Assembly (NCBI GenBank): GCA_963771175.1
Contig: CAVYSY010000031.1
Coordinates: 128,001 to 192,000 of the forward strand
DNA: 64,000 nt
Origin: an uncultured delta proteobacterium
Lineage (GTDB): Bacteria > Myxococcota > Myxococcia > Myxococcales > Myxococcaceae
Reading direction: 5' to 3'
The translations under genes were made by a program, and so were the position numbers. The notes under the pieces are model-generated. The model saw only the letters and a list, made by a program, of their open reading frames with translations. It was not told where the DNA came from and made no database searches. Every line of letters begins with the position of its first letter. Position 1 is the first letter of the stretch. Of this stretch, positions 1 through 64,000 are shown one piece after another.

Positions 1-1387
1 CTTCTACTTCAGCATCGCCAACATGCCGGACCATCGGGCCACCTACACGGTGGTGGCGCCCAAGGGCACGGGCATGAAGGTGGACGCGCACAACATGAAG
101 GCGTCGGCGCCGGTGGTGAAGGGAGACGAGGAGGTCTTCACCTTCGAGGTGCGCAACGTGCCGCCCTTCATCCCCGAGCCGGACAGCCCGCCGTCGAGCC
201 AGGAGTACATGCCCTTCGTGGTGGTGGGCGCGGGCACCACGGGCAATGACCGGCTGGTGACGGTGTACGCGGACGCCTTCCTGGACCGGGGCGCGCTCAA
301 CTGGGAGGTGGAGGCGTTCGCGCGGGAAGCGACCGAGGGCAAGAGCGGGCTGGAGGCGGCGAAGGCGCTGTACGCGGCGGTGATGAAGCGCTTCACCGGC
401 CGGGATTCGGGGCTGTCGCAGTCGGCGGCCTCGTCGATGGCGCAGGACCGGGGCAGCCGGCTGTGGGTGCTGAAGGCGGGACTGGAGTCGCTGGGAATTC
501 CCACGCGCGTGGTGGCGGTGCGCACCTTCTCGGCGGATCCGGCGGAGTACCTGTTCCCCGAGGAGTCGCTGCTGCCGTACGTGACGCTGCGGGCGGACGT
601 GCCGGGAGCGGGTCCGGTGTGGCTGGACACCACCACGCGCTTCGCGCCGTTCGGCGAGCTGCCCGAGGCGGCGATGGGCGAGCGCGACGCATACCTGCTG
701 CCCGAGCCCGGCCGCGCGCTGGAGAAGGTGAAGACGCCCGCCCTGGGCAAGCCTCAGGGCAAGCAGGTGAAGCTGGCGCTGGAGGTGGATGAGAAGGGCC
801 AGCTCACCGGCAAGGGTGAGGAGGTCTACAGCGGCTTCCAGGCGGCGCAGCTCGGGGAGGCCTTCGAGGCCATCTCCGGGGACCGCCGGCGGCAGGCGAT
901 GCAGTCGGCGGTGGGTCGCTACTTCGGCGGAGCGGTGCTGACGGACCTGAAGCTGGAGCACTCGGAGGAGGTGGGCGCGCCCTTCACGGTGCGCTACGAG
1001 TTCAAGGCACCGAACTTCGCTCGGGCGGATGGCAACAAGCTGGTGATGCCGCCGATCAGCATGCCCGCGAACCTGGGGCGGCAGTACGTGCAGCTCAGCA
1101 CGCGCACCACGCCGTTGTTCATCGAGGCCACCGAGGAGAGCCGGACGCAGGTGACGCTGACGATGCCGAAGGGCTACCGGCTGGCGGATCCGCAGGCGCA
1201 GCTCAAGTCGGAGAGCCCGTTCGGACGCCTGCAGCACACGGAGAAGCAGGAGGGGAGCACGCTCACCGTCGACGAGACGCTGCGGGTGGAGCGCGCGCGC
1301 ATCCCGGTCCAGAAGTACGAGGACTTCGCGCACTTCGCCGGCGAGGTGGACCTCATCCAGTCGAGGGACCTGGTCCTCACGAAGTAG
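1..1387 (+). CDS. C-terminal part of DUF3857/transglutaminase-like (DUF3858) domain protein, 5'-truncated by window
   Basis: ORF 23..1387, open to window start; transglutaminase-like core (WLDTTTRFAPFGELP) and C-terminal beta-sandwich typical of DUF3857/3858 proteins. Confidence 0.65.
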   Translation, partial: FYFSIANMPDHRATYTVVAPKGTGMKVDAHNMKASAPVVKGDEEVFTFEVRNVPPFIPEPDSPPSSQEYMPFVVVGAGTTGNDRLVTVYADAFLDRGALNWEVEAFAREATEGKSGLEAAKALYAAVMKRFTGRDSGLSQSAASSMAQDRGSRLWVLKAGLESLGIPTRVVAVRTFSADPAEYLFPEESLLPYVTLRADVPGAGPVWLDTTTRFAPFGELPEAAMGERDAYLLPEPGRALEKVKTPALGKPQGKQVKLALEVDEKGQLTGKGEEVYSGFQAAQLGEAFEAISGDRRRQAMQSAVGRYFGGAVLTDLKLEHSEEVGAPFTVRYEFKAPNFARADGNKLVMPPISMPANLGRQYVQLSTRTTPLFIEATEESRTQVTLTMPKGYRLADPQAQLKSESPFGRLQHTEKQEGSTLTVDETLRVERARIPVQKYEDFAHFAGEVDLIQSRDLVLTK

Positions 1388-1457
1388 CCCGAGCGGAACG
1401 GAGTGGCGGGCCCGGGGCATGAGCAACCCGGGCTCCGCCTGCCGGGCCGTCTCCCGG

Positions 1458-1494
1458 AAATAAAAAAGGCCCAGCCTCACGAGGAGACTGGGCC
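1458..1494 (-). terminator. Rho-independent terminator of csp gene
   Basis: Minus strand GGCCCAGTCTC-ctcgt-GAGGCTGGGCC followed by TTTTTTATTT just after the csp stop. Confidence 0.8.
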
Positions 1495-1518
1495 GGTGCG
1501 GGTCCTAGCGACGCGCGA

Positions 1519-1722
1519 TCAGATGGGGCGAACGTTCTGCGCCTGCAGGCCCTTGGGGCCACGGGCGACATCGAACTCGACCTTCTGCCCTTCCTGCAGG
1601 GAGCGGAAGCCTTCGGTCTGGATCGCAGTGTGGTGGCAGAAGAGGTCCTCGCCCCCGCCGTCCTGCGTGATGAAACCGAAGCCCTTCGCGTCGTTGAACC
1701 ACTTCACGGTACCGGTTGCCAT
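1519..1722 (-). CDS. cspA: Cold-shock protein
   Basis: 67 aa, [15 protein letters not shown] (RNP1), GQKVEFDV...[10 protein letters not shown]; exact paralogue name uncertain. Confidence 0.97.
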
Positions 1723-1931
1723 TTACTCGTCTTCTTTCTTGTCCGGCATCATGAGTTGAGCCGGATGCCGATCCCCTCGGGAGTGCGGCAGTTGCCGTTT
1801 GCCACGTTTCGAGGCGAATGTCACCTATCTCCGCGACCAAAGATGAAAACCCCCGGCCCCGGGCGCCCATTCCGCGAGCCAATGTCCACTCCATGACAGG
1901 TCCATGACGGGGGGCATGCCCAGATGGCGGC

Positions 1932-2705
1932 ATGGTCTACGCCTTCTTCGCCGCCCATTGGGTGCTCTGCGTCCTCCTCCAGAGCCTCTTCCAGCACCGC
2001 TACGCCGCGCACCGCATGTACACCATGGGGCCGCGCACCGAGCGAGCCCTGCACCTGCTCACCTATCTGGTGCAGGGCGCCAGCTTCTTGTCGCCGCGGG
2101 GCTACGCCATCCTCCACCGCGAGCACCACGCCTTCTCCGACACCGAGAAGGACCCGCACGCCCCGTCCTTCCACCCCAATGCGGTGCGGATGATGCTCCA
2201 CACGAAGAAGCGCTACGACGACTACGCCTATGACCGGAAGCAGCCCGAGGCCCGTTTCCTCGGCGGCTACCCCGAGTGGCCACTCGTCGACAGGACGCTC
2301 GGCCAGTCCTGGGTGATGCGCGGCCTCTGGGTGGCCCTCTACACCGCCTTCTACGTGGCCTTCGCCACCAGCCCCTGGCAGTTCCTGCTGCTGCCCATCC
2401 ACTTCGTCATGGGCCCGGTGCACGGCGCCATCGTCAACTGGTGCGGCCACAAGTACGGCTACCGCAACTTCGCCAATGGCGATGACTCGCTCAACACCCT
2501 GCCCATGGACTTCCTCTGCATGGGCGAGCTCTTCCAGAACAACCACCACAAGTACGGGATGAGCCCCAACTTCGCCGCGCGCCGCTGGGAGTTGGATCCC
2601 ACGTGGCAGGTGATGCGCGTGCTCGCGAAGCTGGGAATCATCGAGATCGCCACGCCCCAGCGCGCCGTCTACCCCGAGCCCGAGCGCCTCGGCCAGGCGG
2701 CCTGA
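1932..2705 (+). CDS. Acyl-CoA (delta-9 type) fatty acid desaturase
   Basis: His boxes HRYAAH, HREHH, FQNNHH; hydrophobic segments. Confidence 0.9.
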   Translation: MVYAFFAAHWVLCVLLQSLFQHRYAAHRMYTMGPRTERALHLLTYLVQGASFLSPRGYAILHREHHAFSDTEKDPHAPSFHPNAVRMMLHTKKRYDDYAYDRKQPEARFLGGYPEWPLVDRTLGQSWVMRGLWVALYTAFYVAFATSPWQFLLLPIHFVMGPVHGAIVNWCGHKYGYRNFANGDDSLNTLPMDFLCMGELFQNNHHKYGMSPNFAARRWELDPTWQVMRVLAKLGIIEIATPQRAVYPEPERLGQAA

Positions 2706-2710
2706 GTCCG

Positions 2711-3472
2711 CTACTCGAACCTGCCGTGCCGGCCGGCGCCGCGAGCGAAGCGCGTCGCCCCCGCCAGGGACTCGGACTCGAGCACCTGGATACCACCGCG
2801 AAACTCCTGGAGGAGCGCCTCCTCCATGGAGAGCCCGGCCTGGGCATATGCCGAGCGCCGATCCGCGTTCATGCACGCCTGCGGGAAGGCGGAGATCTCC
2901 CGGGCCAGGGACTCGGCGGCCTCGCGCGCGTTGCCACGGGGCACCACGCGGTTGACGAGCCCCATGGCCAACGCCTCCTGCGCGGACACCGGGCGGCCGG
3001 TGAGGATGAGGTCCAGCGCGCGCGAGAGGCCAATCAGCCGGGGCAGCCGCACCGTGCCTCCGTCGATGAGCGGCACGCCCCAGCGCCGGCAGAACACGCC
3101 CAGCACGGCGTCCTCCTCGGCGACGCGCAGGTCACACCAAAGGGCCAGCTCCAGCCCTCCGGCGACGGCATGGCCGGAGATGGCGGCAATCACCGGCTTG
3201 CCCAGCACCATCCGCGAGGGCCCCATGGGTCCGTCGCCCTCGGGCTCCAGGTGCGGCAGCCGGCCCTCGGCCACCGCCTTCAAGTCCGCGCCCGCGCAGA
3301 AGGTGCCGCCCTCGCCGAAGAAGACGCCCACCTTCGCCTCGCCATCCGCGTCGAACTCGCGGAAGGCATTGGCGAGCGCCTGGGCCGTGGGTCCATCCAC
3401 GGCGTTGCGCACGTCGGGGCGACTGAGGATGACGGTGGTGATGGGACCGTTCTTCTCGACGCGGACACTCAT
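2711..3472 (-). CDS. Enoyl-CoA hydratase/isomerase (crotonase)
   Basis: RNAV, FCAGADL, KPVIAAISGHAVAGGLELALWCDLR; start placed at MSVRVEK. Confidence 0.93.
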   Translation of the reverse strand: MSVRVEKNGPITTVILSRPDVRNAVDGPTAQALANAFREFDADGEAKVGVFFGEGGTFCAGADLKAVAEGRLPHLEPEGDGPMGPSRMVLGKPVIAAISGHAVAGGLELALWCDLRVAEEDAVLGVFCRRWGVPLIDGGTVRLPRLIGLSRALDLILTGRPVSAQEALAMGLVNRVVPRGNAREAAESLAREISAFPQACMNADRRSAYAQAGLSMEEALLQEFRGGIQVLESESLAGATRFARGAGRHGRFE

Positions 3473-3486
3473 GGACGCAGGTCCCC

Positions 3487-3987
3487 CTAGAACGCGTAGC
3501 GTACGGTGGCTTGAGACCCGGCGAAGCGCAGCTCGACGGTGCCGTGCTCGCCCCTGTTCTGCTCGCGCCAGCGCTGCTGGAGCGGCGTGAGGTCGAAGCT
3601 CGCCGTCCGGGTCAGCAGCGCCTTGCACATATCCCCGTGGGCGTCATGGGCCAGCACGAGCTCCGCCTGGGCCTCACCCGTCGCCGAGCCCTGGAAGGTC
3701 CCGTTCCAGAGGAGCTCATACGAGTGCTCCCTGCAGCCGCCGGAGTGCGTCACCCTGGCCACCAGCGTGTTCCCCTGGAGCTCGACGCTCTCGATGTCGA
3801 GGCCATCCTTGAGCGCGGGAGACTCGGTCACTCGCAGGGGCGTGGACGCGGGCGCGGCCACGGAGGGCTCGGCGGGACTCTCGGCCGGAGGGGAGGACCG
3901 GGTGTTGTCACCCCCCGTCGAGGTCGAGGGCCCCGCACATCCGAGCAGGGCACTGAGAACGAGACCACTCCAGACTGGCTTCCGCAT
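3487..3987 (-). CDS. Lipoprotein, NigD-like C-terminal beta-sandwich
   Basis: Lipobox LLGC after MRK + hydrophobic stretch; SGGCxEH...HDAHGDMCKA pattern recalled from NigD-like proteins. Confidence 0.55.
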   Translation of the reverse strand: MRKPVWSGLVLSALLGCAGPSTSTGGDNTRSSPPAESPAEPSVAAPASTPLRVTESPALKDGLDIESVELQGNTLVARVTHSGGCREHSYELLWNGTFQGSATGEAQAELVLAHDAHGDMCKALLTRTASFDLTPLQQRWREQNRGEHGTVELRFAGSQATVRYAF

Positions 3988-4030
3988 ATCCCCTCCTGAT
4001 GGCCAGCTTCGGCCGGGATTCACGCGGAGC

Positions 4031-4588
4031 CTACATCCACCCGAGCTGCAGTCGCGCCACGTCCGACATGCGGCCCTGGTCCCAGGGTGGGTCCCAGACG
4101 AGCTGCACGTCCGCCTCCTTCACCCCGGGCACGTCCTGCACCTTGCGCCGCACGTCGTCCACCAGCACGGGCCCCATGCCGCACCCCGGCGCGGTGACCG
4201 TCATCTGGATCTCCACCTTCTGCCCACCCTCCGGCAGCGGCGTGGCCTTGCACTGGTACACCAGCCCCAGCTCCACGATGTTCACCGGAATCTCCGGGTC
4301 GTACACCGTACGGAGCTGCTCCCAGACTCGCTCCTCGTCGAACGTGCCCTCGGCGACGGGCGCTGACGGCTCGGCCCGCGGATTCTGAGCGACGTAGTCG
4401 GCGCCCAGCGCATCCGAGTCCTTCTCGTCGATGCGCATGAGCTGCCCGTAATCGCCCTGCACGGTCACGTTGCCGCCGAGCGTCTGGAGCACCCGCACCT
4501 CGGTGCCCGCGGGCACCATCACCCGCTCGCCGCTGGGAATCATCGTCACTTCGCAGTCCCGCGCGAGCGGTGTCATCAAACCCCTCAT
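4031..4588 (-). CDS. sufT: Fe-S cluster assembly protein SufT (DUF59)
   Basis: VYDPEIPVNIVELGLVY, TAPGCGMG, WDPPW; last gene of suf operon. Confidence 0.92.
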   Translation of the reverse strand: MRGLMTPLARDCEVTMIPSGERVMVPAGTEVRVLQTLGGNVTVQGDYGQLMRIDEKDSDALGADYVAQNPRAEPSAPVAEGTFDEERVWEQLRTVYDPEIPVNIVELGLVYQCKATPLPEGGQKVEIQMTVTAPGCGMGPVLVDDVRRKVQDVPGVKEADVQLVWDPPWDQGRMSDVARLQLGWM

Positions 4589-4601
4589 CCGGACATCCTC
4601 C

Positions 4602-5054
4602 CTACTCCGTCGAGACGGAGGCTTCCTTGCCATCGAGCGCCGCGCGCAGCGCGTGCCATGCGAGGCTGGCGCACTTCACCCGGGCCGGGAATGCATTCAC
4701 CCCGGACAGCACCGCCAATTTGCCCAGGGCCCCCATGTCCAATCCCTCGGGGCCCTCCGTCACCAGCTTGTGCACCAGCGCGTAGAGCTCCTCGGCCTGG
4801 GCCCGAGACAGCTCCTTCACCGCCCCCGTCATCAGCGACGCCGAGGCCCTCGAGATGGCGCACCCCTGCCCCACGAAGCCCACGTCCTTGATGACGTCGC
4901 CTTCCATCCGCAGCGTCACCGTGAGCTGGTCGCCGCACAGCGGGTTGTAACCATCGGCCCGCCGGTTGGCGCCCTCCACCTCGCGGAAGTTGCGCGGTCG
5001 CTTGCCGTGCTCCAGCACCACCTCTTGGTAGAGGTCCTGCAACTCCGAGCTCAT
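4602..5054 (-). CDS. sufU: SUF system NifU/IscU-like protein
   Basis: LYQEVVLEH, NPLCGD, GCAISRAS, RVKCA. Confidence 0.93.
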   Translation of the reverse strand: MSSELQDLYQEVVLEHGKRPRNFREVEGANRRADGYNPLCGDQLTVTLRMEGDVIKDVGFVGQGCAISRASASLMTGAVKELSRAQAEELYALVHKLVTEGPEGLDMGALGKLAVLSGVNAFPARVKCASLAWHALRAALDGKEASVSTE

Positions 5055-6280
5055 GCGAACACCTCCCGCACCTTGTGCAGCCCGCGCACGAGCGCGTCGA
5101 TGTCCTCGCGCGTGTTGTACATGGCCAGCGAGGCACGCACCGTGGCCGCCACCCCGAAGCACGCCAGCAGCGGCTGCGCGCAGTGGTGGCCCGCCCGGAT
5201 GGCCACGCCCTCCCGGTCCAGGATGGTGCCCACGTCGTGCGCGTGGACATCCTCCATGATGAAGGACAGCACGCCCGAGCGCTCGCGCGCCCGGCCCATC
5301 AGCTTCAGGCCCGGCACGCTCTGGAGCGCCTGCGTCCCGTACTCCAGCAGATCCCTGTCGTGCGCCGCGATGGCGTCCAGCCCCACCGAGTCGATGTAGT
5401 CCAGCGCCGCCCCCAGCCCCACCGCGCCCGCGATGTCCGGCGTGCCCGCCTCGAAGCGGTAGGGCAGCCGGTTGTAGACGGTCTTCTCCATCGTCACGGT
5501 GAGGATCATGTCCCCGCCGCCCTGCCACGGCGGCAGCGACTCCAGCATCGCGGCCTTGCCGTACAGCACGCCGATGCCCGTGGGCCCGAAGGCCTTGTGC
5601 CCGGAGAGGGCGTAGAAGTCGCAGTCCAGGTCCTGCACGTCCACGCGGAAGTGCTGGAGCGCCTGGGCCCCGTCCACCAGCACCGGCACGCCCTTGGCGT
5701 GGGCCCGCCGGATGATGTCACGCACCGGGTTCACCGTGCCCAGCGCGTTGGACACGTGCGTCACCGCGAGCAGCTTCGTGCGCTCCGTCAGCAGCGCGTC
5801 GAGCTGGTCCATCCGCAGATCGCCGTACTCGTCCACCGGCACCATCTTCAGCGTGGCGCCCGTCTGCTGGCAGGCCATCTGCCAGGGGACGATGTTGGAG
5901 TGGTGCTCCATGGCGGTGATGAGCACCTCGTCGCCGGGTCCCAGCTTGCTGCGCCCGAACGTCTGCGCCACCAGGTTGACGGCCTCGGTGCAGCCGCGCA
6001 CGAAGATGATCTCCTTCGTGTCGCGCGCGTTGATGAACCGGCGGACCCGCTCGCGAGCGCCCTCGTAGGCCACCGTGGCCCGTTCGGAGAGCGCGTGCAC
6101 GCCCCGGTGCACGTTGGCGTTGTCGTGCGTGTAGTAGCGCACCAGCGAGTCGATGACCGACCGCGGCTTCTGCGTCGTCGCCGCGCTGTCCAGGTACACC
6201 AGCGGCCGGCCCCGCACCTCCTGGTGGAGGATGGGGAAGTCCGCGCGGATGCGCGCCACGTCGAAGGTTGTCCCGCTCAT
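5051..6280 (-). CDS. sufS: Cysteine desulfurase
   Basis: YLDSAATTQKP, SGHK, RAGHHCAQP; 4-nt overlaps with neighbours. Confidence 0.97.
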   Translation of the reverse strand: MSGTTFDVARIRADFPILHQEVRGRPLVYLDSAATTQKPRSVIDSLVRYYTHDNANVHRGVHALSERATVAYEGARERVRRFINARDTKEIIFVRGCTEAVNLVAQTFGRSKLGPGDEVLITAMEHHSNIVPWQMACQQTGATLKMVPVDEYGDLRMDQLDALLTERTKLLAVTHVSNALGTVNPVRDIIRRAHAKGVPVLVDGAQALQHFRVDVQDLDCDFYALSGHKAFGPTGIGVLYGKAAMLESLPPWQGGGDMILTVTMEKTVYNRLPYRFEAGTPDIAGAVGLGAALDYIDSVGLDAIAAHDRDLLEYGTQALQSVPGLKLMGRARERSGVLSFIMEDVHAHDVGTILDREGVAIRAGHHCAQPLLACFGVAATVRASLAMYNTREDIDALVRGLHKVREVFA

Positions 6281-7601
6281 GCCCGTCCCTCTTTCGCTCC
6301 CGGCAGCTTGCGCGCCAGCAATTCCTCCACCTGCTCCCTCAACGTCGCCAGCGGCACCGCGTCCACCACCTCGCTGGCGAAGGCATGCGTCATCAGCCGC
6401 TCCGCCAGCGCGCGGGGAATGCCGCGGGAGCGCAGGTAGAAGAGCGCCTGCTCGTCCAGGCGGCCCACCGTCGCGCCGTGCGCGCACTTCACGTCGTCCG
6501 CCAGAATCTCCAACTGCGGCCGGGAGTCCGCCATCGCCGCCTCGGAGAGCAGGAGGTTTCGGTTGGACTGGCGCGAGTCCGTCTGCTGCGCGTCCGGCCG
6601 CACCAGCACCTTGCCGTGGAAGGTACCCCGCGCCTTGTCGTCCAGCACGCCCTTGTACAGCTCGCGGCTGGTGCAGCGCGGGCGCGCGTGGTCCAGGTTC
6701 GTCCAGTTGTCCAGGTGCTGCGTACCGTGGCCCACGTACAGTCCCTGGAGGATGCACTCGCCGCCCTCGTCCGCGAAGGCGGCGTGGATCTCACTGCGTG
6801 CGATCGACCCCCCCAGCGAGATGACGTGCGAGGCGAAGCGACTGTCCCGCCCCTGCTCCACGTGCAGGCCGCCGATGTGGTAGGCCGTTTCCGACTCGGC
6901 CTGCAGCTTGAGGTGCGTGACTCGCGCCCCCTGCCCCAACACCACCTCCGTCACCGCGTTGGTGAAGGAGACGCCCGGCGCCGCGCCCACGTAGCTCTCC
7001 ACCAGCGTGAGCTCGCTGTTGTCCCCGGCCTGCACCACCACCCGGGGGCTCGCCAGCGCCACGTGGTTGTCGCCCCGCGCGAGGAAGAGGAGCTGCACGG
7101 GCTCGGAGCACACCGTCCCGGGCGCCAGCCGCACCAGCGCGCCCTCTTCCAGCAGCGCCGCGTTGAGCGCGATGAAGCCGTGCATCTCCGCGCGCGCCCG
7201 CCGGCCGACCACCGCCTCCAGCCCCTCGCCATCCTGGTCCAGCGCCTCGCGCAGGCTGCGCACCGTGAGGCCCTCGGGCCCCCCGTCCAGCCGGGACAGC
7301 TCCCGGACGAACCAGCCATCCACGAAGACCAGCCGCGGCCCCGTACCCGGCAGCGCGAGCCGCGCCACCGCCGCCTCCACCCCGGCCTCGTGCACGGTGC
7401 GCACGGGCGTGAAGGCATGGCCGGAGATGGGAGCCACGTTCAGGTACTTCCAGTCCTCGTGCTTCGTGGTGGGGAAGCCCTGGCGCGCGAGCTGCGCGAT
7501 GGCCTCCTGCCGCATGGCGCGCAGCCACCCGGGCGCGCCCGCCGCCCGCTCCGCCTGGAAGCGCTCGGCCAGGTCGAGATAGTGCTGCAGCCCCGCCTCC
7601 G

Positions 7602-7605
<4 letters not shown>
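6277..7605 (-). CDS. sufD: Fe-S cluster assembly protein SufD
   Basis: EDWKY, PQLEILADDVKCAHGATVG, FYLRSRGI; GTG start overlapping sufC stop. Confidence 0.95.
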
Positions 7606-9813
<2,208 letters not shown>

Positions 9814-9817
<4 letters not shown>

Positions 9818-10317
9818 GAGTGGACTCCTCCCGCCGTGACCGGGGTGGGGGTTGGGTTCTGCGCCGGGCGCGCGGGCACCCCGAGGCCCACGAGGCGCGG
9901 CACGGGTGAGCACAGGTCCGCCAGCGTCAGCCGGCCGAGCGCGTCCTGGATGGTGCGGTTGATGATGCGCCAGTGACCGCGCACCCGGCACACCGTCTCC
10001 AGCTCGCAGGTGCCGGCCGGCGTGTGGGCACCGTGCGCGCCACACTCGGTGAGGGACACGGGGCCCTCGAGCGCGGCGATGATCTCCGTGAGCGGAATCC
10101 GCTCAGCGGGTTGGGCCAGCCCATAGCCGCCGCTGGCGCCCCGGTGGGATACCAGCAGGCCAGCACCCTGGAGGCCCTTCAGCACCTTGCTCACCGAGGG
10201 GAGGGGCACACCGGTACCTGCCGCCAACTCCCTCGCCGTGCGCGTCTCGTTCCCGGCGCGCGCCAGCTCGGTCAGCAGCACGATGCCGTAGTCGGTCATC
10301 TTGCTCATCCGGAGCAT
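9814..10317 (-). CDS. Rrf2-family SUF system regulator
   Basis: [20 protein letters not shown], three Cys (EC...C.....C); first gene of suf operon. Confidence 0.9.
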
Positions 10318-10375
10318 TCGGAATCTCTCCAGCCATCCGGCCCCCCACTTCCGAGAGGCCTCTGCGTGGTGGCTC

Positions 10376-10406
10376 TTTAAACAGGACTAAGCTGGTCCGC
10401 ATTAAA
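10376..10406. promoter_or_regulatory. Probable Rrf2/IscR-type operator
   Basis: Dyad TTTAA-aca-GGAC-N7-GTCC-gca-TTAAA ~60 bp upstream of the Rrf2 gene; resembles GAC-N7-GTC IscR type 1 sites. Confidence 0.7.
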
Positions 10407-10560
10407 AATCGTGCCACCGCGGGCTTGGCGCCCCGGTTGCCCGACGACTGGGAGTAAAGGCCCGTCTCAGCCCCTTCCCCTTCTCCAGATTCCAGGGCTA
10501 CTCAGGCAGCGGGATACCCAGGGCATCGAACATCCGACGCGCACAGGACCTTAGTTCGAG

Positions 10561-10854
10561 CTACGGCCTGCCGTCATCCATGGACATGGTGGGCAGTAGT
10601 TCCAGCATCCGCACGAGCGCGACTTCGGCCTCGGCCGCACGCGGAAAGGTCGCCGCGTTGACGCCAGCCTGCGAGAACCGGGCGAGTTCCAGGCACTTCC
10701 TGGCGGACTCCTCGAAGTCGCGCCGGAGCTTCTCGTCGCCCATGCGCTGGCGCAGCCCCTCCCACGACTCGGAAAGGATGGCGGCATGGCCGAGCGTGTT
10801 GAACGCCATGGCCATCGTCCTGGCGATATCCGCGATCGACATCGACCCGCTCAT
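10561..10854 (-). CDS. Hypothetical protein (97 aa)
   Basis: ORF with ATGA overlap to upstream ORF; no recognised motif. Confidence 0.4.
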   Translation of the reverse strand: MSGSMSIADIARTMAMAFNTLGHAAILSESWEGLRQRMGDEKLRRDFEESARKCLELARFSQAGVNAATFPRAAEAEVALVRMLELLPTMSMDDGRP

Positions 10855-11345
10855 GGCTCGGCTCCCGCGGTGCGTACCTCGGGCAGGTCCGTGTCAACGC
10901 ACCAGGGACCGGCGAACATCTCTCCGATGGCTGGAATGAAGCCGTACGCGGAACCAGTGCGCTGCGTGCCCGTCATGCAGCCGTAGGAACACCAGCACTT
11001 GAAGACGAGATTCTTGAAGGCATCGGGCATGGGCTCCGGGCAGAAGCTACACGAGCCCTTGCCGCAGTGGATGACGCTGCACACGGCCCGACCGCACCGC
11101 ACCGTGGCCGGACACCCTAATTCCATGCACTCGAATTGTGGGCTGAACAGCCCATCGTCTCCGACCAGGATGATGCGCGGGTTCTCTTCCACCCGCGGAT
11201 TCACCTCCGAGGGACGCACATCCGCTACCCCGCGCCGTGCACCCCGGGGTGTGGCACAGGCCATCAACAATCGCCCCAGCACCAGCGACCAGAGGACAGC
11301 ACGAGAATGAGCACGAACCCGCCAACACAGCCCATTTTCCCACAT
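10851..11345 (-). CDS. Cys-rich putative lipoprotein
   Basis: Hydrophobic N-terminal stretch ending LLMAC; 11 Cys in C-terminal ~80 aa. Confidence 0.45.
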   Translation of the reverse strand: MWENGLCWRVRAHSRAVLWSLVLGRLLMACATPRGARRGVADVRPSEVNPRVEENPRIILVGDDGLFSPQFECMELGCPATVRCGRAVCSVIHCGKGSCSFCPEPMPDAFKNLVFKCWCSYGCMTGTQRTGSAYGFIPAIGEMFAGPWCVDTDLPEVRTAGAEP

Positions 11346-11384
11346 GACCGGCCCCCCCTTTGGGATCGACCGCAGTTCTCGCTT

Positions 11385-12297
11385 CTAGTCGAATTCAAGC
11401 ATCGGCGGGCTCAAGACCTCGCCGCCACTGGTGCACTTCAGAACATAGTCAAGGGCGGCATTGGGTACGGACGGTTTATAGCTAGACCGGGCAACAGGCA
11501 GCACTCGCACACCGGGCGCGGCCCTCGCCACGAATTTATCGACGGCATTCGCTTCGGCCTCGCTGTAGCAATCAATCCTTGTCCCTGGAGGAATGGGCAC
11601 GAAGTCGGGAGCGAGCACTTCCAAGGCACCACTGCCTCGCCGAACAGTCTCGCAAGATGCTGGTCGCTTCGCCCGCACTTACGCCCACGGGAATCATGAA
11701 CGGCTCACGCCGAAACCCGTGCTCGCTCGATTCACTGAAGGTTCCGTGGTTGCGAGCGATATTGTATCGGCAGACCAGCACGCCATGCGCAGGGAGGTGC
11801 TCGGTCGGAATCGAGAAGCACACGTGCGGAAAACCTTGCCCGAGCTTTGCGTCGAGGAGTTCAAACTCCAGGAAGGCCATCAGATGGACGACACCTGCAA
11901 ACCCGCGCTTTTCGTCGGTCGACCAAGAGGAGCGGCGGAAGTGCGAAGTGAGGTACCCATGTGCGCGGAGCGCGTTCTTCGAAAGGAGCGCACCTGACTG
12001 AAGGATGAGCGGAACGTAGTGCAATGGCGCGGCGTGGAACACCTGGGCCACGCCACCTGCGATGAGCGCATCCCGTACGGAATCCGGATGCTTTGGAGCT
12101 TGGGACCGCCTCTCCGCCAATCCGATCCGGTTCTGTTGCTCGGCGGAAATCTGGCCATCAGGAACGATTTCAAGCTCCGACACCGGGAATCTCCTCTTTC
12201 CAACAACGAAGTGGACTACCCATCGGTCGGCGCTGCTTTCCTCGTCAATGCGGCGTCCAAATCCGAGGTCCCGGTTGAGCCTGTGGCGCACGAACAT
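11385..12297 (-). pseudogene. DarT (DUF4433)-like ADP-ribosyltransferase, split by frameshift near 11650
   Basis: VFHAAPLHYVPLILQSGALLSK resembles DarT N-terminus; YNIAR; second frame supplies LEVLAPDFVP...IDCYS resembling the catalytic-Glu strand. Confidence 0.55.
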
Positions 12298-12475
12298 GGG
12301 GAACAAGGTTAAAATGCTTGGTGATATCAAACAATCCCGGCTTCGTTCGCTGCCGACCCTTTCGCGGCAACGGTTGTTTCGAAGCATCCAATGACGAGGA
12401 TAGGACAGGGAGGCAGACAACGGCTTCTGATGGCCAAGTCGGCGCGCTAAGACCTGACGTCAGAAGAGGGAATCC

Positions 12476-13246
12476 ATGACGGAGCTGAGCTATCGGACGG
12501 CGCTGGTGACGGGAGCCTCCAGCGGCCTGGGGCGTGGACTGGCACTGTGGCTGGGCAGGCGGGGCGTGAAGGTGTACGCCGCCGCGCGACGCCGTGCCCA
12601 CCTGGAGGCGCTCGCGCAGGAGGTGCGAGCGGCCGGCGCCCACATCGAGCCCGTGGAACTGGATGTCTCCCACGCGGAGGCCACGCTCGAGCGCATCCGC
12701 GAGTTGGACGACGCCTGTGGCGGGCTGGACCTCGTGGTGGCCAACGCGGGCGTGGGCGGGCAGACCTACGCCCGGAACTTCCCCTGGGAGCACGCGAAGA
12801 AGGTCATCGACGTGAACGTCACCGGGGCCGTGGCCACGCTGTCCGCCGTGCTCCCGCGCATGGTGGAACGCAACCGCGGGCACCTCGTGGGCGTCTCCAG
12901 CCTGGCGAGCTGCCGGGGCCTGCCCCAGAACGCGGCCTACTCGGCCTCCAAGGCCTTCCTCAATACCTTCCTGGAGAGCCTGCGGGTGGATCTCCACGGC
13001 ACCCAGGTGCGCGTCACCTGCATCAAGCCCGGCTTCGTGAAGACCGAGATGACGGCCGGCATCCAGCACACCATGCCCTTCCTCCTGGAGGCGGAGCCGG
13101 CCGTGGAGTTGATGGCCCGGGCCATCCTGCGCGGGGAGGCCGAGTACGGATTCCCCTGGCCGATGGCCAGCGCCGTCGGCGTGGCGAAGCTGGTGCCGAA
13201 CCTCCTCTTCGACGCCGTCGCGAGCAAGGCGCTCCGAGGCGACTAG
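12476..13246 (+). CDS. SDR family oxidoreductase
   Basis: TGASSGLG, NAG, YSASK, PGFVKT. Confidence 0.95.
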   Translation: MTELSYRTALVTGASSGLGRGLALWLGRRGVKVYAAARRRAHLEALAQEVRAAGAHIEPVELDVSHAEATLERIRELDDACGGLDLVVANAGVGGQTYARNFPWEHAKKVIDVNVTGAVATLSAVLPRMVERNRGHLVGVSSLASCRGLPQNAAYSASKAFLNTFLESLRVDLHGTQVRVTCIKPGFVKTEMTAGIQHTMPFLLEAEPAVELMARAILRGEAEYGFPWPMASAVGVAKLVPNLLFDAVASKALRGD

Positions 13247-13260
13247 CGCTCCAGAGCCCG

Positions 13261-13306
13261 CAAAAAGCGAAGGGCGGGGCCCCGTATAGGAGCACCCGCC
13301 CTGCTT
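13261..13306 (-). terminator. Rho-independent terminator of the 189-aa gene
   Basis: AGGGCGGG...CCCGCCCT stem followed on minus strand by TCGCTTTTT. Confidence 0.65.
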
Positions 13307-13325
13307 CAACCACCCGCCGGACTGA

Positions 13326-13895
13326 TTAGCGGATGTTGCCGATGATGGACTTCTGCGTCTCACCGCGCATCTTGATGACGTTGCTGATCATCTGCACCAT
13401 CTCGGAGTAGTTCTGCAGCTCGTACTGGGCCTTGAGGCGGGCGGCGTCCTTCGGGTCCAGGCCCTCGAGCGACTTCTGCTGGGTGGCCGACAGGCCCTTG
13501 CCCGTCTGCGCCATGGAGATGGCGTTGTCCCAGATGCCGCCGCCGCTGGCCGCGGTGGTCACCGCGTTGTTGATGGCGCCCGCCTCGACAGGCGAACGGG
13601 TCGGGATGCTCGGGGCCGGAGCCGCACCACCGGTCGCACCGCCCACCTGGGCGGGGGTGGAGGGCAGGTTGGTGCTCACGCCACCCTGAGTCGCGGAGGG
13701 AGAGGGCAGACCGAGCGCCTTGGCGACCTGCTCCAGCAGGCTCTTCTTGGCACCCTCGAAGCCGGACTTGAAGAACTCGCCGACGACGTTCTTCAGCGCG
13801 TCCTTGACGCCGTTGAGAATCGAGCCACCGATGCCGCCAGCGCCGAGCATCTTGCCGAGGTCAATCTTGGGAAGCTGGAAGCCGCCGATCTTCAT
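13326..13895 (-). CDS. Gly/Ala-rich protein with T3SS needle (SctF)-like C-terminal hairpin
   Basis: Strong codon bias, GGAGAG RBS, own terminator; C-terminus DPKDAARLKAQYELQNYSEMVQMISNVIKMRGETQKSIIGNIR; ORF secure, family call inferred. Confidence 0.55.
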   Translation of the reverse strand: MKIGGFQLPKIDLGKMLGAGGIGGSILNGVKDALKNVVGEFFKSGFEGAKKSLLEQVAKALGLPSPSATQGGVSTNLPSTPAQVGGATGGAAPAPSIPTRSPVEAGAINNAVTTAASGGGIWDNAISMAQTGKGLSATQQKSLEGLDPKDAARLKAQYELQNYSEMVQMISNVIKMRGETQKSIIGNIR

Positions 13896-14078
13896 TTGGT
13901 CTCTCCGGGTGGAGGGCAGCGCCAGCGCCGCCCCGCTTACAAATGGATTATCGCGGGGGCCCTCCGGGAGTTTCCTGCCGATTTAATTCTCCCATTTTTC
14001 TCCGGGCCCCACGGTTGGAGCAGCGCGTCATGCTGAGCTAGAAGGCGGGCGCCTTCCGTTCCCTGGAGAACTGTCCGC

Positions 14079-15275
14079 ATGCGCCGTCCCGCCCCGTTGC
14101 TCCTCGCCGCGCTCACCCTGCTGGTGGCCGCTTGTGAGAAGAAGGCGCAGCCCCCGCCCCCGTCCGAGCCCGCCTCCACTCCGACCACGGCCTCCACCGG
14201 CGGGGCACCGGAGAGCACGGACACCCTCCTCCTGGGTCAGGTGGGCAGCCTCACCGGCAGCGAGGCCACCTTCGGCATCTCCGGGCGCAACGGCATCGCC
14301 ATGGCCGTCGAGGAGGCCAACGCCGCGGGCGGAGTGAAGGGCAAGAAGCTCGCGGTGCGCGTCTATGACAGCCAGGGCAGGCCCGAGGAGGCGGCCCAGG
14401 CGGCCACCCGCCTCATCACCCAGGACAAGGTGCTCGTCCTCCTGGGCGAGGCCGCCTCGTCCAACTCGATGGCCATGGCGGAGAAGGCGCAAGCGGCCGG
14501 GGTGCCGATGATTACGCCCTCGTCCACCAACCCCGCCGTCACCCGGAAGGGCGACTACATCTTCCGCGTCTGCTTCATCGACTCCTTCCAGGGCTATGTG
14601 ATGGCGAAGTTCGCCCGCGACCACCTGAAGCTGAACAAGGTGGCGGTGCTGCAGGACAACAAGAGCGCCTACTCGGTGGGGCTGACGGACGTGTTCAGCC
14701 GGAAGTTCTCCGAGATGGGCGGCGCCATCGTGGCCAACGAGAGCTACTCGAAGAGCGACACGGACTTCCGCGCGCAGCTCACCGCCATCAAGATGACGAA
14801 GCCGGAAGCCATCTTCATTCCAGGCTACTACACCGACGTGGGCATCATCGCGCGGCAGGCGCGCGAGTTGGGGCTGACCGTGCCGCTGCTCGGCGGCGAT
14901 GGCTGGGAGTCCGACAAGTTGTTCGAGCTCGGCGGCGAGGCCCTCGAGGGCAGCTACTACTCCAACCACTACTCGGTGGATAACCCGGATCCGCTCGTGC
15001 AGGAGTTCATCGCGAAGTACAAGGCGGCCTACGGCGGCGTGCCGGACAGTGTGGCGGCCCTGGCCTATGACGCCGCGCGGCTGGCCATCGACGCGATGAA
15101 GCGCGCGCCGGACCTGTCGGGCGCGTCCATCCGCGACGCCATCGCCTCCACCAAGGACTTCCCGGGCGTGGCCGGCACCATCAACCTCGACAGGAACCGC
15201 GACGCGGTGAAGCAGGCCGTCATCCTCAAGCTCGAGGGCGGGAAGACGAAGTTCGTCACCACCATCAAGCCGTAG
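14079..15275 (+). CDS. Branched-chain amino acid ABC-type substrate-binding lipoprotein (LivJ/K-like)
   Basis: Lipobox VAAC; YIFRVCFIDSFQG, DFRAQLT, GGDGW, LAYDA. Confidence 0.9.
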   Translation: MRRPAPLLLAALTLLVAACEKKAQPPPPSEPASTPTTASTGGAPESTDTLLLGQVGSLTGSEATFGISGRNGIAMAVEEANAAGGVKGKKLAVRVYDSQGRPEEAAQAATRLITQDKVLVLLGEAASSNSMAMAEKAQAAGVPMITPSSTNPAVTRKGDYIFRVCFIDSFQGYVMAKFARDHLKLNKVAVLQDNKSAYSVGLTDVFSRKFSEMGGAIVANESYSKSDTDFRAQLTAIKMTKPEAIFIPGYYTDVGIIARQARELGLTVPLLGGDGWESDKLFELGGEALEGSYYSNHYSVDNPDPLVQEFIAKYKAAYGGVPDSVAALAYDAARLAIDAMKRAPDLSGASIRDAIASTKDFPGVAGTINLDRNRDAVKQAVILKLEGGKTKFVTTIKP

Positions 15276-15359
15276 ACCCTGCCCGAGCTCTCCTCCGGAC
15301 ATGGACCCTGAGAGAACTCTCAAGGTCCTCTCAAGCAGGGGAGGCGCGCGGCCTTTACG

Positions 15360-16595
15360 TTGCGCGTCATGGTTGCCGTCCTCGCAGCACTCGTGCTGGC
15401 CGCTTCGCCCCCGGAGGTCACTCCCCTGACCTTCACGGAGGCGCTCTCGTTCGCCGAGCGTACCCCTGGCCCCGAGGGAGCCGCTCGCGCCGCGGAGGTC
15501 CGCCGCGCCGAGAGCGCTCGTCTCTCTCCCTTCGTCTTCAACCCTCAAATCACCGTCGAGCCCGGATACCGGAGGCAGAGCTCGGACCTGCGCGGCGCCG
15601 ACCTGCGCGTGGGCGTGAGCCAGACGTTCAGCCTCTCCGGCCAGACGGGCGCCCGGAACACCACCGTCCACGCCGAGGAGAACGCGCTCGAGGCCGAGGC
15701 CCGCGCCGTCCTGCTCACGCGTCGGCTCGCCATCGCCGAGGCCTGGCTGCGGCTCTGGGCCGCCGAGCAGGCAGCCACCCACACCCAGCAGGAGGTCGGG
15801 CTGGCCGGCTCCTTCCTCAAGGCCGTGGAGGGGGCCTCGAAGCTGGGGGCCTCCACGAAGCTGGAGGTCGCCGAGGCCTCCGCGTACCTCGCCGAGGCGC
15901 GGCTCGCCGGGCTGGACGCGGATGGCCGCGTGGCCGAGAGCCGCGTGGAGCTGGCGAAGCTGCTCGGCCGCGACCCCACGCGCCCCCTCCAGGCCGGCGG
16001 GCCCCTGCCCGAGCTGGAGCTGCCTCCGGAAAAGGAGTGGGAGCCGCTGGTGGCCCGGGCCTCACGGCTGCCGGAGGCAATGGCGCGGGAGCTCGGCGCC
16101 CAGGTGGAGCGGGCGCGCGCGGCGGAGGTCCGCGCCGCCCGAGGCTCCTTGCTCCAGGTGGGCCTCGCCGGCCTGCGCGAGTACGACGGTGCCACCGGTG
16201 CCGCCCTCACGCTGACGCTCACGCCCTCCCTCTTCGAGCGCGGGGACCGGGACCGGGGCACGCTCCTGGCCTCCGCCGAGAGGCTCGAGGGCGAGGCGCG
16301 CGACGCCAGTCACCGGGCCGCCGCCGAGCTGACGATCGCCTTCCACGACGTGGAGCACTCGCACGAGGTGGTGGAGACGCTCCAGGTCCAGCTCCTCCCC
16401 TCCGCCGAGGAAGCCGCGAGGTTGCGCGAGCTCCTCTTCCAGTCCGGGGACTCCACCGTCCCCGAAGTGGTGCTGGCGCGCCGTGCGCTGGCCTCCGCCC
16501 GCCTTCGTCTGGGTCACGCCCGCGCCGAGGAGGCCTGGGCGCGAGTGAAGACCCGTCTCCTCATCGATGCCCTCTCCGGAGTCCCCACACCATGA
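15360..16595 (+). CDS. TolC/CzcC-like outer membrane efflux protein
   Basis: Signal peptide, OEP-like helical repeats, first gene of OMF-MFP-RND cluster. Confidence 0.8.
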   Translation: MRVMVAVLAALVLAASPPEVTPLTFTEALSFAERTPGPEGAARAAEVRRAESARLSPFVFNPQITVEPGYRRQSSDLRGADLRVGVSQTFSLSGQTGARNTTVHAEENALEAEARAVLLTRRLAIAEAWLRLWAAEQAATHTQQEVGLAGSFLKAVEGASKLGASTKLEVAEASAYLAEARLAGLDADGRVAESRVELAKLLGRDPTRPLQAGGPLPELELPPEKEWEPLVARASRLPEAMARELGAQVERARAAEVRAARGSLLQVGLAGLREYDGATGAALTLTLTPSLFERGDRDRGTLLASAERLEGEARDASHRAAAELTIAFHDVEHSHEVVETLQVQLLPSAEEAARLRELLFQSGDSTVPEVVLARRALASARLRLGHARAEEAWARVKTRLLIDALSGVPTP

Positions 16596-17665
16596 GACGC
16601 TCCGCGCTCCTCGCTTCCGTCGTCCTGTTGGGCACGGCCCTCGGCTGCTCCACGCCGCCGCCCCCCACGGCCGTGCCACCGCCCGCGCAGTCCAGCGCGC
16701 GCACCACCTGGGTGCACCCACGTCCCGCCCGGGGCGTGCCCCTCACCGAGGCGCCTGCCCAGGTGCTCCCCCATCCCGAGGGCGCCGCGGCGCTCGGCCT
16801 GCCCTTCCGGGGCAATGTCACCCGCATCGCCGTGCGCCCCGGCCAGAAGGTGCGCAAGGGCGAGGTGCTCGTCGAGATGCTCATGCCCGAGGTGGTGCGG
16901 GCCGCGGGCGATTACGAGGCCGCCTCCTTGCGCGCCCAGGCGTATGAGCGCCGCGCGGCCCAGTTGAAGGCACTCCAGGAGCAGGGCATGGCCCGCGTCT
17001 TCGAGCTGGCCGAGGCCGAGGCGAACCTGGCCGAGGCGCGCGCGGCGCGGCAGAGCGCCCAGGCGCTGCTGAAGGTCGCGGGGCTGGAGGGCTCCGCCGC
17101 CGCCGGAGTGGCGCAGCGGGGCACGGTGCCCTTGCGCAGCCCGGTGGACGGCATCGTCACCGCCGTGGACGCGGTGCTGGGCGAGTCTCGCGACAGTGGC
17201 TCGGCGCCGCTGGTTCGCGTCGCGGGCGAGGGCCCCGCGCGTCTCGAGGCCCGGCTCTCCCAGGTGCTGCCCGAGGACGCCGCCTTCGAGTTCTCCGCGC
17301 CGGGACAGGAGGCCATGCCGGTGCGGCTGGTGGGGCGAGCGCCCGCGGTGGACGTGAGGGATGGCACCACGGCCGCGTGGTTCGAGCCCGAGCCGGCGCG
17401 CTCCCTCCCCGCGGGCCTGCAGGGCACGGTGCGGGTGAAGGCGGACGGGCTGCCCGAGGTGACGGCCGTCCCCGCGCGCGCGCTGGTGCTGGAGGGCGGC
17501 GAGGTCGCCGTGCTGGTGCGTGACGGCGAGGGCTATCGCCGCCAGCCGGTGAAGGTGGTGGTGCAGTCCGGCGCGGATGCTCTGGTGCGCGGGCCCCTCA
17601 AGGAGACGGACGAGGTGGCCGCGGATTCCGCGCGGGTCCTTTCGCTGGAGGGAGAAGGCACATGA
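16592..17665 (+). CDS. RND periplasmic adaptor (CzcB-like) lipoprotein
   Basis: Lipobox [29 protein letters not shown] overlaps on both sides. Confidence 0.88.
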
Positions 17666-20600
17666 TGACCCGGCTGGTGGAAGGCTCGGTGAAGCACCGG
17701 GGCTGGACGCTGGGGCTCACGGCGCTGTTCGCCGTGCTGGCCTCAGTGATGGCGACGCGGATGGAGCTCGACGCGCTGCCCGACATCACCAACAACCAGG
17801 TGCTGGTGCTCACCCGCGCCCCGGGCCTGACGCCCGAGGAGGTGGAGCGGCTGGTGACCCGGCCGGTCGAGACGGCGCTCGGCGGCGTGCCCGGGCTGAT
17901 CGAGCAGCGCAGCCTGTCGCGCTACGGCATCTCCTCGGTGACGGCGGTCTTCGAGGACGACGTCGATGCCGTACCGCGCCCGCCAGATGGTGCAGGAGCG
18001 GCTGAACGCGCTCGCGGGCGGGCTGCCCGCCGGGCGTGGGGCGCGCCGGAGCTGGGACCGCTCACCGGCGGCCTCGGGGAGATCTTCCACTTCACCCTCA
18101 GCTCGCCGCGCCGCACCCCGGCCGAGCTGCTGGAGCTGGCCGAGCTTCGGGTGGCGCCGCTGCTGCGCGGCGTGCCCGGCGTGGTCGAGGTGAACACCTG
18201 GGGCGGCGCAGCAGCGCACGCTCGAGGTGGAGGCGGACCCGGCGCAGCTGGCCGCACCGCGGGCTCACGCTCGGCGGACGCTGAAGCAGGCGCTGGAGGG
18301 CGCACCGGCAGCGTGCCCGGGGCGAGCCTCGCCGCGGGCGATCGGGCAGGTGCTGCTGCGCGCGGTGGCGCGTCCTCCCGGACGCCGGCGAGCTGGGAGG
18401 CGGCGGTCGTCCGCGCGGCCTCGGGCCAGACCCGGTGCGACTCGCGGACGTGGCCGAGGTGGTGCCAGGGCGCCCTGCCGCGCATCGGCGCCGCCACCGC
18501 CAACGGCCGGGGCGAGACCGTCTACGTGATGGTGCAGATGCTCCGCGGCGACAACGCGCTCGACGTGATGGAGCGGCATGCACGACGCGGATGGAGCGAG
18601 GTGCGCACGGTCGCTGCCCGAGGACGTGCTCGTGGACGTGGTCTACGACCGCAGCACGCTGGTGCGCGGCACGCTCCGCACCGTCGGCAAGAACCTGCTC
18701 GAGGGCGGCCTGCTGGTGATGGCGGTGCTCTTCCTCATGCTGGGCAGCTTGCGGGCCGGGCTGCTGGTGGCCTCGGCGCATCCCGCTCTCCATGCTGGGC
18801 GCGACCGCGGCGCATGGTGGCCGCTCGACATCCCCGGCAACCTGATGAGCCTCGGCGCCCTCGACTTCGGCCTGCTCGTGGACGGCGCGGTGGTGATGGT
18901 GGAGGCGCGTCTTCCACCACGTCGCCGGCGACCAGCCCGGTCGGGCCGAGAAGCGTGCCGAGAGCCGAGGTGCACGCGAGCGTGACCGGGCACCGTGGCC
19001 CAGCCGGTGTTCTTCTCGGTGCTCATCATCCTGCTGGTCTACGTGCCGGTGCTCTCGCTCACCGGCGTGGACGGCAAGATGTTCCGCCCCATGGCGCTCA
19101 CGGTGGTGCTTCGCGCTGGCGACCTCGCTGGTGCTCTCGCTCACCTTCATCCCCGCGGCGGCCAGCGCTCTTCCTGCGGCCCGAGGACGTCCCCGAGCGC
19201 GCCCCGCTCCTGGTGCGCTGCGATCGAGAAGGGCTACCTGCCGCTGCTCGCGCCTCGGCCGCGCGCCCCTGGCGCCGGTGGCCGTCGGGTCGGTGGTGCT
19301 GCTCGCGCTGGGCGTGGGCCTCTTCGCGCACGCGCCGGCAGCGAGTTCGTCCCGCAGCTCGACGAGGGGGACCTGGTGGTGCAGACCACGCGCGCGGCCG
19401 ACATCTCGCTCGAGACCGCCGTCTCGCGAGGCCGGTCAAGCTCGAGGCGGTGCTGCTGGAGAAGGTCCCCGAGGTGAAGGCAGGTCGTCTCGCGCATCGG
19501 CAGCCCCGCGGTGGCCACCGACATCATGGGGCTCGAGCAGGCCGACGTCTTCGTGCTCGCTCGCGCCCCAGGACGCAGTGGCGCCCGGGCGTCGACACGC
19601 GACGGCGCTCATCGCGGAGATGCGACCGGTGCTGCGACGACGAGCGCGCCCGGCGGCGAGCCGGCCTTCACCCAGCCCATCCAGATGCGCTTCAACGAGC
19701 TGCTGGGCGGCTCGGTGACCGACGTCACGGTCACCGTCTACGGCGACGACCTGGCCGAGCTCGACCGGCTCGCCGAGCCGGTAGCCGCGGAGGTGGGCCG
19801 GGAGCCCGGCGCCGCCGACGTGCGGGTGCTCGCGCCGCCGGCGGTGTCGCTGCTGGAGGTGCGGCCCCGCCCGCTCGACGCCTCGCGCGCTGGGCTTCAC
19901 CGTGCGCGAGCGTGCTCGAGGCGGTGCAGGCGGTCCGCACCGGGCTCGAGGTCGGCGCCACCTACGACGGCGCGCTGCGCGATCCCCATCCTGCTGCGCC
20001 TGGCGGGGGCGCGAACGCCTTCACGCTGGCGCGACCTGCCGCTCCCGGTGCCGCGCGGGCGGCGCTGGTGCCGCTGTCGCGGGTCGCCGACGTGGAGCTC
20101 GACCACCGGCGCCCAGCCTGGTCACCCGGCAGGACGGGCGAGCGCCGCCTCGTGGTCGGCTTCAACGTGCGCGGCGCCGACCTGGGCACGGTGGTGGAGC
20201 AGGCCCGAGACGGCGGTGGCGCACGGCGGTGCAGCCTGCCGCGCGGCTACCGCTTCGAGTGGGGCGGCCAGTACGAGACCCTGACGGAGGCCACGCGGCG
20301 GCTCGCCGCTCGTCATCCCCGCGGTGCTGGTGCTCATCGTGGCCGTGCTCTGGCTCGACCTTCCGGCGCCTCCGGCCGGCGCTGCTCATCTTCATCAACG
20401 TGCCCTTCGCCTGCGTGGGCGGGCATGGTGGCGCTCGTCGCTGCGCGGCATGCCGGTCTCCATCTCGGCGGCCGTCGGCTTCATCGCGCTCTCCGGCATC
20501 GCGGTGCTGAACGGCGTGGTGCTGATGTCGCGGCTGCTCGCACCTCGAGGACGAGGGCCGTGCCCGGCGGAGGCCGCGCTGCGAGGCGGCGCGGGAGCGC

Positions 20601-20840
20601 GTCGCGGCCGGTGCTGATGACGGCGCTGGTGGCGGCGCTGGGCTTCGTGCCGATGATGCTGGCCACCGGCGTGGGCGCCGAGGTGCAGCGCCCGCTGGCC
20701 ACGGTGGTGGTGGGCGGCCTGGTGACGTCGACGCTGCTCACGCTCCTCGTCCTCCCGGCGCTCTACCCGTGGCTCGCGCGCGCCGGGCCGGGAGCGCCGA
20801 GCCCGAGCGCACGAGCCGGCACCAGGAGGCCGCCGCATGA
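17662..20840 (+). CDS. czcA: CzcA/CusA heavy-metal RND permease, many frameshifts
   Basis: [62 protein letters not shown]...[12 protein letters not shown] spread over three frames; end approximate. Confidence 0.88.
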
Positions 20841-21526
20841 AGCTGCTGCTCGTCGAGGATGAGGAGAAGATGGCCCGGCTGCTGCAGCGGGGCCTGACCG
20901 AGGCAGGGCCACCAGGTGGACGTGTGCCAGCGGCGGCGAGGACGCGCTGGAGCAGGCGCGGCCGATCGCCTACGACGTGCGTGCTGCTCGACTGGGCGCT
21001 GCCGGACCTCGACGGGCTGGCGGTGCTGCGACGCTGGCGCGAGCAGGGCCTGCGCACGCCGGTGCTGATGCTCACCGCGCGGGGCACGGTCGGCGAGAAG
21101 GTGACCGGGCTGCGCGCGGGCGCCGACGACTACCTGGTGAAGCCCTTCGACTTCGAGGAGCTGCTGGCGCGGCTCGAGGCACTGCACCGCCGGGGCGACG
21201 CGCAGGGGCCGGCACAGCAGGTGGGCCCGCTGGTGCTGGACTCGCGGCGGCGGGTGCTGCGTCACGGGGAGCGGGAGGAGTCGCTCACCGCGCGCGAGTT
21301 CGCCCTCTGCTCCGAGCTGGCCAGCCACGTGGGCGAGGTGCTGTCGCGCTCGCACGCTGCTCAGCCACGTGTGGGGCGACAACTTCGACGGGCCGCCCAA
21401 CGTCGTGGACGTGTACGTGGGCTACCTGCGCGGCAAGCTGAAGAAGCTGGGGGTGGAGCCGAGGGTGTCCATCCAGACGGTGCGCGGGAGTGGGCTTCCG
21501 GCTGGTGGTGGAGGGGCGGCGGGTGA
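20837..21526 (+). CDS. OmpR-family response regulator, frameshifted
   Basis: [47 protein letters not shown]. Confidence 0.9.
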
Positions 21527-22913
21527 GGCTGGCGACGCGGCTGTGGTTGCTGGGCGCGCTGGTGCCCATGGCGGGCATCCTGCTGGCACTGCTGCTCGCG
21601 GAGTCGTTCTTCCAGTCCTGGCTGGCGCGCGAGGTGGACCGGGCGCTGCTCACGCAGGCCGCGGTGGAGGCGGTGAGCCTCTTCGACGGACCCGGAGGCA
21701 AGCCGCACCTGCACATGCGGCACTCGCCGCTGGAACAGGAGGTGCGCCCCTTCGCTCCGATGGCCGAGCTGTTCGGTCCGACGGGCCAGCGGCTGGTGGT
21801 CTATCCGTCCTCCGCCGAGGCCCCCCCGGGCCAACGCCCACGCCGCACCCACCGGGAGAGCCGCCTCGCTTCGAGACGGCGTCGGGCGCGGATGGAGCGC
21901 GGCTCCGGCAGCTCACCCTGGGAGTCAAGGCGCCGTCCGGCGAGGTGTACACGCTGCGGCTGTCGGCGTCGCTGGCGCAGCAGGACTCGGCGGTGAGCGC
22001 CTTCCGCACGGTGACGCTCTCGATGGCGGCGCTGCTGGGCGTGGTGCTGTTCGCGCTGCAGGCGTGGCAGGCGCGGTGGCTGGCCGGGCGGCTGAATCGG
22101 TTGCGAGGGCTCATCGGCCGGCTGCGCGAGGGCGTGCTGCCCGAGTCCTCGCGGAAGGGGACCCGCGAGGACGAGGTGTCCGAGGTGGAGGGCGCACTGC
22201 ACGAGGCGTCGGAGCGGCTCAACGAGGCGCGCGAGGCCCAGGAGCAGCTCATCGCCCGAGCGGCGCACGAGCTGCGCACGCCGCTGGCGTTGATGCGCAC
22301 GAGCCTGGACCTGGCGCTGTGGAAGGAGCGAGACGCGAACTCGCTGCGAGAGGCGCTGGAGGAGACGCGGCGCGAGGTGGAGCGGCTGAGCGCGCTGGCG
22401 GGCAACCTGCTGGACCTGGCCTCGTTCGGACGAGGGGGCTGGGAGGTGCGAGCGGGAGACCTGCGCGAGGTGGTGGAGGACGCGGCCGCCGCGGCCCGCG
22501 CCGAGGCCGAGGGACGGGGTGTCTGGATGATGGTGGAGGGCCCCGAGACGGCGCCCTGTACCTTCCATGCGGCCTCGGTGAGGCAGGCGGTGGACAACCT
22601 GCTGGCGAACGCCCTGCGGTACGCGCCGAAGGGGACGGAGCTCTCCGTGCGACTGATGCGCGAGGCGACTCGGTGGAGGCTCTCGGTGCGAGACCGGGGC
22701 CCGGGTATTCCGGTGGAGCACCGGGAGGCGGTGTTCCTACCCTTCCACCGGGTGGAGCCGACGGGCGCGGGGACGGGGCTGGGACTGGCGGTGGTGCAGG
22801 AGGTGGCGAAGCGCCACGGAGGCCGGGCCTGGGTGGCGGAGGTGGAGGGGCCGGGCGCCGAGCTGGTGCTGGAGCTCCCCGCGGAGGGACCCGCCACGAC
22901 CACCGCCGCGTGA
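21523..22913 (+). CDS. Sensor histidine kinase, frameshift near 21840
   Basis: Two TM segments, AHELRTPL, NLLANALRY, DRGPGI, GTGLGL. Confidence 0.9.
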
Positions 22914-23090
22914 GGGTCCTCTCTCCCTGGGCGTCGGAATCCGCACGAGCTCGACTGAAGTGAGAGCGGATGGGCGAGCCCCTGGCTTATCATCCGCGAC
23001 GCGGGCGGGGTCCCGACTTGCTCCTGGCACTCCCCGCCCCACCCTGACCCTATGGGGCCCTCGCCCCAGTCCTTTCCCGGAGGAGCGGAC

Positions 23091-23522
23091 GTGATCAAGC
23101 ACATCCTCGTCGCCATCGATGGCTCGGAGAGCTCGCGCAAGGCGGCGCGCTTCGCCCATGACCTGGCGCAGCAGACGAACTCTCGCATCACCCTCCTCTT
23201 CGTGCTCGAGCCCCCTCGGATGCTCCCCGTCGGGTTCATGGACGCGGAGCTCATCTCCGGCCCCCAGCGAACCCCCGAGGAGCTGGAGGCAGTGCGGCGC
23301 ATGCTGGACGAGGTGGCCGCGGACCTGCCCAAGGCCCAGGTGGACAAGGTGGTGGAGATTGGCCGTCCCGCCGACACCATCGTGGCCCAGGCCGATGCGC
23401 TGGGCGCGGACCACATCGTCATTGGCGCCCGCGGCCTCAACCCCGGTGGCAAGTGGCTGCTCGGCTCGGTCAGTGACAGGGTGGTCCAGCACGCGGGCCG
23501 CCCCGTCACCGTGGTGCACTGA
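23091..23522 (+). CDS. Universal stress protein
   Basis: HILVAIDGSE, GARG...LLGSVSDRVV; GGAGG RBS before GTG. Confidence 0.93.
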   Translation: MIKHILVAIDGSESSRKAARFAHDLAQQTNSRITLLFVLEPPRMLPVGFMDAELISGPQRTPEELEAVRRMLDEVAADLPKAQVDKVVEIGRPADTIVAQADALGADHIVIGARGLNPGGKWLLGSVSDRVVQHAGRPVTVVH

Positions 23523-23562
23523 CCCGAGGCGAATCCAGCACGGGGAGCGTAGGCTCCGTGGG

Positions 23563-25377
23563 ATGACCCGGCTCCTCGTCCTCCTGCTCCTGGCGGCCTG
23601 TGCGACGCCTCCGCGTCCCCTGCCCTCCGCTCCCCCGGTGCTCCCCTCCCCGGAGCCGCCCCGGCCCCTCCTCCGCGTCTACCGGCAGCTCCCTGGCGGA
23701 GTGTCCTCCGAGTGGGGCGTGTTGCCGCCGGGCTCCGCGAACGCCGAGCTGCTCCCAACGGGCCCCTGGTACGCCGAGCCCCTCGCGCCCGTGCGCACCG
23801 AGGCGGAGGCCCTCGCGCTGGCCTCCGTGCTGCACGAGCACCACGTTCCGGGTCTGGCCTTCGGGGAGGTGGCGCTGCCCGAGCCTGCCATCCTCGCGCG
23901 ACTCATCGAGGGCACCTCGCTCACGACCCTCCTCCTCGCGGACACGCCCTTCACCGATGCGCACCTCGCCGCCCTGCGTGGACTGGAGACCCTGGAGTCC
24001 CTGCACCTCGCGCGCACACAGGTGACGAACGCGGGGCTCATCCACCTGGAGGGAAGAACCCGCCTCGCGGAGCTGGTGCTGAACGAGACCGCCGTGTCGC
24101 ACCGGGGCATGGAGTCCCTCGCCCGCCTCACCGGGTTGCGCCGGCTCGGGCTCGGGAGCACGGCCGTTGGGACCCAGGGGCTCGACTTCCTCGCCGGACT
24201 CGCCGACCTGGAGTGGCTCGACCTCTCCGACACCGTGGTGGATGACCCCCTGCTCGCCCTGCTGCCCGGTACGCACCTGCGCACGCTCATCCTCAGCGGA
24301 ACCAGCATCACCGACGCGGGACTCGTCGCGCTCCAACGGATGCCGGAACTGGAAGAGCTCGGGCTGGCGAGGACCACCACCTCCGACACGGGACTGGCCC
24401 ACGTGCTCGGGCTGCATGCACTGAAGGCACTCCACCTCGGAAACTCCCGTGTGTCGGACGCGGGGCTGAAGCACCTCGCCGGGCTCACCTCCCTGCGAGC
24501 CCTGGTGCTCAGCAAGACGCACGTTGGAGGCACGGGGCTCCGCTGGCTCGGCGGACTCGAACGCCTGGAGGTGCTCCACCTCGATGACACCCCCGTCACC
24601 GATGCCGGGCTCCGACACCTCGCCTCTCTTCGAAGGCTGCGCGAGTTGGACCTCTCGCGAACGGCCGTCACCGGGGCAGGGCTCGGAGTCGTCGGAGGCT
24701 TCACCCTGCTGGAGACCCTCAACCTCTCCGGGCTGGCGCTCGAAGAGGCTTCGCTGGAGGCGCTCGCGCCGCTCCAGGTACTGGCCCGGCTCGACCTGAG
24801 CAGCACTCCCCTCACCGCCGAGGGCCTGCGCCGGCTGGGCCCACGCGAAGCACTGCGCCACCTCGACCTGAGCCGCACCCGCCTCGACGATGGCTGGCTC
24901 GCCGGGCTCCAGGCCTTTCCTCACCTCCAATCCCTGCACCTCGTGCGGACGCAGGTGACGGACCCGGGGCTCGAACAGCTCGCCGCGCTGAAGGAGTTGG
25001 AGACGCTCTACCTGCGTGCCAATCCCATCCACGGCACCGGACTGTCCGCGCTCGAAAGACTGCATCGCCTCACGGCCCTGGACCTGGGCGGCACGTTCGT
25101 GGACGACTCGGGCACGCAGGCGCTCTCGCGGCTCGGACGGCTCTCCTGGTTGAGCCTCGCGCGGACCCGGGTGACGGACGCGAGCCTCGTCCACCTGCCC
25201 CGCTCGCTGCGCACGCTGTACCTCACGCGCAACCCGGTGACGGACGCGGGCATGGCCTCGGTCCTCCAGCTTCCCCTGCTCCGCGAACTCGACCTGCGCG
25301 GCACGAACGTGTCCGCTGAAGTGCAGGCCCGGCTGACTCGGGAGCACGGCGTGCGGCTCATGTCCGCTACGCCTTGA
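23563..25377 (+). CDS. Leucine-rich-repeat lipoprotein
   Basis: Lipobox LAAC; about 20 tandem ~24-aa LxxLxLxxTxVTDxGL repeats. Confidence 0.85.
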   Translation: MTRLLVLLLLAACATPPRPLPSAPPVLPSPEPPRPLLRVYRQLPGGVSSEWGVLPPGSANAELLPTGPWYAEPLAPVRTEAEALALASVLHEHHVPGLAFGEVALPEPAILARLIEGTSLTTLLLADTPFTDAHLAALRGLETLESLHLARTQVTNAGLIHLEGRTRLAELVLNETAVSHRGMESLARLTGLRRLGLGSTAVGTQGLDFLAGLADLEWLDLSDTVVDDPLLALLPGTHLRTLILSGTSITDAGLVALQRMPELEELGLARTTTSDTGLAHVLGLHALKALHLGNSRVSDAGLKHLAGLTSLRALVLSKTHVGGTGLRWLGGLERLEVLHLDDTPVTDAGLRHLASLRRLRELDLSRTAVTGAGLGVVGGFTLLETLNLSGLALEEASLEALAPLQVLARLDLSSTPLTAEGLRRLGPREALRHLDLSRTRLDDGWLAGLQAFPHLQSLHLVRTQVTDPGLEQLAALKELETLYLRANPIHGTGLSALERLHRLTALDLGGTFVDDSGTQALSRLGRLSWLSLARTRVTDASLVHLPRSLRTLYLTRNPVTDAGMASVLQLPLLRELDLRGTNVSAEVQARLTREHGVRLMSATP

Positions 25378-25398
25378 ACGTGTCCTCTCTCCCGCGAG

Positions 25399-27585
25399 TC
25401 ACGGCCCCGCGGGAGCCGCGACCGGAGCGGAGGTCGGGGCCGGCTCATTGACCATGCCTTCCAAGTCCACCCCGAACGCCCGGACGACCTGCAGCACGCT
25501 GCTGCGATCGTCCGTCCACCGCACCCGAGGAGGCCCGGAGAGCATGGGCCGCTGCAGCCGGTCTTCCTCTCGCAGGAAGGTGTCCCCGCGGGAGAAGCTC
25601 ACCTCCGGGCTGAGCAACAACCAGATGCTGCGGTTCGCGTTCTCCGACGGCTCCGTCGCCACCTGCGTGGCGTGCAGTCCCAAGGTCCGCGCGTGCGCCA
25701 GGGCGACGGGCCGCAGGTCCAGGTGCAGGCTGCTGATGTGCAGCGCCAGCACTCCCCCGGGCGCCAGGTGCTTGCGATAGACGGCCACCGCCTCCTCGGT
25801 AAGCAGGTGGACGGGGATGGAGTCCGAGCTGAAGACATCCACCGCGAGCACGTCGAAGCCCTGCCCCTGGCCCCGCTCCAATTCCTGCTCGAGCAGGAGC
25901 CGCGCGTCTCCCTCCACCACCTCCACCCGCGCCGGCGTGTCGTGCAGGAAGGAGAAGTAGCCGCCCTCGCCCTGGGCCAGGGCGATGATCTGCGGGTCGA
26001 TCTCATAGAAGCGGAAGGTGTCCCCGGAGCGCCCCAGCGCGGCCGATGTCCCCACGCCGAGCCCCAGCACTCCCACGCGCAGCGAGGACGGCAGCCCCGC
26101 GGCCTCCTTGAGACGTCGCTGCTCGGCGAGTGCCAGTCCCAGCCCGCTCTCGGGCGTGTAGTAGGCCGTGGGCCGCATCCGCCGCTCCGGATGGGTGTAC
26201 TGGTAGCCGTGCAGGATGATGCCGTGCCGCAACATCACCACGTGGCCCACGTCGTTGCGGTCCGGCGTCTCCGCCACGTACACCACGCCGAAGAAGCCGC
26301 GCCAGGCCGCGATGAAGGGACGGGTGTCCGAGATGGCCAGCCCGAGGAGTCCGGCCACCAGGAGCAGCAGCAGGGCCGGCACGAAGCGGAGGGCGGCCCG
26401 GGACACGGACTCGCCGGGGGCGCGGCGCACCAGGACGAGCGCCGCCAGCAGGCAGCAGGCGCCCAGTGCGAGCGGGTACTCCAGATAGAAGCGGAAGAGG
26501 CGCGGGGCCACCAGATGGACGAAGGCGCCGCCGACCACGCCCCCCACGGACACCCAGAGGTAGAAGGCGCCCAGGTAACGAGGCGGGGGCCGCAGCCGGT
26601 ACAGCTCGCCGTGGCACAGCAAGCACCCGGAGAAGAGGGCCGCCGAGTGGACGAGCAGCTGCAAGGGCAACGGGGCGTTGCCATCCATATAGGTGGCGCT
26701 CACCACCCCGCCCACGGCCAGCAGCAGCAGCACCGCGGTGAGGGGGCGCGAGTAGAGCGCCTCGCGCTCGAAGGCGATGATGAAGGTGAGGAGGTACAGG
26801 GCCAGCGGCAGCACCCAGACGAAGGGTCCGGCCGACACGTCCTGCGAGAGCTGGTTCGTCGCGCCCAGCAGCAGCACCGAGGCACACCCGCTCAGCCCCA
26901 GCCACGCCAGGGTGCGCCCCCACCCCGGAGCGGCTCCGCCGTCCGCCGCCACCTCGCCCGCGGCCACCGGCGCCGCCTCCAGGCGCAGCACCCCCCGAGC
27001 ACACACCACGCAGCCCCCGGCGAAGAGGAGGAAACCCGCCGCCCACACCCAGGCCTGTACGCCGCGCCCCAGCCAGGGCTCGACGAGGAAGGGGTAGGCC
27101 AGCAGCGCCAGCAGCGAGCCCGCGTTGGAGAGGGCGTAGAGGCGGTAGGGCGAGACACCCGGTCGCATCCGGCTGAACCAGCTCTGCAGCAGCGGCGCGG
27201 TGGTGGACAGCGTGAAGAAGGGCAGCCCCAGCGTGACCGCCAACATGGCCAGCAACCGAGCCGTGGAGATGGCATCCGCCGCGGGGCGCCACTCGGGACC
27301 GGGCGCCACCGGCGAGCCCCCCCACAGCGCGCGTCCACCCAGCACCGCCACCGTCAATCCCAGCAGGGCCAGGTGCACCTGCGCCTGTCGCCTTGGGGCC
27401 AGCCAGCGGACACTGGCATACGAATAGGCATACCCGCCCAGGAGCATCGCCTGGAAGAAGAGCATGCACGTGGTCCACACCGCCGGCGTGCCGCCGAACC
27501 ACGGCAGCGCGTACTTGCCCGCGAGCGGCTGCACTCCGAAGAGCAGGAAGGCGCCGAGAAAGAGGGTGGCGGCGTAGGGCTGCAT
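25399..27585 (-). CDS. Multi-TM protein fused to spermidine-synthase-like SAM-dependent transferase domain
   Basis: ~13 hydrophobic segments; VLGLGVG, YEIDP, EGDAR, VDVFSSDSIP. Confidence 0.85.
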   Translation of the reverse strand: MQPYAATLFLGAFLLFGVQPLAGKYALPWFGGTPAVWTTCMLFFQAMLLGGYAYSYASVRWLAPRRQAQVHLALLGLTVAVLGGRALWGGSPVAPGPEWRPAADAISTARLLAMLAVTLGLPFFTLSTTAPLLQSWFSRMRPGVSPYRLYALSNAGSLLALLAYPFLVEPWLGRGVQAWVWAAGFLLFAGGCVVCARGVLRLEAAPVAAGEVAADGGAAPGWGRTLAWLGLSGCASVLLLGATNQLSQDVSAGPFVWVLPLALYLLTFIIAFEREALYSRPLTAVLLLLAVGGVVSATYMDGNAPLPLQLLVHSAALFSGCLLCHGELYRLRPPPRYLGAFYLWVSVGGVVGGAFVHLVAPRLFRFYLEYPLALGACCLLAALVLVRRAPGESVSRAALRFVPALLLLLVAGLLGLAISDTRPFIAAWRGFFGVVYVAETPDRNDVGHVVMLRHGIILHGYQYTHPERRMRPTAYYTPESGLGLALAEQRRLKEAAGLPSSLRVGVLGLGVGTSAALGRSGDTFRFYEIDPQIIALAQGEGGYFSFLHDTPARVEVVEGDARLLLEQELERGQGQGFDVLAVDVFSSDSIPVHLLTEEAVAVYRKHLAPGGVLALHISSLHLDLRPVALAHARTLGLHATQVATEPSENANRSIWLLLSPEVSFSRGDTFLREEDRLQRPMLSGPPRVRWTDDRSSVLQVVRAFGVDLEGMVNEPAPTSAPVAAPAGP

Positions 27586-27627
27586 GAGGCTCGGAGCGTA
27601 CTATGCTGAAGTCTCCGACCTCCCGCC

Positions 27628-28764
27628 ATGGCCCAGACCTCGGTCCTTCCCTCCGCTCCGCTCGCCCCTCCCGAGCCCGCGCCGCTCTCGCCGGTGCCCG
27701 CCCCCGCCCGGTCGAAGTCGGCCTTCATCGTCGGGCCGCTCTATGACGGGCTGCTCTTCATCTTCAGCCCGCTGCTGGCGCTCGCGCTGGGGTGGGTCGT
27801 CTCGCCCTGGCACATGAATGGAGACACCGTCTCCTTCTTCGGGTCGCCGGTGAGCTTCATCAGCCTGGCCTCCGCCAGCTTCATCCATGCCCACCTGTTC
27901 GCGGTGTTCTTCCGCAGCCACGGCAACCGCGACGTCTACCAGCGCTTCCGGTGGCGCTTCACCCTCATCCCCCTCGGCATCTTCCTCGGGCTGGTGGTGT
28001 CGCCCTGGCTGCTGATGTTCAGCACCATCGTCAACACGGTGTGGGACGTCTACCACTCGAGCATGCAGAACTTCGGGCTGGGCCGCATCTACGACATGAA
28101 GCGCGGGGCCAACCCGGAGGTGGGCCGCACCCTCGACATCTGGATGAGCCACGTCCTCTACATCGGGCCCATCCTCTCCTCCAGCGTGACGCTGGCCGTC
28201 CACCTCGACTCCTTCAAGGAGCTCAACCGCGTCGGCAGCCACCTCTTCGACGTCGTCCCGCTGTGGGGCTCGAAATACCAGTGGATGCTCGCGGGCGGCT
28301 CGCTCGGCGCGGGCCTGACCTACACCGCCTACTACATCTTCTCGTACGTGCGGCTCGCCCGCCGGGGCGTGCCCATCTCCACGCAGAAGGTGCTGCTCTA
28401 CGCGTCCACCGCCCTGGTGAGCCTCCTGGGTTGGGGCTTCAACTCGTTCGGTGAGGGCTTCCTCATCCTCAACTTCTTCCACGCGCTGCAGTACTTCGCC
28501 ATCGTGTGGTGGGCCGAGCAGGAGAACCTCCCGCGCCTCTTCCGCGTCGAGGGCCGGCGCTGGGCGAAACCCTCCGCGCTGCTGCTCTTCCTGCTCGTGC
28601 CGATGCTCTACGGCGTGCTGCTCGGCTTCGGCGCCAACTACCTCGCGCCCAAGGGCCTGGAGCTCAACGTGTGCATGGCCCTCGTCAACACGGTGGCCAT
28701 GATGCACTTCTGGTACGACGGCTTCGTCTGGAGCGTGCGCAAGAAGGCCGTGCCCACCACCTGA
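27628..28764 (+). CDS. Polytopic membrane protein with His motifs
   Basis: Multiple TMs; HAHLF..RSH, WDVYHSSMQ, FFHALQY, HFWYDG. Confidence 0.7.
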   Translation: MAQTSVLPSAPLAPPEPAPLSPVPAPARSKSAFIVGPLYDGLLFIFSPLLALALGWVVSPWHMNGDTVSFFGSPVSFISLASASFIHAHLFAVFFRSHGNRDVYQRFRWRFTLIPLGIFLGLVVSPWLLMFSTIVNTVWDVYHSSMQNFGLGRIYDMKRGANPEVGRTLDIWMSHVLYIGPILSSSVTLAVHLDSFKELNRVGSHLFDVVPLWGSKYQWMLAGGSLGAGLTYTAYYIFSYVRLARRGVPISTQKVLLYASTALVSLLGWGFNSFGEGFLILNFFHALQYFAIVWWAEQENLPRLFRVEGRRWAKPSALLLFLLVPMLYGVLLGFGANYLAPKGLELNVCMALVNTVAMMHFWYDGFVWSVRKKAVPTT

Positions 28765-28793
28765 GGCGGCGAGGGGCCACGGCCCCGTGCCTC

Positions 28794-30374
28794 TCAGCGC
28801 CTCGCCACGCGCTTCATCGCCTCCTGGATGAGGTCCACGTACTGCCGGTTCTTCGGGTTCAGCTTGAAGGCCTTGCGGTACGCGTCCTCGGCCTGCGTCC
28901 ACTGGCCCTCGCCGCGCGACACCTCGCCCGTGAAGAACCACGCCTCCTCGCACCCGGGCTCCTGCCTCGACACCTCCTGGAGCTCCTGCAGCGCCAGCTT
29001 GCCGTGCGACTCGGGCTTCATCAGGTAGCGCGCCCACGCCCGGTAGGCCCGGTAGATGGGCTTCGGGTCGATGTCGCACGCGTACTCGAGGTACTCGAAG
29101 GCGCCCGCGTAGTTCTCCGCCTTCAGCCGCTTCATCGCCTCGTCGTACTGCGTGCGCGCGTCCAGCAGGTCCGTGCGGATGCGGAACTGCTCCGCCGTCG
29201 ACGGCCTGCCCGTTCCCACCTTCTTCTCCCGCGCCGCCGCCCGCCGCTTGCGCCACAGCGCCGCCTGCTCCACCTCGGACAGCGCCCCGTACGCCCGCGC
29301 GTACCCCACCAGCAGCGCCTCCGCCTTCTCCTTCAGGTCCGCCGTCTGGAAGCGCAGCGGCGAGTACTTGTCCGCCAGCGCGAGGAACGCCTTGCGCAGC
29401 GCCACCGGCTGCACGTCCTCCGGCACGCCCAGCAGGTCGAATGGATCCTGGCTCCGGTGTGACATGAAGGCGCTCAGCAGCGCGTTCTTCACCGCGTCGT
29501 CGTCATCCGAGAACGGCATCGCCGTGGGGCCCGTCGCCTGCGCGAGCGCCGCGGGGTCCACCGTCGCCACGCCCATCCCCGGCGGAGGCGTCAGGGCCGG
29601 AGCCAGCATGAGCGCCGGAGCCGCCGCCGCGGGCTGCGGTCGCTGGTCCACCTCCTCGATGAAGTCCGCCAACCCCAGCACGCAGAAGGCATAGAGCCGG
29701 CGCAGCGTGGAGTCGGTGTCCAGGCCCGAGCGCGCCATCAACTCCGGGAAGGTGGGCCGGAAGCGCAGCGCCTGGAAGAGCCGAGCGTCCTTCGAGGACA
29801 GCTTCGGCCCCTCCACCACCGGCACCTGCGCGAAGCGGCCGGTCATCCGTGAAGGTGAAGTGCGGTGGCCACCTCGTCGAAGGGCATGACGTTGGCCACG
29901 CCCGTGAGGATCAGCTGCGCGGTGTTCATCCGCACGCTGGTGTCCGGCGTCTCGATGTCGGCGATGAGCCGGTAGCGCGCGTCCGTCCAGCGGAAGCAGT
30001 CCAGCAGGCTCATCGCCATGTTCGGCCTGCATCTGCTTGTAGAGGTCGAACGGGCTGATGAGCCCCTTCTGCACCAGCAGCGCGCTCATGGGGACGTCCG
30101 TCTGCACGCTCTCAGCGAGCGCCTTCTGGTAGTCCGTCTCCGAGAGCTTCCCCTTCTCCACCAGGAACTTGCCCAGCGTCTCGTGCAGCAGGTTGCTGAC
30201 GCACGCCACCGGCGCCCCGTCCTCGAAGGTGATGCGCTTCTCGCGCTGGCGCACCTTGAGTTCCAGCGTGCACGTGCGCTCCTCCACGGCCAGCGCGTGC
30301 AGCAACAGCGGGAAGGGAGTCTCGGCGAGCGCCCCCTCGCGCTGCCTCAGGACCTGAGCGGGGGTGGAGAACAT
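28794..30374 (-). CDS. DUF4388 + degenerate J-domain + TPR protein, compensating frameshifts ~29850-30030
   Basis: GALAETPFPLLL...LGKFLVEKG; DPFDLLGV...RKAFLALADKYSP; TPR AEDAYRKAFKLNP. Confidence 0.75.
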   Translation of the reverse strand: MFSTPAQVLRQREGALAETPFPLLLHALAVEERTCTLELKVRQREKRITFEDGAPVACVSNLLHETLGKFLVEKGKLSETDYQKALAESVQTDVPMSALLVQKGLISPFDLYKQMQAEHGDEPAGLLPLDGRALPAHRRHRDAGHQRADEHRAADPHGRGQRHALRRGGHRTSPSRMTGRFAQVPVVEGPKLSSKDARLFQALRFRPTFPELMARSGLDTDSTLRRLYAFCVLGLADFIEEVDQRPQPAAAAPALMLAPALTPPPGMGVATVDPAALAQATGPTAMPFSDDDDAVKNALLSAFMSHRSQDPFDLLGVPEDVQPVALRKAFLALADKYSPLRFQTADLKEKAEALLVGYARAYGALSEVEQAALWRKRRAAAREKKVGTGRPSTAEQFRIRTDLLDARTQYDEAMKRLKAENYAGAFEYLEYACDIDPKPIYRAYRAWARYLMKPESHGKLALQELQEVSRQEPGCEEAWFFTGEVSRGEGQWTQAEDAYRKAFKLNPKNRQYVDLIQEAMKRVARR

Positions 30375-30456
30375 AGGGCGCGCAGTCTAGAGGCTCGCCC
30401 CCGTCCCCCACCAACCCCATCCGCTCGGCTGGATGCAGGGCCGGATGGTGGGCCCC

Positions 30457-30559
30457 CCTCACTTCTGGACGTCCAGAAGTGAGGTCCACTCGTCGTCGAC
30501 CACGAGTGATGTGGGCATTCACCCCACATCACTTCTGGACGTCCAGAAGTGAGGTCCAC
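30457..30559. repeat. Two tandem copies (70-bp period) of palindromic element
   Basis: Perfect 28-bp palindrome CCTCACTTCTGGACGTCCAGAAGTGAGG at 30457-30484; 31-bp TCACTTCTGGACGTCCAGAAGTGAGGTCCAC repeated at 30459 and 30529. Confidence 0.95.
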
Positions 30560-30571
30560 GGCGGCACCTGG

Positions 30572-31219
30572 TCACACCCGGGTGCCCATCACCTTGGCGG
30601 CCCAGCCGCGCGTCTCTTCGCCCACATGCTTCATCAACGAGTCGAAGCGCCCCGCGCGCATCAACTCCACCAACCGCTCGTCCCGCGCGAGAATTTCGGT
30701 CGCGTCCCAGGGAAAACTGAGTTCTGATTCCTCCGACTCCTGGTAGCGAGGGTGTGAGACTTGTACTTCCAGGTAGCGCGCAATGGTGTCGAAGAATTGA
30801 TCCACGTTCGAGGCCACTGGCATGACCTTGGGCTCGTATTCGTAGGTATCCACCATCACTACAGGCTGCCGACCCCATGCGTCCGCGAGGACAGGCACAG
30901 TGGCATAGGTGTAGACATCACCACCAAAGACAATCACGGGTGCACCCAACTCTCCCCACCACTCCTCTCGCCACCATTTGTTATCCTTCTCCAGCCCGTG
31001 CTCATTGTCGTCGCTTTGATTGAGCGCCAGAGCCAAGAGCTTGGTAGCAAACACCGCGTGCCCCATGCGGGCATAGACGCTCGCCAGCACCGGGTCGAAT
31101 GGAAGGCCCTCCAACAAGCTCCCAGCCCTCAAGGGTTTCCGAGCGGGCGGCGAAGTCCTCAATCCCAGATTCAACCGCTTGCATACATCCATCAGCCGCT
31201 CCAAACCGGGCAGAGCCAT
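30572..31219 (-). CDS. Putative immunity protein paralogue 3 (SUKH/SMI1-KNR4-like)
   Basis: Close paralogue of next two ORFs; AAGGAG RBS; VIVFG...QPVV...VASNVDQFF pattern. Confidence 0.7.
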   Translation of the reverse strand: MALPGLERLMDVCKRLNLGLRTSPPARKPLRAGSLLEGLPFDPVLASVYARMGHAVFATKLLALALNQSDDNEHGLEKDNKWWREEWWGELGAPVIVFGGDVYTYATVPVLADAWGRQPVVMVDTYEYEPKVMPVASNVDQFFDTIARYLEVQVSHPRYQESEESELSFPWDATEILARDERLVELMRAGRFDSLMKHVGEETRGWAAKVMGTRV

Positions 31220-31251
31220 CGCTTCTCCTTGCAATGGACGGGAGTCGGCAC

Positions 31252-31914
31252 TCACAGCGGCACGCCCGCCACTCTCTCGAACCAGCGTCGTGTCGCGTTG
31301 CTCTCCTTCGTGTTCTTCATCAAGGCATCGAAGCGCCTCGAGCGCATCAACTCCACCAACCGCTCGTCCCGCGCGAGGATCTCCGTTGCATCCCAGGGGA
31401 AGGTCAGGTCCGTTTCCCCGGACTCCTTGTAGTCGGGGTCCGCGACCAGTTTCTCCAGGTAGCGCGAGTAGCTGTCGAAATACCGGTCCACGTTCGAGGC
31501 GATGGGCATGACCTTGGGCTCGGACTCGTAGGTGTTCACCTCCACCACGGGCTGTCTTCCCCTCTCGTCCGCGAGACCAGGGACGGTGGCATAGGTGTAG
31601 ACGTCATCACCGAAAACAATCACGGGCACTCCCAACTCCTCCCTCCAGTTCTCCCGCCACCACTTGTTGCGTTCTTCCAAGTCGTGCTCCTGGTCATCGG
31701 AGCGAAGAAGAGCGCACCCCATCACCTTCGTAGCGAACGTCGCATGTCCCAAGCGGGCGTAGAGGCTCGCCAAAACCGGGTCGAAGGGAACACCCTCCAG
31801 CATACTCCCAGCCTTCAGCGGCTCACGGACGGGCGGTGAGGTCTCCAGACCCAGATTCAATCGCTGACATACTTCCAGCAATCGTTCCAAACCGGGCAGA
31901 GCCATGGTCTCCAT
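31252..31914 (-). CDS. Putative immunity protein paralogue 2
   Basis: GAGGAGG RBS; paralogue of flanking ORFs. Confidence 0.7.
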   Translation of the reverse strand: METMALPGLERLLEVCQRLNLGLETSPPVREPLKAGSMLEGVPFDPVLASLYARLGHATFATKVMGCALLRSDDQEHDLEERNKWWRENWREELGVPVIVFGDDVYTYATVPGLADERGRQPVVEVNTYESEPKVMPIASNVDRYFDSYSRYLEKLVADPDYKESGETDLTFPWDATEILARDERLVELMRSRRFDALMKNTKESNATRRWFERVAGVPL

Positions 31915-31947
31915 CGTACCTCCTCGTCATGGAGTCGGAGCAGGCGC

Positions 31948-32610
31948 TCATACCGGAGCACCCACCACCTTCGCGAACCAGTGTCGCACCTCGTCGCTAT
32001 CCTTCGTATGCTTCATCAATGGCTCGAAGCGGCCCGCGCGCATCAACTCCACCAACCGCTCATCCCGCGCGAGAATTTCGGTCACGTCCCAAGGAAAGAC
32101 GAGGTCCGTTTCCCCCGACTCCTGATAACTGGGGTGAGAGACCAGTGCTTCAAGGAAGCGCGAGTAGCTGTCGAAGAACCGGTCCACGTTCGAGGCGATG
32201 GGCATGACCTTGGGGTCGTACTCATAGGTGTTCACGCGTACTACGGGCTGCCTTCCCCACGCATCCGCGAGACCAGGCACGGTGGCATAGGCATGGACAT
32301 CGCTACCAAAAACAATCACCGGCTCCCCCAACTCCTTCCAGTAGTTTTCCCGCCACCATTTATTGCTCTCCTCCAACGTGTGTACCTGATCGTCGGATCG
32401 CTCAAGCACCCACCCCATCACCTTCGTGGCGAACGTCGCATGTCCCAGGCGGGCGTAGATGCTCGCCAAGATCGGGTCGAAGGGAAGGCCCTCCATCATA
32501 CTCCCAGCCCTCAACGGTTCACGGGCAGGCGGCGAGGTCTCCAGCCCCAGATTCAACCGCTGGCACACATCCAACAGCCGCTCCAACCCGGACAGGGCCA
32601 TGAATTCCAT
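31948..32610 (-). CDS. Putative cognate immunity protein paralogue 1
   Basis: 13 bp downstream of toxin stop; GAGGAG RBS; SUKH-like pattern. Confidence 0.72.
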   Translation of the reverse strand: MEFMALSGLERLLDVCQRLNLGLETSPPAREPLRAGSMMEGLPFDPILASIYARLGHATFATKVMGWVLERSDDQVHTLEESNKWWRENYWKELGEPVIVFGSDVHAYATVPGLADAWGRQPVVRVNTYEYDPKVMPIASNVDRFFDSYSRFLEALVSHPSYQESGETDLVFPWDVTEILARDERLVELMRAGRFEPLMKHTKDSDEVRHWFAKVVGAPV

Positions 32611-32623
32611 CGGTTCTCCTCAT

Positions 32624-34510
32624 CTAATCGAGACCAGGGAATCGGTTCCGCAACTCGTGCAGTGCGGCCTCCCTGGCTTCTTCGGCAGTCTTCAACAACC
32701 CAGGCGGGTCCGAGACGCGGTGGTACCAGGGCTCGAACTGCCTATCGATGATTTCTGCTGCACGTCTCACTTCATCCGCTGTCGGGTTTGGCCGGGCCTT
32801 TCGGAACCTCCCCCACAACATGTTGATTTTGCTGTGAACGTATCTTTGTAACATCGCCAGGTTCTTCTCGGCGTTGATGTCCTCGTCGGGAAACAAGTGT
32901 GCGTGTTCGAGCTGCCGCCGATGATGGATGGGAAGCCCACTGCCCTTCTCATCCATGATCTTCGCGAACTGCGGGTACAGCTTTTTATAGTATTCGCGAG
33001 CCGTGTTGCGAAGCGTGTCTTTCATCCCCTCACTCAGCGGCTGCTGAATGGCTTGCTCGATACGGACGAAGAGACCCCGCAGAGTCTCGCGCTCGGCACG
33101 GCTCAGGGCCTGCTCGCCTTCCAGCGCCACCTTCTGCCAGAGTTGCTCGAAGATTTTCTTCTCCTGGCCGGACAGGCGCTTGAGCGCGGAGCGCAACCAC
33201 CCGGCCGCCACCTCGGGCTCGCGCCCCAGCGCCCTCGGCACCCACTCCAGCCCCTTCGTCGCGAAGAAGCCCACGCCCTTCCCCGCGATGCCTACCGCCA
33301 TCCAGAGGGCCGCCTCCTCCACCCCCTTCTGCGCCAGCCACGCCGAGCCCTCCACCACACCCTCTCGCCAGCGCAGGAGGATGGCCTCGTGCATGGACCG
33401 GTACCAACTCGGCTCATATGCGAGCGCCGTCGGTGGACGCTCCACCCGGGCGGACTCCACCCGCCCCCGCGCCTGAGCCTCTCCCGGCCGATGCTCGGCC
33501 CCCAGCACCACCCGCACCGTGCGCGCACCCAGCCCCTCGGTGAAAGGCAGCAGCACTGAGACGAGGTGTCCCGCCACCTCGGGGGAGAGGGGCCTCGGGC
33601 CACCTCCCGGCCCCTCGCGCGTGCGCCGCACCTCGCGCAACTCCCACCCGGAGAGCCGGCCGTCCTCCAGTTGCACCGCCAGCTCCACCCGCACCGCGCC
33701 CCCGGCCGGCACCTGCACCGCACCCACCCACTTGCTGGCCGCTTCGTGCAAGGCGTTGAAGGTGTTGGCCGGTGTGCCCTGCTTGTGCACGGGCAAGGTC
33801 CGGGCCTCGGCGGGACGGCTCCCCTGGCGCGTGGCGTCGTAGTCCACCGCCCAGCGCGCCTCCTCGCGCCTCAGCCTCAGCACCACCTCGCCCGTCCGCC
33901 GGCCCGCGTAATCGGCGAAGACACGGCGCAGCAACCGCGCCAGCCCCTCCGTCTCCACCGGCCGCCCCTCGCGCCCGCCCCCGCGCGCTTCCTCGTGGCT
34001 CACCTGAGTCAGCGCGCCCCCTTCCACCCAGAAGGTGAAGGTCAGCACCGCCCCCACCTCCTCCACCCCACTGCACACACCCACCACCCGCGCCAGCGCC
34101 CTGTCCGCCTCGGCCTCTCGCGCCGCCTCCTCGTCCCGCCCCTCGTGCCGCGCCGCCAGCACCAGCGCCTCCGCCCTCGCCTCCTCCACCCGTCGCGCCC
34201 GCTCCCCCACCTCCTCGGGGCGCACTCCTCCCTCCGGCCCCTGCGCCAGCCTCGCGACCGGCCCTCCCTCCGGGGCGAGTCCCTCTCCGCCACTGCCTCC
34301 ACCGCCGGAATCAAGCGGTTGCTCGCGCGGCGCCACCTGGAAGCTCGCGGGCGTCAGTCTGAGGGGAGCCGCGCCCCCCGCCATGCCGCGCCCCCACGGC
34401 GTACCCGTGGCGCAACCCACCAGGAGCAGCAGCACCGCCGGGGACACGGCGCTCAACCCCAGTGGCCGCTGCACATCCGCCGGGCGCGGACCAACACGAC
34501 AGGTGGACAT
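32624..34510 (-). CDS. Lipoprotein polymorphic toxin (SitA-like) with C-terminal HNH-type nuclease domain
   Basis: Lipobox LVGC; C-terminal IHHRRQLEHAHLF...INAEKNL...VHSKIN; followed by immunity-like genes. Confidence 0.7.
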   Translation of the reverse strand: MSTCRVGPRPADVQRPLGLSAVSPAVLLLLVGCATGTPWGRGMAGGAAPLRLTPASFQVAPREQPLDSGGGGSGGEGLAPEGGPVARLAQGPEGGVRPEEVGERARRVEEARAEALVLAARHEGRDEEAAREAEADRALARVVGVCSGVEEVGAVLTFTFWVEGGALTQVSHEEARGGGREGRPVETEGLARLLRRVFADYAGRRTGEVVLRLRREEARWAVDYDATRQGSRPAEARTLPVHKQGTPANTFNALHEAASKWVGAVQVPAGGAVRVELAVQLEDGRLSGWELREVRRTREGPGGGPRPLSPEVAGHLVSVLLPFTEGLGARTVRVVLGAEHRPGEAQARGRVESARVERPPTALAYEPSWYRSMHEAILLRWREGVVEGSAWLAQKGVEEAALWMAVGIAGKGVGFFATKGLEWVPRALGREPEVAAGWLRSALKRLSGQEKKIFEQLWQKVALEGEQALSRAERETLRGLFVRIEQAIQQPLSEGMKDTLRNTAREYYKKLYPQFAKIMDEKGSGLPIHHRRQLEHAHLFPDEDINAEKNLAMLQRYVHSKINMLWGRFRKARPNPTADEVRRAAEIIDRQFEPWYHRVSDPPGLLKTAEEAREAALHELRNRFPGLD

Positions 34511-34641
34511 CCCACACCTCCGGGCAAACCACGGGGAGGGGGAACCGTGGTCTCGGGACTACAGGAAGGCCCGGGCTGCCGCGTCAACCCTCTACGTTGG
34601 GACCTTCTTGGAGGACGTAGCAGGAAGGAGGGAACCACCCT

Positions 34642-35560
34642 CTACGGGAAGGACACCCCGTCCACGGAAACACCCGGCGCCTCGCCGTCCTGCCACAGCG
34701 AGAGGGAGAAGCGGCCCCGGGCCTGCGTCTCCGTTGCCTCGGCCTCCACCACCACGCGCTGCCGGTCCAGGCCCGGAGCAATGGGCTCCAGCGGCCACAC
34801 CCGCCGCACCTTCAGCCGCACGCCGCCCTCGCCCACCAGCTCCGCCCCCGCCACCGTCCAGGGCCGCTCGGACACGTTCTGTCACCCACAGCTCCACCGC
34901 CACCACCCCCCGGGCGCGGTAGCTGGTGGCGTCCCACACCGTGAGGGGCTGTCCGGGGCGCTGGGTGACGTCCCTCTCGAACGTCAGCGTACGGGCGGCG
35001 ACCCCCTTCATGTCCAATTGACTATCGGCGAGCAGGCCGGTGAGCCCGTCCGGCCTCCTGCGCTCCCGCTCCAGCTCCCCCTGGCATTGCCGGGCCTGGA
35101 TGCGCTCCGCCTCGGCCTCCCGCCAGCAGGTGCTCGGCACCTCGGGCTGGAGCTCCACGTTCACCTGCGGCTGCACCCGAGCGGCGTCCACCACCAGGAC
35201 GAAGTCCGCACTCGCCGGCACCGTCCCCTCCACGAAGCGCACCTTCAACCGCGGCCGTTTGCCCGTCCCGAGCGTGCCGGAGGGCTGCAACACGAGCATG
35301 TCCTCCAACACCCGCACTCGCACGAAGTGCTCGTGCTCCTCCACCTCCACTCCGGCGAGCGTCAGGGGAGCGCCAAACAGCAGCGTGGTGAGCAGCCCCG
35401 GGCCGATGTACAGCTCAGGCACCTCTGGCGGCGCCTTCGCCCGCAGTGCGATGGAGCGGGGCGCGCCCGCCGCTTCCCCAGGTGGAGTGGAGGGCTGCGC
35501 GGCGGCGGCTCCCGCGAGGAGGACGAGCAGCGGGAGGGCGGCGGGCGTAGAGAAAGGCAT
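34642..35560 (-). CDS. DUF2381-family protein, frameshift near 34880
   Basis: Signal peptide, ELYIGPGLLTTLLF, PASADFVLV, PDGLTGLLA, WPLEPI, RVVVEA; downstream of Ser/Thr kinase as typical in myxobacteria. Confidence 0.8.
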
Positions 35561-35643
35561 GGAACCTCCGGAGTGGTGCACCCTAGCAGGGACCTCCGGC
35601 GTTGAGCCCGGCCTTTCCCACCAGGTCGCGCCCCCGCACTCCG

Positions 35644-37735
35644 CTACTCGAAGCGCTCCACCGCCTTGACGTGCGGGGCGGCGTTGACCCTGGCGGTGTC
35701 TGGTGTACCGCTGGGCTCGCGCACGAGGCCCCGCCCGTAGACCGAGCCCCAGTCCCACGCCTCCACGCAGACGGGGACCGTCTCCCCACCGGGCCGATGG
35801 GCCTCGGTGAAGCGGCCATACACGCGCTCCTTGCCGAAGAGCAGGCGCCCCGTCAGCACCGTGCCCGCCTCCAGCTTCCCCAACGGATCTCCGCAGGCGG
35901 AGTTGCGCGCCCGGCCCCTCCCGCACGGGCCAGAAGCCCGGCTCACGCACGCCAAGAAACGCAGTCCCGGTGTCGTCCCCGATTTCGATGCCCAACCGCC
36001 GCATGGCTTCCTGGGAGCCGGGCGGGCATGCCTCGGGGGCGGGGGTGTCACGCACCTGGGCGCCGGGACAACCGGCGGCGAGCGCGCCCGCGGTGGCGGT
36101 GCACAGGGCCTTGGCGACGGCGTTGCGCACCGTGCCCTTGCGCTGCTGCTTCTCCTGGGTGCCAGAGTCCTGCTGCTGGGTCTTCACGCGCGTGCTGTCC
36201 TTGGCGAGTGTCGCGAAGGCGACGGGCGCGGGAGTGGGAGCCCACGCGGGCGCCGCGCCCCCATCACCATCCAGCGGGCACCACGCGGGCGCCACTTCCT
36301 GGCCGGACAGCGCCCACGCCACCAGCGAGGCGGGCGTGGCCCACAGCACGGGCACGGCCTGGGGTGGCGAGTCCTCCCGAGACGGAGCGGGCGCGAAATA
36401 CAGGGCCAGGGTGGCGAGCAGGGCCAGCGCCCCCAACACCAGCATCCCGCCCCTCCACCCCCGGAAAGTCGTGCGCGGCGGGGCGACGGACGCCACCTCC
36501 GGTACGTCCGCGACCACCGGGGGCGGCTCGCAAGCGGGCGGCACGAGCGCCTCGGCTTCCTCCGAGAGCGGTGCGTCCACTCCCGGTAACGGCTCGGGGG
36601 TGGCGGCCAGCGTGGTGGCGGGCCTGCCGCGCCGGGGCCGGTCCTGCTCGCGGGCCAGCACCCGGCGGTTACGCGCCAGGGCCTGCTCCAGGTTCATCCA
36701 TCCCTCCTGGTGGGTGGTGGCGCCGTCCGGGCCCCACGCCTCGCACAGCGGCACCTCCCAGCTCGCGTCCGCCCCGGCCAGCGCCGACTCCAACGCCCCG
36801 CACACCGCCTCGGCGTCCGGGTAGCGCGCCTCGGGCTGCTTCTCCAGCATGCGCTGGCACACGTCCGAGAGTGCCCGGGGCACACGCGGGTTGCGCACGT
36901 GCGGCGGCACGAGCGCGTCGTGCAGCACGGCGTCCGCCATCTCCGCCTCGAGCACTCCGTCGAAGGGCAGGCTACCGGTGAGCAGCCAGTAGAAGAGGAC
37001 GCCCAGCGCCCACAAGTCGTCCCGGGCGCTCGCCACATAGCCCTCGTCAGGCTGACGCTCGCGCAGGAAGCGCCACGCCTCCGGGGCACGGCATTGCAGG
37101 GAGCCCGGCAACAACCCCCGCGACACCTTCGGCGCCCCGGCGAAGGTGCCCACCCCGTAGTCCACCAGCACCGCACCGCCGTCCGCCTCCCTCACCACCA
37201 CGTTGTCCGGCTTGACGTCCCGGTGGAATACCCCCACCGAGTGGGCCCCCCACAGTTGCGCCGCCAGCGTCAGCACCGCCCGCGCTGCCCACCGGGCCTC
37301 GGGGTTGTGGCGCTCCACCCACACGTCCATGGGCAGCCCCGGCACGTACCCCGTGACGATGTAGAGGAAGAGCGGGCCGAAGCCCGGGCAGTGCCCATGG
37401 TGGCCGTGACTGTCCACCACCACCAGGCCCACATGGTACAGCCGCAGCAACACCTCCAACTCCCGCAGGGCCCACCTCCCCACGTGCGGCAGGTACAGGA
37501 GCTTCACCGCGAACAAGGTGTCGCCGCGCCGGGCCCGGAACACGGTGCCAAAACCGCCCGCCCCCAGCCGCTCCTCCAGGGTGACGCCGCCCACCACCTC
37601 GCCCACGCGCGGCAGGAAGCCCTCTTGCGCCCCCTCCTTCATGAGCCGCCGCAGCACCTGCCAGTGCCGCCGCCGCGCGAGGGCTCGCCGCACCTCCTCC
37701 TGTCGCCCCTCCGTTGTCTGCTCCATGCGCGCCAC
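35644..37735 (-). CDS. Membrane Ser/Thr protein kinase, frameshift near 35890
   Basis: LGAGGFGTV, AVK, HRDVKPDN, DYG, APE, DDLWALG; TM; C-terminal RVYGRFTEA...PVC domain in second frame. Confidence 0.9.
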
Positions 37736-37837
37736 CCCTCAGGTGGGGAACGGTAGCATGACGCCTGTCGTTACCCCGTCCACGCGGAGCGCGGTATCGC
37801 CCTGGCCGTCGAGCCCAGGCGATGCAGCTCCCCCCCT

Positions 37838-37883
37838 ACTTCCGGACGTCCAGAAGTGAGGTCCACTCGTCGTCGACCACGAG
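37838..37883. repeat. Third copy of palindromic element; 46-bp direct repeat of 30461-30506
   Basis: ACTTCCGGACGTCCAGAAGTGAGGTCCACTCGTCGTCGACCACGAG, one mismatch to the left copy. Confidence 0.95.
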
Positions 37884-37914
37884 CGAGCAGCGGGCGAGGC
37901 ACCTGGGCGCGGTC

Positions 37915-38721
37915 TCACTCGTCGTAGGACTCGTCGTCGTAGGCCGTGGGGACCGCGTCGTAGTACCCGCGCGAGGAAGGAATCGACACCCGGCTCATGA
38001 GGAAGAAGCCGAGGGCGAAGACAACCAGCAGCGCCACCCCGTAGGTGATGGGGCGGCTGGGGCGCGCGCGCCAGGCCCACAGCCGCTCGCGCCGACGCTG
38101 GAAACCGGGGGCGGCCACGTACTCCTTCCAGGCCTCCTCGCGCACCAGCGCCGCTTCCCCGTCCTGGCCGCCCTGGTCCAGCACCCGCGCCAGCAGCACC
38201 CGTCCCTCCACCGTCCCGGGCCGGGCCACGCGCAGGCGCTCCAGCGCCTCCTTCGCGCCCTTCAGGTCCCCGCGCGCCAGTCGCCAGCGTCCACGCTCCA
38301 GGTCGATGGCCCCCATCTGGTAGGCCGGCTCCACCTTCGAGGCCTCCTCCAGCAGCAGCTCGCCCCGGGCCGCGTCCCCGGCCCCCAGGTACGCCACGCC
38401 GAGCAGGAACAGCGTCCCCACGTCGTCATCGCCCGCCTCCAGGTTGGGCTTGAGCACCTCCACCGCCGCCGCGTACTTGCGTCGCCCCACCCACAGGTCC
38501 GCCAGCTCGTAGCGTGCCCGCCGATCATGCGGGTTGCCCTGCAGCACCCGCTCCAGGTGCGCCGCCCGCTGCCAGCGCTTCAGCGCCCGGAACGGGCTCG
38601 GCAGGATGCCCACGGTGTAGCGGTCCGCCATCCATATGAAGCCCAGCACCAGCGCCGCCGACAGCACCGGGCTGCGCGTCAGCGCGGAGAGCAAGATGAA
38701 GAGGAACCAGGAAGAGCTCAT
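37915..38721 (-). CDS. Membrane-anchored TPR protein
   Basis: N- and C-terminal TMs; TPR-like helices (ARYELADL, TLFLLGVAYLGAG). Confidence 0.75.
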   Translation of the reverse strand: MSSSWFLFILLSALTRSPVLSAALVLGFIWMADRYTVGILPSPFRALKRWQRAAHLERVLQGNPHDRRARYELADLWVGRRKYAAAVEVLKPNLEAGDDDVGTLFLLGVAYLGAGDAARGELLLEEASKVEPAYQMGAIDLERGRWRLARGDLKGAKEALERLRVARPGTVEGRVLLARVLDQGGQDGEAALVREEAWKEYVAAPGFQRRRERLWAWRARPSRPITYGVALLVVFALGFFLMSRVSIPSSRGYYDAVPTAYDDESYDE

Positions 38722-38989
38722 GCGCGGCGCGTCATATCAGGCGCCGCGCGCACCATGGAAATCGCTCCTGAGGTGGCGTGGCCTTTCGCCACAGGGGCGT
38801 TCCGCCACGGTCCCTCGCCCGCTCCACGAGCAGTCTTGAATTCTTTGAGCACAAGACGATGGCGAGGGGCCGTCCCTGGATTCGCAATCCAATTGCGTCC
38901 GGTCATAAACTGAACACGTTTGGCGCGCAGGGGGCTCTGGCATTGCACTCGGAGCGCGCGGGCATTCCTCCACCCCACTCCGGGGCATC

Positions 38990-41900
38990 ATGCACACTCC
39001 TCATCCACGACTCCCGGCCGTGCTCCGTCGCTCCGCGACGCGGGCGTATGCGCCGGTCCTGCTGCTCTCGCTGGCGGTGTTGGTGACGTCCGGCGCCGCT
39101 CGGGCTCAGACCCCGTCCGCTGAGTGCAACCCCGCGGTCGCCCCCAGCGAAGACGCCGAGCCCTGCGTGCGCTACTGGCGCGACCAGCGCGGCAGCTTCG
39201 CGCTCGTCGGCAACACGCTCGCGCAGGACTGCCGCCAGACGACGCCCAGACCGCTGGTCGGCAACATGCCGCCCATCTGGACGTATGACCCGGCCGCCAC
39301 GGAGCGCGGCTGCTACGCGGGCAACAGCGCCCCGAACTTCTTCTGGACCCTGGATGACTGGACCGCCGAGGGCACCTCGGCCAGGACCAGGCCCACGCTG
39401 CTTCTCGATAACACCAATGACCCCGCCACCGCCTTCGATTCCCTGAAGGCGCGCAGCCAGAGCGTGCTCGTGCTGCCCGCGGGGGCCAGGGTGACGTATG
39501 CGCGCCTGTACTGGGCGGCCAGCCGGCTCAACCCCTTCGCGGGCGACAAGGCGGAGCCCGACCTCACCGTCATCCTCGCCCGACCGGGCGTGGCGGGCTT
39601 CAGCAGGAATCTCCAGGCCCTGCCCAACGACTGGTCCTTCGAGCACACCAGTTCCGAGACCTACCAATACCAGTCCTCGGTGGACGTCACGGACATCGTG
39701 AAGGCGTACGGTCCCGGCGCCTACCAGGTGAGCGACGTCCAGATCTTCCCGCTGGACATCTCCAAGAGCCAGTACACCTTCGCCTCCTGGTGGATGGTGG
39801 TCTTCTACGAGCTGGACGGCGCGGACAAGCGGCACCTGAAGCTGTTCGACAGCATGAAGGTCGTGCGCGGTGCCTCCTCCACCACGGTGGCCCTCAACGG
39901 CTTCTACGTGCCCACCTACGCGGTCGACGCCAAGCTGGGCGTCATCTCCTTCGAGGGAGAGGAGCCGGACCCGGACACCGATGACTCGCTCGAGTTCAAC
40001 GGCGTGACGGTGTCCGACGACATGAACCCGGCCAACAACTTCTTCAACAGCTCGCGGAGCTGGACGAAGCAGAAGACCGGCCCGGGGGCGTACACGACGC
40101 TCGTGGACACCGACACGCCGCTCGGCGGGCTCGATGCCGGAACCGACGGGGTGCTCGACTCGCTGCCCATCAGCAACAATGATGACCGTCCCCAGCTCTC
40201 CGGCACGGCCAGCAGCATGTCGGGGTTGGACCTGGACGTGGTGGACGTCACGGTGGCTCCCGGCCTCAAGTCCGCCCAGGTGACGGCCATCAGCCGCGTT
40301 TCTGGCGGCGACCACTTCTGGATGGGCGGCTTCGTCACCGCCATCACCACCCAGGCCCCGGACTTCACCAACACCATCAAGTCGGTGAAGAACCTCAGCC
40401 GCGCGGACGGCACCATCCGTCCGGGTGACACCATCGAGTACACCATCAGCACCACCAACGAGGGTGACGATCACTCGCGAGACACGGTGCTCACGGACCG
40501 GATTCCCGACGCGCTGGACTACGTCCCCGGGTCCACCCAGGTGCTCACGGTGGTGGCGAGCGACACCGCCACGCCGGGCTTCAAGACGGACGCCTCTGGA
40601 GATGATGTCGCCGACTACGACGTGGCCACCAAGGTCCTCACCATCCGCCTCGGACGGGGCGCCACGGCCACCAAGGGCGGCCGGGTGGGCATGGGCGAGA
40701 GCACCAGCATCTCCTTCCAAGCGAAGGTCAAGACGAGCGCCATCGGCGACGTGGAAAACCAGGGCTTCATCGAGGCCGGCGGCGAGCTGGGCATCGACCC
40801 GGTGAAGACGCCCACCCGCGCCCCGGATGGCACCGGCCCCACGAAGATCTCCGTCGTCATCGTCCCGCCGCCCGTCATCCTCTCGCCGGCGAACGGCTCC
40901 GTCATCACCAACACGTCGCCCACGTACACCGGCACGGCCCAGCCCGGGACGACGATCACCGTGCGGCGCCCGGACGGCACCGTCATCTGCACCGCCACCG
41001 TCGACGCCTCCGGCAACTGGTCCTGCACGGGGACCACGCCGCTGCCCATGGGCACCAACACCATCGAGGTGGTGGCCGAGGACAACGACGGCAACGTGAG
41101 CAAGCCGGCCACCTCCATCTTCACGGTGGACACCACCGACACCGACGGTGACGGCATCCCCGACGGCCTCGAGGACAAGGACCACGACGGCGTCGTGGAC
41201 CCGGGTGAGACCGACCCGACGAAGACGGACTCCGACGGTGACGGCATCCCGGATGGCACCGAGGACAAGGACCACGACGGCGTCGTCGACCCGGGCGAGA
41301 CCGACCCGACCAAGACGGACTCCGACGGCGACGGCCTCCCGGACGGCACCGAGGACAAGGACCACGACGGCGTCGTCGACCCGGGCGAGACCGACCCGAC
41401 GCAATCCGCGACACCGACGGCGACGGCATGTCCGACGGCACCGAGGACAAGGACCACGACGGCGTCGTCGACCCGGGCGAGACCGACCCGACTAAGACGG
41501 ACTCCCGACGGCGACGAGCACCCCCGCGACACCGAGGCAACGGCATCCCCGACGCCGTCGAGACGGCCACGGGCACCGACCCGACCAAGGCGGACACCGA
41601 CGGCGACGGCATCCCCGATGGCATCGAGGACAAGGACCACGACGGCGTCGTCGACCCGGGCGAGACCGACCCGACGCAAGACGGACTCCGACGGCGACGG
41701 CATCCCCGATGGCACCGAGGACAAGGACCACGACGGCGTCGTGGACACGGGCGAGACCGACCCGACCAAGACGGACACCGATGGCGATGGCCTCTCGGAT
41801 GGTGCCGAGGACAAGGACCACGACGGTGTCGTGGACACGGGCGAGACCGACCCGACGAATCCCGACACCGACAACGACGGCATCTCCGACGGCGTCGAGT

Positions 41901-44601
41901 CGACCACGGGGACCAACCCGCTCGACGATGACTCCGACGATGACGGCCTGCTCGATGGCACCGAGGACAAGAACCACAACGGCTCCGTGGACTCGGGCGA
42001 GACCGACCCGCGCAAGGCCGACACCGACGGTGATGGCCTCCAGGATGGCACCGAGTCGGGCCTCAGCACGCCCGAGGGCTCGGGCACGGACCTGACCGTC
42101 TTCCAGCCCGATGCGAACCCGAGCACCCGGACGGACCCGACCAATCCCGACACCGACGGCGGCAGCGTGTCCGACGGCGCCGAGGACAAGGACCACAACG
42201 GCCGCATCGACGCGGGCGAGACCGACCCGCTCAACAAGGCGGACGACAAGCCCGTGGACAGCAAGGACACGGACGGCGACGGCGTGCCCGACGCCACCGA
42301 GGCGGAGCTCGGCCTCGACCCGAACGACTCGGACAGCGATGACGACGGCGTGCCCGACGGACTGGACGGCCTCACCGACACGGATGGGGACGGCCGCATC
42401 GACGCGCTCGACGCCGACAGCGACAACGACGGCATCAAGGACGGCACCGAGCTGGGTGTGACGCGGGCCAACGCTCCCGCGGGCACCAACCTGGACTCGC
42501 CGAACTTCGTCCCGGATGACGACCCGTCCACCACCACCAACCCGAAGAACGCCGACACCGACGGTGGACGGTCCTCAAGGATGGTGAGGAGGACAAGAAC
42601 CACGACGGCCGCTTCGCCTCGGGCGAGACCGACCCGAAGGACCCGGACACCGACCACGGTGGCCTGTCCGACGGTGACGAGGTGAAGAGCAACACCAACC
42701 CGCTCGACGACCAGGACGACTTCCTCGTCGTTGGCCGTGGTTGCAGCACCTCGGGTGGCTCTCCGCTTGGGTGGCTGGCCGCGCTGATGCTCGCCGCGCC
42801 GATGCTGCGCTCGCGGCGCTCCGCTCGCCGGGGCTCCGTGCTGGCCGGTGGGTTGATGGGTCTCCTGGGTGTGCTGGCCGCTCCGGCGGCGGACGCCCAG
42901 GCCCCGGCCTCCTCCCCGCTGTCCCAGTCCATCGACGTGCAGCGCTACAAGCCCGGCCCGGGTGCCACCGACATCCTCGGCGTGAATGGCGCCAGGGTGG
43001 GTGGGCACCTCGGCTGGCACCTGGGGGCCTCGCTCAACTACGCGAGCAACCCCCTGGGCTTCCTCGACCCGCGCCAGGACGACTTCGTCTACGGAATCGT
43101 CGCCCACCAGGTGACGTTGGACCTGATGGGCTCGCTCTCGCTGTGGAACCGGTTCGAGCTGGGCGTGGCGCTGCCCGTCACGTACCAGGCCTCCGAGAGC
43201 GGCGCCTCCGTCATGCCGGCCTTCTCGGATGGCGTGAGCGGCGCTGGCGTGGGTGACCTGCGGCTGGTGCCCAAGGCCCACCTGCTCAACGCGGGTGGGT
43301 TCGACCTGGGCCTCTCCGTCCCCGTCCTGCTGCCCACCGCGGGCGGCCAGGGCTTCCGGGGCGGCTCGGGTGTCAGCGCCCGGCCCCAGCTCGTGGGCGA
43401 GTGGGGCAACGGCAACGGCCTGCGGCTGGTGGCCAACCTCGGCGCCAACCTCCAGGGCGAGCAGCAGGTGCGCAACCTGAAGACGGGCACCGAGCTGCTG
43501 TACGCGGTGGGTGCCCAGGTGCCCCTCAGCGAGAAGCTCGCGCTGCAGGCCAACGTCGCGGGCGCGTTCGGGCTGAACGACATGGACATGGAGGGGCGCC
43601 CGCTGGAGGTGCTCGCGGCGGTGCAGTACCGCCTCTCCAAGGGACTGGCCGCCCACGTGGGCGGTGGCCCGGGCCTCACCCGCGGCTACGGCACCCCGGG
43701 CTTCCGCGTCTTCGCCGGCCTCGACTGGACCCAGCCCGGTGAGCGCGTCGCCGCGCCTCCTCCGGCCCCCGTCGACACGGACGGGGATGGCCTCGTCGTG
43801 GATGGCCTCGCCGTGGATGGCCAGGACAAGTGCCCCACCGAGGCCGAGGACAAGGACGGCTTCCAGGACGAGGACGGCTGCCCCGACCCCGACAACGACG
43901 GGGACGGCATCGCCGACGCACAGGACAGGTGCGCCCTCCAGCCCGAGACGGTGAACGGCTTCGAGGACGAGGATGGCTGCCCGGACGAGAAGCCGGCCGT
44001 GGACTCGGACAAGGACGGCCTGATGGATGACCAGGACAAGTGCCCGGCCCAGCCCGAGGACAAGGACGGCTTCCAGGACGAGGACGGCTGCCCGGATCCG
44101 GACAACGACAAGGACGGCGTGCCGGACTGGGAGGACCAGTGCCCGATGCAGCCCGAGGTCATCAACGGCGTGAAGGACGAGGACGGCTGCCCCGACGAGG
44201 GCAAGTCCAAGGTGCGCCTGGAGTCCAAGCGCATCGTCATCCTGGACAAGGTGTACTTCGCCACGGCGAAGGACGTCATCCTTCCCAAGTCCTTCGACCT
44301 GCTCAAGCAGGTGGGCTCGGTGCTGAAGGCCAACCCGCAGCTCGAGCTGCTGCGCGTGGAGGGCCACACGGACAACCAGGGCAACGACGCCAGCAACCTG
44401 AACCTGTCGCAGCGGCGCGCGAACAAAGTGCGCGCGTTCCTCATCCGTGAGGGCGTCGCTGCGGAACGGCTCGAGGCGGTGGGCTACGGGGAGACGAAGC
44501 CCGTGGATACCAACAAGACGGCGGCTGGCCGTGAGAACAACCGCCGCGTGGAGTTCAACATCCTGAAGGTCGCCGGCGAGGAGGCCGAGAAAGCCCCGTA
44601 A
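38990..44601 (+). CDS. Large surface protein (DUF11, Ig-like, Asp-rich repeats, internal MYXO-CTERM-like tag) fused to beta-barrel/TSP3/OmpA module (AgmC/TraB-like); frameshifts ~41400-41680 and ~42570
   Basis: Signal peptide ARA-Q; PGDTIEYTI (DUF11); TYTGTAQPG...GNWSC (Ig); DxDGDG repeats continue across the shift at 42570 into ORF 42682..44601; OmpA VEGHTD...LSQRRA...NRRVEF. Confidence 0.8.
41138..42040 (+). repeat. Intragenic 90-bp (30-aa) tandem repeat
   Basis: Unit DxDGDGIPDGTEDKDHDGVVDPGETDPTKT at 41138, 41228, 41318 and onward, degenerating. Confidence 0.9.
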
Positions 44602-44629
44602 GGGAATCCCCGGCACGTCCGGAAGACAG

Positions 44630-44672
44630 ACGGCGCGAGCAGGCAAGCGACCTGCTCGCGCCGTTTCCGTTT
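44630..44672 (+). terminator. Probable terminator
   Basis: 14-bp stem ACGGCGCGAGCAGG/CCTGCTCGCGCCGT followed by TTCCGTTT. Confidence 0.65.
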
Positions 44673-44688
44673 GAGGTAGGAAGGCACC

Positions 44689-45708
44689 GTGAGCTCCCTT
44701 CTTCCTCGCCCCCTCCTGATTCCCCTGCTCATCCCGCTGCTGCTGGCGGCGGCGCCTCCCACCGCGCCTGCCCCGCCCCGCCTGGAGGATGCGCTCCCCG
44801 ACACCTTCTCCGGAGTGGAGCGCGTGGTGGCGGTGGGCGACGTGCACGGGGACGTGGACGCGCTGAAGGAGGTGCTGCGACTGGCGGGCCTCATCGACGA
44901 GAAGGGCCGGTGGAGCGGCGGCAAGGCGCACCTGGTGCAGACGGGAGACATCCCGGACCGGGGCGAGCACACCCGCGCCGCCTTCGAGTTGCTGATGCGA
45001 CTGGAGGGCGAGGCACTCGCCGCGGGCGGCCGGGTCCACGCGCTGCTGGGCAACCACGAGGTGATGAACATGCTCGGGGACGTGCGCTACGTCACTCCGG
45101 GCGAGCTGGCCTCGTTCGCGGACCAGAGCCCCGAGCCGGATACGTCGGGCTCGCCGCGAGGGCTCAACGGGCACCGTGAAGCGTACGGGCTGAAGGGGCG
45201 CTACGGCCAGTGGATGCGCCGGCACGCCGCGGTGGTGCGCATCGATGACACGCTCTTCGTGCACGGCGGAGTCGCGCCGATGGTGCCAGCGAAGACACTG
45301 GCCGAGCTCAACCGCTGGGTGCGGCAGGACCTGTTCCCCGGCAACCCTCCTGGTGGAGCCAGGGACGCGCAGGGCCCGTTGTGGTTCCGCGGCTACGCGC
45401 TGGGAGCCGAGGAGGCCGCGGGACAATCCCTCGACGTGGTGCTGCAGCGGTTCGGCGCGAAGCGGATGGTGATGGGTCACACCACCGACCGGGATGGGAA
45501 GGTCCGGACGCGGTTCGGCGGGAAGGCTGTGTTCATCGACACCGGCCTGAGCACCGGTTACGGCCGACACCTCGCCGCGCTGGAGCTTCGTGGCGGCAGG
45601 GTCACCGCTCTCTACAAGGAGGGACGCGTGGAGCTGGTGGCGCCCCCGGCGGCTCCGGTTCCGAGCGCCACGCAGAGGGTCTCCCCCGCCCCGCGCGTCA
45701 ACCCCTGA
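44689..45708 (+). CDS. Secreted metallophosphoesterase (Shewanella-like PPP phosphatase)
   Basis: GDVHG, GDIPDRG, GNHE, HGG, GPLWFRG, GHT, IDTG; signal peptide. Confidence 0.9.
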   Translation: MSSLLPRPLLIPLLIPLLLAAAPPTAPAPPRLEDALPDTFSGVERVVAVGDVHGDVDALKEVLRLAGLIDEKGRWSGGKAHLVQTGDIPDRGEHTRAAFELLMRLEGEALAAGGRVHALLGNHEVMNMLGDVRYVTPGELASFADQSPEPDTSGSPRGLNGHREAYGLKGRYGQWMRRHAAVVRIDDTLFVHGGVAPMVPAKTLAELNRWVRQDLFPGNPPGGARDAQGPLWFRGYALGAEEAAGQSLDVVLQRFGAKRMVMGHTTDRDGKVRTRFGGKAVFIDTGLSTGYGRHLAALELRGGRVTALYKEGRVELVAPPAAPVPSATQRVSPAPRVNP

Positions 45709-45715
45709 CGCCGCC

Positions 45716-46943
45716 TTACAGGAGCCTCGCGCTGATGGCGCTGTGCACGTCCGCGCCGGCGTCGGTGAGCACGAGCCTCCGGCCATCGAGCCTCGCCAAC
45801 CCGTGCTGGACCAGCCGCGCCACTTCCGCCCGGCGCGGCTCCGGGTCCTGGCCGTAGAGCGTACACACCGCCTCCCAGTCCACCCCGGAGCGCAGCCGCA
45901 GGCCCATGGCCAGCCGCTCCTCGAAGAGTTCCTGGGGGCTCAATTCCTCGCGGCTCGACTCCGGCAGCTTCCCTTCCTCCGCCGCCGCGCATGTACGCGT
46001 CCGAGCCACGCAGGTCCACGTAGCGGTAGCCCGAGGGCCGCTCGCCCGGCCCGGACGTGAGCAGCATTCCCGTGGCGCCCACGCCCAGCGCGAGGTACTC
46101 GCCCCCCGTCCAGTAGAGCGCGTTGTGCCGCGAGCCGTACCCGGGCTTCGCGTGGTTGGAGATTTCGTAGCGCCGCAGCCCGTGCGCGGCGTAGGCCTCG
46201 TGGATGGCCTTCGTCATCTCCACCACGTCCTCGTCCGGCGGCAGCGCCAGCTCGCCCTTGTCGAGCTGCCTCGACAGGGGCGTGGCCACCGCCAGCGACT
46301 CGCGCTCCACCGTCAGCGCGTAGGTGGACAGGTGCTCGGGCTCCATCGCCGCGGCCTGGCGCGCGTCCGCTTCCGCCTGCGCCCGCGTCTGCCCATGCAC
46401 TCCGTAGATGAAGTCCATGGACACCACGTCGAAGCCCGCCCGCCGCGCCATCTCGTACGCCGCCACCGCCTCCTGGCCCGTGTGCTCGCGCCCGAGGGCC
46501 TTCAGCGTCTCGTCCCGGAAGGACTGCACGCCCAGCGAGAGCCGGTTGACGCCCGCGCCCCGGTAGCCCGCGAAGCGCTCGGCGTCGGCGACGCTCGGGT
46601 TGGCCTCCAGGGAGATCTCCGCGCCCGGAGCCACCCGCAGCCGCGCCGCCACGCCCTCCAGCACGTGCGCCACCCAGCGCGGGTGCCAGAGGGAGGGCGT
46701 GCCACCGCCGAGGAAGATGGACTCCAGCCGCCGCTCGCGAAGCGAGGGCTCCGCCGCCAGCCGCGCATCCAACTCCGCCAGCACCGCGCGCGCGTAACGC
46801 TCCTCCGGCACCTGCCGCACCACCGCCACCGCGAAGTCGCAGTAGGGGCACTTCGACAGGCAGTACGGGAAGTGGACGTAGAGCCCGAAGCGCGCCGCCG
46901 GAGTCCCCGTGAGTGGGTCGATGGGGCCCGCGAAGTCCATCAC
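45716..46943 (-). CDS. hemW: Radical SAM heme chaperone HemW, frameshift near 45985
   Basis: LYVHFPYCLSKCPYCDF, GGGTPS, YEISN, SRHNALYW; C-terminus in ORF 45716..46009. Confidence 0.92.
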
Positions 46944-46946
46944 GCG

Positions 46947-48880
46947 CTACTTCGCCCCCCGGAGTTGCGCGAGCTGTGCCTCCAGCCGCGCCAGCTTCAG
47001 CTTGTAGCTGGCCGCCGTCTCCAGCGCCGTCTCCGCCGCCATCAGCTTGCGCTTCATCGCCGCCACGTCCGCCTTGAGCTTGTCGCGCTCCCCCGCTCGG
47101 CGCCGCGGCCTCCAACTCGGCCCGGCGCGCCCGCTCCTGCTCCAACTCCGCCTCCACCTCGACCAGCCGCGCCTCCACCGCCTGGCGCGCCTCGGCATCC
47201 ACGTCCAGGCTCTTGCCCCGCGTGGCCCCCAGCGCGCCCTCCAGCATCGTCACCCGCTGCTTCAGCCGCTCCACCTGCTCCTCGGCATCCTGGGCCCGGC
47301 GCTCGGCGTCCAGCTCCTCCACCTCCAGCTCCCCCTCCGCCTCCTCCTGCTGCGTCACCTGGGCCCGCACGCGCCCCAACTCCGACTCCACGTCGGCCAG
47401 CGCGCGAGACAGATCCTGCCGGTCCGACTCCACCGTCTGAAGCTCGGACTCCAGCTCCGCCACCCGCGCGGTGACCGCCGCCGTGTTCTCCGACTCCTGC
47501 CGCGCCTGCTCCTGCACCCGCCCCAGCTCCGCCTCCACGTCGGCCAGCGAGCGCGAGAGATCCTTGCGGTCCGACTCCACCGTCTGGAGCTCGGCCCGCA
47601 GCGCCGCGACCTGCGCCTCGGCCTGCTCCGCCGCCTCGCTCAGCGCGGCCGCGTCCGTCTCCATCCGGTCGCGCAGCTGCACCACCTCGGCCTCGCTCGC
47701 CGCCAGCGACTCCCGCGCCGACGCGAGCTCCGCCTCCAGCGCCTCCAGCCGCGCGGAGAGCTCCGCCACCTCGCTCCGGGCCGCGTCGCGCTCGGCCTCC
47801 AGCTCACGGGTGCGCCCCTGCACCTCCTCCAGCGAGCTCTTCGACCACTCGGACTCCGAGAGCGTCGCCTCGAGCTGTGCCACCCGCGCCGCCAGCTCCT
47901 CCCGCTCCGCGACGACGAGCTCCTGCTCCTCCCGGGCCGCCCGCAGCTCCTCGCCGGCGCGCTCCAGCTCGCCCAGGGTCTCCTGGTACTGCTCGCGCAC
48001 GGCCTCCAGCGACCCCTGCATCTCGGCGCGCTCCGCCGCCAGCTCCCCCACCCGGTCCTGCGCCAGCGACAGGGCCTCCTTCGCCCCTACCAGCTCCTCG
48101 GCGAGCGAGCCTCGCGAGGTGCGCTCGTGCTTCAGCTCCGCGGTGAGGCTCGACAGCTCCGCCTCCACCTCGGCCAGCGAGCGCGCCAGGTCCTTGCGCT
48201 CCTCCTCCACCGTCCGCAGCTCGCCCTGCAGCTCGCGTGACCCTCGCCTCGGCCTCCGCCGTGCGCGCCGCCTCGCGCGACAGCGCCGCGGAGGTCTGCT
48301 CCAGCTTCGCCGGCAGGTCCTTCACCCCGCCGAGCTGCTCCTGCGCCTCCTGCACCTGCCCGCGCAGCGTGGCCTCGGAGACGCGCAGCGCCTGGAGCTC
48401 GGCCTCACGCTCGGCGTACAGCGCCCGCGCGCGGGCCAGCGTCTCCGTCTTCTGCTTCAGCACCGCGCGGAAGAACTCGAGCTTGTCCTCCGGCGCACCA
48501 CCCAGGGGCGGGCGCAGCTCGGGCGGCTCGCCAAAGGGGTCCGCCGCTCCCACCGGGCGGACCGGCGCCACCGCGGGCTCGGAGTCCCGGGGCAGGGTCT
48601 GCACGGACGGCATGGACATGGCGGGCCTGAAGGCGGCCTGCGCACCGCTCGTCGCCTTGCCCGGAGTCGGAGCCACCGCCGCCCGGCGCGGGGGCAGCGG
48701 TGGAGGGCTGGCCGGGGCTGGAGGACGCGCGCGCACGGGGGCACCGGGCCCCACGGGGGCCATCTCCGCTTCCAGGTTCTCGCGCAGCTCGGCGAGTGGA
48801 TCCAGCTCCTCTGACGACGACCCCATGCGAGCCCACGTTAACGCCCGGTCGCTCTCTTCTCCAGAGACGTTGGAGGCCAT
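46947..48880 (-). CDS. Long coiled-coil protein, frameshifts near 47100 and 48240
   Basis: Pro-rich N-terminus then Glu/Ala heptads; three copies of TVEx(D/E)RxDLxRxLAxVExEL; 3 bp from hemW start. Confidence 0.75.
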
Positions 48881-49019
48881 TCACGCGCACCGCCCTCCCG
48901 GCTGGTCTCCGGGCTCACAACAGGGTCGCGGTCAAAGCTTCCGGGCGTTAGGGACTGGTCGAAATGGTCGCCGGCTCGCCTTGCCTCCCCCTACAGCCGG
49001 TGTCAGGTTCGGACGTTCC

Positions 49020-51639
49020 ATGGCTCAGCGCTACACACTTTCCAACGGACTCACCGTCGTCTTCGAGGAGCAGCACGCCGCCCGGGTGGCCGCCTTCCAG
49101 GTGTGGGTGAAGGCCGGCAGCGCCGACGAGCGGCCGGATCAGGCCGGACTCGCGCACCTGCACGAGCACATGCTCTTCAAGGGCACGGCCCGCCGCGGCC
49201 CCGGGGAGATCGCCCGGGACGTCGAGGCCCACGGCGGGGAGATCAACGCCTGGACGTCCTTCGACCAGACGGTCTACCACATCGTCATCGCCAGCCAGTT
49301 CGCCCGGCATGGGGCTGGACATCCTCGGCGACGCGGTCCGCTCCTCGGCCTTCGACCCGGACGAGCTGGCGCGCGAGATCGAGGTGGTGTGCGAGGAGAT
49401 CAAGCGCAGCCAGGACACGCCGTCCCGGCGCGCCTCGCGCGACCTGTTCGCCACCGCCTACCAGGAGCACCCCTACCGCCTGCCCGGTCATCGGCACGGC
49501 GGAGAGCGTGCGCAGCTTCACCCGCGACAAGGTGCTCGAGTTCTACCGGCGCCACTACACGCCGAAGAACCTGGTGCTGGTCGGCCGCCGGCGACTTCAC
49601 CGAGGCCGAGCTGCGCAGCTGGGTGGAGGAGATCTTCGGCGGCGATTGGGGCCGGCCCCACGAGGGCGCGGTGGCCCGCCCGCGCGAGCCCGGCGCCACG
49701 CGCCGCCGCGGTGCTGACCTGCGCCCGGACGAGGTGAAGGAGGCCTACTTCAACCTCGCCTTCCCCATCCCCCAGGCGGACCACCCGGACGTGCCCGCGC
49801 TCGACGTGCTGGCCATGCTCGCCGGCCAGGGCGACGCCTCGCCGCCTGGTGCTGGAGGTGAAGCGCAAGCGGAGCCTCGTCAACGACATCCACGCCTACG
49901 CCTACACCCCGAAGGACCCGGGCCTCTTCGCCGCCGCGCTCACCCTGCCGCACGAGAAGCTGCCGCAGGCGCTCGAGGAGACGGTGCGCGTGCTGACGGC
50001 GCTGCGCACGAGCCTGGTGCCCGCGGACGAGCTGGCCACGGTGAAGGCCCTCGTCGAGTCCGAGGCCGTCTACCAGCGCGAGACGGTGCAGGGCCTGGCG
50101 CGCAAGCTGGGCTACTACGAGTCCGCCATGGGGGACCTGGAGGCGGAGGCCCGCTACTACGAGGCCATCGCCCGACTCACCCCCGAGCGCATCCGCGAGG
50201 TGGCCGAGCGCTACCTGCGCTTCGACGCGCGCCATCGTCACCGGGCTGCTGCCCCCGGGCACGCACCTTCGGCGCGGAGCAGGCCGAGGAGATCCTGGAC
50301 CGGGTGTCGCGCGAGACGCCCGCCGCCCCACCGAGCGCCGCGCACCCAAGGCCGCGCCCGCCGCGCCCGCGCATGCGCCGGGCCGCACCGCGCCGGCCTC
50401 CCCCGGCAAGGATCGTCGAGGAGCGGCTGCCCTCGGGCGCGCGCATCCTCGTGCGCGAGGAGCGGGCCGTGCCGCTCTTCGCCATGCGCGCGGCCTTCCC
50501 CGGTGGGCTGCGCTACGAGACGGCGGAGAACAACGGCCTCACCACGCTGCTCTGCCGCTGCCTCACCCGCGGCACGCCCTCGCACGACGCGGAGGAGATC
50601 TCCCACCTCATCGACAGCTTCGCCGGCTCGCTCTCGGGCCAGGGCGGGCGCAACTCGGTGGGCCTGCGCGGCGAGTTCCTCTCCCGCCACTTCGAGGACT
50701 GCCTTCCGCCTCTTCGCCGACTGCCTCCTCAACCCCAGCTTCCCCGAGGCCGAGGTGGCGCGCGAGCGCGCGCTGCTGCTGCAGGACATCCTCACCCGCG
50801 AGGACAAGCCCAGCGGCCTGGCCTTCGAGCTCTTCGGCCGCACGCTCTTCCGCACGCACCCCTACCGGCTGTCCACCCTGGGCGAGCAGGCCTCGGTGGA
50901 GACGCTGGGGCCGGACGCGCTGCGCGCCTACCACGCCGCGCACATGGACCCCTCGCAGCTCACCTTGAGCGTGGTGGGCGACGTGAGGGTGGACGAGGTG
51001 CTCGCGCTCGCGCACGAGGCCTTCGGCGCCTCCCGGGGCCGCGCGGCGCCTCCGCCCGAGGTGCGGCCCGAGCCGCCGCCCGAGGCGCCGCGCACGGAGC
51101 AAGCGGGTGCTGGCGCGCGCGCAGTCGCACCTGGTGCTCGGGCTTCCCGGGGCGTGCGGGTGGACGACCGATGGCGGCACGCGCTGGAGGTGCTCTCCAC
51201 GGTGCTGTCGCGGCCAGGGCGGGCGGCTCTTCGTGGAGCTGCGCGACAAGCGCTCCATGGCCTACAGCGTCAGCAGCTTCTCCATCGAGGGCGTGGATCC
51301 GGGCTACTTCGCCGTCTACATGGGCACCAGCCCCGAGAAGGTGGACGCCGCGCTGGCCGGCATCCGCGCGGAGCTGCGCGCGCGTGCGCGACGAGCCCAT
51401 CCCCGAGGCGGAGCTCGCGCGCGCCAAGCAGCACCTCATCGGCACGCATGAGATTGGCCTGCAGCGCAACGGCGCGCGCGCCGCGCTGCTCGCGCTGGAC
51501 GCCTGCTACGGCCTGGGCCTGGAGAACTTCCTCCACTACGCCGACCGCGTGGCGGCGGTGACGGCCGAGGACGTGCGCGAGGTGGCCCGCCGAGCTCATC
51601 GACTTCGAGCGCGGCGCGCTCGCCATCGTCGGCCCGTGA
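49020..51639 (+). CDS. M16 (pitrilysin-family) zinc peptidase, many frameshifts
   Basis: GLAHLHEHMLFKGT (HxxEH), INAWTSFDQT, second M16 half with HPY. Confidence 0.92.
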
Positions 51640-51678
51640 GGGCCCCACGGGCCCGCGCTTCCTTCCCGCAAGACGAAA

Positions 51679-51710
51679 ATCCCCTCTCCCGCGGCTGAGG
51701 GAGAGGGGAT
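51679..51710. terminator. Hairpin between convergent genes
   Basis: ATCCCCTCTCCC-N8-GGGAGAGGGGAT. Confidence 0.55.
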
Positions 51711-51739
51711 CGGGCACCGGGCCCCGCGGGAGGCCCGGC

Positions 51740-54700
51740 TCACCGGGTGGCGCCTACGGCCTGGGCGCAGGCCTCGGCGTTCTCGTGACGGCACGCGTGC
51801 AGGTTGCGCGGCACCTCCATCCAGTAGATGTCCGGGGTGGGACGTTCTTCTCGTCCGCAGCGTCTCCGGCGTGGCCCTTCGCCCGGGCGCGTCACCGCGC
51901 ACGTCGTAGCGGATGGCCGCCCGTCGGCGACAGCGACGGTGATCGCGCGAGGCCTCGCTCGGAGGTGCCGTGACGAGATCGTTGCGTCTGTAGGGCATGT
52001 AGCCGATCAGCTCACCCGTTGTCGTTGTACAGCCGGAAGCCCTCGGCCAGGTCCGGCAGACCGGTGATGACGTCCGCCTGCCACGAGTAGGACATGTCAC
52101 CCGAGCCCGACCAGCGAGCAGGCCGGGCACGCGCCACCCGCGGTCGGCGCGAAGGAGGGCCAGAGACGACGCCCGAGATGATGGTCGAGCCGGCCGCCGT
52201 CCGCTCCTGCAGCCCGGCGTAGCGCATGAACCAGCCCGGCCCCCACGGAGCTCTCGGCGAGCGCGGCCATCTTCGCCGATGGGATGTAGTTCACCACCTT
52301 GCCCTCCGGCGTCCGGCGCAGGTGCTCGTAGGCGTCATCCGGAATGGTGACGTCCACCAGCGAGCACGCGATGGGCACGCCCATGCCGCCGGGCCGCAGT
52401 CGAAGCCCGCCGTGTCCGTCACGCGCATCTTGTCGAACGTCGACCGCACTCGTCGGCGTCGATCGAACGTGCGCTGCGAGCCACCGTACGCGTGGAAGCC
52501 GAAGTAGCGGTTGCTCGGCACGGTCGTCGTGTCCGTCGGCGCTCAGCTTCAGGTGCGCGGTGCACGCCCGGTCGAGCTGGCTCTGCGTGCACGTCCACAT
52601 GGCCACCTCGCGCGAGGACTCGCATCTTGGACGTCGGCACCGCGTCGGTCGGGGACGTGTAGCGTGCCGGTGCCGAGCGCCGCGTCGGGGCAGGCGATGT
52701 TGAGAGTCGGTCAGCTCCATGCTTCGAGGCCTTGCACACCGACGTCATCCACGGCCCGGACAGGCTCTCGTTGTTGGTCTTCAGCACGCCCGCCTCGTAC
52801 TCGATGACGTGGTGCGCGCGTCCGGCCGTTGACGTCGGCCGAGAAGATGGCCGACACGTCGCACTTCAGCCGCACGCACGCCAGCAGGTCGTCCGGGCCG
52901 CAGTCGGTGCCCGCGTGGTGCGCAGGTGCTGCCGGTCGCCGGTGCCCATGTAGCTGCGCAGCCAGCCCGTCTCCGGCTGGAGTGATGTTGGAGGCGATGT
53001 TGGAAGAAGGGCGCCTTCAGGTAGGCGTTCTTGGGCCCGCCCACGGAGGAGTCATCACGCGACATCTCCAGCGAGCGCGCGCCGTACCAGTTCTTCACGA
53101 CCTGCCGTGCTGCTGTTGCGCTCGCCCGGCTCGAAGAAGCGGAACGTCCACACCTGGCCCGCCCATGTCGCCCACGACCATGGTGTCGAAGAAGCCGTCC
53201 AGGTCGCGCTCGCACGTTCTCCGCCTTGCCCATGTCCACCAGCGCCGGCGAGGCCGCCACGGGCATCATCTGGTTCAGCAGCGTCCTTGTAGGAGCTCGA
53301 CCCGCCCGGGGCCCGGGTGGGCCTCGCGGACCACAGCTTATTGCCCGTCCACACGTCCACCATGTAGACGCCGCGGCCACGCGAGAGGTCCGCGCTGTAG
53401 CCGCCGTTGAGCATGACGACCCAGCGCTCCTCCCAGCCCCGCGCGGTGCTGGACGGGGTGTGGCGGCGGCTTGAGGCGCACCGGCCCGATGGGCGGCGGC
53501 TTGGGCGCGAAGTTGGACCAGGACTGGCCCATGCTGGCCGACTCCGGGTCGCACGCGTTGGGGAACATCCAGCGGAACGGCCTGTGCCGGATCCGCCCTT
53601 GCCAGCATCTGCGTACGGGTCCGTCACGTCCAGCGCGATGTAGCGCTGGCCGCCGCCACGCTCGGTGATGACGGCGAGGGTGCGGAACTCCTCCGGCTGC
53701 TTGACGCCGTCTCGCGCACGCCCGTCATCGGCCCCGTCCGCCCAGACGTCACGCACCATGGGCGTGCCGTCCACGAAGTACTCGTGCCCGGAGCACGATC
53801 AGCCCCAGCTTGGGCAGCAGGTCCGGCGGGATGAAGGCCCACATCTCCTGGCCGGTGCCCAGGTCGTAGATGTCGTCCAGGACGTTCTTCCGCGTCCTTG
53901 CCGGGGATGGCCCGCGCCCACGTGGATGGCGTGCAGCATGCCGCCGTTGGAGCCCACCAGCGCGATGCGCGTCGCGAGTGGCGTGCAGTGTCCTTGATAC
54001 GTCGCCATAGGCACCGTACGTGCGAGTAGGTGCGCTCGGGGTCCATCGGCGTGGGCTTGTAGCAGGGCCGGTGCCGCCACCGCGCGAGCAGCAGCGGCGC
54101 GGACGACACCGTGGTGGAGAAGTCCTCGTAGAGCGTGGGCAGGCACTGGGCGCTCAGGCCCAGGGAGCAGAGGAAGGGATCCGCGGGCGGACTCCACCGT
54201 CACGGGCGTGGAGTGGAAGATGTCCGCGAGCTTGCAGGACTTCGTGTCCGTCGCTTCTTGTTGTCCGCGCACGGCCGCTCCTCGTCGTAGATGGTGTCAC
54301 CGTCGAAGTCGAAGCACGTCCACGCCGCGGATGAAGCGGATGAGGTCGCGAGCGCACTCCTCCTGCTGCGCCGCGGTGCCCGTCCACGCGCCTTCGTCTG
54401 CCGGGAGAAGAACTGACTGCAGAAGGTGTCACCGCCCGCCAGCAGGTACTGCTGGAGCTCGGCGAGGTTGTCCGTGGTGAACTCGACGGGCGGGTTGTCC
54501 GCGTCGGTGAACTTGCCGTCGTTGTCGCGGTCGATCATCGTGAAGATGCAGCGACCGCTCATCGGGGCCGAGCGGGTTGTCGCGGTCGCAGGGGAGCATC
54601 GCCTTGCGCTCACCGACCGTGTCGCCCACGTTCCAGAAGGGCACCGCCGGGTCTGCCGCCCTCCAGCACTTGCCATCAGCGTTGAGGGAGGCAGTCGTTC

Positions 54701-56848
54701 ACCTTGACCCAGTTCGCCCTCCGTGTTCTCCTGGACGATGTTGGCGCTGGTGAAGCTGGCTGAGGGTGGGCACCGCGCCCGGCGTGACGGTGAAGCTCGC
54801 CGGCTTGTCCAGGAAGAAGGAGTCGTCGCAGTCCTTGTCGCCGTTGAGGTCGAACGGGTCCCCCGCCGTGCTCTTCGCCTTGGCCGCGTCACAGCCCTGG
54901 GCGAACTCGTTGAAGTAGAAGTAGCGGTAGAGGTGGCCCTCGTACGGACGGCCTTCGCGCGGAACGAAGCGCGGGCACGTAGACGGAGGACTGCACGCCA
55001 CCGGCCTGCACGCCGGAGATGTTGGCGGAGGAGAACGAGGTGGCGACCTGCTTCAGGTCACCGAGGGCGTCATTGATGGCCGTCCGCAGCTCTGCCGCGT
55101 TGTTGGCCCGGTAGAAGGCGCCCTTGCCGGCCACGCGCGATGCTCTGGAGCATGGCGCTGTTGTCACCGTAACCGATGGTGTACGTGCGCATCGTCTGGT
55201 TGCCCGACATGTCGCCGCGCAGGTCCATGTTGGCCAGGAAGAAGGCCACGTCATCCATGAAGTTCTTGTTCGTCGTCGCCAGACCCGTCGGCCAGTTGTA
55301 GCCGGTGTAGTCGCAGTCCTCCTTGGTGGCCTGGACGCCCGGCGCCTTCTCGAACTGGTCGCAGTAGTTCACACCGCCCGGGTTCGTGTTGGTCTCGGGG
55401 TTGTTCGGGTCGAAGGTGAGCGGCGTGCCGTCCGGGTGCTTGGCGCCCTTGGCGATGAGCATCTCCATCATCTTGGTGATGGGCACCGAGTTGTCGTACA
55501 TCGGCGCGCCGTCCGTGAGGACGATGACGGAGTTGACCTGGCAGCCGAAGCAGACGGAGCGGTCGTTGCCCGAGCCCTCCCAGGGCTGGGCCCACTTGAG
55601 CCACTCGTCGATTCTGGTAGCCCCAGGAGTTGCCCTCCTCGCCCGGTGTGCGGGTTGTCGTGGTACCGCCGGTCCAACCACCGGGCCAGCCCCAGGGCGG
55701 GGTGATGGGCTGCTGGAACCACGTCTGCCAGCGGCCATCCACCAACTGCGAGGAGAAATAGCCGCCCAGGCCGAAGAGGGCCTCGCCGATGGAGCGCTCG
55801 TTGTTGCGGAACGCCACCTTGTTGACGGCCTCCATCAGCAGGCGCTTGTCGAGCGCCGTCTCGTTGATGGTGGGGAAGGACAGGTCACACGACGGCCGCA
55901 GCTTCTCGAGCATCAGCGGGCGGGTCGTACCAGCCGTTGTTCGGGCCGAAGGTGGCCACGCCCATGCGCACGGTGTTGGTGTCGTTGATGACGTCCTTGA
56001 GCACCTTGCGCGCCACCACGAACTTGGGCGGGCGCACGTTGAGCACGCGACCACTGACGACCCAGAGGCGCCGCGCCTCGGGGGTGACGCGGCGGAATGT
56101 CGAGACGGCGTGGGCGGACTGCTGGTGCGTCGTAGGGTTTCCCGTTGAGCGTCAGACGGGCCACGCCACCAGCCCTTGCTCGCCAGACACGCCTCGCACT
56201 TCGCGATGACCGGCGAGCCCCACGCCTCAGTCCAGCTCCAGCGCGCGATTGCAGGCCGACCAGGTGGACGTGTTGCCGTCCATGGCCACGGAAGTCCCAG
56301 TCCAAGGAGAACGGGAAGTCATCCACCACCCAGCCGATGCGCCGGCCGCGGGACTGGTAGTAGATGTTCGGGTCGAAGAACTGCGGCCCGGGGATGGTGG
56401 CCTCGTCGTTGAAGTCGGCATCGTTGTCGTACACCACCGAGCCGTTCATCGTCACATCCGAGCTGTCCTTGTCGAACCAGCTCATCGCCGCCACGAGAGC
56501 CGGATCCTCGCAGCCCCACACCGAGGTGTCGCCCACCTCGGGCAACGGCTCGGGGAAGTCCTGCATGGACTCGTTGTTGCCCACCAGGAAGATGGCGCTG
56601 GGGGGCGCGGAGGGGACCTCGAAGAAGTCCTTGTCGCCTCCCATGGCGGGGCTGATCATCGTGTCGCCCACGGCCACCGCGCCCGTGCAGCACGCGGCCC
56701 GATCGGGCATGGGCACATTGCCCGAGAGGCTGGGAACGGCCAGCAGGCCCACGGCACCAGCTACCACCACGCCCGCTGCCAGTCCTACCCGGCGCGCCAA
56801 TGGTTTGCCCAAGGTGCGTCGCATGGCGTCGAAGTCGATGCGCATCAT
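51740..56848 (-). CDS. pilY1: PilY1 type IV pilus tip adhesin, heavily frameshifted
   Basis: vWA elements VIVLTDG, RTYTIGYG, FYRANNA; propeller KLADIFHSTP, GSNGGMLHAI, DGTPMVRDVW; follows minor pilins; end approximate. Confidence 0.85.
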
Positions 56849-56858
56849 AAGAAAGCTC

Positions 56859-57374
56859 CTAGATACCGAACTTCACCACGAACTCTACCTCGGTCTCGCG
56901 GCCGGTTTCGTCCTTGCAGTGAACGGTAATCTTATGCGGAACGCCACCCCTGGTGGGATCCCCATTACCGTTGGTCATGTCCACGGTGTCTCCAGAACTG
57001 CCACCCGCGGCGAGCTCCAACCTCCTGATATCGCGGACACTCACCTGTCCGATGTGGCCACTGCGCGCACATCGGCTCCCGGCAGGAACATCTCCCGCGT
57101 CGGGGCAGCCCACATCGGACGCGGCGTTCATGTCCACGTTCACCGGCTCGAGGGCCGAGGGAGGAGTAATGCCCAGGGCGTTGAAACGCGAGAGCATGTA
57201 CTGACGACCCGCGTCCGCGCACGCGAGCAGCTCATCACCGGTCTTCTCGTTCCTGGCGGCGCCCAACTCATTCTGGGAGAAGGTCACCGCGGCAGCGGCC
57301 AGCAAGCTGATCACCGCCAGCAGCACCACCACCAGCAACAGCACGGAACCACGACTACCGGAGTGTTTCTTCAT
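56859..57374 (-). CDS. pilX: Minor pilin PilX
   Basis: RG|SVLLLVVVLL prepilin lacking Glu5; CADAG. Confidence 0.8.
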   Translation of the reverse strand: MKKHSGSRGSVLLLVVVLLAVISLLAAAAVTFSQNELGAARNEKTGDELLACADAGRQYMLSRFNALGITPPSALEPVNVDMNAASDVGCPDAGDVPAGSRCARSGHIGQVSVRDIRRLELAAGGSSGDTVDMTNGNGDPTRGGVPHKITVHCKDETGRETEVEFVVKFGI

Positions 57375-57385
57375 GGGAAATCCTC

Positions 57386-58501
57386 TCAGCCTCCAGCGCA
57401 GTTGAGCCCGTCAGTCGGCAGGGACCCATTGCAGTCGGCGGGCGTCTTACCGATGCTGTAGACCGGAACGGGGAGTTGCGCGGAGCGCATGTTGCGAATC
57501 TGCACGGACACCTCGGACAGGACGCGCCGGAAGCCGTAAGGACCGGGCAGCTCCGGGCGTCCGCCGAACGCGGGAATCAGGTTCATCAGTCCAGGGCTGA
57601 TGCCCGCATCGCGGGTGCTGGTGCGCGCCACCAGGCCCACGCGCACGGCGCGGATGTTCGCTGGGTTGTTGTTGAGGCGCAAAGGATCGCGGGGAGGAGT
57701 CCCGTAGTTGGGGGCCTCCGCGGAGGGATCAGGGATGAACTCCGTGCCATTTGCATTCAGGAAGCTGACGCGCAGCGCCTCGATGTCCTCGGCCACCGGC
57801 TCGCCGAACGCGTTCGGGTCCTTCTCATCGAGGCCATGCCGGCGGAACAGGTAGGGCCGGCCTGGAGTGCCGGGGACGCCGTCGTCGTCGATGAACTGGA
57901 CGGAATAGTCGTAGACGTCGATCTTGAAGACGTGCATCGGCAGTCCGCCTGACGCGATTCCGAAGCAGGGCTCCGAGGAGAAGTCGTTGAGCCTGGGGAA
58001 GGTGCCGGTCGGCGACTCCAGGGTCATCGTGAGGGAGTTCGCGGGAGCGTCCGCGCTGAGCTGCCCGTAGGTCAACGCGAGCCCGCCCGGACACACGATC
58101 TGGATGATCTGCCCCCTGCGCAGCGCCATGGGCAGCGGACTGCCCGCGGGCAGGGTGACGACCGAGCCCGAGATGCTGGCGGCCAATGCGGCGAAGGAAG
58201 GATCGCGCATGCGGAAGACGAGCCGATCCGAGCGGTTGCGGGTCGCATCGTCCCGCCAATCGGTCGGGAAACCAAAGGCGTTGGGCGGATCCATGCCGTA
58301 GCCGGCCATGCGCAGGTTGCGCACCACCAGCTGGTGGGTCTGCCGCAGCGACGCCTGCCCACCGCGGATGCCCGCCTGAGTGTAGAAGGACTGGGTGTAG
58401 CCGAGGAAGGCCGCGGAGACCGCGAGCACCGTGATGAAGGTCACGATGGAGCCCACCATCAGCTCGATGAGGGTGAAGCCTCGTTGCCGCTGACGCCGCA
58501 T
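57386..58501 (-). CDS. pilW: Minor pilin PilW
   Basis: RG|FTLIELMV, LRMAGYG, IRAVRVGLVART, VQIRN. Confidence 0.88.
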   Translation of the reverse strand: MRRQRQRGFTLIELMVGSIVTFITVLAVSAAFLGYTQSFYTQAGIRGGQASLRQTHQLVVRNLRMAGYGMDPPNAFGFPTDWRDDATRNRSDRLVFRMRDPSFAALAASISGSVVTLPAGSPLPMALRRGQIIQIVCPGGLALTYGQLSADAPANSLTMTLESPTGTFPRLNDFSSEPCFGIASGGLPMHVFKIDVYDYSVQFIDDDGVPGTPGRPYLFRRHGLDEKDPNAFGEPVAEDIEALRVSFLNANGTEFIPDPSAEAPNYGTPPRDPLRLNNNPANIRAVRVGLVARTSTRDAGISPGLMNLIPAFGGRPELPGPYGFRRVLSEVSVQIRNMRSAQLPVPVYSIGKTPADCNGSLPTDGLNCAGG

Positions 58502-59069
58502 CACACGCCCTCCCATCTGCACCCGCATCGTGTGGCTGGTCACGACGCGCGGCTCGCCCGCGTCCCTGTAGAGCACCTTCACCCAGATGTGGATGCGCCG
58601 CGCTCCATTGGTGGGCTCGGTATCGGTGCGAACGACGTAGAAGCGCTCGTAGCGGGTCAGGGTGTTGCTCTCGTCGGCGAAGACCGGATCCGGCAGACCG
58701 CCGAACGTGTAACCTGGCTGGTTGAGGGTCGTCTCGTCATGCATGCACGCCCTGTAGTCGCTGTAGGCGCCGGTGCCCGGCTTCAGCAGCGCGCCCGCGT
58801 TGTCCATGGGATCGTCCTGACAGGCACCCGGGGTGTCGGCGAGCCGGGGATCATCGAACGTCCCAGAGCTGGATCTGCTCCGACAGGTCATTGGCGACGT
58901 CGGTGGCCTGCAGGAGCCGGCGCGCCTGGCCCGTGGCGTTGCGCGCCTGCACGAGCGCGCCCAACAACCCGGCGAGACCCACGAGGAACACGACCGCGGC
59001 GACCATCGCCTCGATCGTCGTGAAGCCGTTGCGCCGGAGGAAAGAAGCTCGTCGCAGCATGGGGTTCAC
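58501..59069 (-). CDS. pilV: Minor pilin PilV, frameshift near 58860
   Basis: NG|FTTIEAMVA; C-terminal part in ORF 57386..58891. Confidence 0.75.
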
Positions 59070-59851
59070 CTCGATGCCGAGAAGGTCCGGACGAGGCCGG
59101 TGTTGGTGATGACGATGGCCTGGGACGTCTGGATGCCGCCACCACCCATCGGCTGGAAGGTGATGGAGCCAGAGCCATCCGCGGACCGGACGCCCTTGGC
59201 ATCGTAGAACGCCACCGTGCCGTCAGGCTCGAAGAACACGGCCCCGCGAACGGGATCGCCCGAGGTGCCATTCTCCGCGCAGAAGGTACACGGCAGGTTG
59301 CTGGGCACGAAGCAGAAGGGGGGCGGGAAGATGTTGGAGGAGCCCGAGGTGGAGCCCAGGGCGAGATCGATCTTGTTGTTCATCTCCGGGGTGCACCTCG
59401 GGTGCGCCACTGAGCCAACGGCTTTCTTGAAGCCTTCCGGCAGCACTCGCACGGAGGGGTTGAAGTGCCCCGCGTCGATCAACCGGTACTCGCTGCCCGT
59501 GGGCGCGGGAGCGGGCGGCTGCAGGTCCCTCAGATGCAACCAGTCGGTCTTGTTGATCAACGCCTGCTGCATGTTCAGCCAGGGATCCACCACCACCCAG
59601 TAGTTGATGGGATTGCCCGCATTGAATTTATCCGCGTTGAGGAGCACCACCACGCGCTCGTTGCGACCGTAGGCGTGGGAGCGCGCACTGGACAGCGTGG
59701 CGGAGAACTCGAGCGCGCCACCCGTCAGTCGCGTGCGCTGCGGCAACACCTCCAGCGCGGCGTAGGAGAGTGCGGCGAGGATGGCGACAATGCCCACGGC
59801 CGTCGCCATTTCCACCAGGGAGAAGCCGGCATTGCGAGAAGTACGCTTCAT
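59066..59851 (-). CDS. fimU: Minor pilin FimU/FimT
   Basis: AG|FSLVEMAT, ARSHA, FFEPDG, ITNTGLVR. Confidence 0.8.
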   Translation of the reverse strand: MKRTSRNAGFSLVEMATAVGIVAILAALSYAALEVLPQRTRLTGGALEFSATLSSARSHAYGRNERVVVLLNADKFNAGNPINYWVVVDPWLNMQQALINKTDWLHLRDLQPPAPAPTGSEYRLIDAGHFNPSVRVLPEGFKKAVGSVAHPRCTPEMNNKIDLALGSTSGSSNIFPPPFCFVPSNLPCTFCAENGTSGDPVRGAVFFEPDGTVAFYDAKGVRSADGSGSITFQPMGGGGIQTSQAIVITNTGLVRTFSASR

Positions 59852-60105
59852 AGGGAGTCCATCGTGGGCGCCACCCCCAACACCACCACAACCATCCCGC
59901 GGGCGCACGAAAACGGGTCTGCTTCCGACCCCTACTACGGGTCTTCCGCCGCCTAGCTTACCGCAAATTCCATCAGGGGATCACTGCATCCCCACTCACT
60001 CGCGGAGCGAGCGAAGAGGCGGGCCCGCCCCCTCGGAAATTTCTTTTCCTGCTGCAGCCATCCCGGCATCTTCCTGGGAGCAACGCGAGATGCGAGAAGG
60101 GCGAC

Positions 60106-60972
60106 ATGACCGGGACGTATCAGACACTCACTGTGGATCTGCCGGAGGCGGAGTCGGAAGCCGCCCAGGACCTGCTGCACGAGGCGGGGGCGATGGGATT
60201 GGAGGTGAGGGATCGCGAGGGGCCCCTCATGCCCGGGGTGCGCGCGCCCTCGGCGGGAGAGGCCATCGTCGTGGCCTACTTCGAGGACGCGGACACGGCC
60301 GAGGCCGCGCGCGCGGAGCTCGCCGAGGCCTTCCCCTCGGCGCGGATGCAGCTCGAGGAGCAGCAGCAGCAGGACTGGAGCAATGCCTGGAAGGCGCTCA
60401 TCAAGTCCGTTCAGGTCGGCAGGCTCTGGGTGGGGCCGCCCTGGGACCTCCAGAACGCACCCACCGACAAGGTGCGCCTCGTCATCGAGCCGAAGATGGC
60501 CTTCGGCACGGGTGACCATCCCACCACCTCCCTGTGTCTCGGTGCGGTGGATGACTACATGGCCACACACCCTGGAGCGAGTGTGCTCGATGTGGGCACG
60601 GGGACGGGAGTGCTGGCCATCGCCGCGAAGAGGCTCGGGGCGGGCCGGGTGGTGGGCACGGACAATGATCCGGTGTCGGTGGAGCTGGCGAGGGAGAACG
60701 CGGAGATCAACGGCACACCGGAGCTGGAGCTGTCCGGCAAGGAGCTGACGTCGGTGGAGGGCACCTTCGACCTGGTGGTGGCCAACATCCTGGCGAACAC
60801 GCTCATCGAGCTGGCGCCGCTCATCGTCCCCAAGGTGAAGGACAGGCTGCTGATGGCGGGCGTGCTCGCGCACCAGAAGGCGGACGTGGAGGCGGCGTAC
60901 GTGAAGCTCGGACTGGTGCCGGAGCCGGGCGTGCAGCAAGGCGAGTGGGTGCGGCTGGACTTCCACCGCTGA
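60106..60972 (+). CDS. prmA: Ribosomal protein L11 methyltransferase
   Basis: PKMAFGTGDHPTT, LDVGTGTGVLAI, VVANILA. Confidence 0.96.
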   Translation: MTGTYQTLTVDLPEAESEAAQDLLHEAGAMGLEVRDREGPLMPGVRAPSAGEAIVVAYFEDADTAEAARAELAEAFPSARMQLEEQQQQDWSNAWKALIKSVQVGRLWVGPPWDLQNAPTDKVRLVIEPKMAFGTGDHPTTSLCLGAVDDYMATHPGASVLDVGTGTGVLAIAAKRLGAGRVVGTDNDPVSVELARENAEINGTPELELSGKELTSVEGTFDLVVANILANTLIELAPLIVPKVKDRLLMAGVLAHQKADVEAAYVKLGLVPEPGVQQGEWVRLDFHR

Positions 60973-61038
60973 GCAGGCAGGCTCGCCTGTTCACCCCAGG
61001 TTGCCTAGCATCCGGTCCGACGAGGAGGGAGTCACCCC

Positions 61039-61527
61039 ATGTTGAAGCCCCAGACCCAGGCGCTGTTCGACGAGTACATCGCGTCCCACCAGCACCCCAC
61101 CAACCGCCTCACCCATAAGGTGGCCATCCCCCTCATCGTCCTGCACATCGTCGCCATGCTGGACTGGGTACGGCTGGTGCCCGTGCCCTTCCTGCCTGGC
61201 GGCGCGCTCACCCTCGCCTTCGTGGCCTGGGCGCTCGCCTCCATCTGGTACCTGCGCGCCGACGCGAAGCTGGGACTCATCGTCTCCGGCGCCGCCGCCC
61301 TCTGCATCCCCCTCGGCCGCCTGCTGCCCGTCTGGGCCGTCGTCGCCATCGCCGTCTTCGGGTGGCTCGTCCAGCTCGCCGGTCACGCCGTCTGGGAGAA
61401 GAAGTCCCCCTCCTTCTTCACCAACCTCATCCATGCCCTCGTCGGGCCCCTGTTCTTCGTCGCCCTGCTCACCGGCGACTACAAGCTCGGGACCCAGACC
61501 CAGGGCGCTCCCCAGGTCGCCAAATAG
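61039..61527 (+). CDS. DUF962/Mpo1-like membrane protein
   Basis: YIASHQHPTNRLTHKVAIP, QLAGHAVWEKKSPS. Confidence 0.88.
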   Translation: MLKPQTQALFDEYIASHQHPTNRLTHKVAIPLIVLHIVAMLDWVRLVPVPFLPGGALTLAFVAWALASIWYLRADAKLGLIVSGAAALCIPLGRLLPVWAVVAIAVFGWLVQLAGHAVWEKKSPSFFTNLIHALVGPLFFVALLTGDYKLGTQTQGAPQVAK

Positions 61528-61566
61528 GAAGTCCCGGGGTCGGGGTCCCTCCGGGTGACCCCACCC

Positions 61567-62880
61567 TCAGCTGGCGGTCCTCGCCAACACGGGCCGGAGC
61601 TCTTCCCGCGGCTCCGACACAGGCGCGCGACCCTCCAGCGAATACACCACCACCGCCTCCCGGCGCCCCTTCACCCGCTCCTCGGAGATGCGCTCGCCCA
61701 GGAACCGGCCCCCGCCCTCCATCCAGGTGCTCTCGCTCACCAGGATGTCCACCCCCAGCGGCTTCGTCAGTCCCTCCACGCGCGACGCCAGGTTCACCGC
61801 GTCCCCGATGATCGTGTACTCGTGCTGCTCGGCTCCGCCCAGCATCCCCGCCGCCACCACGCCCGTGTGCAGCCCGATGCCGATGCGCAACGGCGGCTCG
61901 CCCCGCTGCTCCCTCCAGGCGTTGAGCTCCACCAGCTTCGTCCTCATGTCGAGCGCCGCCTGCATCGCGTTCCGCGCGTGATGCACGTCCCCGTCCGGCA
62001 CGCCCCAGCACGCCAGCATCCCGTCCCCCAGGAACTTGTTCACGATGCCTCCGTGCCCCATGACGATCTGCCCCATGTGCCCGAAGTAATCGTCCAGCAG
62101 CTCCAGCACCGCCCGCGGCGCTAGCGTCTCGCTCAGCGCGGTGAAGTCCCGGATGTCGCTGAAGAGGATCGTCACCTCGCGCTGCACCGGCTCCAGCGTC
62201 CCGTCCCCCGTCTGCAGCACCCGCTCCACCACCTGCCTCGGCAGGAAGCGCGAGAGGTTGTCGCGCCGCCTCAGCCCCAGGAACATGCTGCTCACCGCCG
62301 TGTTCGCCCACCCGATGAGCAGCCCGAGCGCGATGTAGCAGCCGAGCACGTAGCTCACCTTGGAGAAGGAGAACGCGCCCAGCGCCCAGGACACCCCCGC
62401 GAACGTCACCGAGGCCAGCACCGTGGACAGCACCACGTGCAGCCAGCTGTAGCGCGCCACCGAGAAGGCGATCACCACCGCGCAGCTCGCCGCCAGCATC
62501 TGCGGATGGAAGCTCCCGGTGATGGCGGCGGCCCGCAGTGACATGAAGCCGAAGAAGCCACAGTCCAGGAGCATGGAGAGCAGCGGCCGCCACCTCACAT
62601 GGCTCAGGTTCGGCTTCTGGCGGCGCAGGTACACCACCAGGAAGAGGGTGAAGCCCGTGTAGAACAGCATGGCCACCATTCGCGGCGGATCCCTCGGCAG
62701 CAGCTCGTGCGACATCCGGGCGATGACGGCCTGGCTCAGCGCCACCAGCACCAGCAACGCGAGCCGCACCCAGGCCACCACGCGCTCGCCCCGCAGCGCG
62801 CTCTCGGCGAGCACCTGCTCCTGGTTCGCCTGGGACACCTCGAACCGCGCGATGGTGCTCTCACTTCCGCGACGGGCCAT
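61567..62880 (-). CDS. Membrane adenylate/guanylate cyclase (class III)
   Basis: ILFSDIRDFT, KFLGDG, IGIGLHTG, IGDAVNLASRVE; ~6 TMs. Confidence 0.93.
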   Translation of the reverse strand: MARRGSESTIARFEVSQANQEQVLAESALRGERVVAWVRLALLVLVALSQAVIARMSHELLPRDPPRMVAMLFYTGFTLFLVVYLRRQKPNLSHVRWRPLLSMLLDCGFFGFMSLRAAAITGSFHPQMLAASCAVVIAFSVARYSWLHVVLSTVLASVTFAGVSWALGAFSFSKVSYVLGCYIALGLLIGWANTAVSSMFLGLRRRDNLSRFLPRQVVERVLQTGDGTLEPVQREVTILFSDIRDFTALSETLAPRAVLELLDDYFGHMGQIVMGHGGIVNKFLGDGMLACWGVPDGDVHHARNAMQAALDMRTKLVELNAWREQRGEPPLRIGIGLHTGVVAAGMLGGAEQHEYTIIGDAVNLASRVEGLTKPLGVDILVSESTWMEGGGRFLGERISEERVKGRREAVVVYSLEGRAPVSEPREELRPVLARTAS

Positions 62881-62901
62881 GACCGCCTCCTTCCCTCGTC
62901 C

Positions 62902-63084
62902 TCATGAGAACCAAAGCCGCCCCGCCGGCTCCAATTCAGACATGCCCAAGCACGCGTACGCCGTGGCCATCGCCCTCAGCGGCAGCCCGAAGCACACCCC
63001 CGTGCAGCCATCCACCGCCACGGTGACGTGGTGCACGGACTCGACGAAGCCGGAGCGGGTGGATTCGAGGAGAAGAGAGGACAT
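62902..63084 (-). pseudogene. Internally deleted L-asparaginase II (Rhizobium-type) remnant
   Basis: N-terminal motif ESTRSGFVESVH..VAV joined directly to mid-protein motif DGC....GLPL..MA.AYA. Confidence 0.6.
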
Positions 63085-63242
63085 GTCGCGCTGCGCATAC
63101 CAGGAGTGCCGCCGCTTTGCCTCCCTCCCGATGGCTCGCCCGCCCGCCGCCCCTCCCCCACGGGAGGCTGGACGGGTTGGCGCCTCCACCCGGCCGCCCG
63201 AGATTCACGGGTAGGACACATCTCCCCCCTCAGGAGCCCACC

Positions 63243-63551
63243 ATGGCAGGCAAATTCAGCAACACCACGACCCCCGGCCGGGGCTACACCGACGCCGTCT
63301 CCCAGTCGCGCGGCCTCACCGATACGAGCGGGCGCGCCGTGCCCGACGAGCGGCGCACCTTCTCGGAGCAGCGCGAGGAGAACTTCCCCGGCAGCGCGGA
63401 TGACGACACCCTCACCGGCCGGAGGGTCGGCTACGGGGCCGATCCTCAGAACCCCCCTCCCCTCTCGGCGGCGAGCGAGGAAGGAAGCGCTTCCGAGGCT
63501 GACGACATGGAGAGCGACGAAGCAGCCAGTGGTCGCGTGCAGGGCGGGTAG
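63243..63551 (+). CDS. Small acidic hydrophilic hypothetical protein
   Basis: AGGAG RBS, typical codon usage, 102 aa. Confidence 0.6.
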   Translation: MAGKFSNTTTPGRGYTDAVSQSRGLTDTSGRAVPDERRTFSEQREENFPGSADDDTLTGRRVGYGADPQNPPPLSAASEEGSASEADDMESDEAASGRVQGG

Positions 63552-63572
63552 TGCGCAAACAGAAAGGGACTC

Positions 63573-64000
63573 ATGCCAGGACAGGCCCTTTCGCGATTAC
63601 TGGACCGACTCCCCTTCGGGCGGAGCGTCATCGATGGAGTTCCCGTCGCCCCGCCCCAGCACCTGCCGCACCGCGAGCCCACGCACGTCTTCCAGGGCTT
63701 CGAGTCGCTGCCGGTGGCCGACGGACCGCGCAGGCTCGGAACGGGAATCACGCTGCACGTGCACCACCCGGCGCCGCGCCCGCCCCGTGACCGCGAAAAG
63801 GGACTCCGCGTGATGACGTACAACATCCTCCTCGGAGGTCAGCGCCGCGAGTTGCTGGAGCGATACTTCGCCGAGCTGGAGGAGACCGGCCGCATGCCGG
63901 ACGTCATCGCGCTCCAGGAGGCGAGCCAGCCCACGGTGATGGAGCTCGCGCGCGACTACGGCTTCCACGTCGCCTACCACGGTCGGGACGTCAACGGGCC
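63573..64000 (+). CDS. Endonuclease/exonuclease/phosphatase family protein, 3'-truncated
   Basis: Own translation: LRVMTYNI...PDVIALQE; open to window end. Confidence 0.85.
   Translation, partial: MPGQALSRLLDRLPFGRSVIDGVPVAPPQHLPHREPTHVFQGFESLPVADGPRRLGTGITLHVHHPAPRPPRDREKGLRVMTYNILLGGQRRELLERYFAELEETGRMPDVIALQEASQPTVMELARDYGFHVAYHGRDVNG

Follow-up and report, generated by a model that had tools for sequence, protein, structure and literature searches.

A probable two-part envelope precursor encoded by a single gene in a member of the Myxococcaceae, with an internal MYXO-CTERM-like tag ahead of a TraB-like barrel

In Myxococcus xanthus, the MYXO-CTERM surface protein TraA and its partner TraB, which is described as consisting of a signal peptide, a barrel, TSP3 repeats and an OmpA domain, form a 1:1 complex (PMC12045341). 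They are encoded by separate genes, traA and traB, reported to overlap by four bases (PMC3325183). MXAN_5598 (AgmC type) combines within one ORF a large adhesin region, an internal MYXO-CTERM, an outer-membrane barrel and an OmpA domain, a layout noted in the Discussion of a 2025 article in mBio and compared there with TraA plus TraB; the N-terminal part was proposed to be processed and surface-anchored (PMC11980579). The same article cites work on LPXTG and on Haloferax volcanii ArtA substrates concerning sorting tags that are not C-terminal. Ordinary substrates of the myxosortase MrtX have a Cys motif, a helix and an Arg cluster as their MYXO-CTERM tag (TIGR03901; PMC11980579; bioRxiv 10.1101/2023.06.07.544157). 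Their precursors carry an N-terminal signal peptide.

A tripartite sorting signal placed inside a chain is reportedly still processed, both for LPXTG, in the work of Navarre and Schneewind in 1994, and for an ArtA substrate of Haloferax volcanii, in that of Abdul Halim et al. in 2017. Enzymes and tags are other than those considered here, and in neither case is the tag known to be followed by another signal peptide or another mature protein. FbcH of Bradyrhizobium is a cytochrome b/c1 membrane polyprotein cut by signal peptidase at an internal signal peptide, but it belongs to an inner-membrane respiratory complex and has no sorting tag and no outer-membrane partner. Classical autotransporters also combine a passenger and a C-terminal barrel in one chain. 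However, no membrane tag or signal peptide lies between the two, and the passenger is threaded through its own barrel.

The window (the whole stretch of 64,000 nucleotides that was analysed) contains, at 38990-44601, one gene, which probably encodes an envelope precursor in two parts, a reading that covers both the fusion and the processing proposed for it below. An adhesin and barrel layout was observed here in a preliminary description of this DNA and is confirmed. What the analysis shows is that the two parts share a frame, that each of the signal elements is conserved, that the domains fold as expected and that both protease genes are present. The layout runs from a signal peptide through an adhesin-like passenger, a MYXO-CTERM-like tag and a signal-peptide-like segment to the barrel, TSP3 repeats and OmpA domain. 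The features are as follows.

38990-39106, + strand, predicted N-terminal Sec-type signal peptide, 39 aa, ending A-R-A before Gln (read from the translation)
39107-41134, + strand, passenger head, about 430 aa without a family match, then a DUF11-type repeat and an Ig-like domain
41135-42711, + strand, passenger stalk of Asp-rich bacterial TSP3-like repeats of the calcium-binding type (TSP3_bac, 28.5 bits)
41395-41690, + strand, TSP3-like repeats out of frame (three-frame translation; Thr/Pro/Arg-rich out-of-frame text)
42567-42572, + strand, two single extra bases, at 42567 and at 42572, which disrupt the frame in this assembly (absent from contigs of runs X1, X3, X6 and X7)
42712-42744, + strand, short conserved strand and G-x-G-C motif, tag Cys codon TGC at 42742-42744; predicted docking segment (alignment A1, complex model)
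42745-42807, + strand, MYXO-CTERM-like tag, spacer plus transmembrane helix, Cys to first Arg 21 aa (TIGR03901)
42808-42831, + strand, Arg cluster, 5 Arg in 8 aa; proposed cytoplasmic tail of the tag and n-region of the signal
42832-42897, + strand, putative internal signal peptide, h- and c-regions over 22 aa, with Pro at -5 and A-x-A at -3/-1 (A1; stand-alone homologues)
42898-43776, + strand, TraB-like outer-membrane beta-barrel, COG4313/FapF-type fold (PF13557, AlphaFold2 model, Foldseek)
43777-44211, + strand, TSP3 repeats with Cys, linking the barrel to the OmpA domain (match to 5wtl)
44254-44601, + strand, OmpA-like peptidoglycan-binding domain, C-terminus and stop codon (PF00691)

The DUF11-type repeat is at passenger aa 474-580 (TIGR01451, 41.4 bits) and the Ig-like domain at aa 637-715 (Big_6, 50.6 bits; Big_13, 44.7 bits). 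Partial matches of the stalk to the CglD model stem from its TSP3-like repeats. Behind the junction, profile matches, an AlphaFold2 model and Foldseek agree on the beta-barrel, TSP3 repeats and OmpA domain that had been proposed. The barrel matches PF13557 (27.2 bits, cut-off 22), and the model (P0003) is all-beta over residues 56-310, with about 12 long strands across residues 70-310. In Foldseek the barrel matched FapF (E 1e-10, TM(target) about 0.6), with a sequence identity of only 16-17 %, and 4rl8, a COG4313 channel, and there was a 38 % identical match to 5wtl, the periplasmic part (TSP3 and OmpA) of an OmpA from Capnocytophaga. The OmpA domain (PF00691, 79.3 bits, cut-off 27.2) is modelled at a pLDDT of about 80-87 and matched OmpA-like structures at TM(target) 0.7-0.85. 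The neighbouring genes are a TPR gene and a metallophosphoesterase gene, one on each side.

Among NCBIfam models, the one for TraB (NF033763) matches the C-terminal half best, but the score of 286 bits is far below the cut-off of 700. The passenger has neither a PA14-like domain nor the Cys-rich stalk of TraA, and the two parts share one frame where TraA and TraB are encoded by two overlapping genes. It had been suggested that AgmC-like proteins may share the layout, and they do: the C-terminal halves of AgmC-named proteins are 57-63 % identical to that of the window, and AgmC_N (NF047640, the NCBIfam model for the AgmC N-terminal domain) and the junction are found in one open frame in G153, G191 and G180. 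However, AgmC_N has no match at E <= 1 in the window's passenger, and is also lacking (E <= 1e-10) from the orthologues P0004 and P0020. The AgmC-type gene is directly upstream of ftsZ in 3/3 genomes checked, whereas the window's gene is not beside ftsZ, which is on another contig. The layout itself is real and widespread, but it was already briefly noted in 2025, for MXAN_5598; the passages of PMC11980579 on that protein mention neither the second signal peptide nor cleavage by signal peptidase I.

The interpretation that accompanied the layout is supported, in that all of its predictions at the level of sequence hold. All positions that had been given are correct, with the Cys codon at 42742-42744, the ATG at 42802, the Arg cluster at 42808-42831 and the end of the AxA site at 42897. 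The proposed run of MYXO-CTERM models did match the tag, but at scores slightly below the cut-offs (TIGR03901, 17.2-18.8 bits, cut-off 20; TIGR03382, 15.5 bits, cut-off 15.85); at E <= 0.01, TIGR03901 matches 16 of the 21 junction pieces. The tag also differs from those of MrtX substrates in being internal, with about 590 residues after it. In A1, an alignment of 21 junctions, G32, G34 and C35 (G-x-G-C) are invariant, as are A86 and Q87 (-1/+1), and A84 is at least 90 % conserved. The putative internal h-region is Gly/Ala-rich, the c-region ends A-D-A, followed by CAG (Gln) at 42898, and a signal peptidase I site is predicted between 42897 and 42898.

An orthologue was found in 16 of 17 same-genus genomes (82-93 % identity). 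Thirteen of these are in open frames of 1810-2556 aa and, once fetched, all 13 had the in-frame junction; G011, G013 and G002, which have shorter open frames, cut by a contig end in the two that were checked, were left out of the junction count. The junction is also in frame in 7/7 paralogous loci whose passengers are of other kinds (cadherin/Big_9; lipoprotein-type signal plus DUF11; short Pro-rich) and in 41 further loci, and none of all these loci has a stop after the Arg cluster, as had been anticipated for homologues. The layout is kept at the amino-acid level in 62/62 junctions (many of them close kin and not independent) and is therefore more than chance. In 61, a parser found Cys, 18-25 aa, 4-7 R/K, 14-29 aa and a small-x-small site before Gln (AxA in 56, VxA in 2, GxA in 2 and AxG in 1), although the uniform Gln at +1 is partly by construction because the parser favours sites followed by Gln. 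The remaining junction, L075, was read by eye only and has RRR, then AxA followed by Arg instead of Gln. The single Arg patch proposed to be shared is found across the junctions as one basic cluster, of 3-7 R/K, that separates the two hydrophobic segments and has only 3-4 residues in some distant members.

Stand-alone homologues (L071, L072 and L076-L079) begin with a start Met and an ordinary signal peptide, whose alignment to the internal segment starts at profile positions 57-82. Public annotation treats such proteins as products of single genes; among 1189 long hits, the best 120 are 1069-2962 aa in length and cover at least 92 % of the 599-aa C-terminal half. By hand count of the match table, the 116 genomes from the family include at least 77 with a full tag-to-barrel match; one of these is the unpublished G224, which the claim does not need. 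Fused forms were also found in 5/5 genomes picked from other families of the order, and fused loci there (L081, L083-L089 and L092) have Cys-rich stretches before the tag. Among five genomes picked from other orders of Myxococcota, two contain clear fused forms (G068, 2676-aa frame; G187, 2445-aa frame), G059 has an open frame of 563 aa with the complete junction, the match in G110 contains a TGA, and G052 has a barrel match only.

As assembled, the gene is divided into two ORFs, 38990-42685 and 42682-44601, and the 4-base overlap between them (GTGA) results from the two extra bases. The 2-base slip previously placed at about 42570 in fact consists of two separate bases, 42567 and 42572, both missing from the contigs of 4/4 public runs (X1, X3, X6 and X7; four studies). 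Removing both restores a regular TSP3 repeat, in frame with the downstream part. An open frame extends from 42520 to the stop codon at 44599-44601. The three-frame translation points to at least two, and probably four, single-base slips in 41395-41690; their net shift is zero and the ORF therefore stays open. These slips are an addition to the preliminary description, which omitted them. Errors of assembly are the most likely cause of the frame breaks in this copy.

If the slips were real, this copy would be a true pseudogene and the strain would make neither product as described. At least three, probably six, single-base slips inside 1.2 kb would fit this, and the best run shares a fraction of 0.72 of the stretch's words, the source strain perhaps not being among the runs. 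However, contigs about 98-99 % alike from 4/4 runs are without the two extra bases, the slips in 41395-41690 compensate each other, and the gene outside the repeats is intact and 82-93 % identical to orthologues. An AgmC_N-type gene in the same assembly (C21:86842-88111) is also split over several frames, which indicates assembly indels, and we regard a pseudogene as unlikely. It is extremely improbable that the locus comprises two separate TraA/TraB-like genes, with an assembly artefact in the junction masking a stop or a frame change. Assembly indels near the junction and the two ORFs with a 4-base overlap recall the arrangement of traA and traB (PMC3325183), but the overlap here is upstream of the tag and arises from the two extra bases. 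Three independent DNA contigs (three studies) cross 42700-42900 without an indel, and none of their substitutions, with codons read by eye, creates a stop. The junction is likewise in frame in 13/13 orthologous loci, some of them from complete single-contig genomes, and in another 48 loci.

The remaining alternatives accept the fused frame. The second segment could stay uncleaved, leaving one chain with a two-helix inner-membrane anchor, or with a cut by myxosortase only that tethers the barrel/OmpA half, and the Gly/Ala-rich h-region and the existence of inner-membrane-anchored OmpA-like proteins (MotB and TssL models match the OmpA domain) are compatible with this, as is the fact that cleavage of the precursor is itself inferred. 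We consider it quite improbable, as the small-x-small site before Gln and the c-region Pro are kept in very divergent members while the rest drifts, stand-alone homologues carry cleavable N-terminal signal peptides to which the segment aligns, a 12-strand-type barrel needs release to reach the outer membrane, and MXAN_5598 is listed among outer-membrane vesicle and membrane fraction proteins (PMC4158809). Initiation at the ATG at 42802, 5' of the Arg cluster, would yield a textbook signal peptide, and the barrel half might come mainly from this start, with the fusion an incidental read-through. However, a Met is found near the loop in only 23 of 61 junctions and is missing in 38; an internal ATG, the one start codon considered, is therefore not conserved, and no Shine-Dalgarno-like GGAGG was seen by eye 5' of 42802. 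The upstream frame is without a stop in 62/62 and the full chain would therefore be translated anyway, making this explanation very improbable.

Under the preferred reading, that of a single precursor cut twice, the N-terminal signal peptide would send the passenger through Sec across the inner membrane until the internal tag (G-x-G-C, helix and Arg cluster) acts as a stop-transfer. The second hydrophobic segment would borrow the same Arg cluster as its n-region, re-enter the membrane as a signal peptide and deliver the barrel-TSP3-OmpA half to the periplasm. A cut by signal peptidase I after A-x-A (42897/42898) would release this half, which would insert into the outer membrane and bind peptidoglycan through its OmpA domain, and a myxosortase of the MrtX type would cut at the presumably lipidated Cys, the adhesin passing to the cell surface and a hairpin peptide of about 50 aa being left in the inner membrane. 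We infer both cleavages, the lipidation, the surface route and the complex; the genome does encode a myxosortase core (NF040914, 138.7 bits, cut-off 100) and signal peptidase I (TIGR02227, 142.4 bits, cut-off 47).

The two products would be made 1:1 and probably stay together, the pre-Cys strand docked on the barrel as proposed for TraA on TraB. A complex model of the barrel and this partner scored 0.83, and the best of three controls 0.00; the 0.83 mark is reached by 116/157 solved complexes and 2/215 mismatched pairs, counts that apply only roughly here because the model was run on custom alignments. Three runs share at least 84 % of contacts, with the interface at partner residues 47-57, namely the pre-Cys strand and G-x-G-C (42712-42744), and the partner chain, at a pLDDT of at least 43 and under 50, has an uncertain fold of its own in the model. 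The strand is modelled on the long-loop face of the barrel, presumably the outer one judging from loop lengths in the AlphaFold2 model, a placement similar to that predicted for TraA atop the TraB barrel.

The gene under study (38990-44601, + strand) is represented in the ORF list by two overlapping + strand ORFs, 38990-42685 (1231 aa) and 42682-44601 (639 aa). From 42520 on, the frame of the second is open and reads the end of a TSP3 repeat, G-R-G-C, a hydrophobic helix and an Arg cluster, the first Arg being 21 aa past the tag Cys. The elements that delimit the parts of the protein are:

38990-39106, + strand, N-terminal Sec-type signal peptide, as read from the translation
42733-42744, + strand, tag motif G-R-G-C, with the Cys at 42742
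42808-42831, + strand, Arg cluster, 5 Arg in 8 aa
ending at 42897, + strand, Gly/Leu/Ala-rich segment that ends A-D-A and is followed by Gln

Downstream of the N-terminal signal peptide, the first ORF encodes a region with no assigned family, a DUF11-type repeat, an Ig-like domain and Asp-rich TSP3-like repeats. The Gln is followed by a barrel-type domain, Cys-containing TSP3 repeats and an OmpA domain. As 590 residues lie beyond the Arg cluster in the same frame, the tag is not at the C-terminus of the protein. All of the coordinates in the preliminary description proved correct when checked in the sequence. A promoter and terminator scan of 38600-44800 returned nothing exceeding shuffle expectation. 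The upstream neighbours, both on the - strand, encode a fusion of a Ser/Thr protein kinase with a DUF2381 domain (34592-37735, 1047 aa) and a TPR protein (37915-38721), and those downstream encode a metallophosphoesterase (44689-45708, + strand) and a radical SAM protein (45612-46943, - strand). No functional link to the adhesin gene is obvious from these identities.

The signature of MYXO-CTERM (Cys motif, hydrophobic helix and Arg-rich cluster) is present, and the motif is invariant in A1, the 21-row alignment of junctions. The tag itself scores under the curated cut-offs, with 18.8 and 17.2 bits for TIGR03901 (cut-off 20) and 15.5 bits for TIGR03382 (cut-off 15.85). TIGR03901 is matched at E <= 0.01 by 16 of 21 related junctions, the best at 2.8e-5. 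The genome encodes both a myxosortase-core protein (NF040914, 138.7 bits, cut-off 100) and a signal peptidase I (142.4 bits, cut-off 47). In the C-terminal half, the OmpA-like domain PF00691 scores 79.3 bits (gathering threshold 27.2), with TM(target) of 0.7-0.85 to solved OmpA-like domains, and the barrel (COG4313/PF13557) scores 27.2 bits (gathering threshold 22). An AlphaFold2 model of this half, of moderate confidence (mean pLDDT 64, pTM 0.43), is all-beta over residues 56-310, with about 12 long strands, and the OmpA domain is well predicted. Foldseek matched the barrel to FapF (E ~1e-10, target-normalised TM ~0.6) and to the COG4313 channel 4rl8. Further matches were numerous OmpA-like domains and, at 38% identity, the periplasmic TSP3 plus OmpA portion of Capnocytophaga OmpA.

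In the assembly, the passenger and the tag are in different frames, and this was examined using one public run from each of four studies (three DNA libraries and one RNA library), compared over 42350-43250. In the contigs of every run a single base is absent at 42567 and another at 42572, and without these extra bases the repeat continues in frame to the tag. The three DNA contigs cross the junction (42700-42900) with zero indels, and reading their codons by hand showed that their substitutions create no stop. The RNA run (X7) lacks a contig over 42722-43090, a gap that is uninformative on transcripts. Further upstream, at 41395-41690, the Asp-rich repeats leave and rejoin the frame at least twice, and probably four times, via single-base differences. 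The net shift is zero and the ORF stays open, but the Thr/Pro/Arg-rich text of about 100 residues in the first-ORF translation is Asp-rich repeat in the wrong frame.

The assembly is a draft (58 contigs, 81.7% complete), and a region elsewhere in it, not in the window (contig C21, 86842-88111), has an AgmC_N-type domain divided among several open frames, the pieces matching model positions 1-210, 212-337, 339-377 and 369-406. An OmpA-domain match lies just upstream (C21, 86125-86781). The split domain suggests that there are indels in the draft beyond the window. Because the runs lack the extra bases and another gene of the draft is also frame-split, assembly indels are the likelier cause of the slips in the window gene, and we hold this view with some assurance. 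None of the runs contains the complete stretch (best word share 0.72) and the window strain is possibly not among them; that its copy is a true pseudogene in the source strain is an unlikely explanation. Programmed frameshifting at 42567 was rejected as an explanation, as relatives simply lack both bases.

Of 17 genomes from the same genus, 16 contain an orthologue of P0003, the protein of the C-terminal half (82-93% identity), and the remaining genome is 73% complete. For thirteen of the 16, the open frame is 1810-2556 aa long. It is shorter for the remaining three, and in both of the two that could be checked a contig end cuts the frame. The preliminary description had proposed that adhesin, tag, signal peptide and barrel are fused in one frame, and this is confirmed: tag, Arg cluster and signal-peptide-like segment share a stop-free frame in 20/20 fetched loci (13 orthologous and 7 paralogous), and 61 of 62 extracted junctions were parsed alike. 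The passengers of the paralogues differ, and include cadherin/Big_9 repeats, a lipoprotein-type signal with DUF11 repeats, and short Pro- or Gly-rich linkers. Invariant positions in A1 include the tag G-x-G-C and the Ala and Gln at -1 and +1 of the predicted cleavage site, and Ala occupies -3 in at least 90% of rows. A second fused junction is present in the window's own genome (contig C52, 91393-91746; profile positions 16-144), in an open frame of 1258 aa.

In the single layout found by the parser in the 61 junctions, many of which are close kin and some of which come from genomes picked by score, the first basic residue lies 18-25 residues from the Cys, a basic cluster of 4-7 Arg/Lys falls within 4-18 residues, and 14-29 further residues lead to a small-x-small motif before Gln. 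This motif is AxA in 56, VxA in 2, GxA in 2 and AxG in 1, counts obtained with a parser that favours Gln-followed sites. The 62nd junction, read by eye, has RRR and AxA|R. Acidic residues follow the tag Cys in at least 11 of the 62. In distant members the loop is reduced to three or four basic residues, and therefore one basic patch must serve both hydrophobic segments.

Judged by its sequence features, the second hydrophobic segment is a predicted signal peptide, with the basic n-region, hydrophobic h-region and small -3/-1 residues of a Sec type I signal. The c-region Pro and the small -3/-1 residues are kept while the rest of the segment drifts. Stand-alone homologues open with Met, one or two basic residues and a hydrophobic stretch ending AxA|Q, and their N-terminal signal peptide aligns with the internal segment of the fused forms. 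A Met is found near the loop in only 23/61 junctions, and hence, considering ATG starts alone, an internal start is not conserved.

The barrel (P0003 residues 33-325) was modelled in complex with the last 57 passenger residues, ending at the Cys, and a separate alignment was supplied for each. Over three runs the median score was 0.83, against 0.00 for the highest-scoring of three controls. This mark is reached by 116/157 solved complexes and 2/215 mismatched pairs, a comparison that is only rough because own alignments were used. The three runs share at least 84% of contacts; the pLDDT of the passenger piece is at least 43 and its own fold is uncertain. In the model, the interface is formed by the last eleven passenger residues, including the Cys, and by barrel residues 82-99, 137-139, 223-226, 263-267 and 290-300, all of which are in long connections on one side of the barrel in the AlphaFold2 secondary structure. 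We infer that this side is the outer face, and the model supports binding of the passenger end to the barrel. By eye, the barrel loop at 43045-43101 (P0003 residues 82-99) contains an N-P-L ... D-D-F-hydrophobic motif like that of the passenger end before the Cys (42700-42735). To our knowledge, such a complex has no solved structure. The predicted complex agrees with the AlphaFold picture of TraA atop the TraB barrel in the available passages of PMC12045341.

The mechanism put forward in the preliminary description, namely that tag and signal peptide form a hairpin that would be cut by myxosortase and signal peptidase I, is the best-supported reading and a probable one. A classical autotransporter (type Va) was rejected, as two hydrophobic segments and an Arg cluster separate passenger from barrel, and the barrel belongs to PF13557 and not to an autotransporter barrel family. 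The dual-cleavage reading can be extended to a rule for the Myxococcota, for which the fused TraB-like genes would serve as a 'Rosetta stone'. In this proposal, which taken as a whole we regard as evenly balanced, TraB-like barrel-OmpA proteins would be dedicated docking and anchoring partners of a class of MYXO-CTERM surface proteins; the hairpin of tag and signal peptide, cut periplasmically at both ends by the two enzymes, would be a modular device for producing adhesin and anchor 1:1; and the strand before the lipidated Cys would dock on the outer face of the barrel.

One protein of this kind, the M. xanthus AgmC-type protein MXAN_5598, is already in print. According to the passages of PMC11980579 (mBio 2025) available to us, a large adhesin region makes up its N-terminal part, the MYXO-CTERM is internal, and the C-terminal part contains a barrel and an OmpA domain; the protein is likened to TraA and TraB combined, and the N-terminal part is probably processed and surface-anchored. 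The present analysis adds an internal signal peptide that is conserved, an Arg patch shared by tag and signal peptide, the extent of the family and the predicted docking strand. The Discussion passages of PMC11980579 make no mention of an internal signal peptide, and searching the in silico myxosortase preprint for 'internal', 'fusion' and 'OmpA' gave no hit. No other discussion of the layout was found in the portions covered of the literature on MYXO-CTERM/OmpA, MXAN_5598 and myxosortase.

Among the best 120 of 1189 long hits, Myxococcus and Corallococcus proteins of this type are annotated AgmC, a name linked to gliding motility. The window protein has the same C-terminal module (57-63% identity to AgmC-named proteins among the matches listed, where its closest named relatives are from Archangium species). 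However, the AgmC N-terminal domain NF047640 (cut-off 275 bits), for which the AgmC-named protein P0065 scores 379.5 bits, was not matched by the passenger protein P0001 at E <= 1 or by the orthologues P0004 and P0020 at E <= 1e-10. In three genomes from two genera, NF047640 and the junction share one open frame directly upstream of ftsZ. The MXAN_5598 gene adjoins ftsA and ftsZ (PMC11980579, in part), whereas the window gene does not adjoin ftsZ, which in its own genome is on contig C32. The C-terminal half of the window protein has the architecture of TraB, namely signal peptide, barrel, TSP3 repeats and OmpA domain (PMC12045341, in part), but P0003 scores 286.2 bits for NF033763 (cut-off 700) and the window protein is therefore not TraB itself. 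TraB, an outer membrane exchange protein, is encoded by a separate gene overlapping traA upstream of it, whereas the window type is one continuous frame in relatives.

The fusion provides independent genomic support for the TraA-TraB partnership model, and extends it to adhesins with quite different passengers, AgmC included. If dual cleavage is true, the gene would represent a compact Gram-negative route to a surface adhesin and a wall-anchored outer-membrane partner from one chain, and would be one of a very small number of polyproteins in bacteria that are divided at an internal signal peptide. The model is directly testable in M. xanthus, where an mrtX deletion and epitope tagging already exist.

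The A1 profile matched 135 of 301 genomes of the phylum. The open frames that contain full tag-to-barrel matches range from about 730 to 5200 aa, the shortest being truncated by contig ends. For stand-alone barrel-OmpA genes the match begins only at profile position 50-77, and most of their frames are 600-790 aa long. Configurations of this type are called rare in the passages of PMC11980579, but by a hand count of the profile-search table a full match is present in at least 77/116 sampled genomes of the window's family (including one unpublished genome, G224). Many such public proteins carry only the names 'OmpA family protein' or 'Ig-like domain-containing protein'. Beyond the family, genomes were picked by score (good E-values). 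Each of the five from other families of the order contains between one and four fused forms. Of the five from other orders, two show the fused form clearly (G068 and G187, frames of 2676 and 2445 aa), G059 has a full junction within a 563-aa open frame, the match in G110 is broken by a TGA, and G052 has a barrel match only.

At three loci (G153, contig C1, 5213726-5213923; G314, contig C55, 40332-40538; G210, contig C564, 43004-43201), the match to a TraB-like barrel start begins only at profile position 74-77 and does not include the tag, yet the open frames are 3224-3470 aa long. These could be another kind of fusion or chance open frames in GC-rich DNA. In other families of the order, the fused proteins at loci L081, L083-L089 and L092 (genomes G034, G250, G223 and G031) have Cys-rich stretches immediately before the tag. 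They recall the TraA stalk and may be true TraA-TraB-type fusions, and some small genomes contain four such genes (G034, 3.3 Mb).
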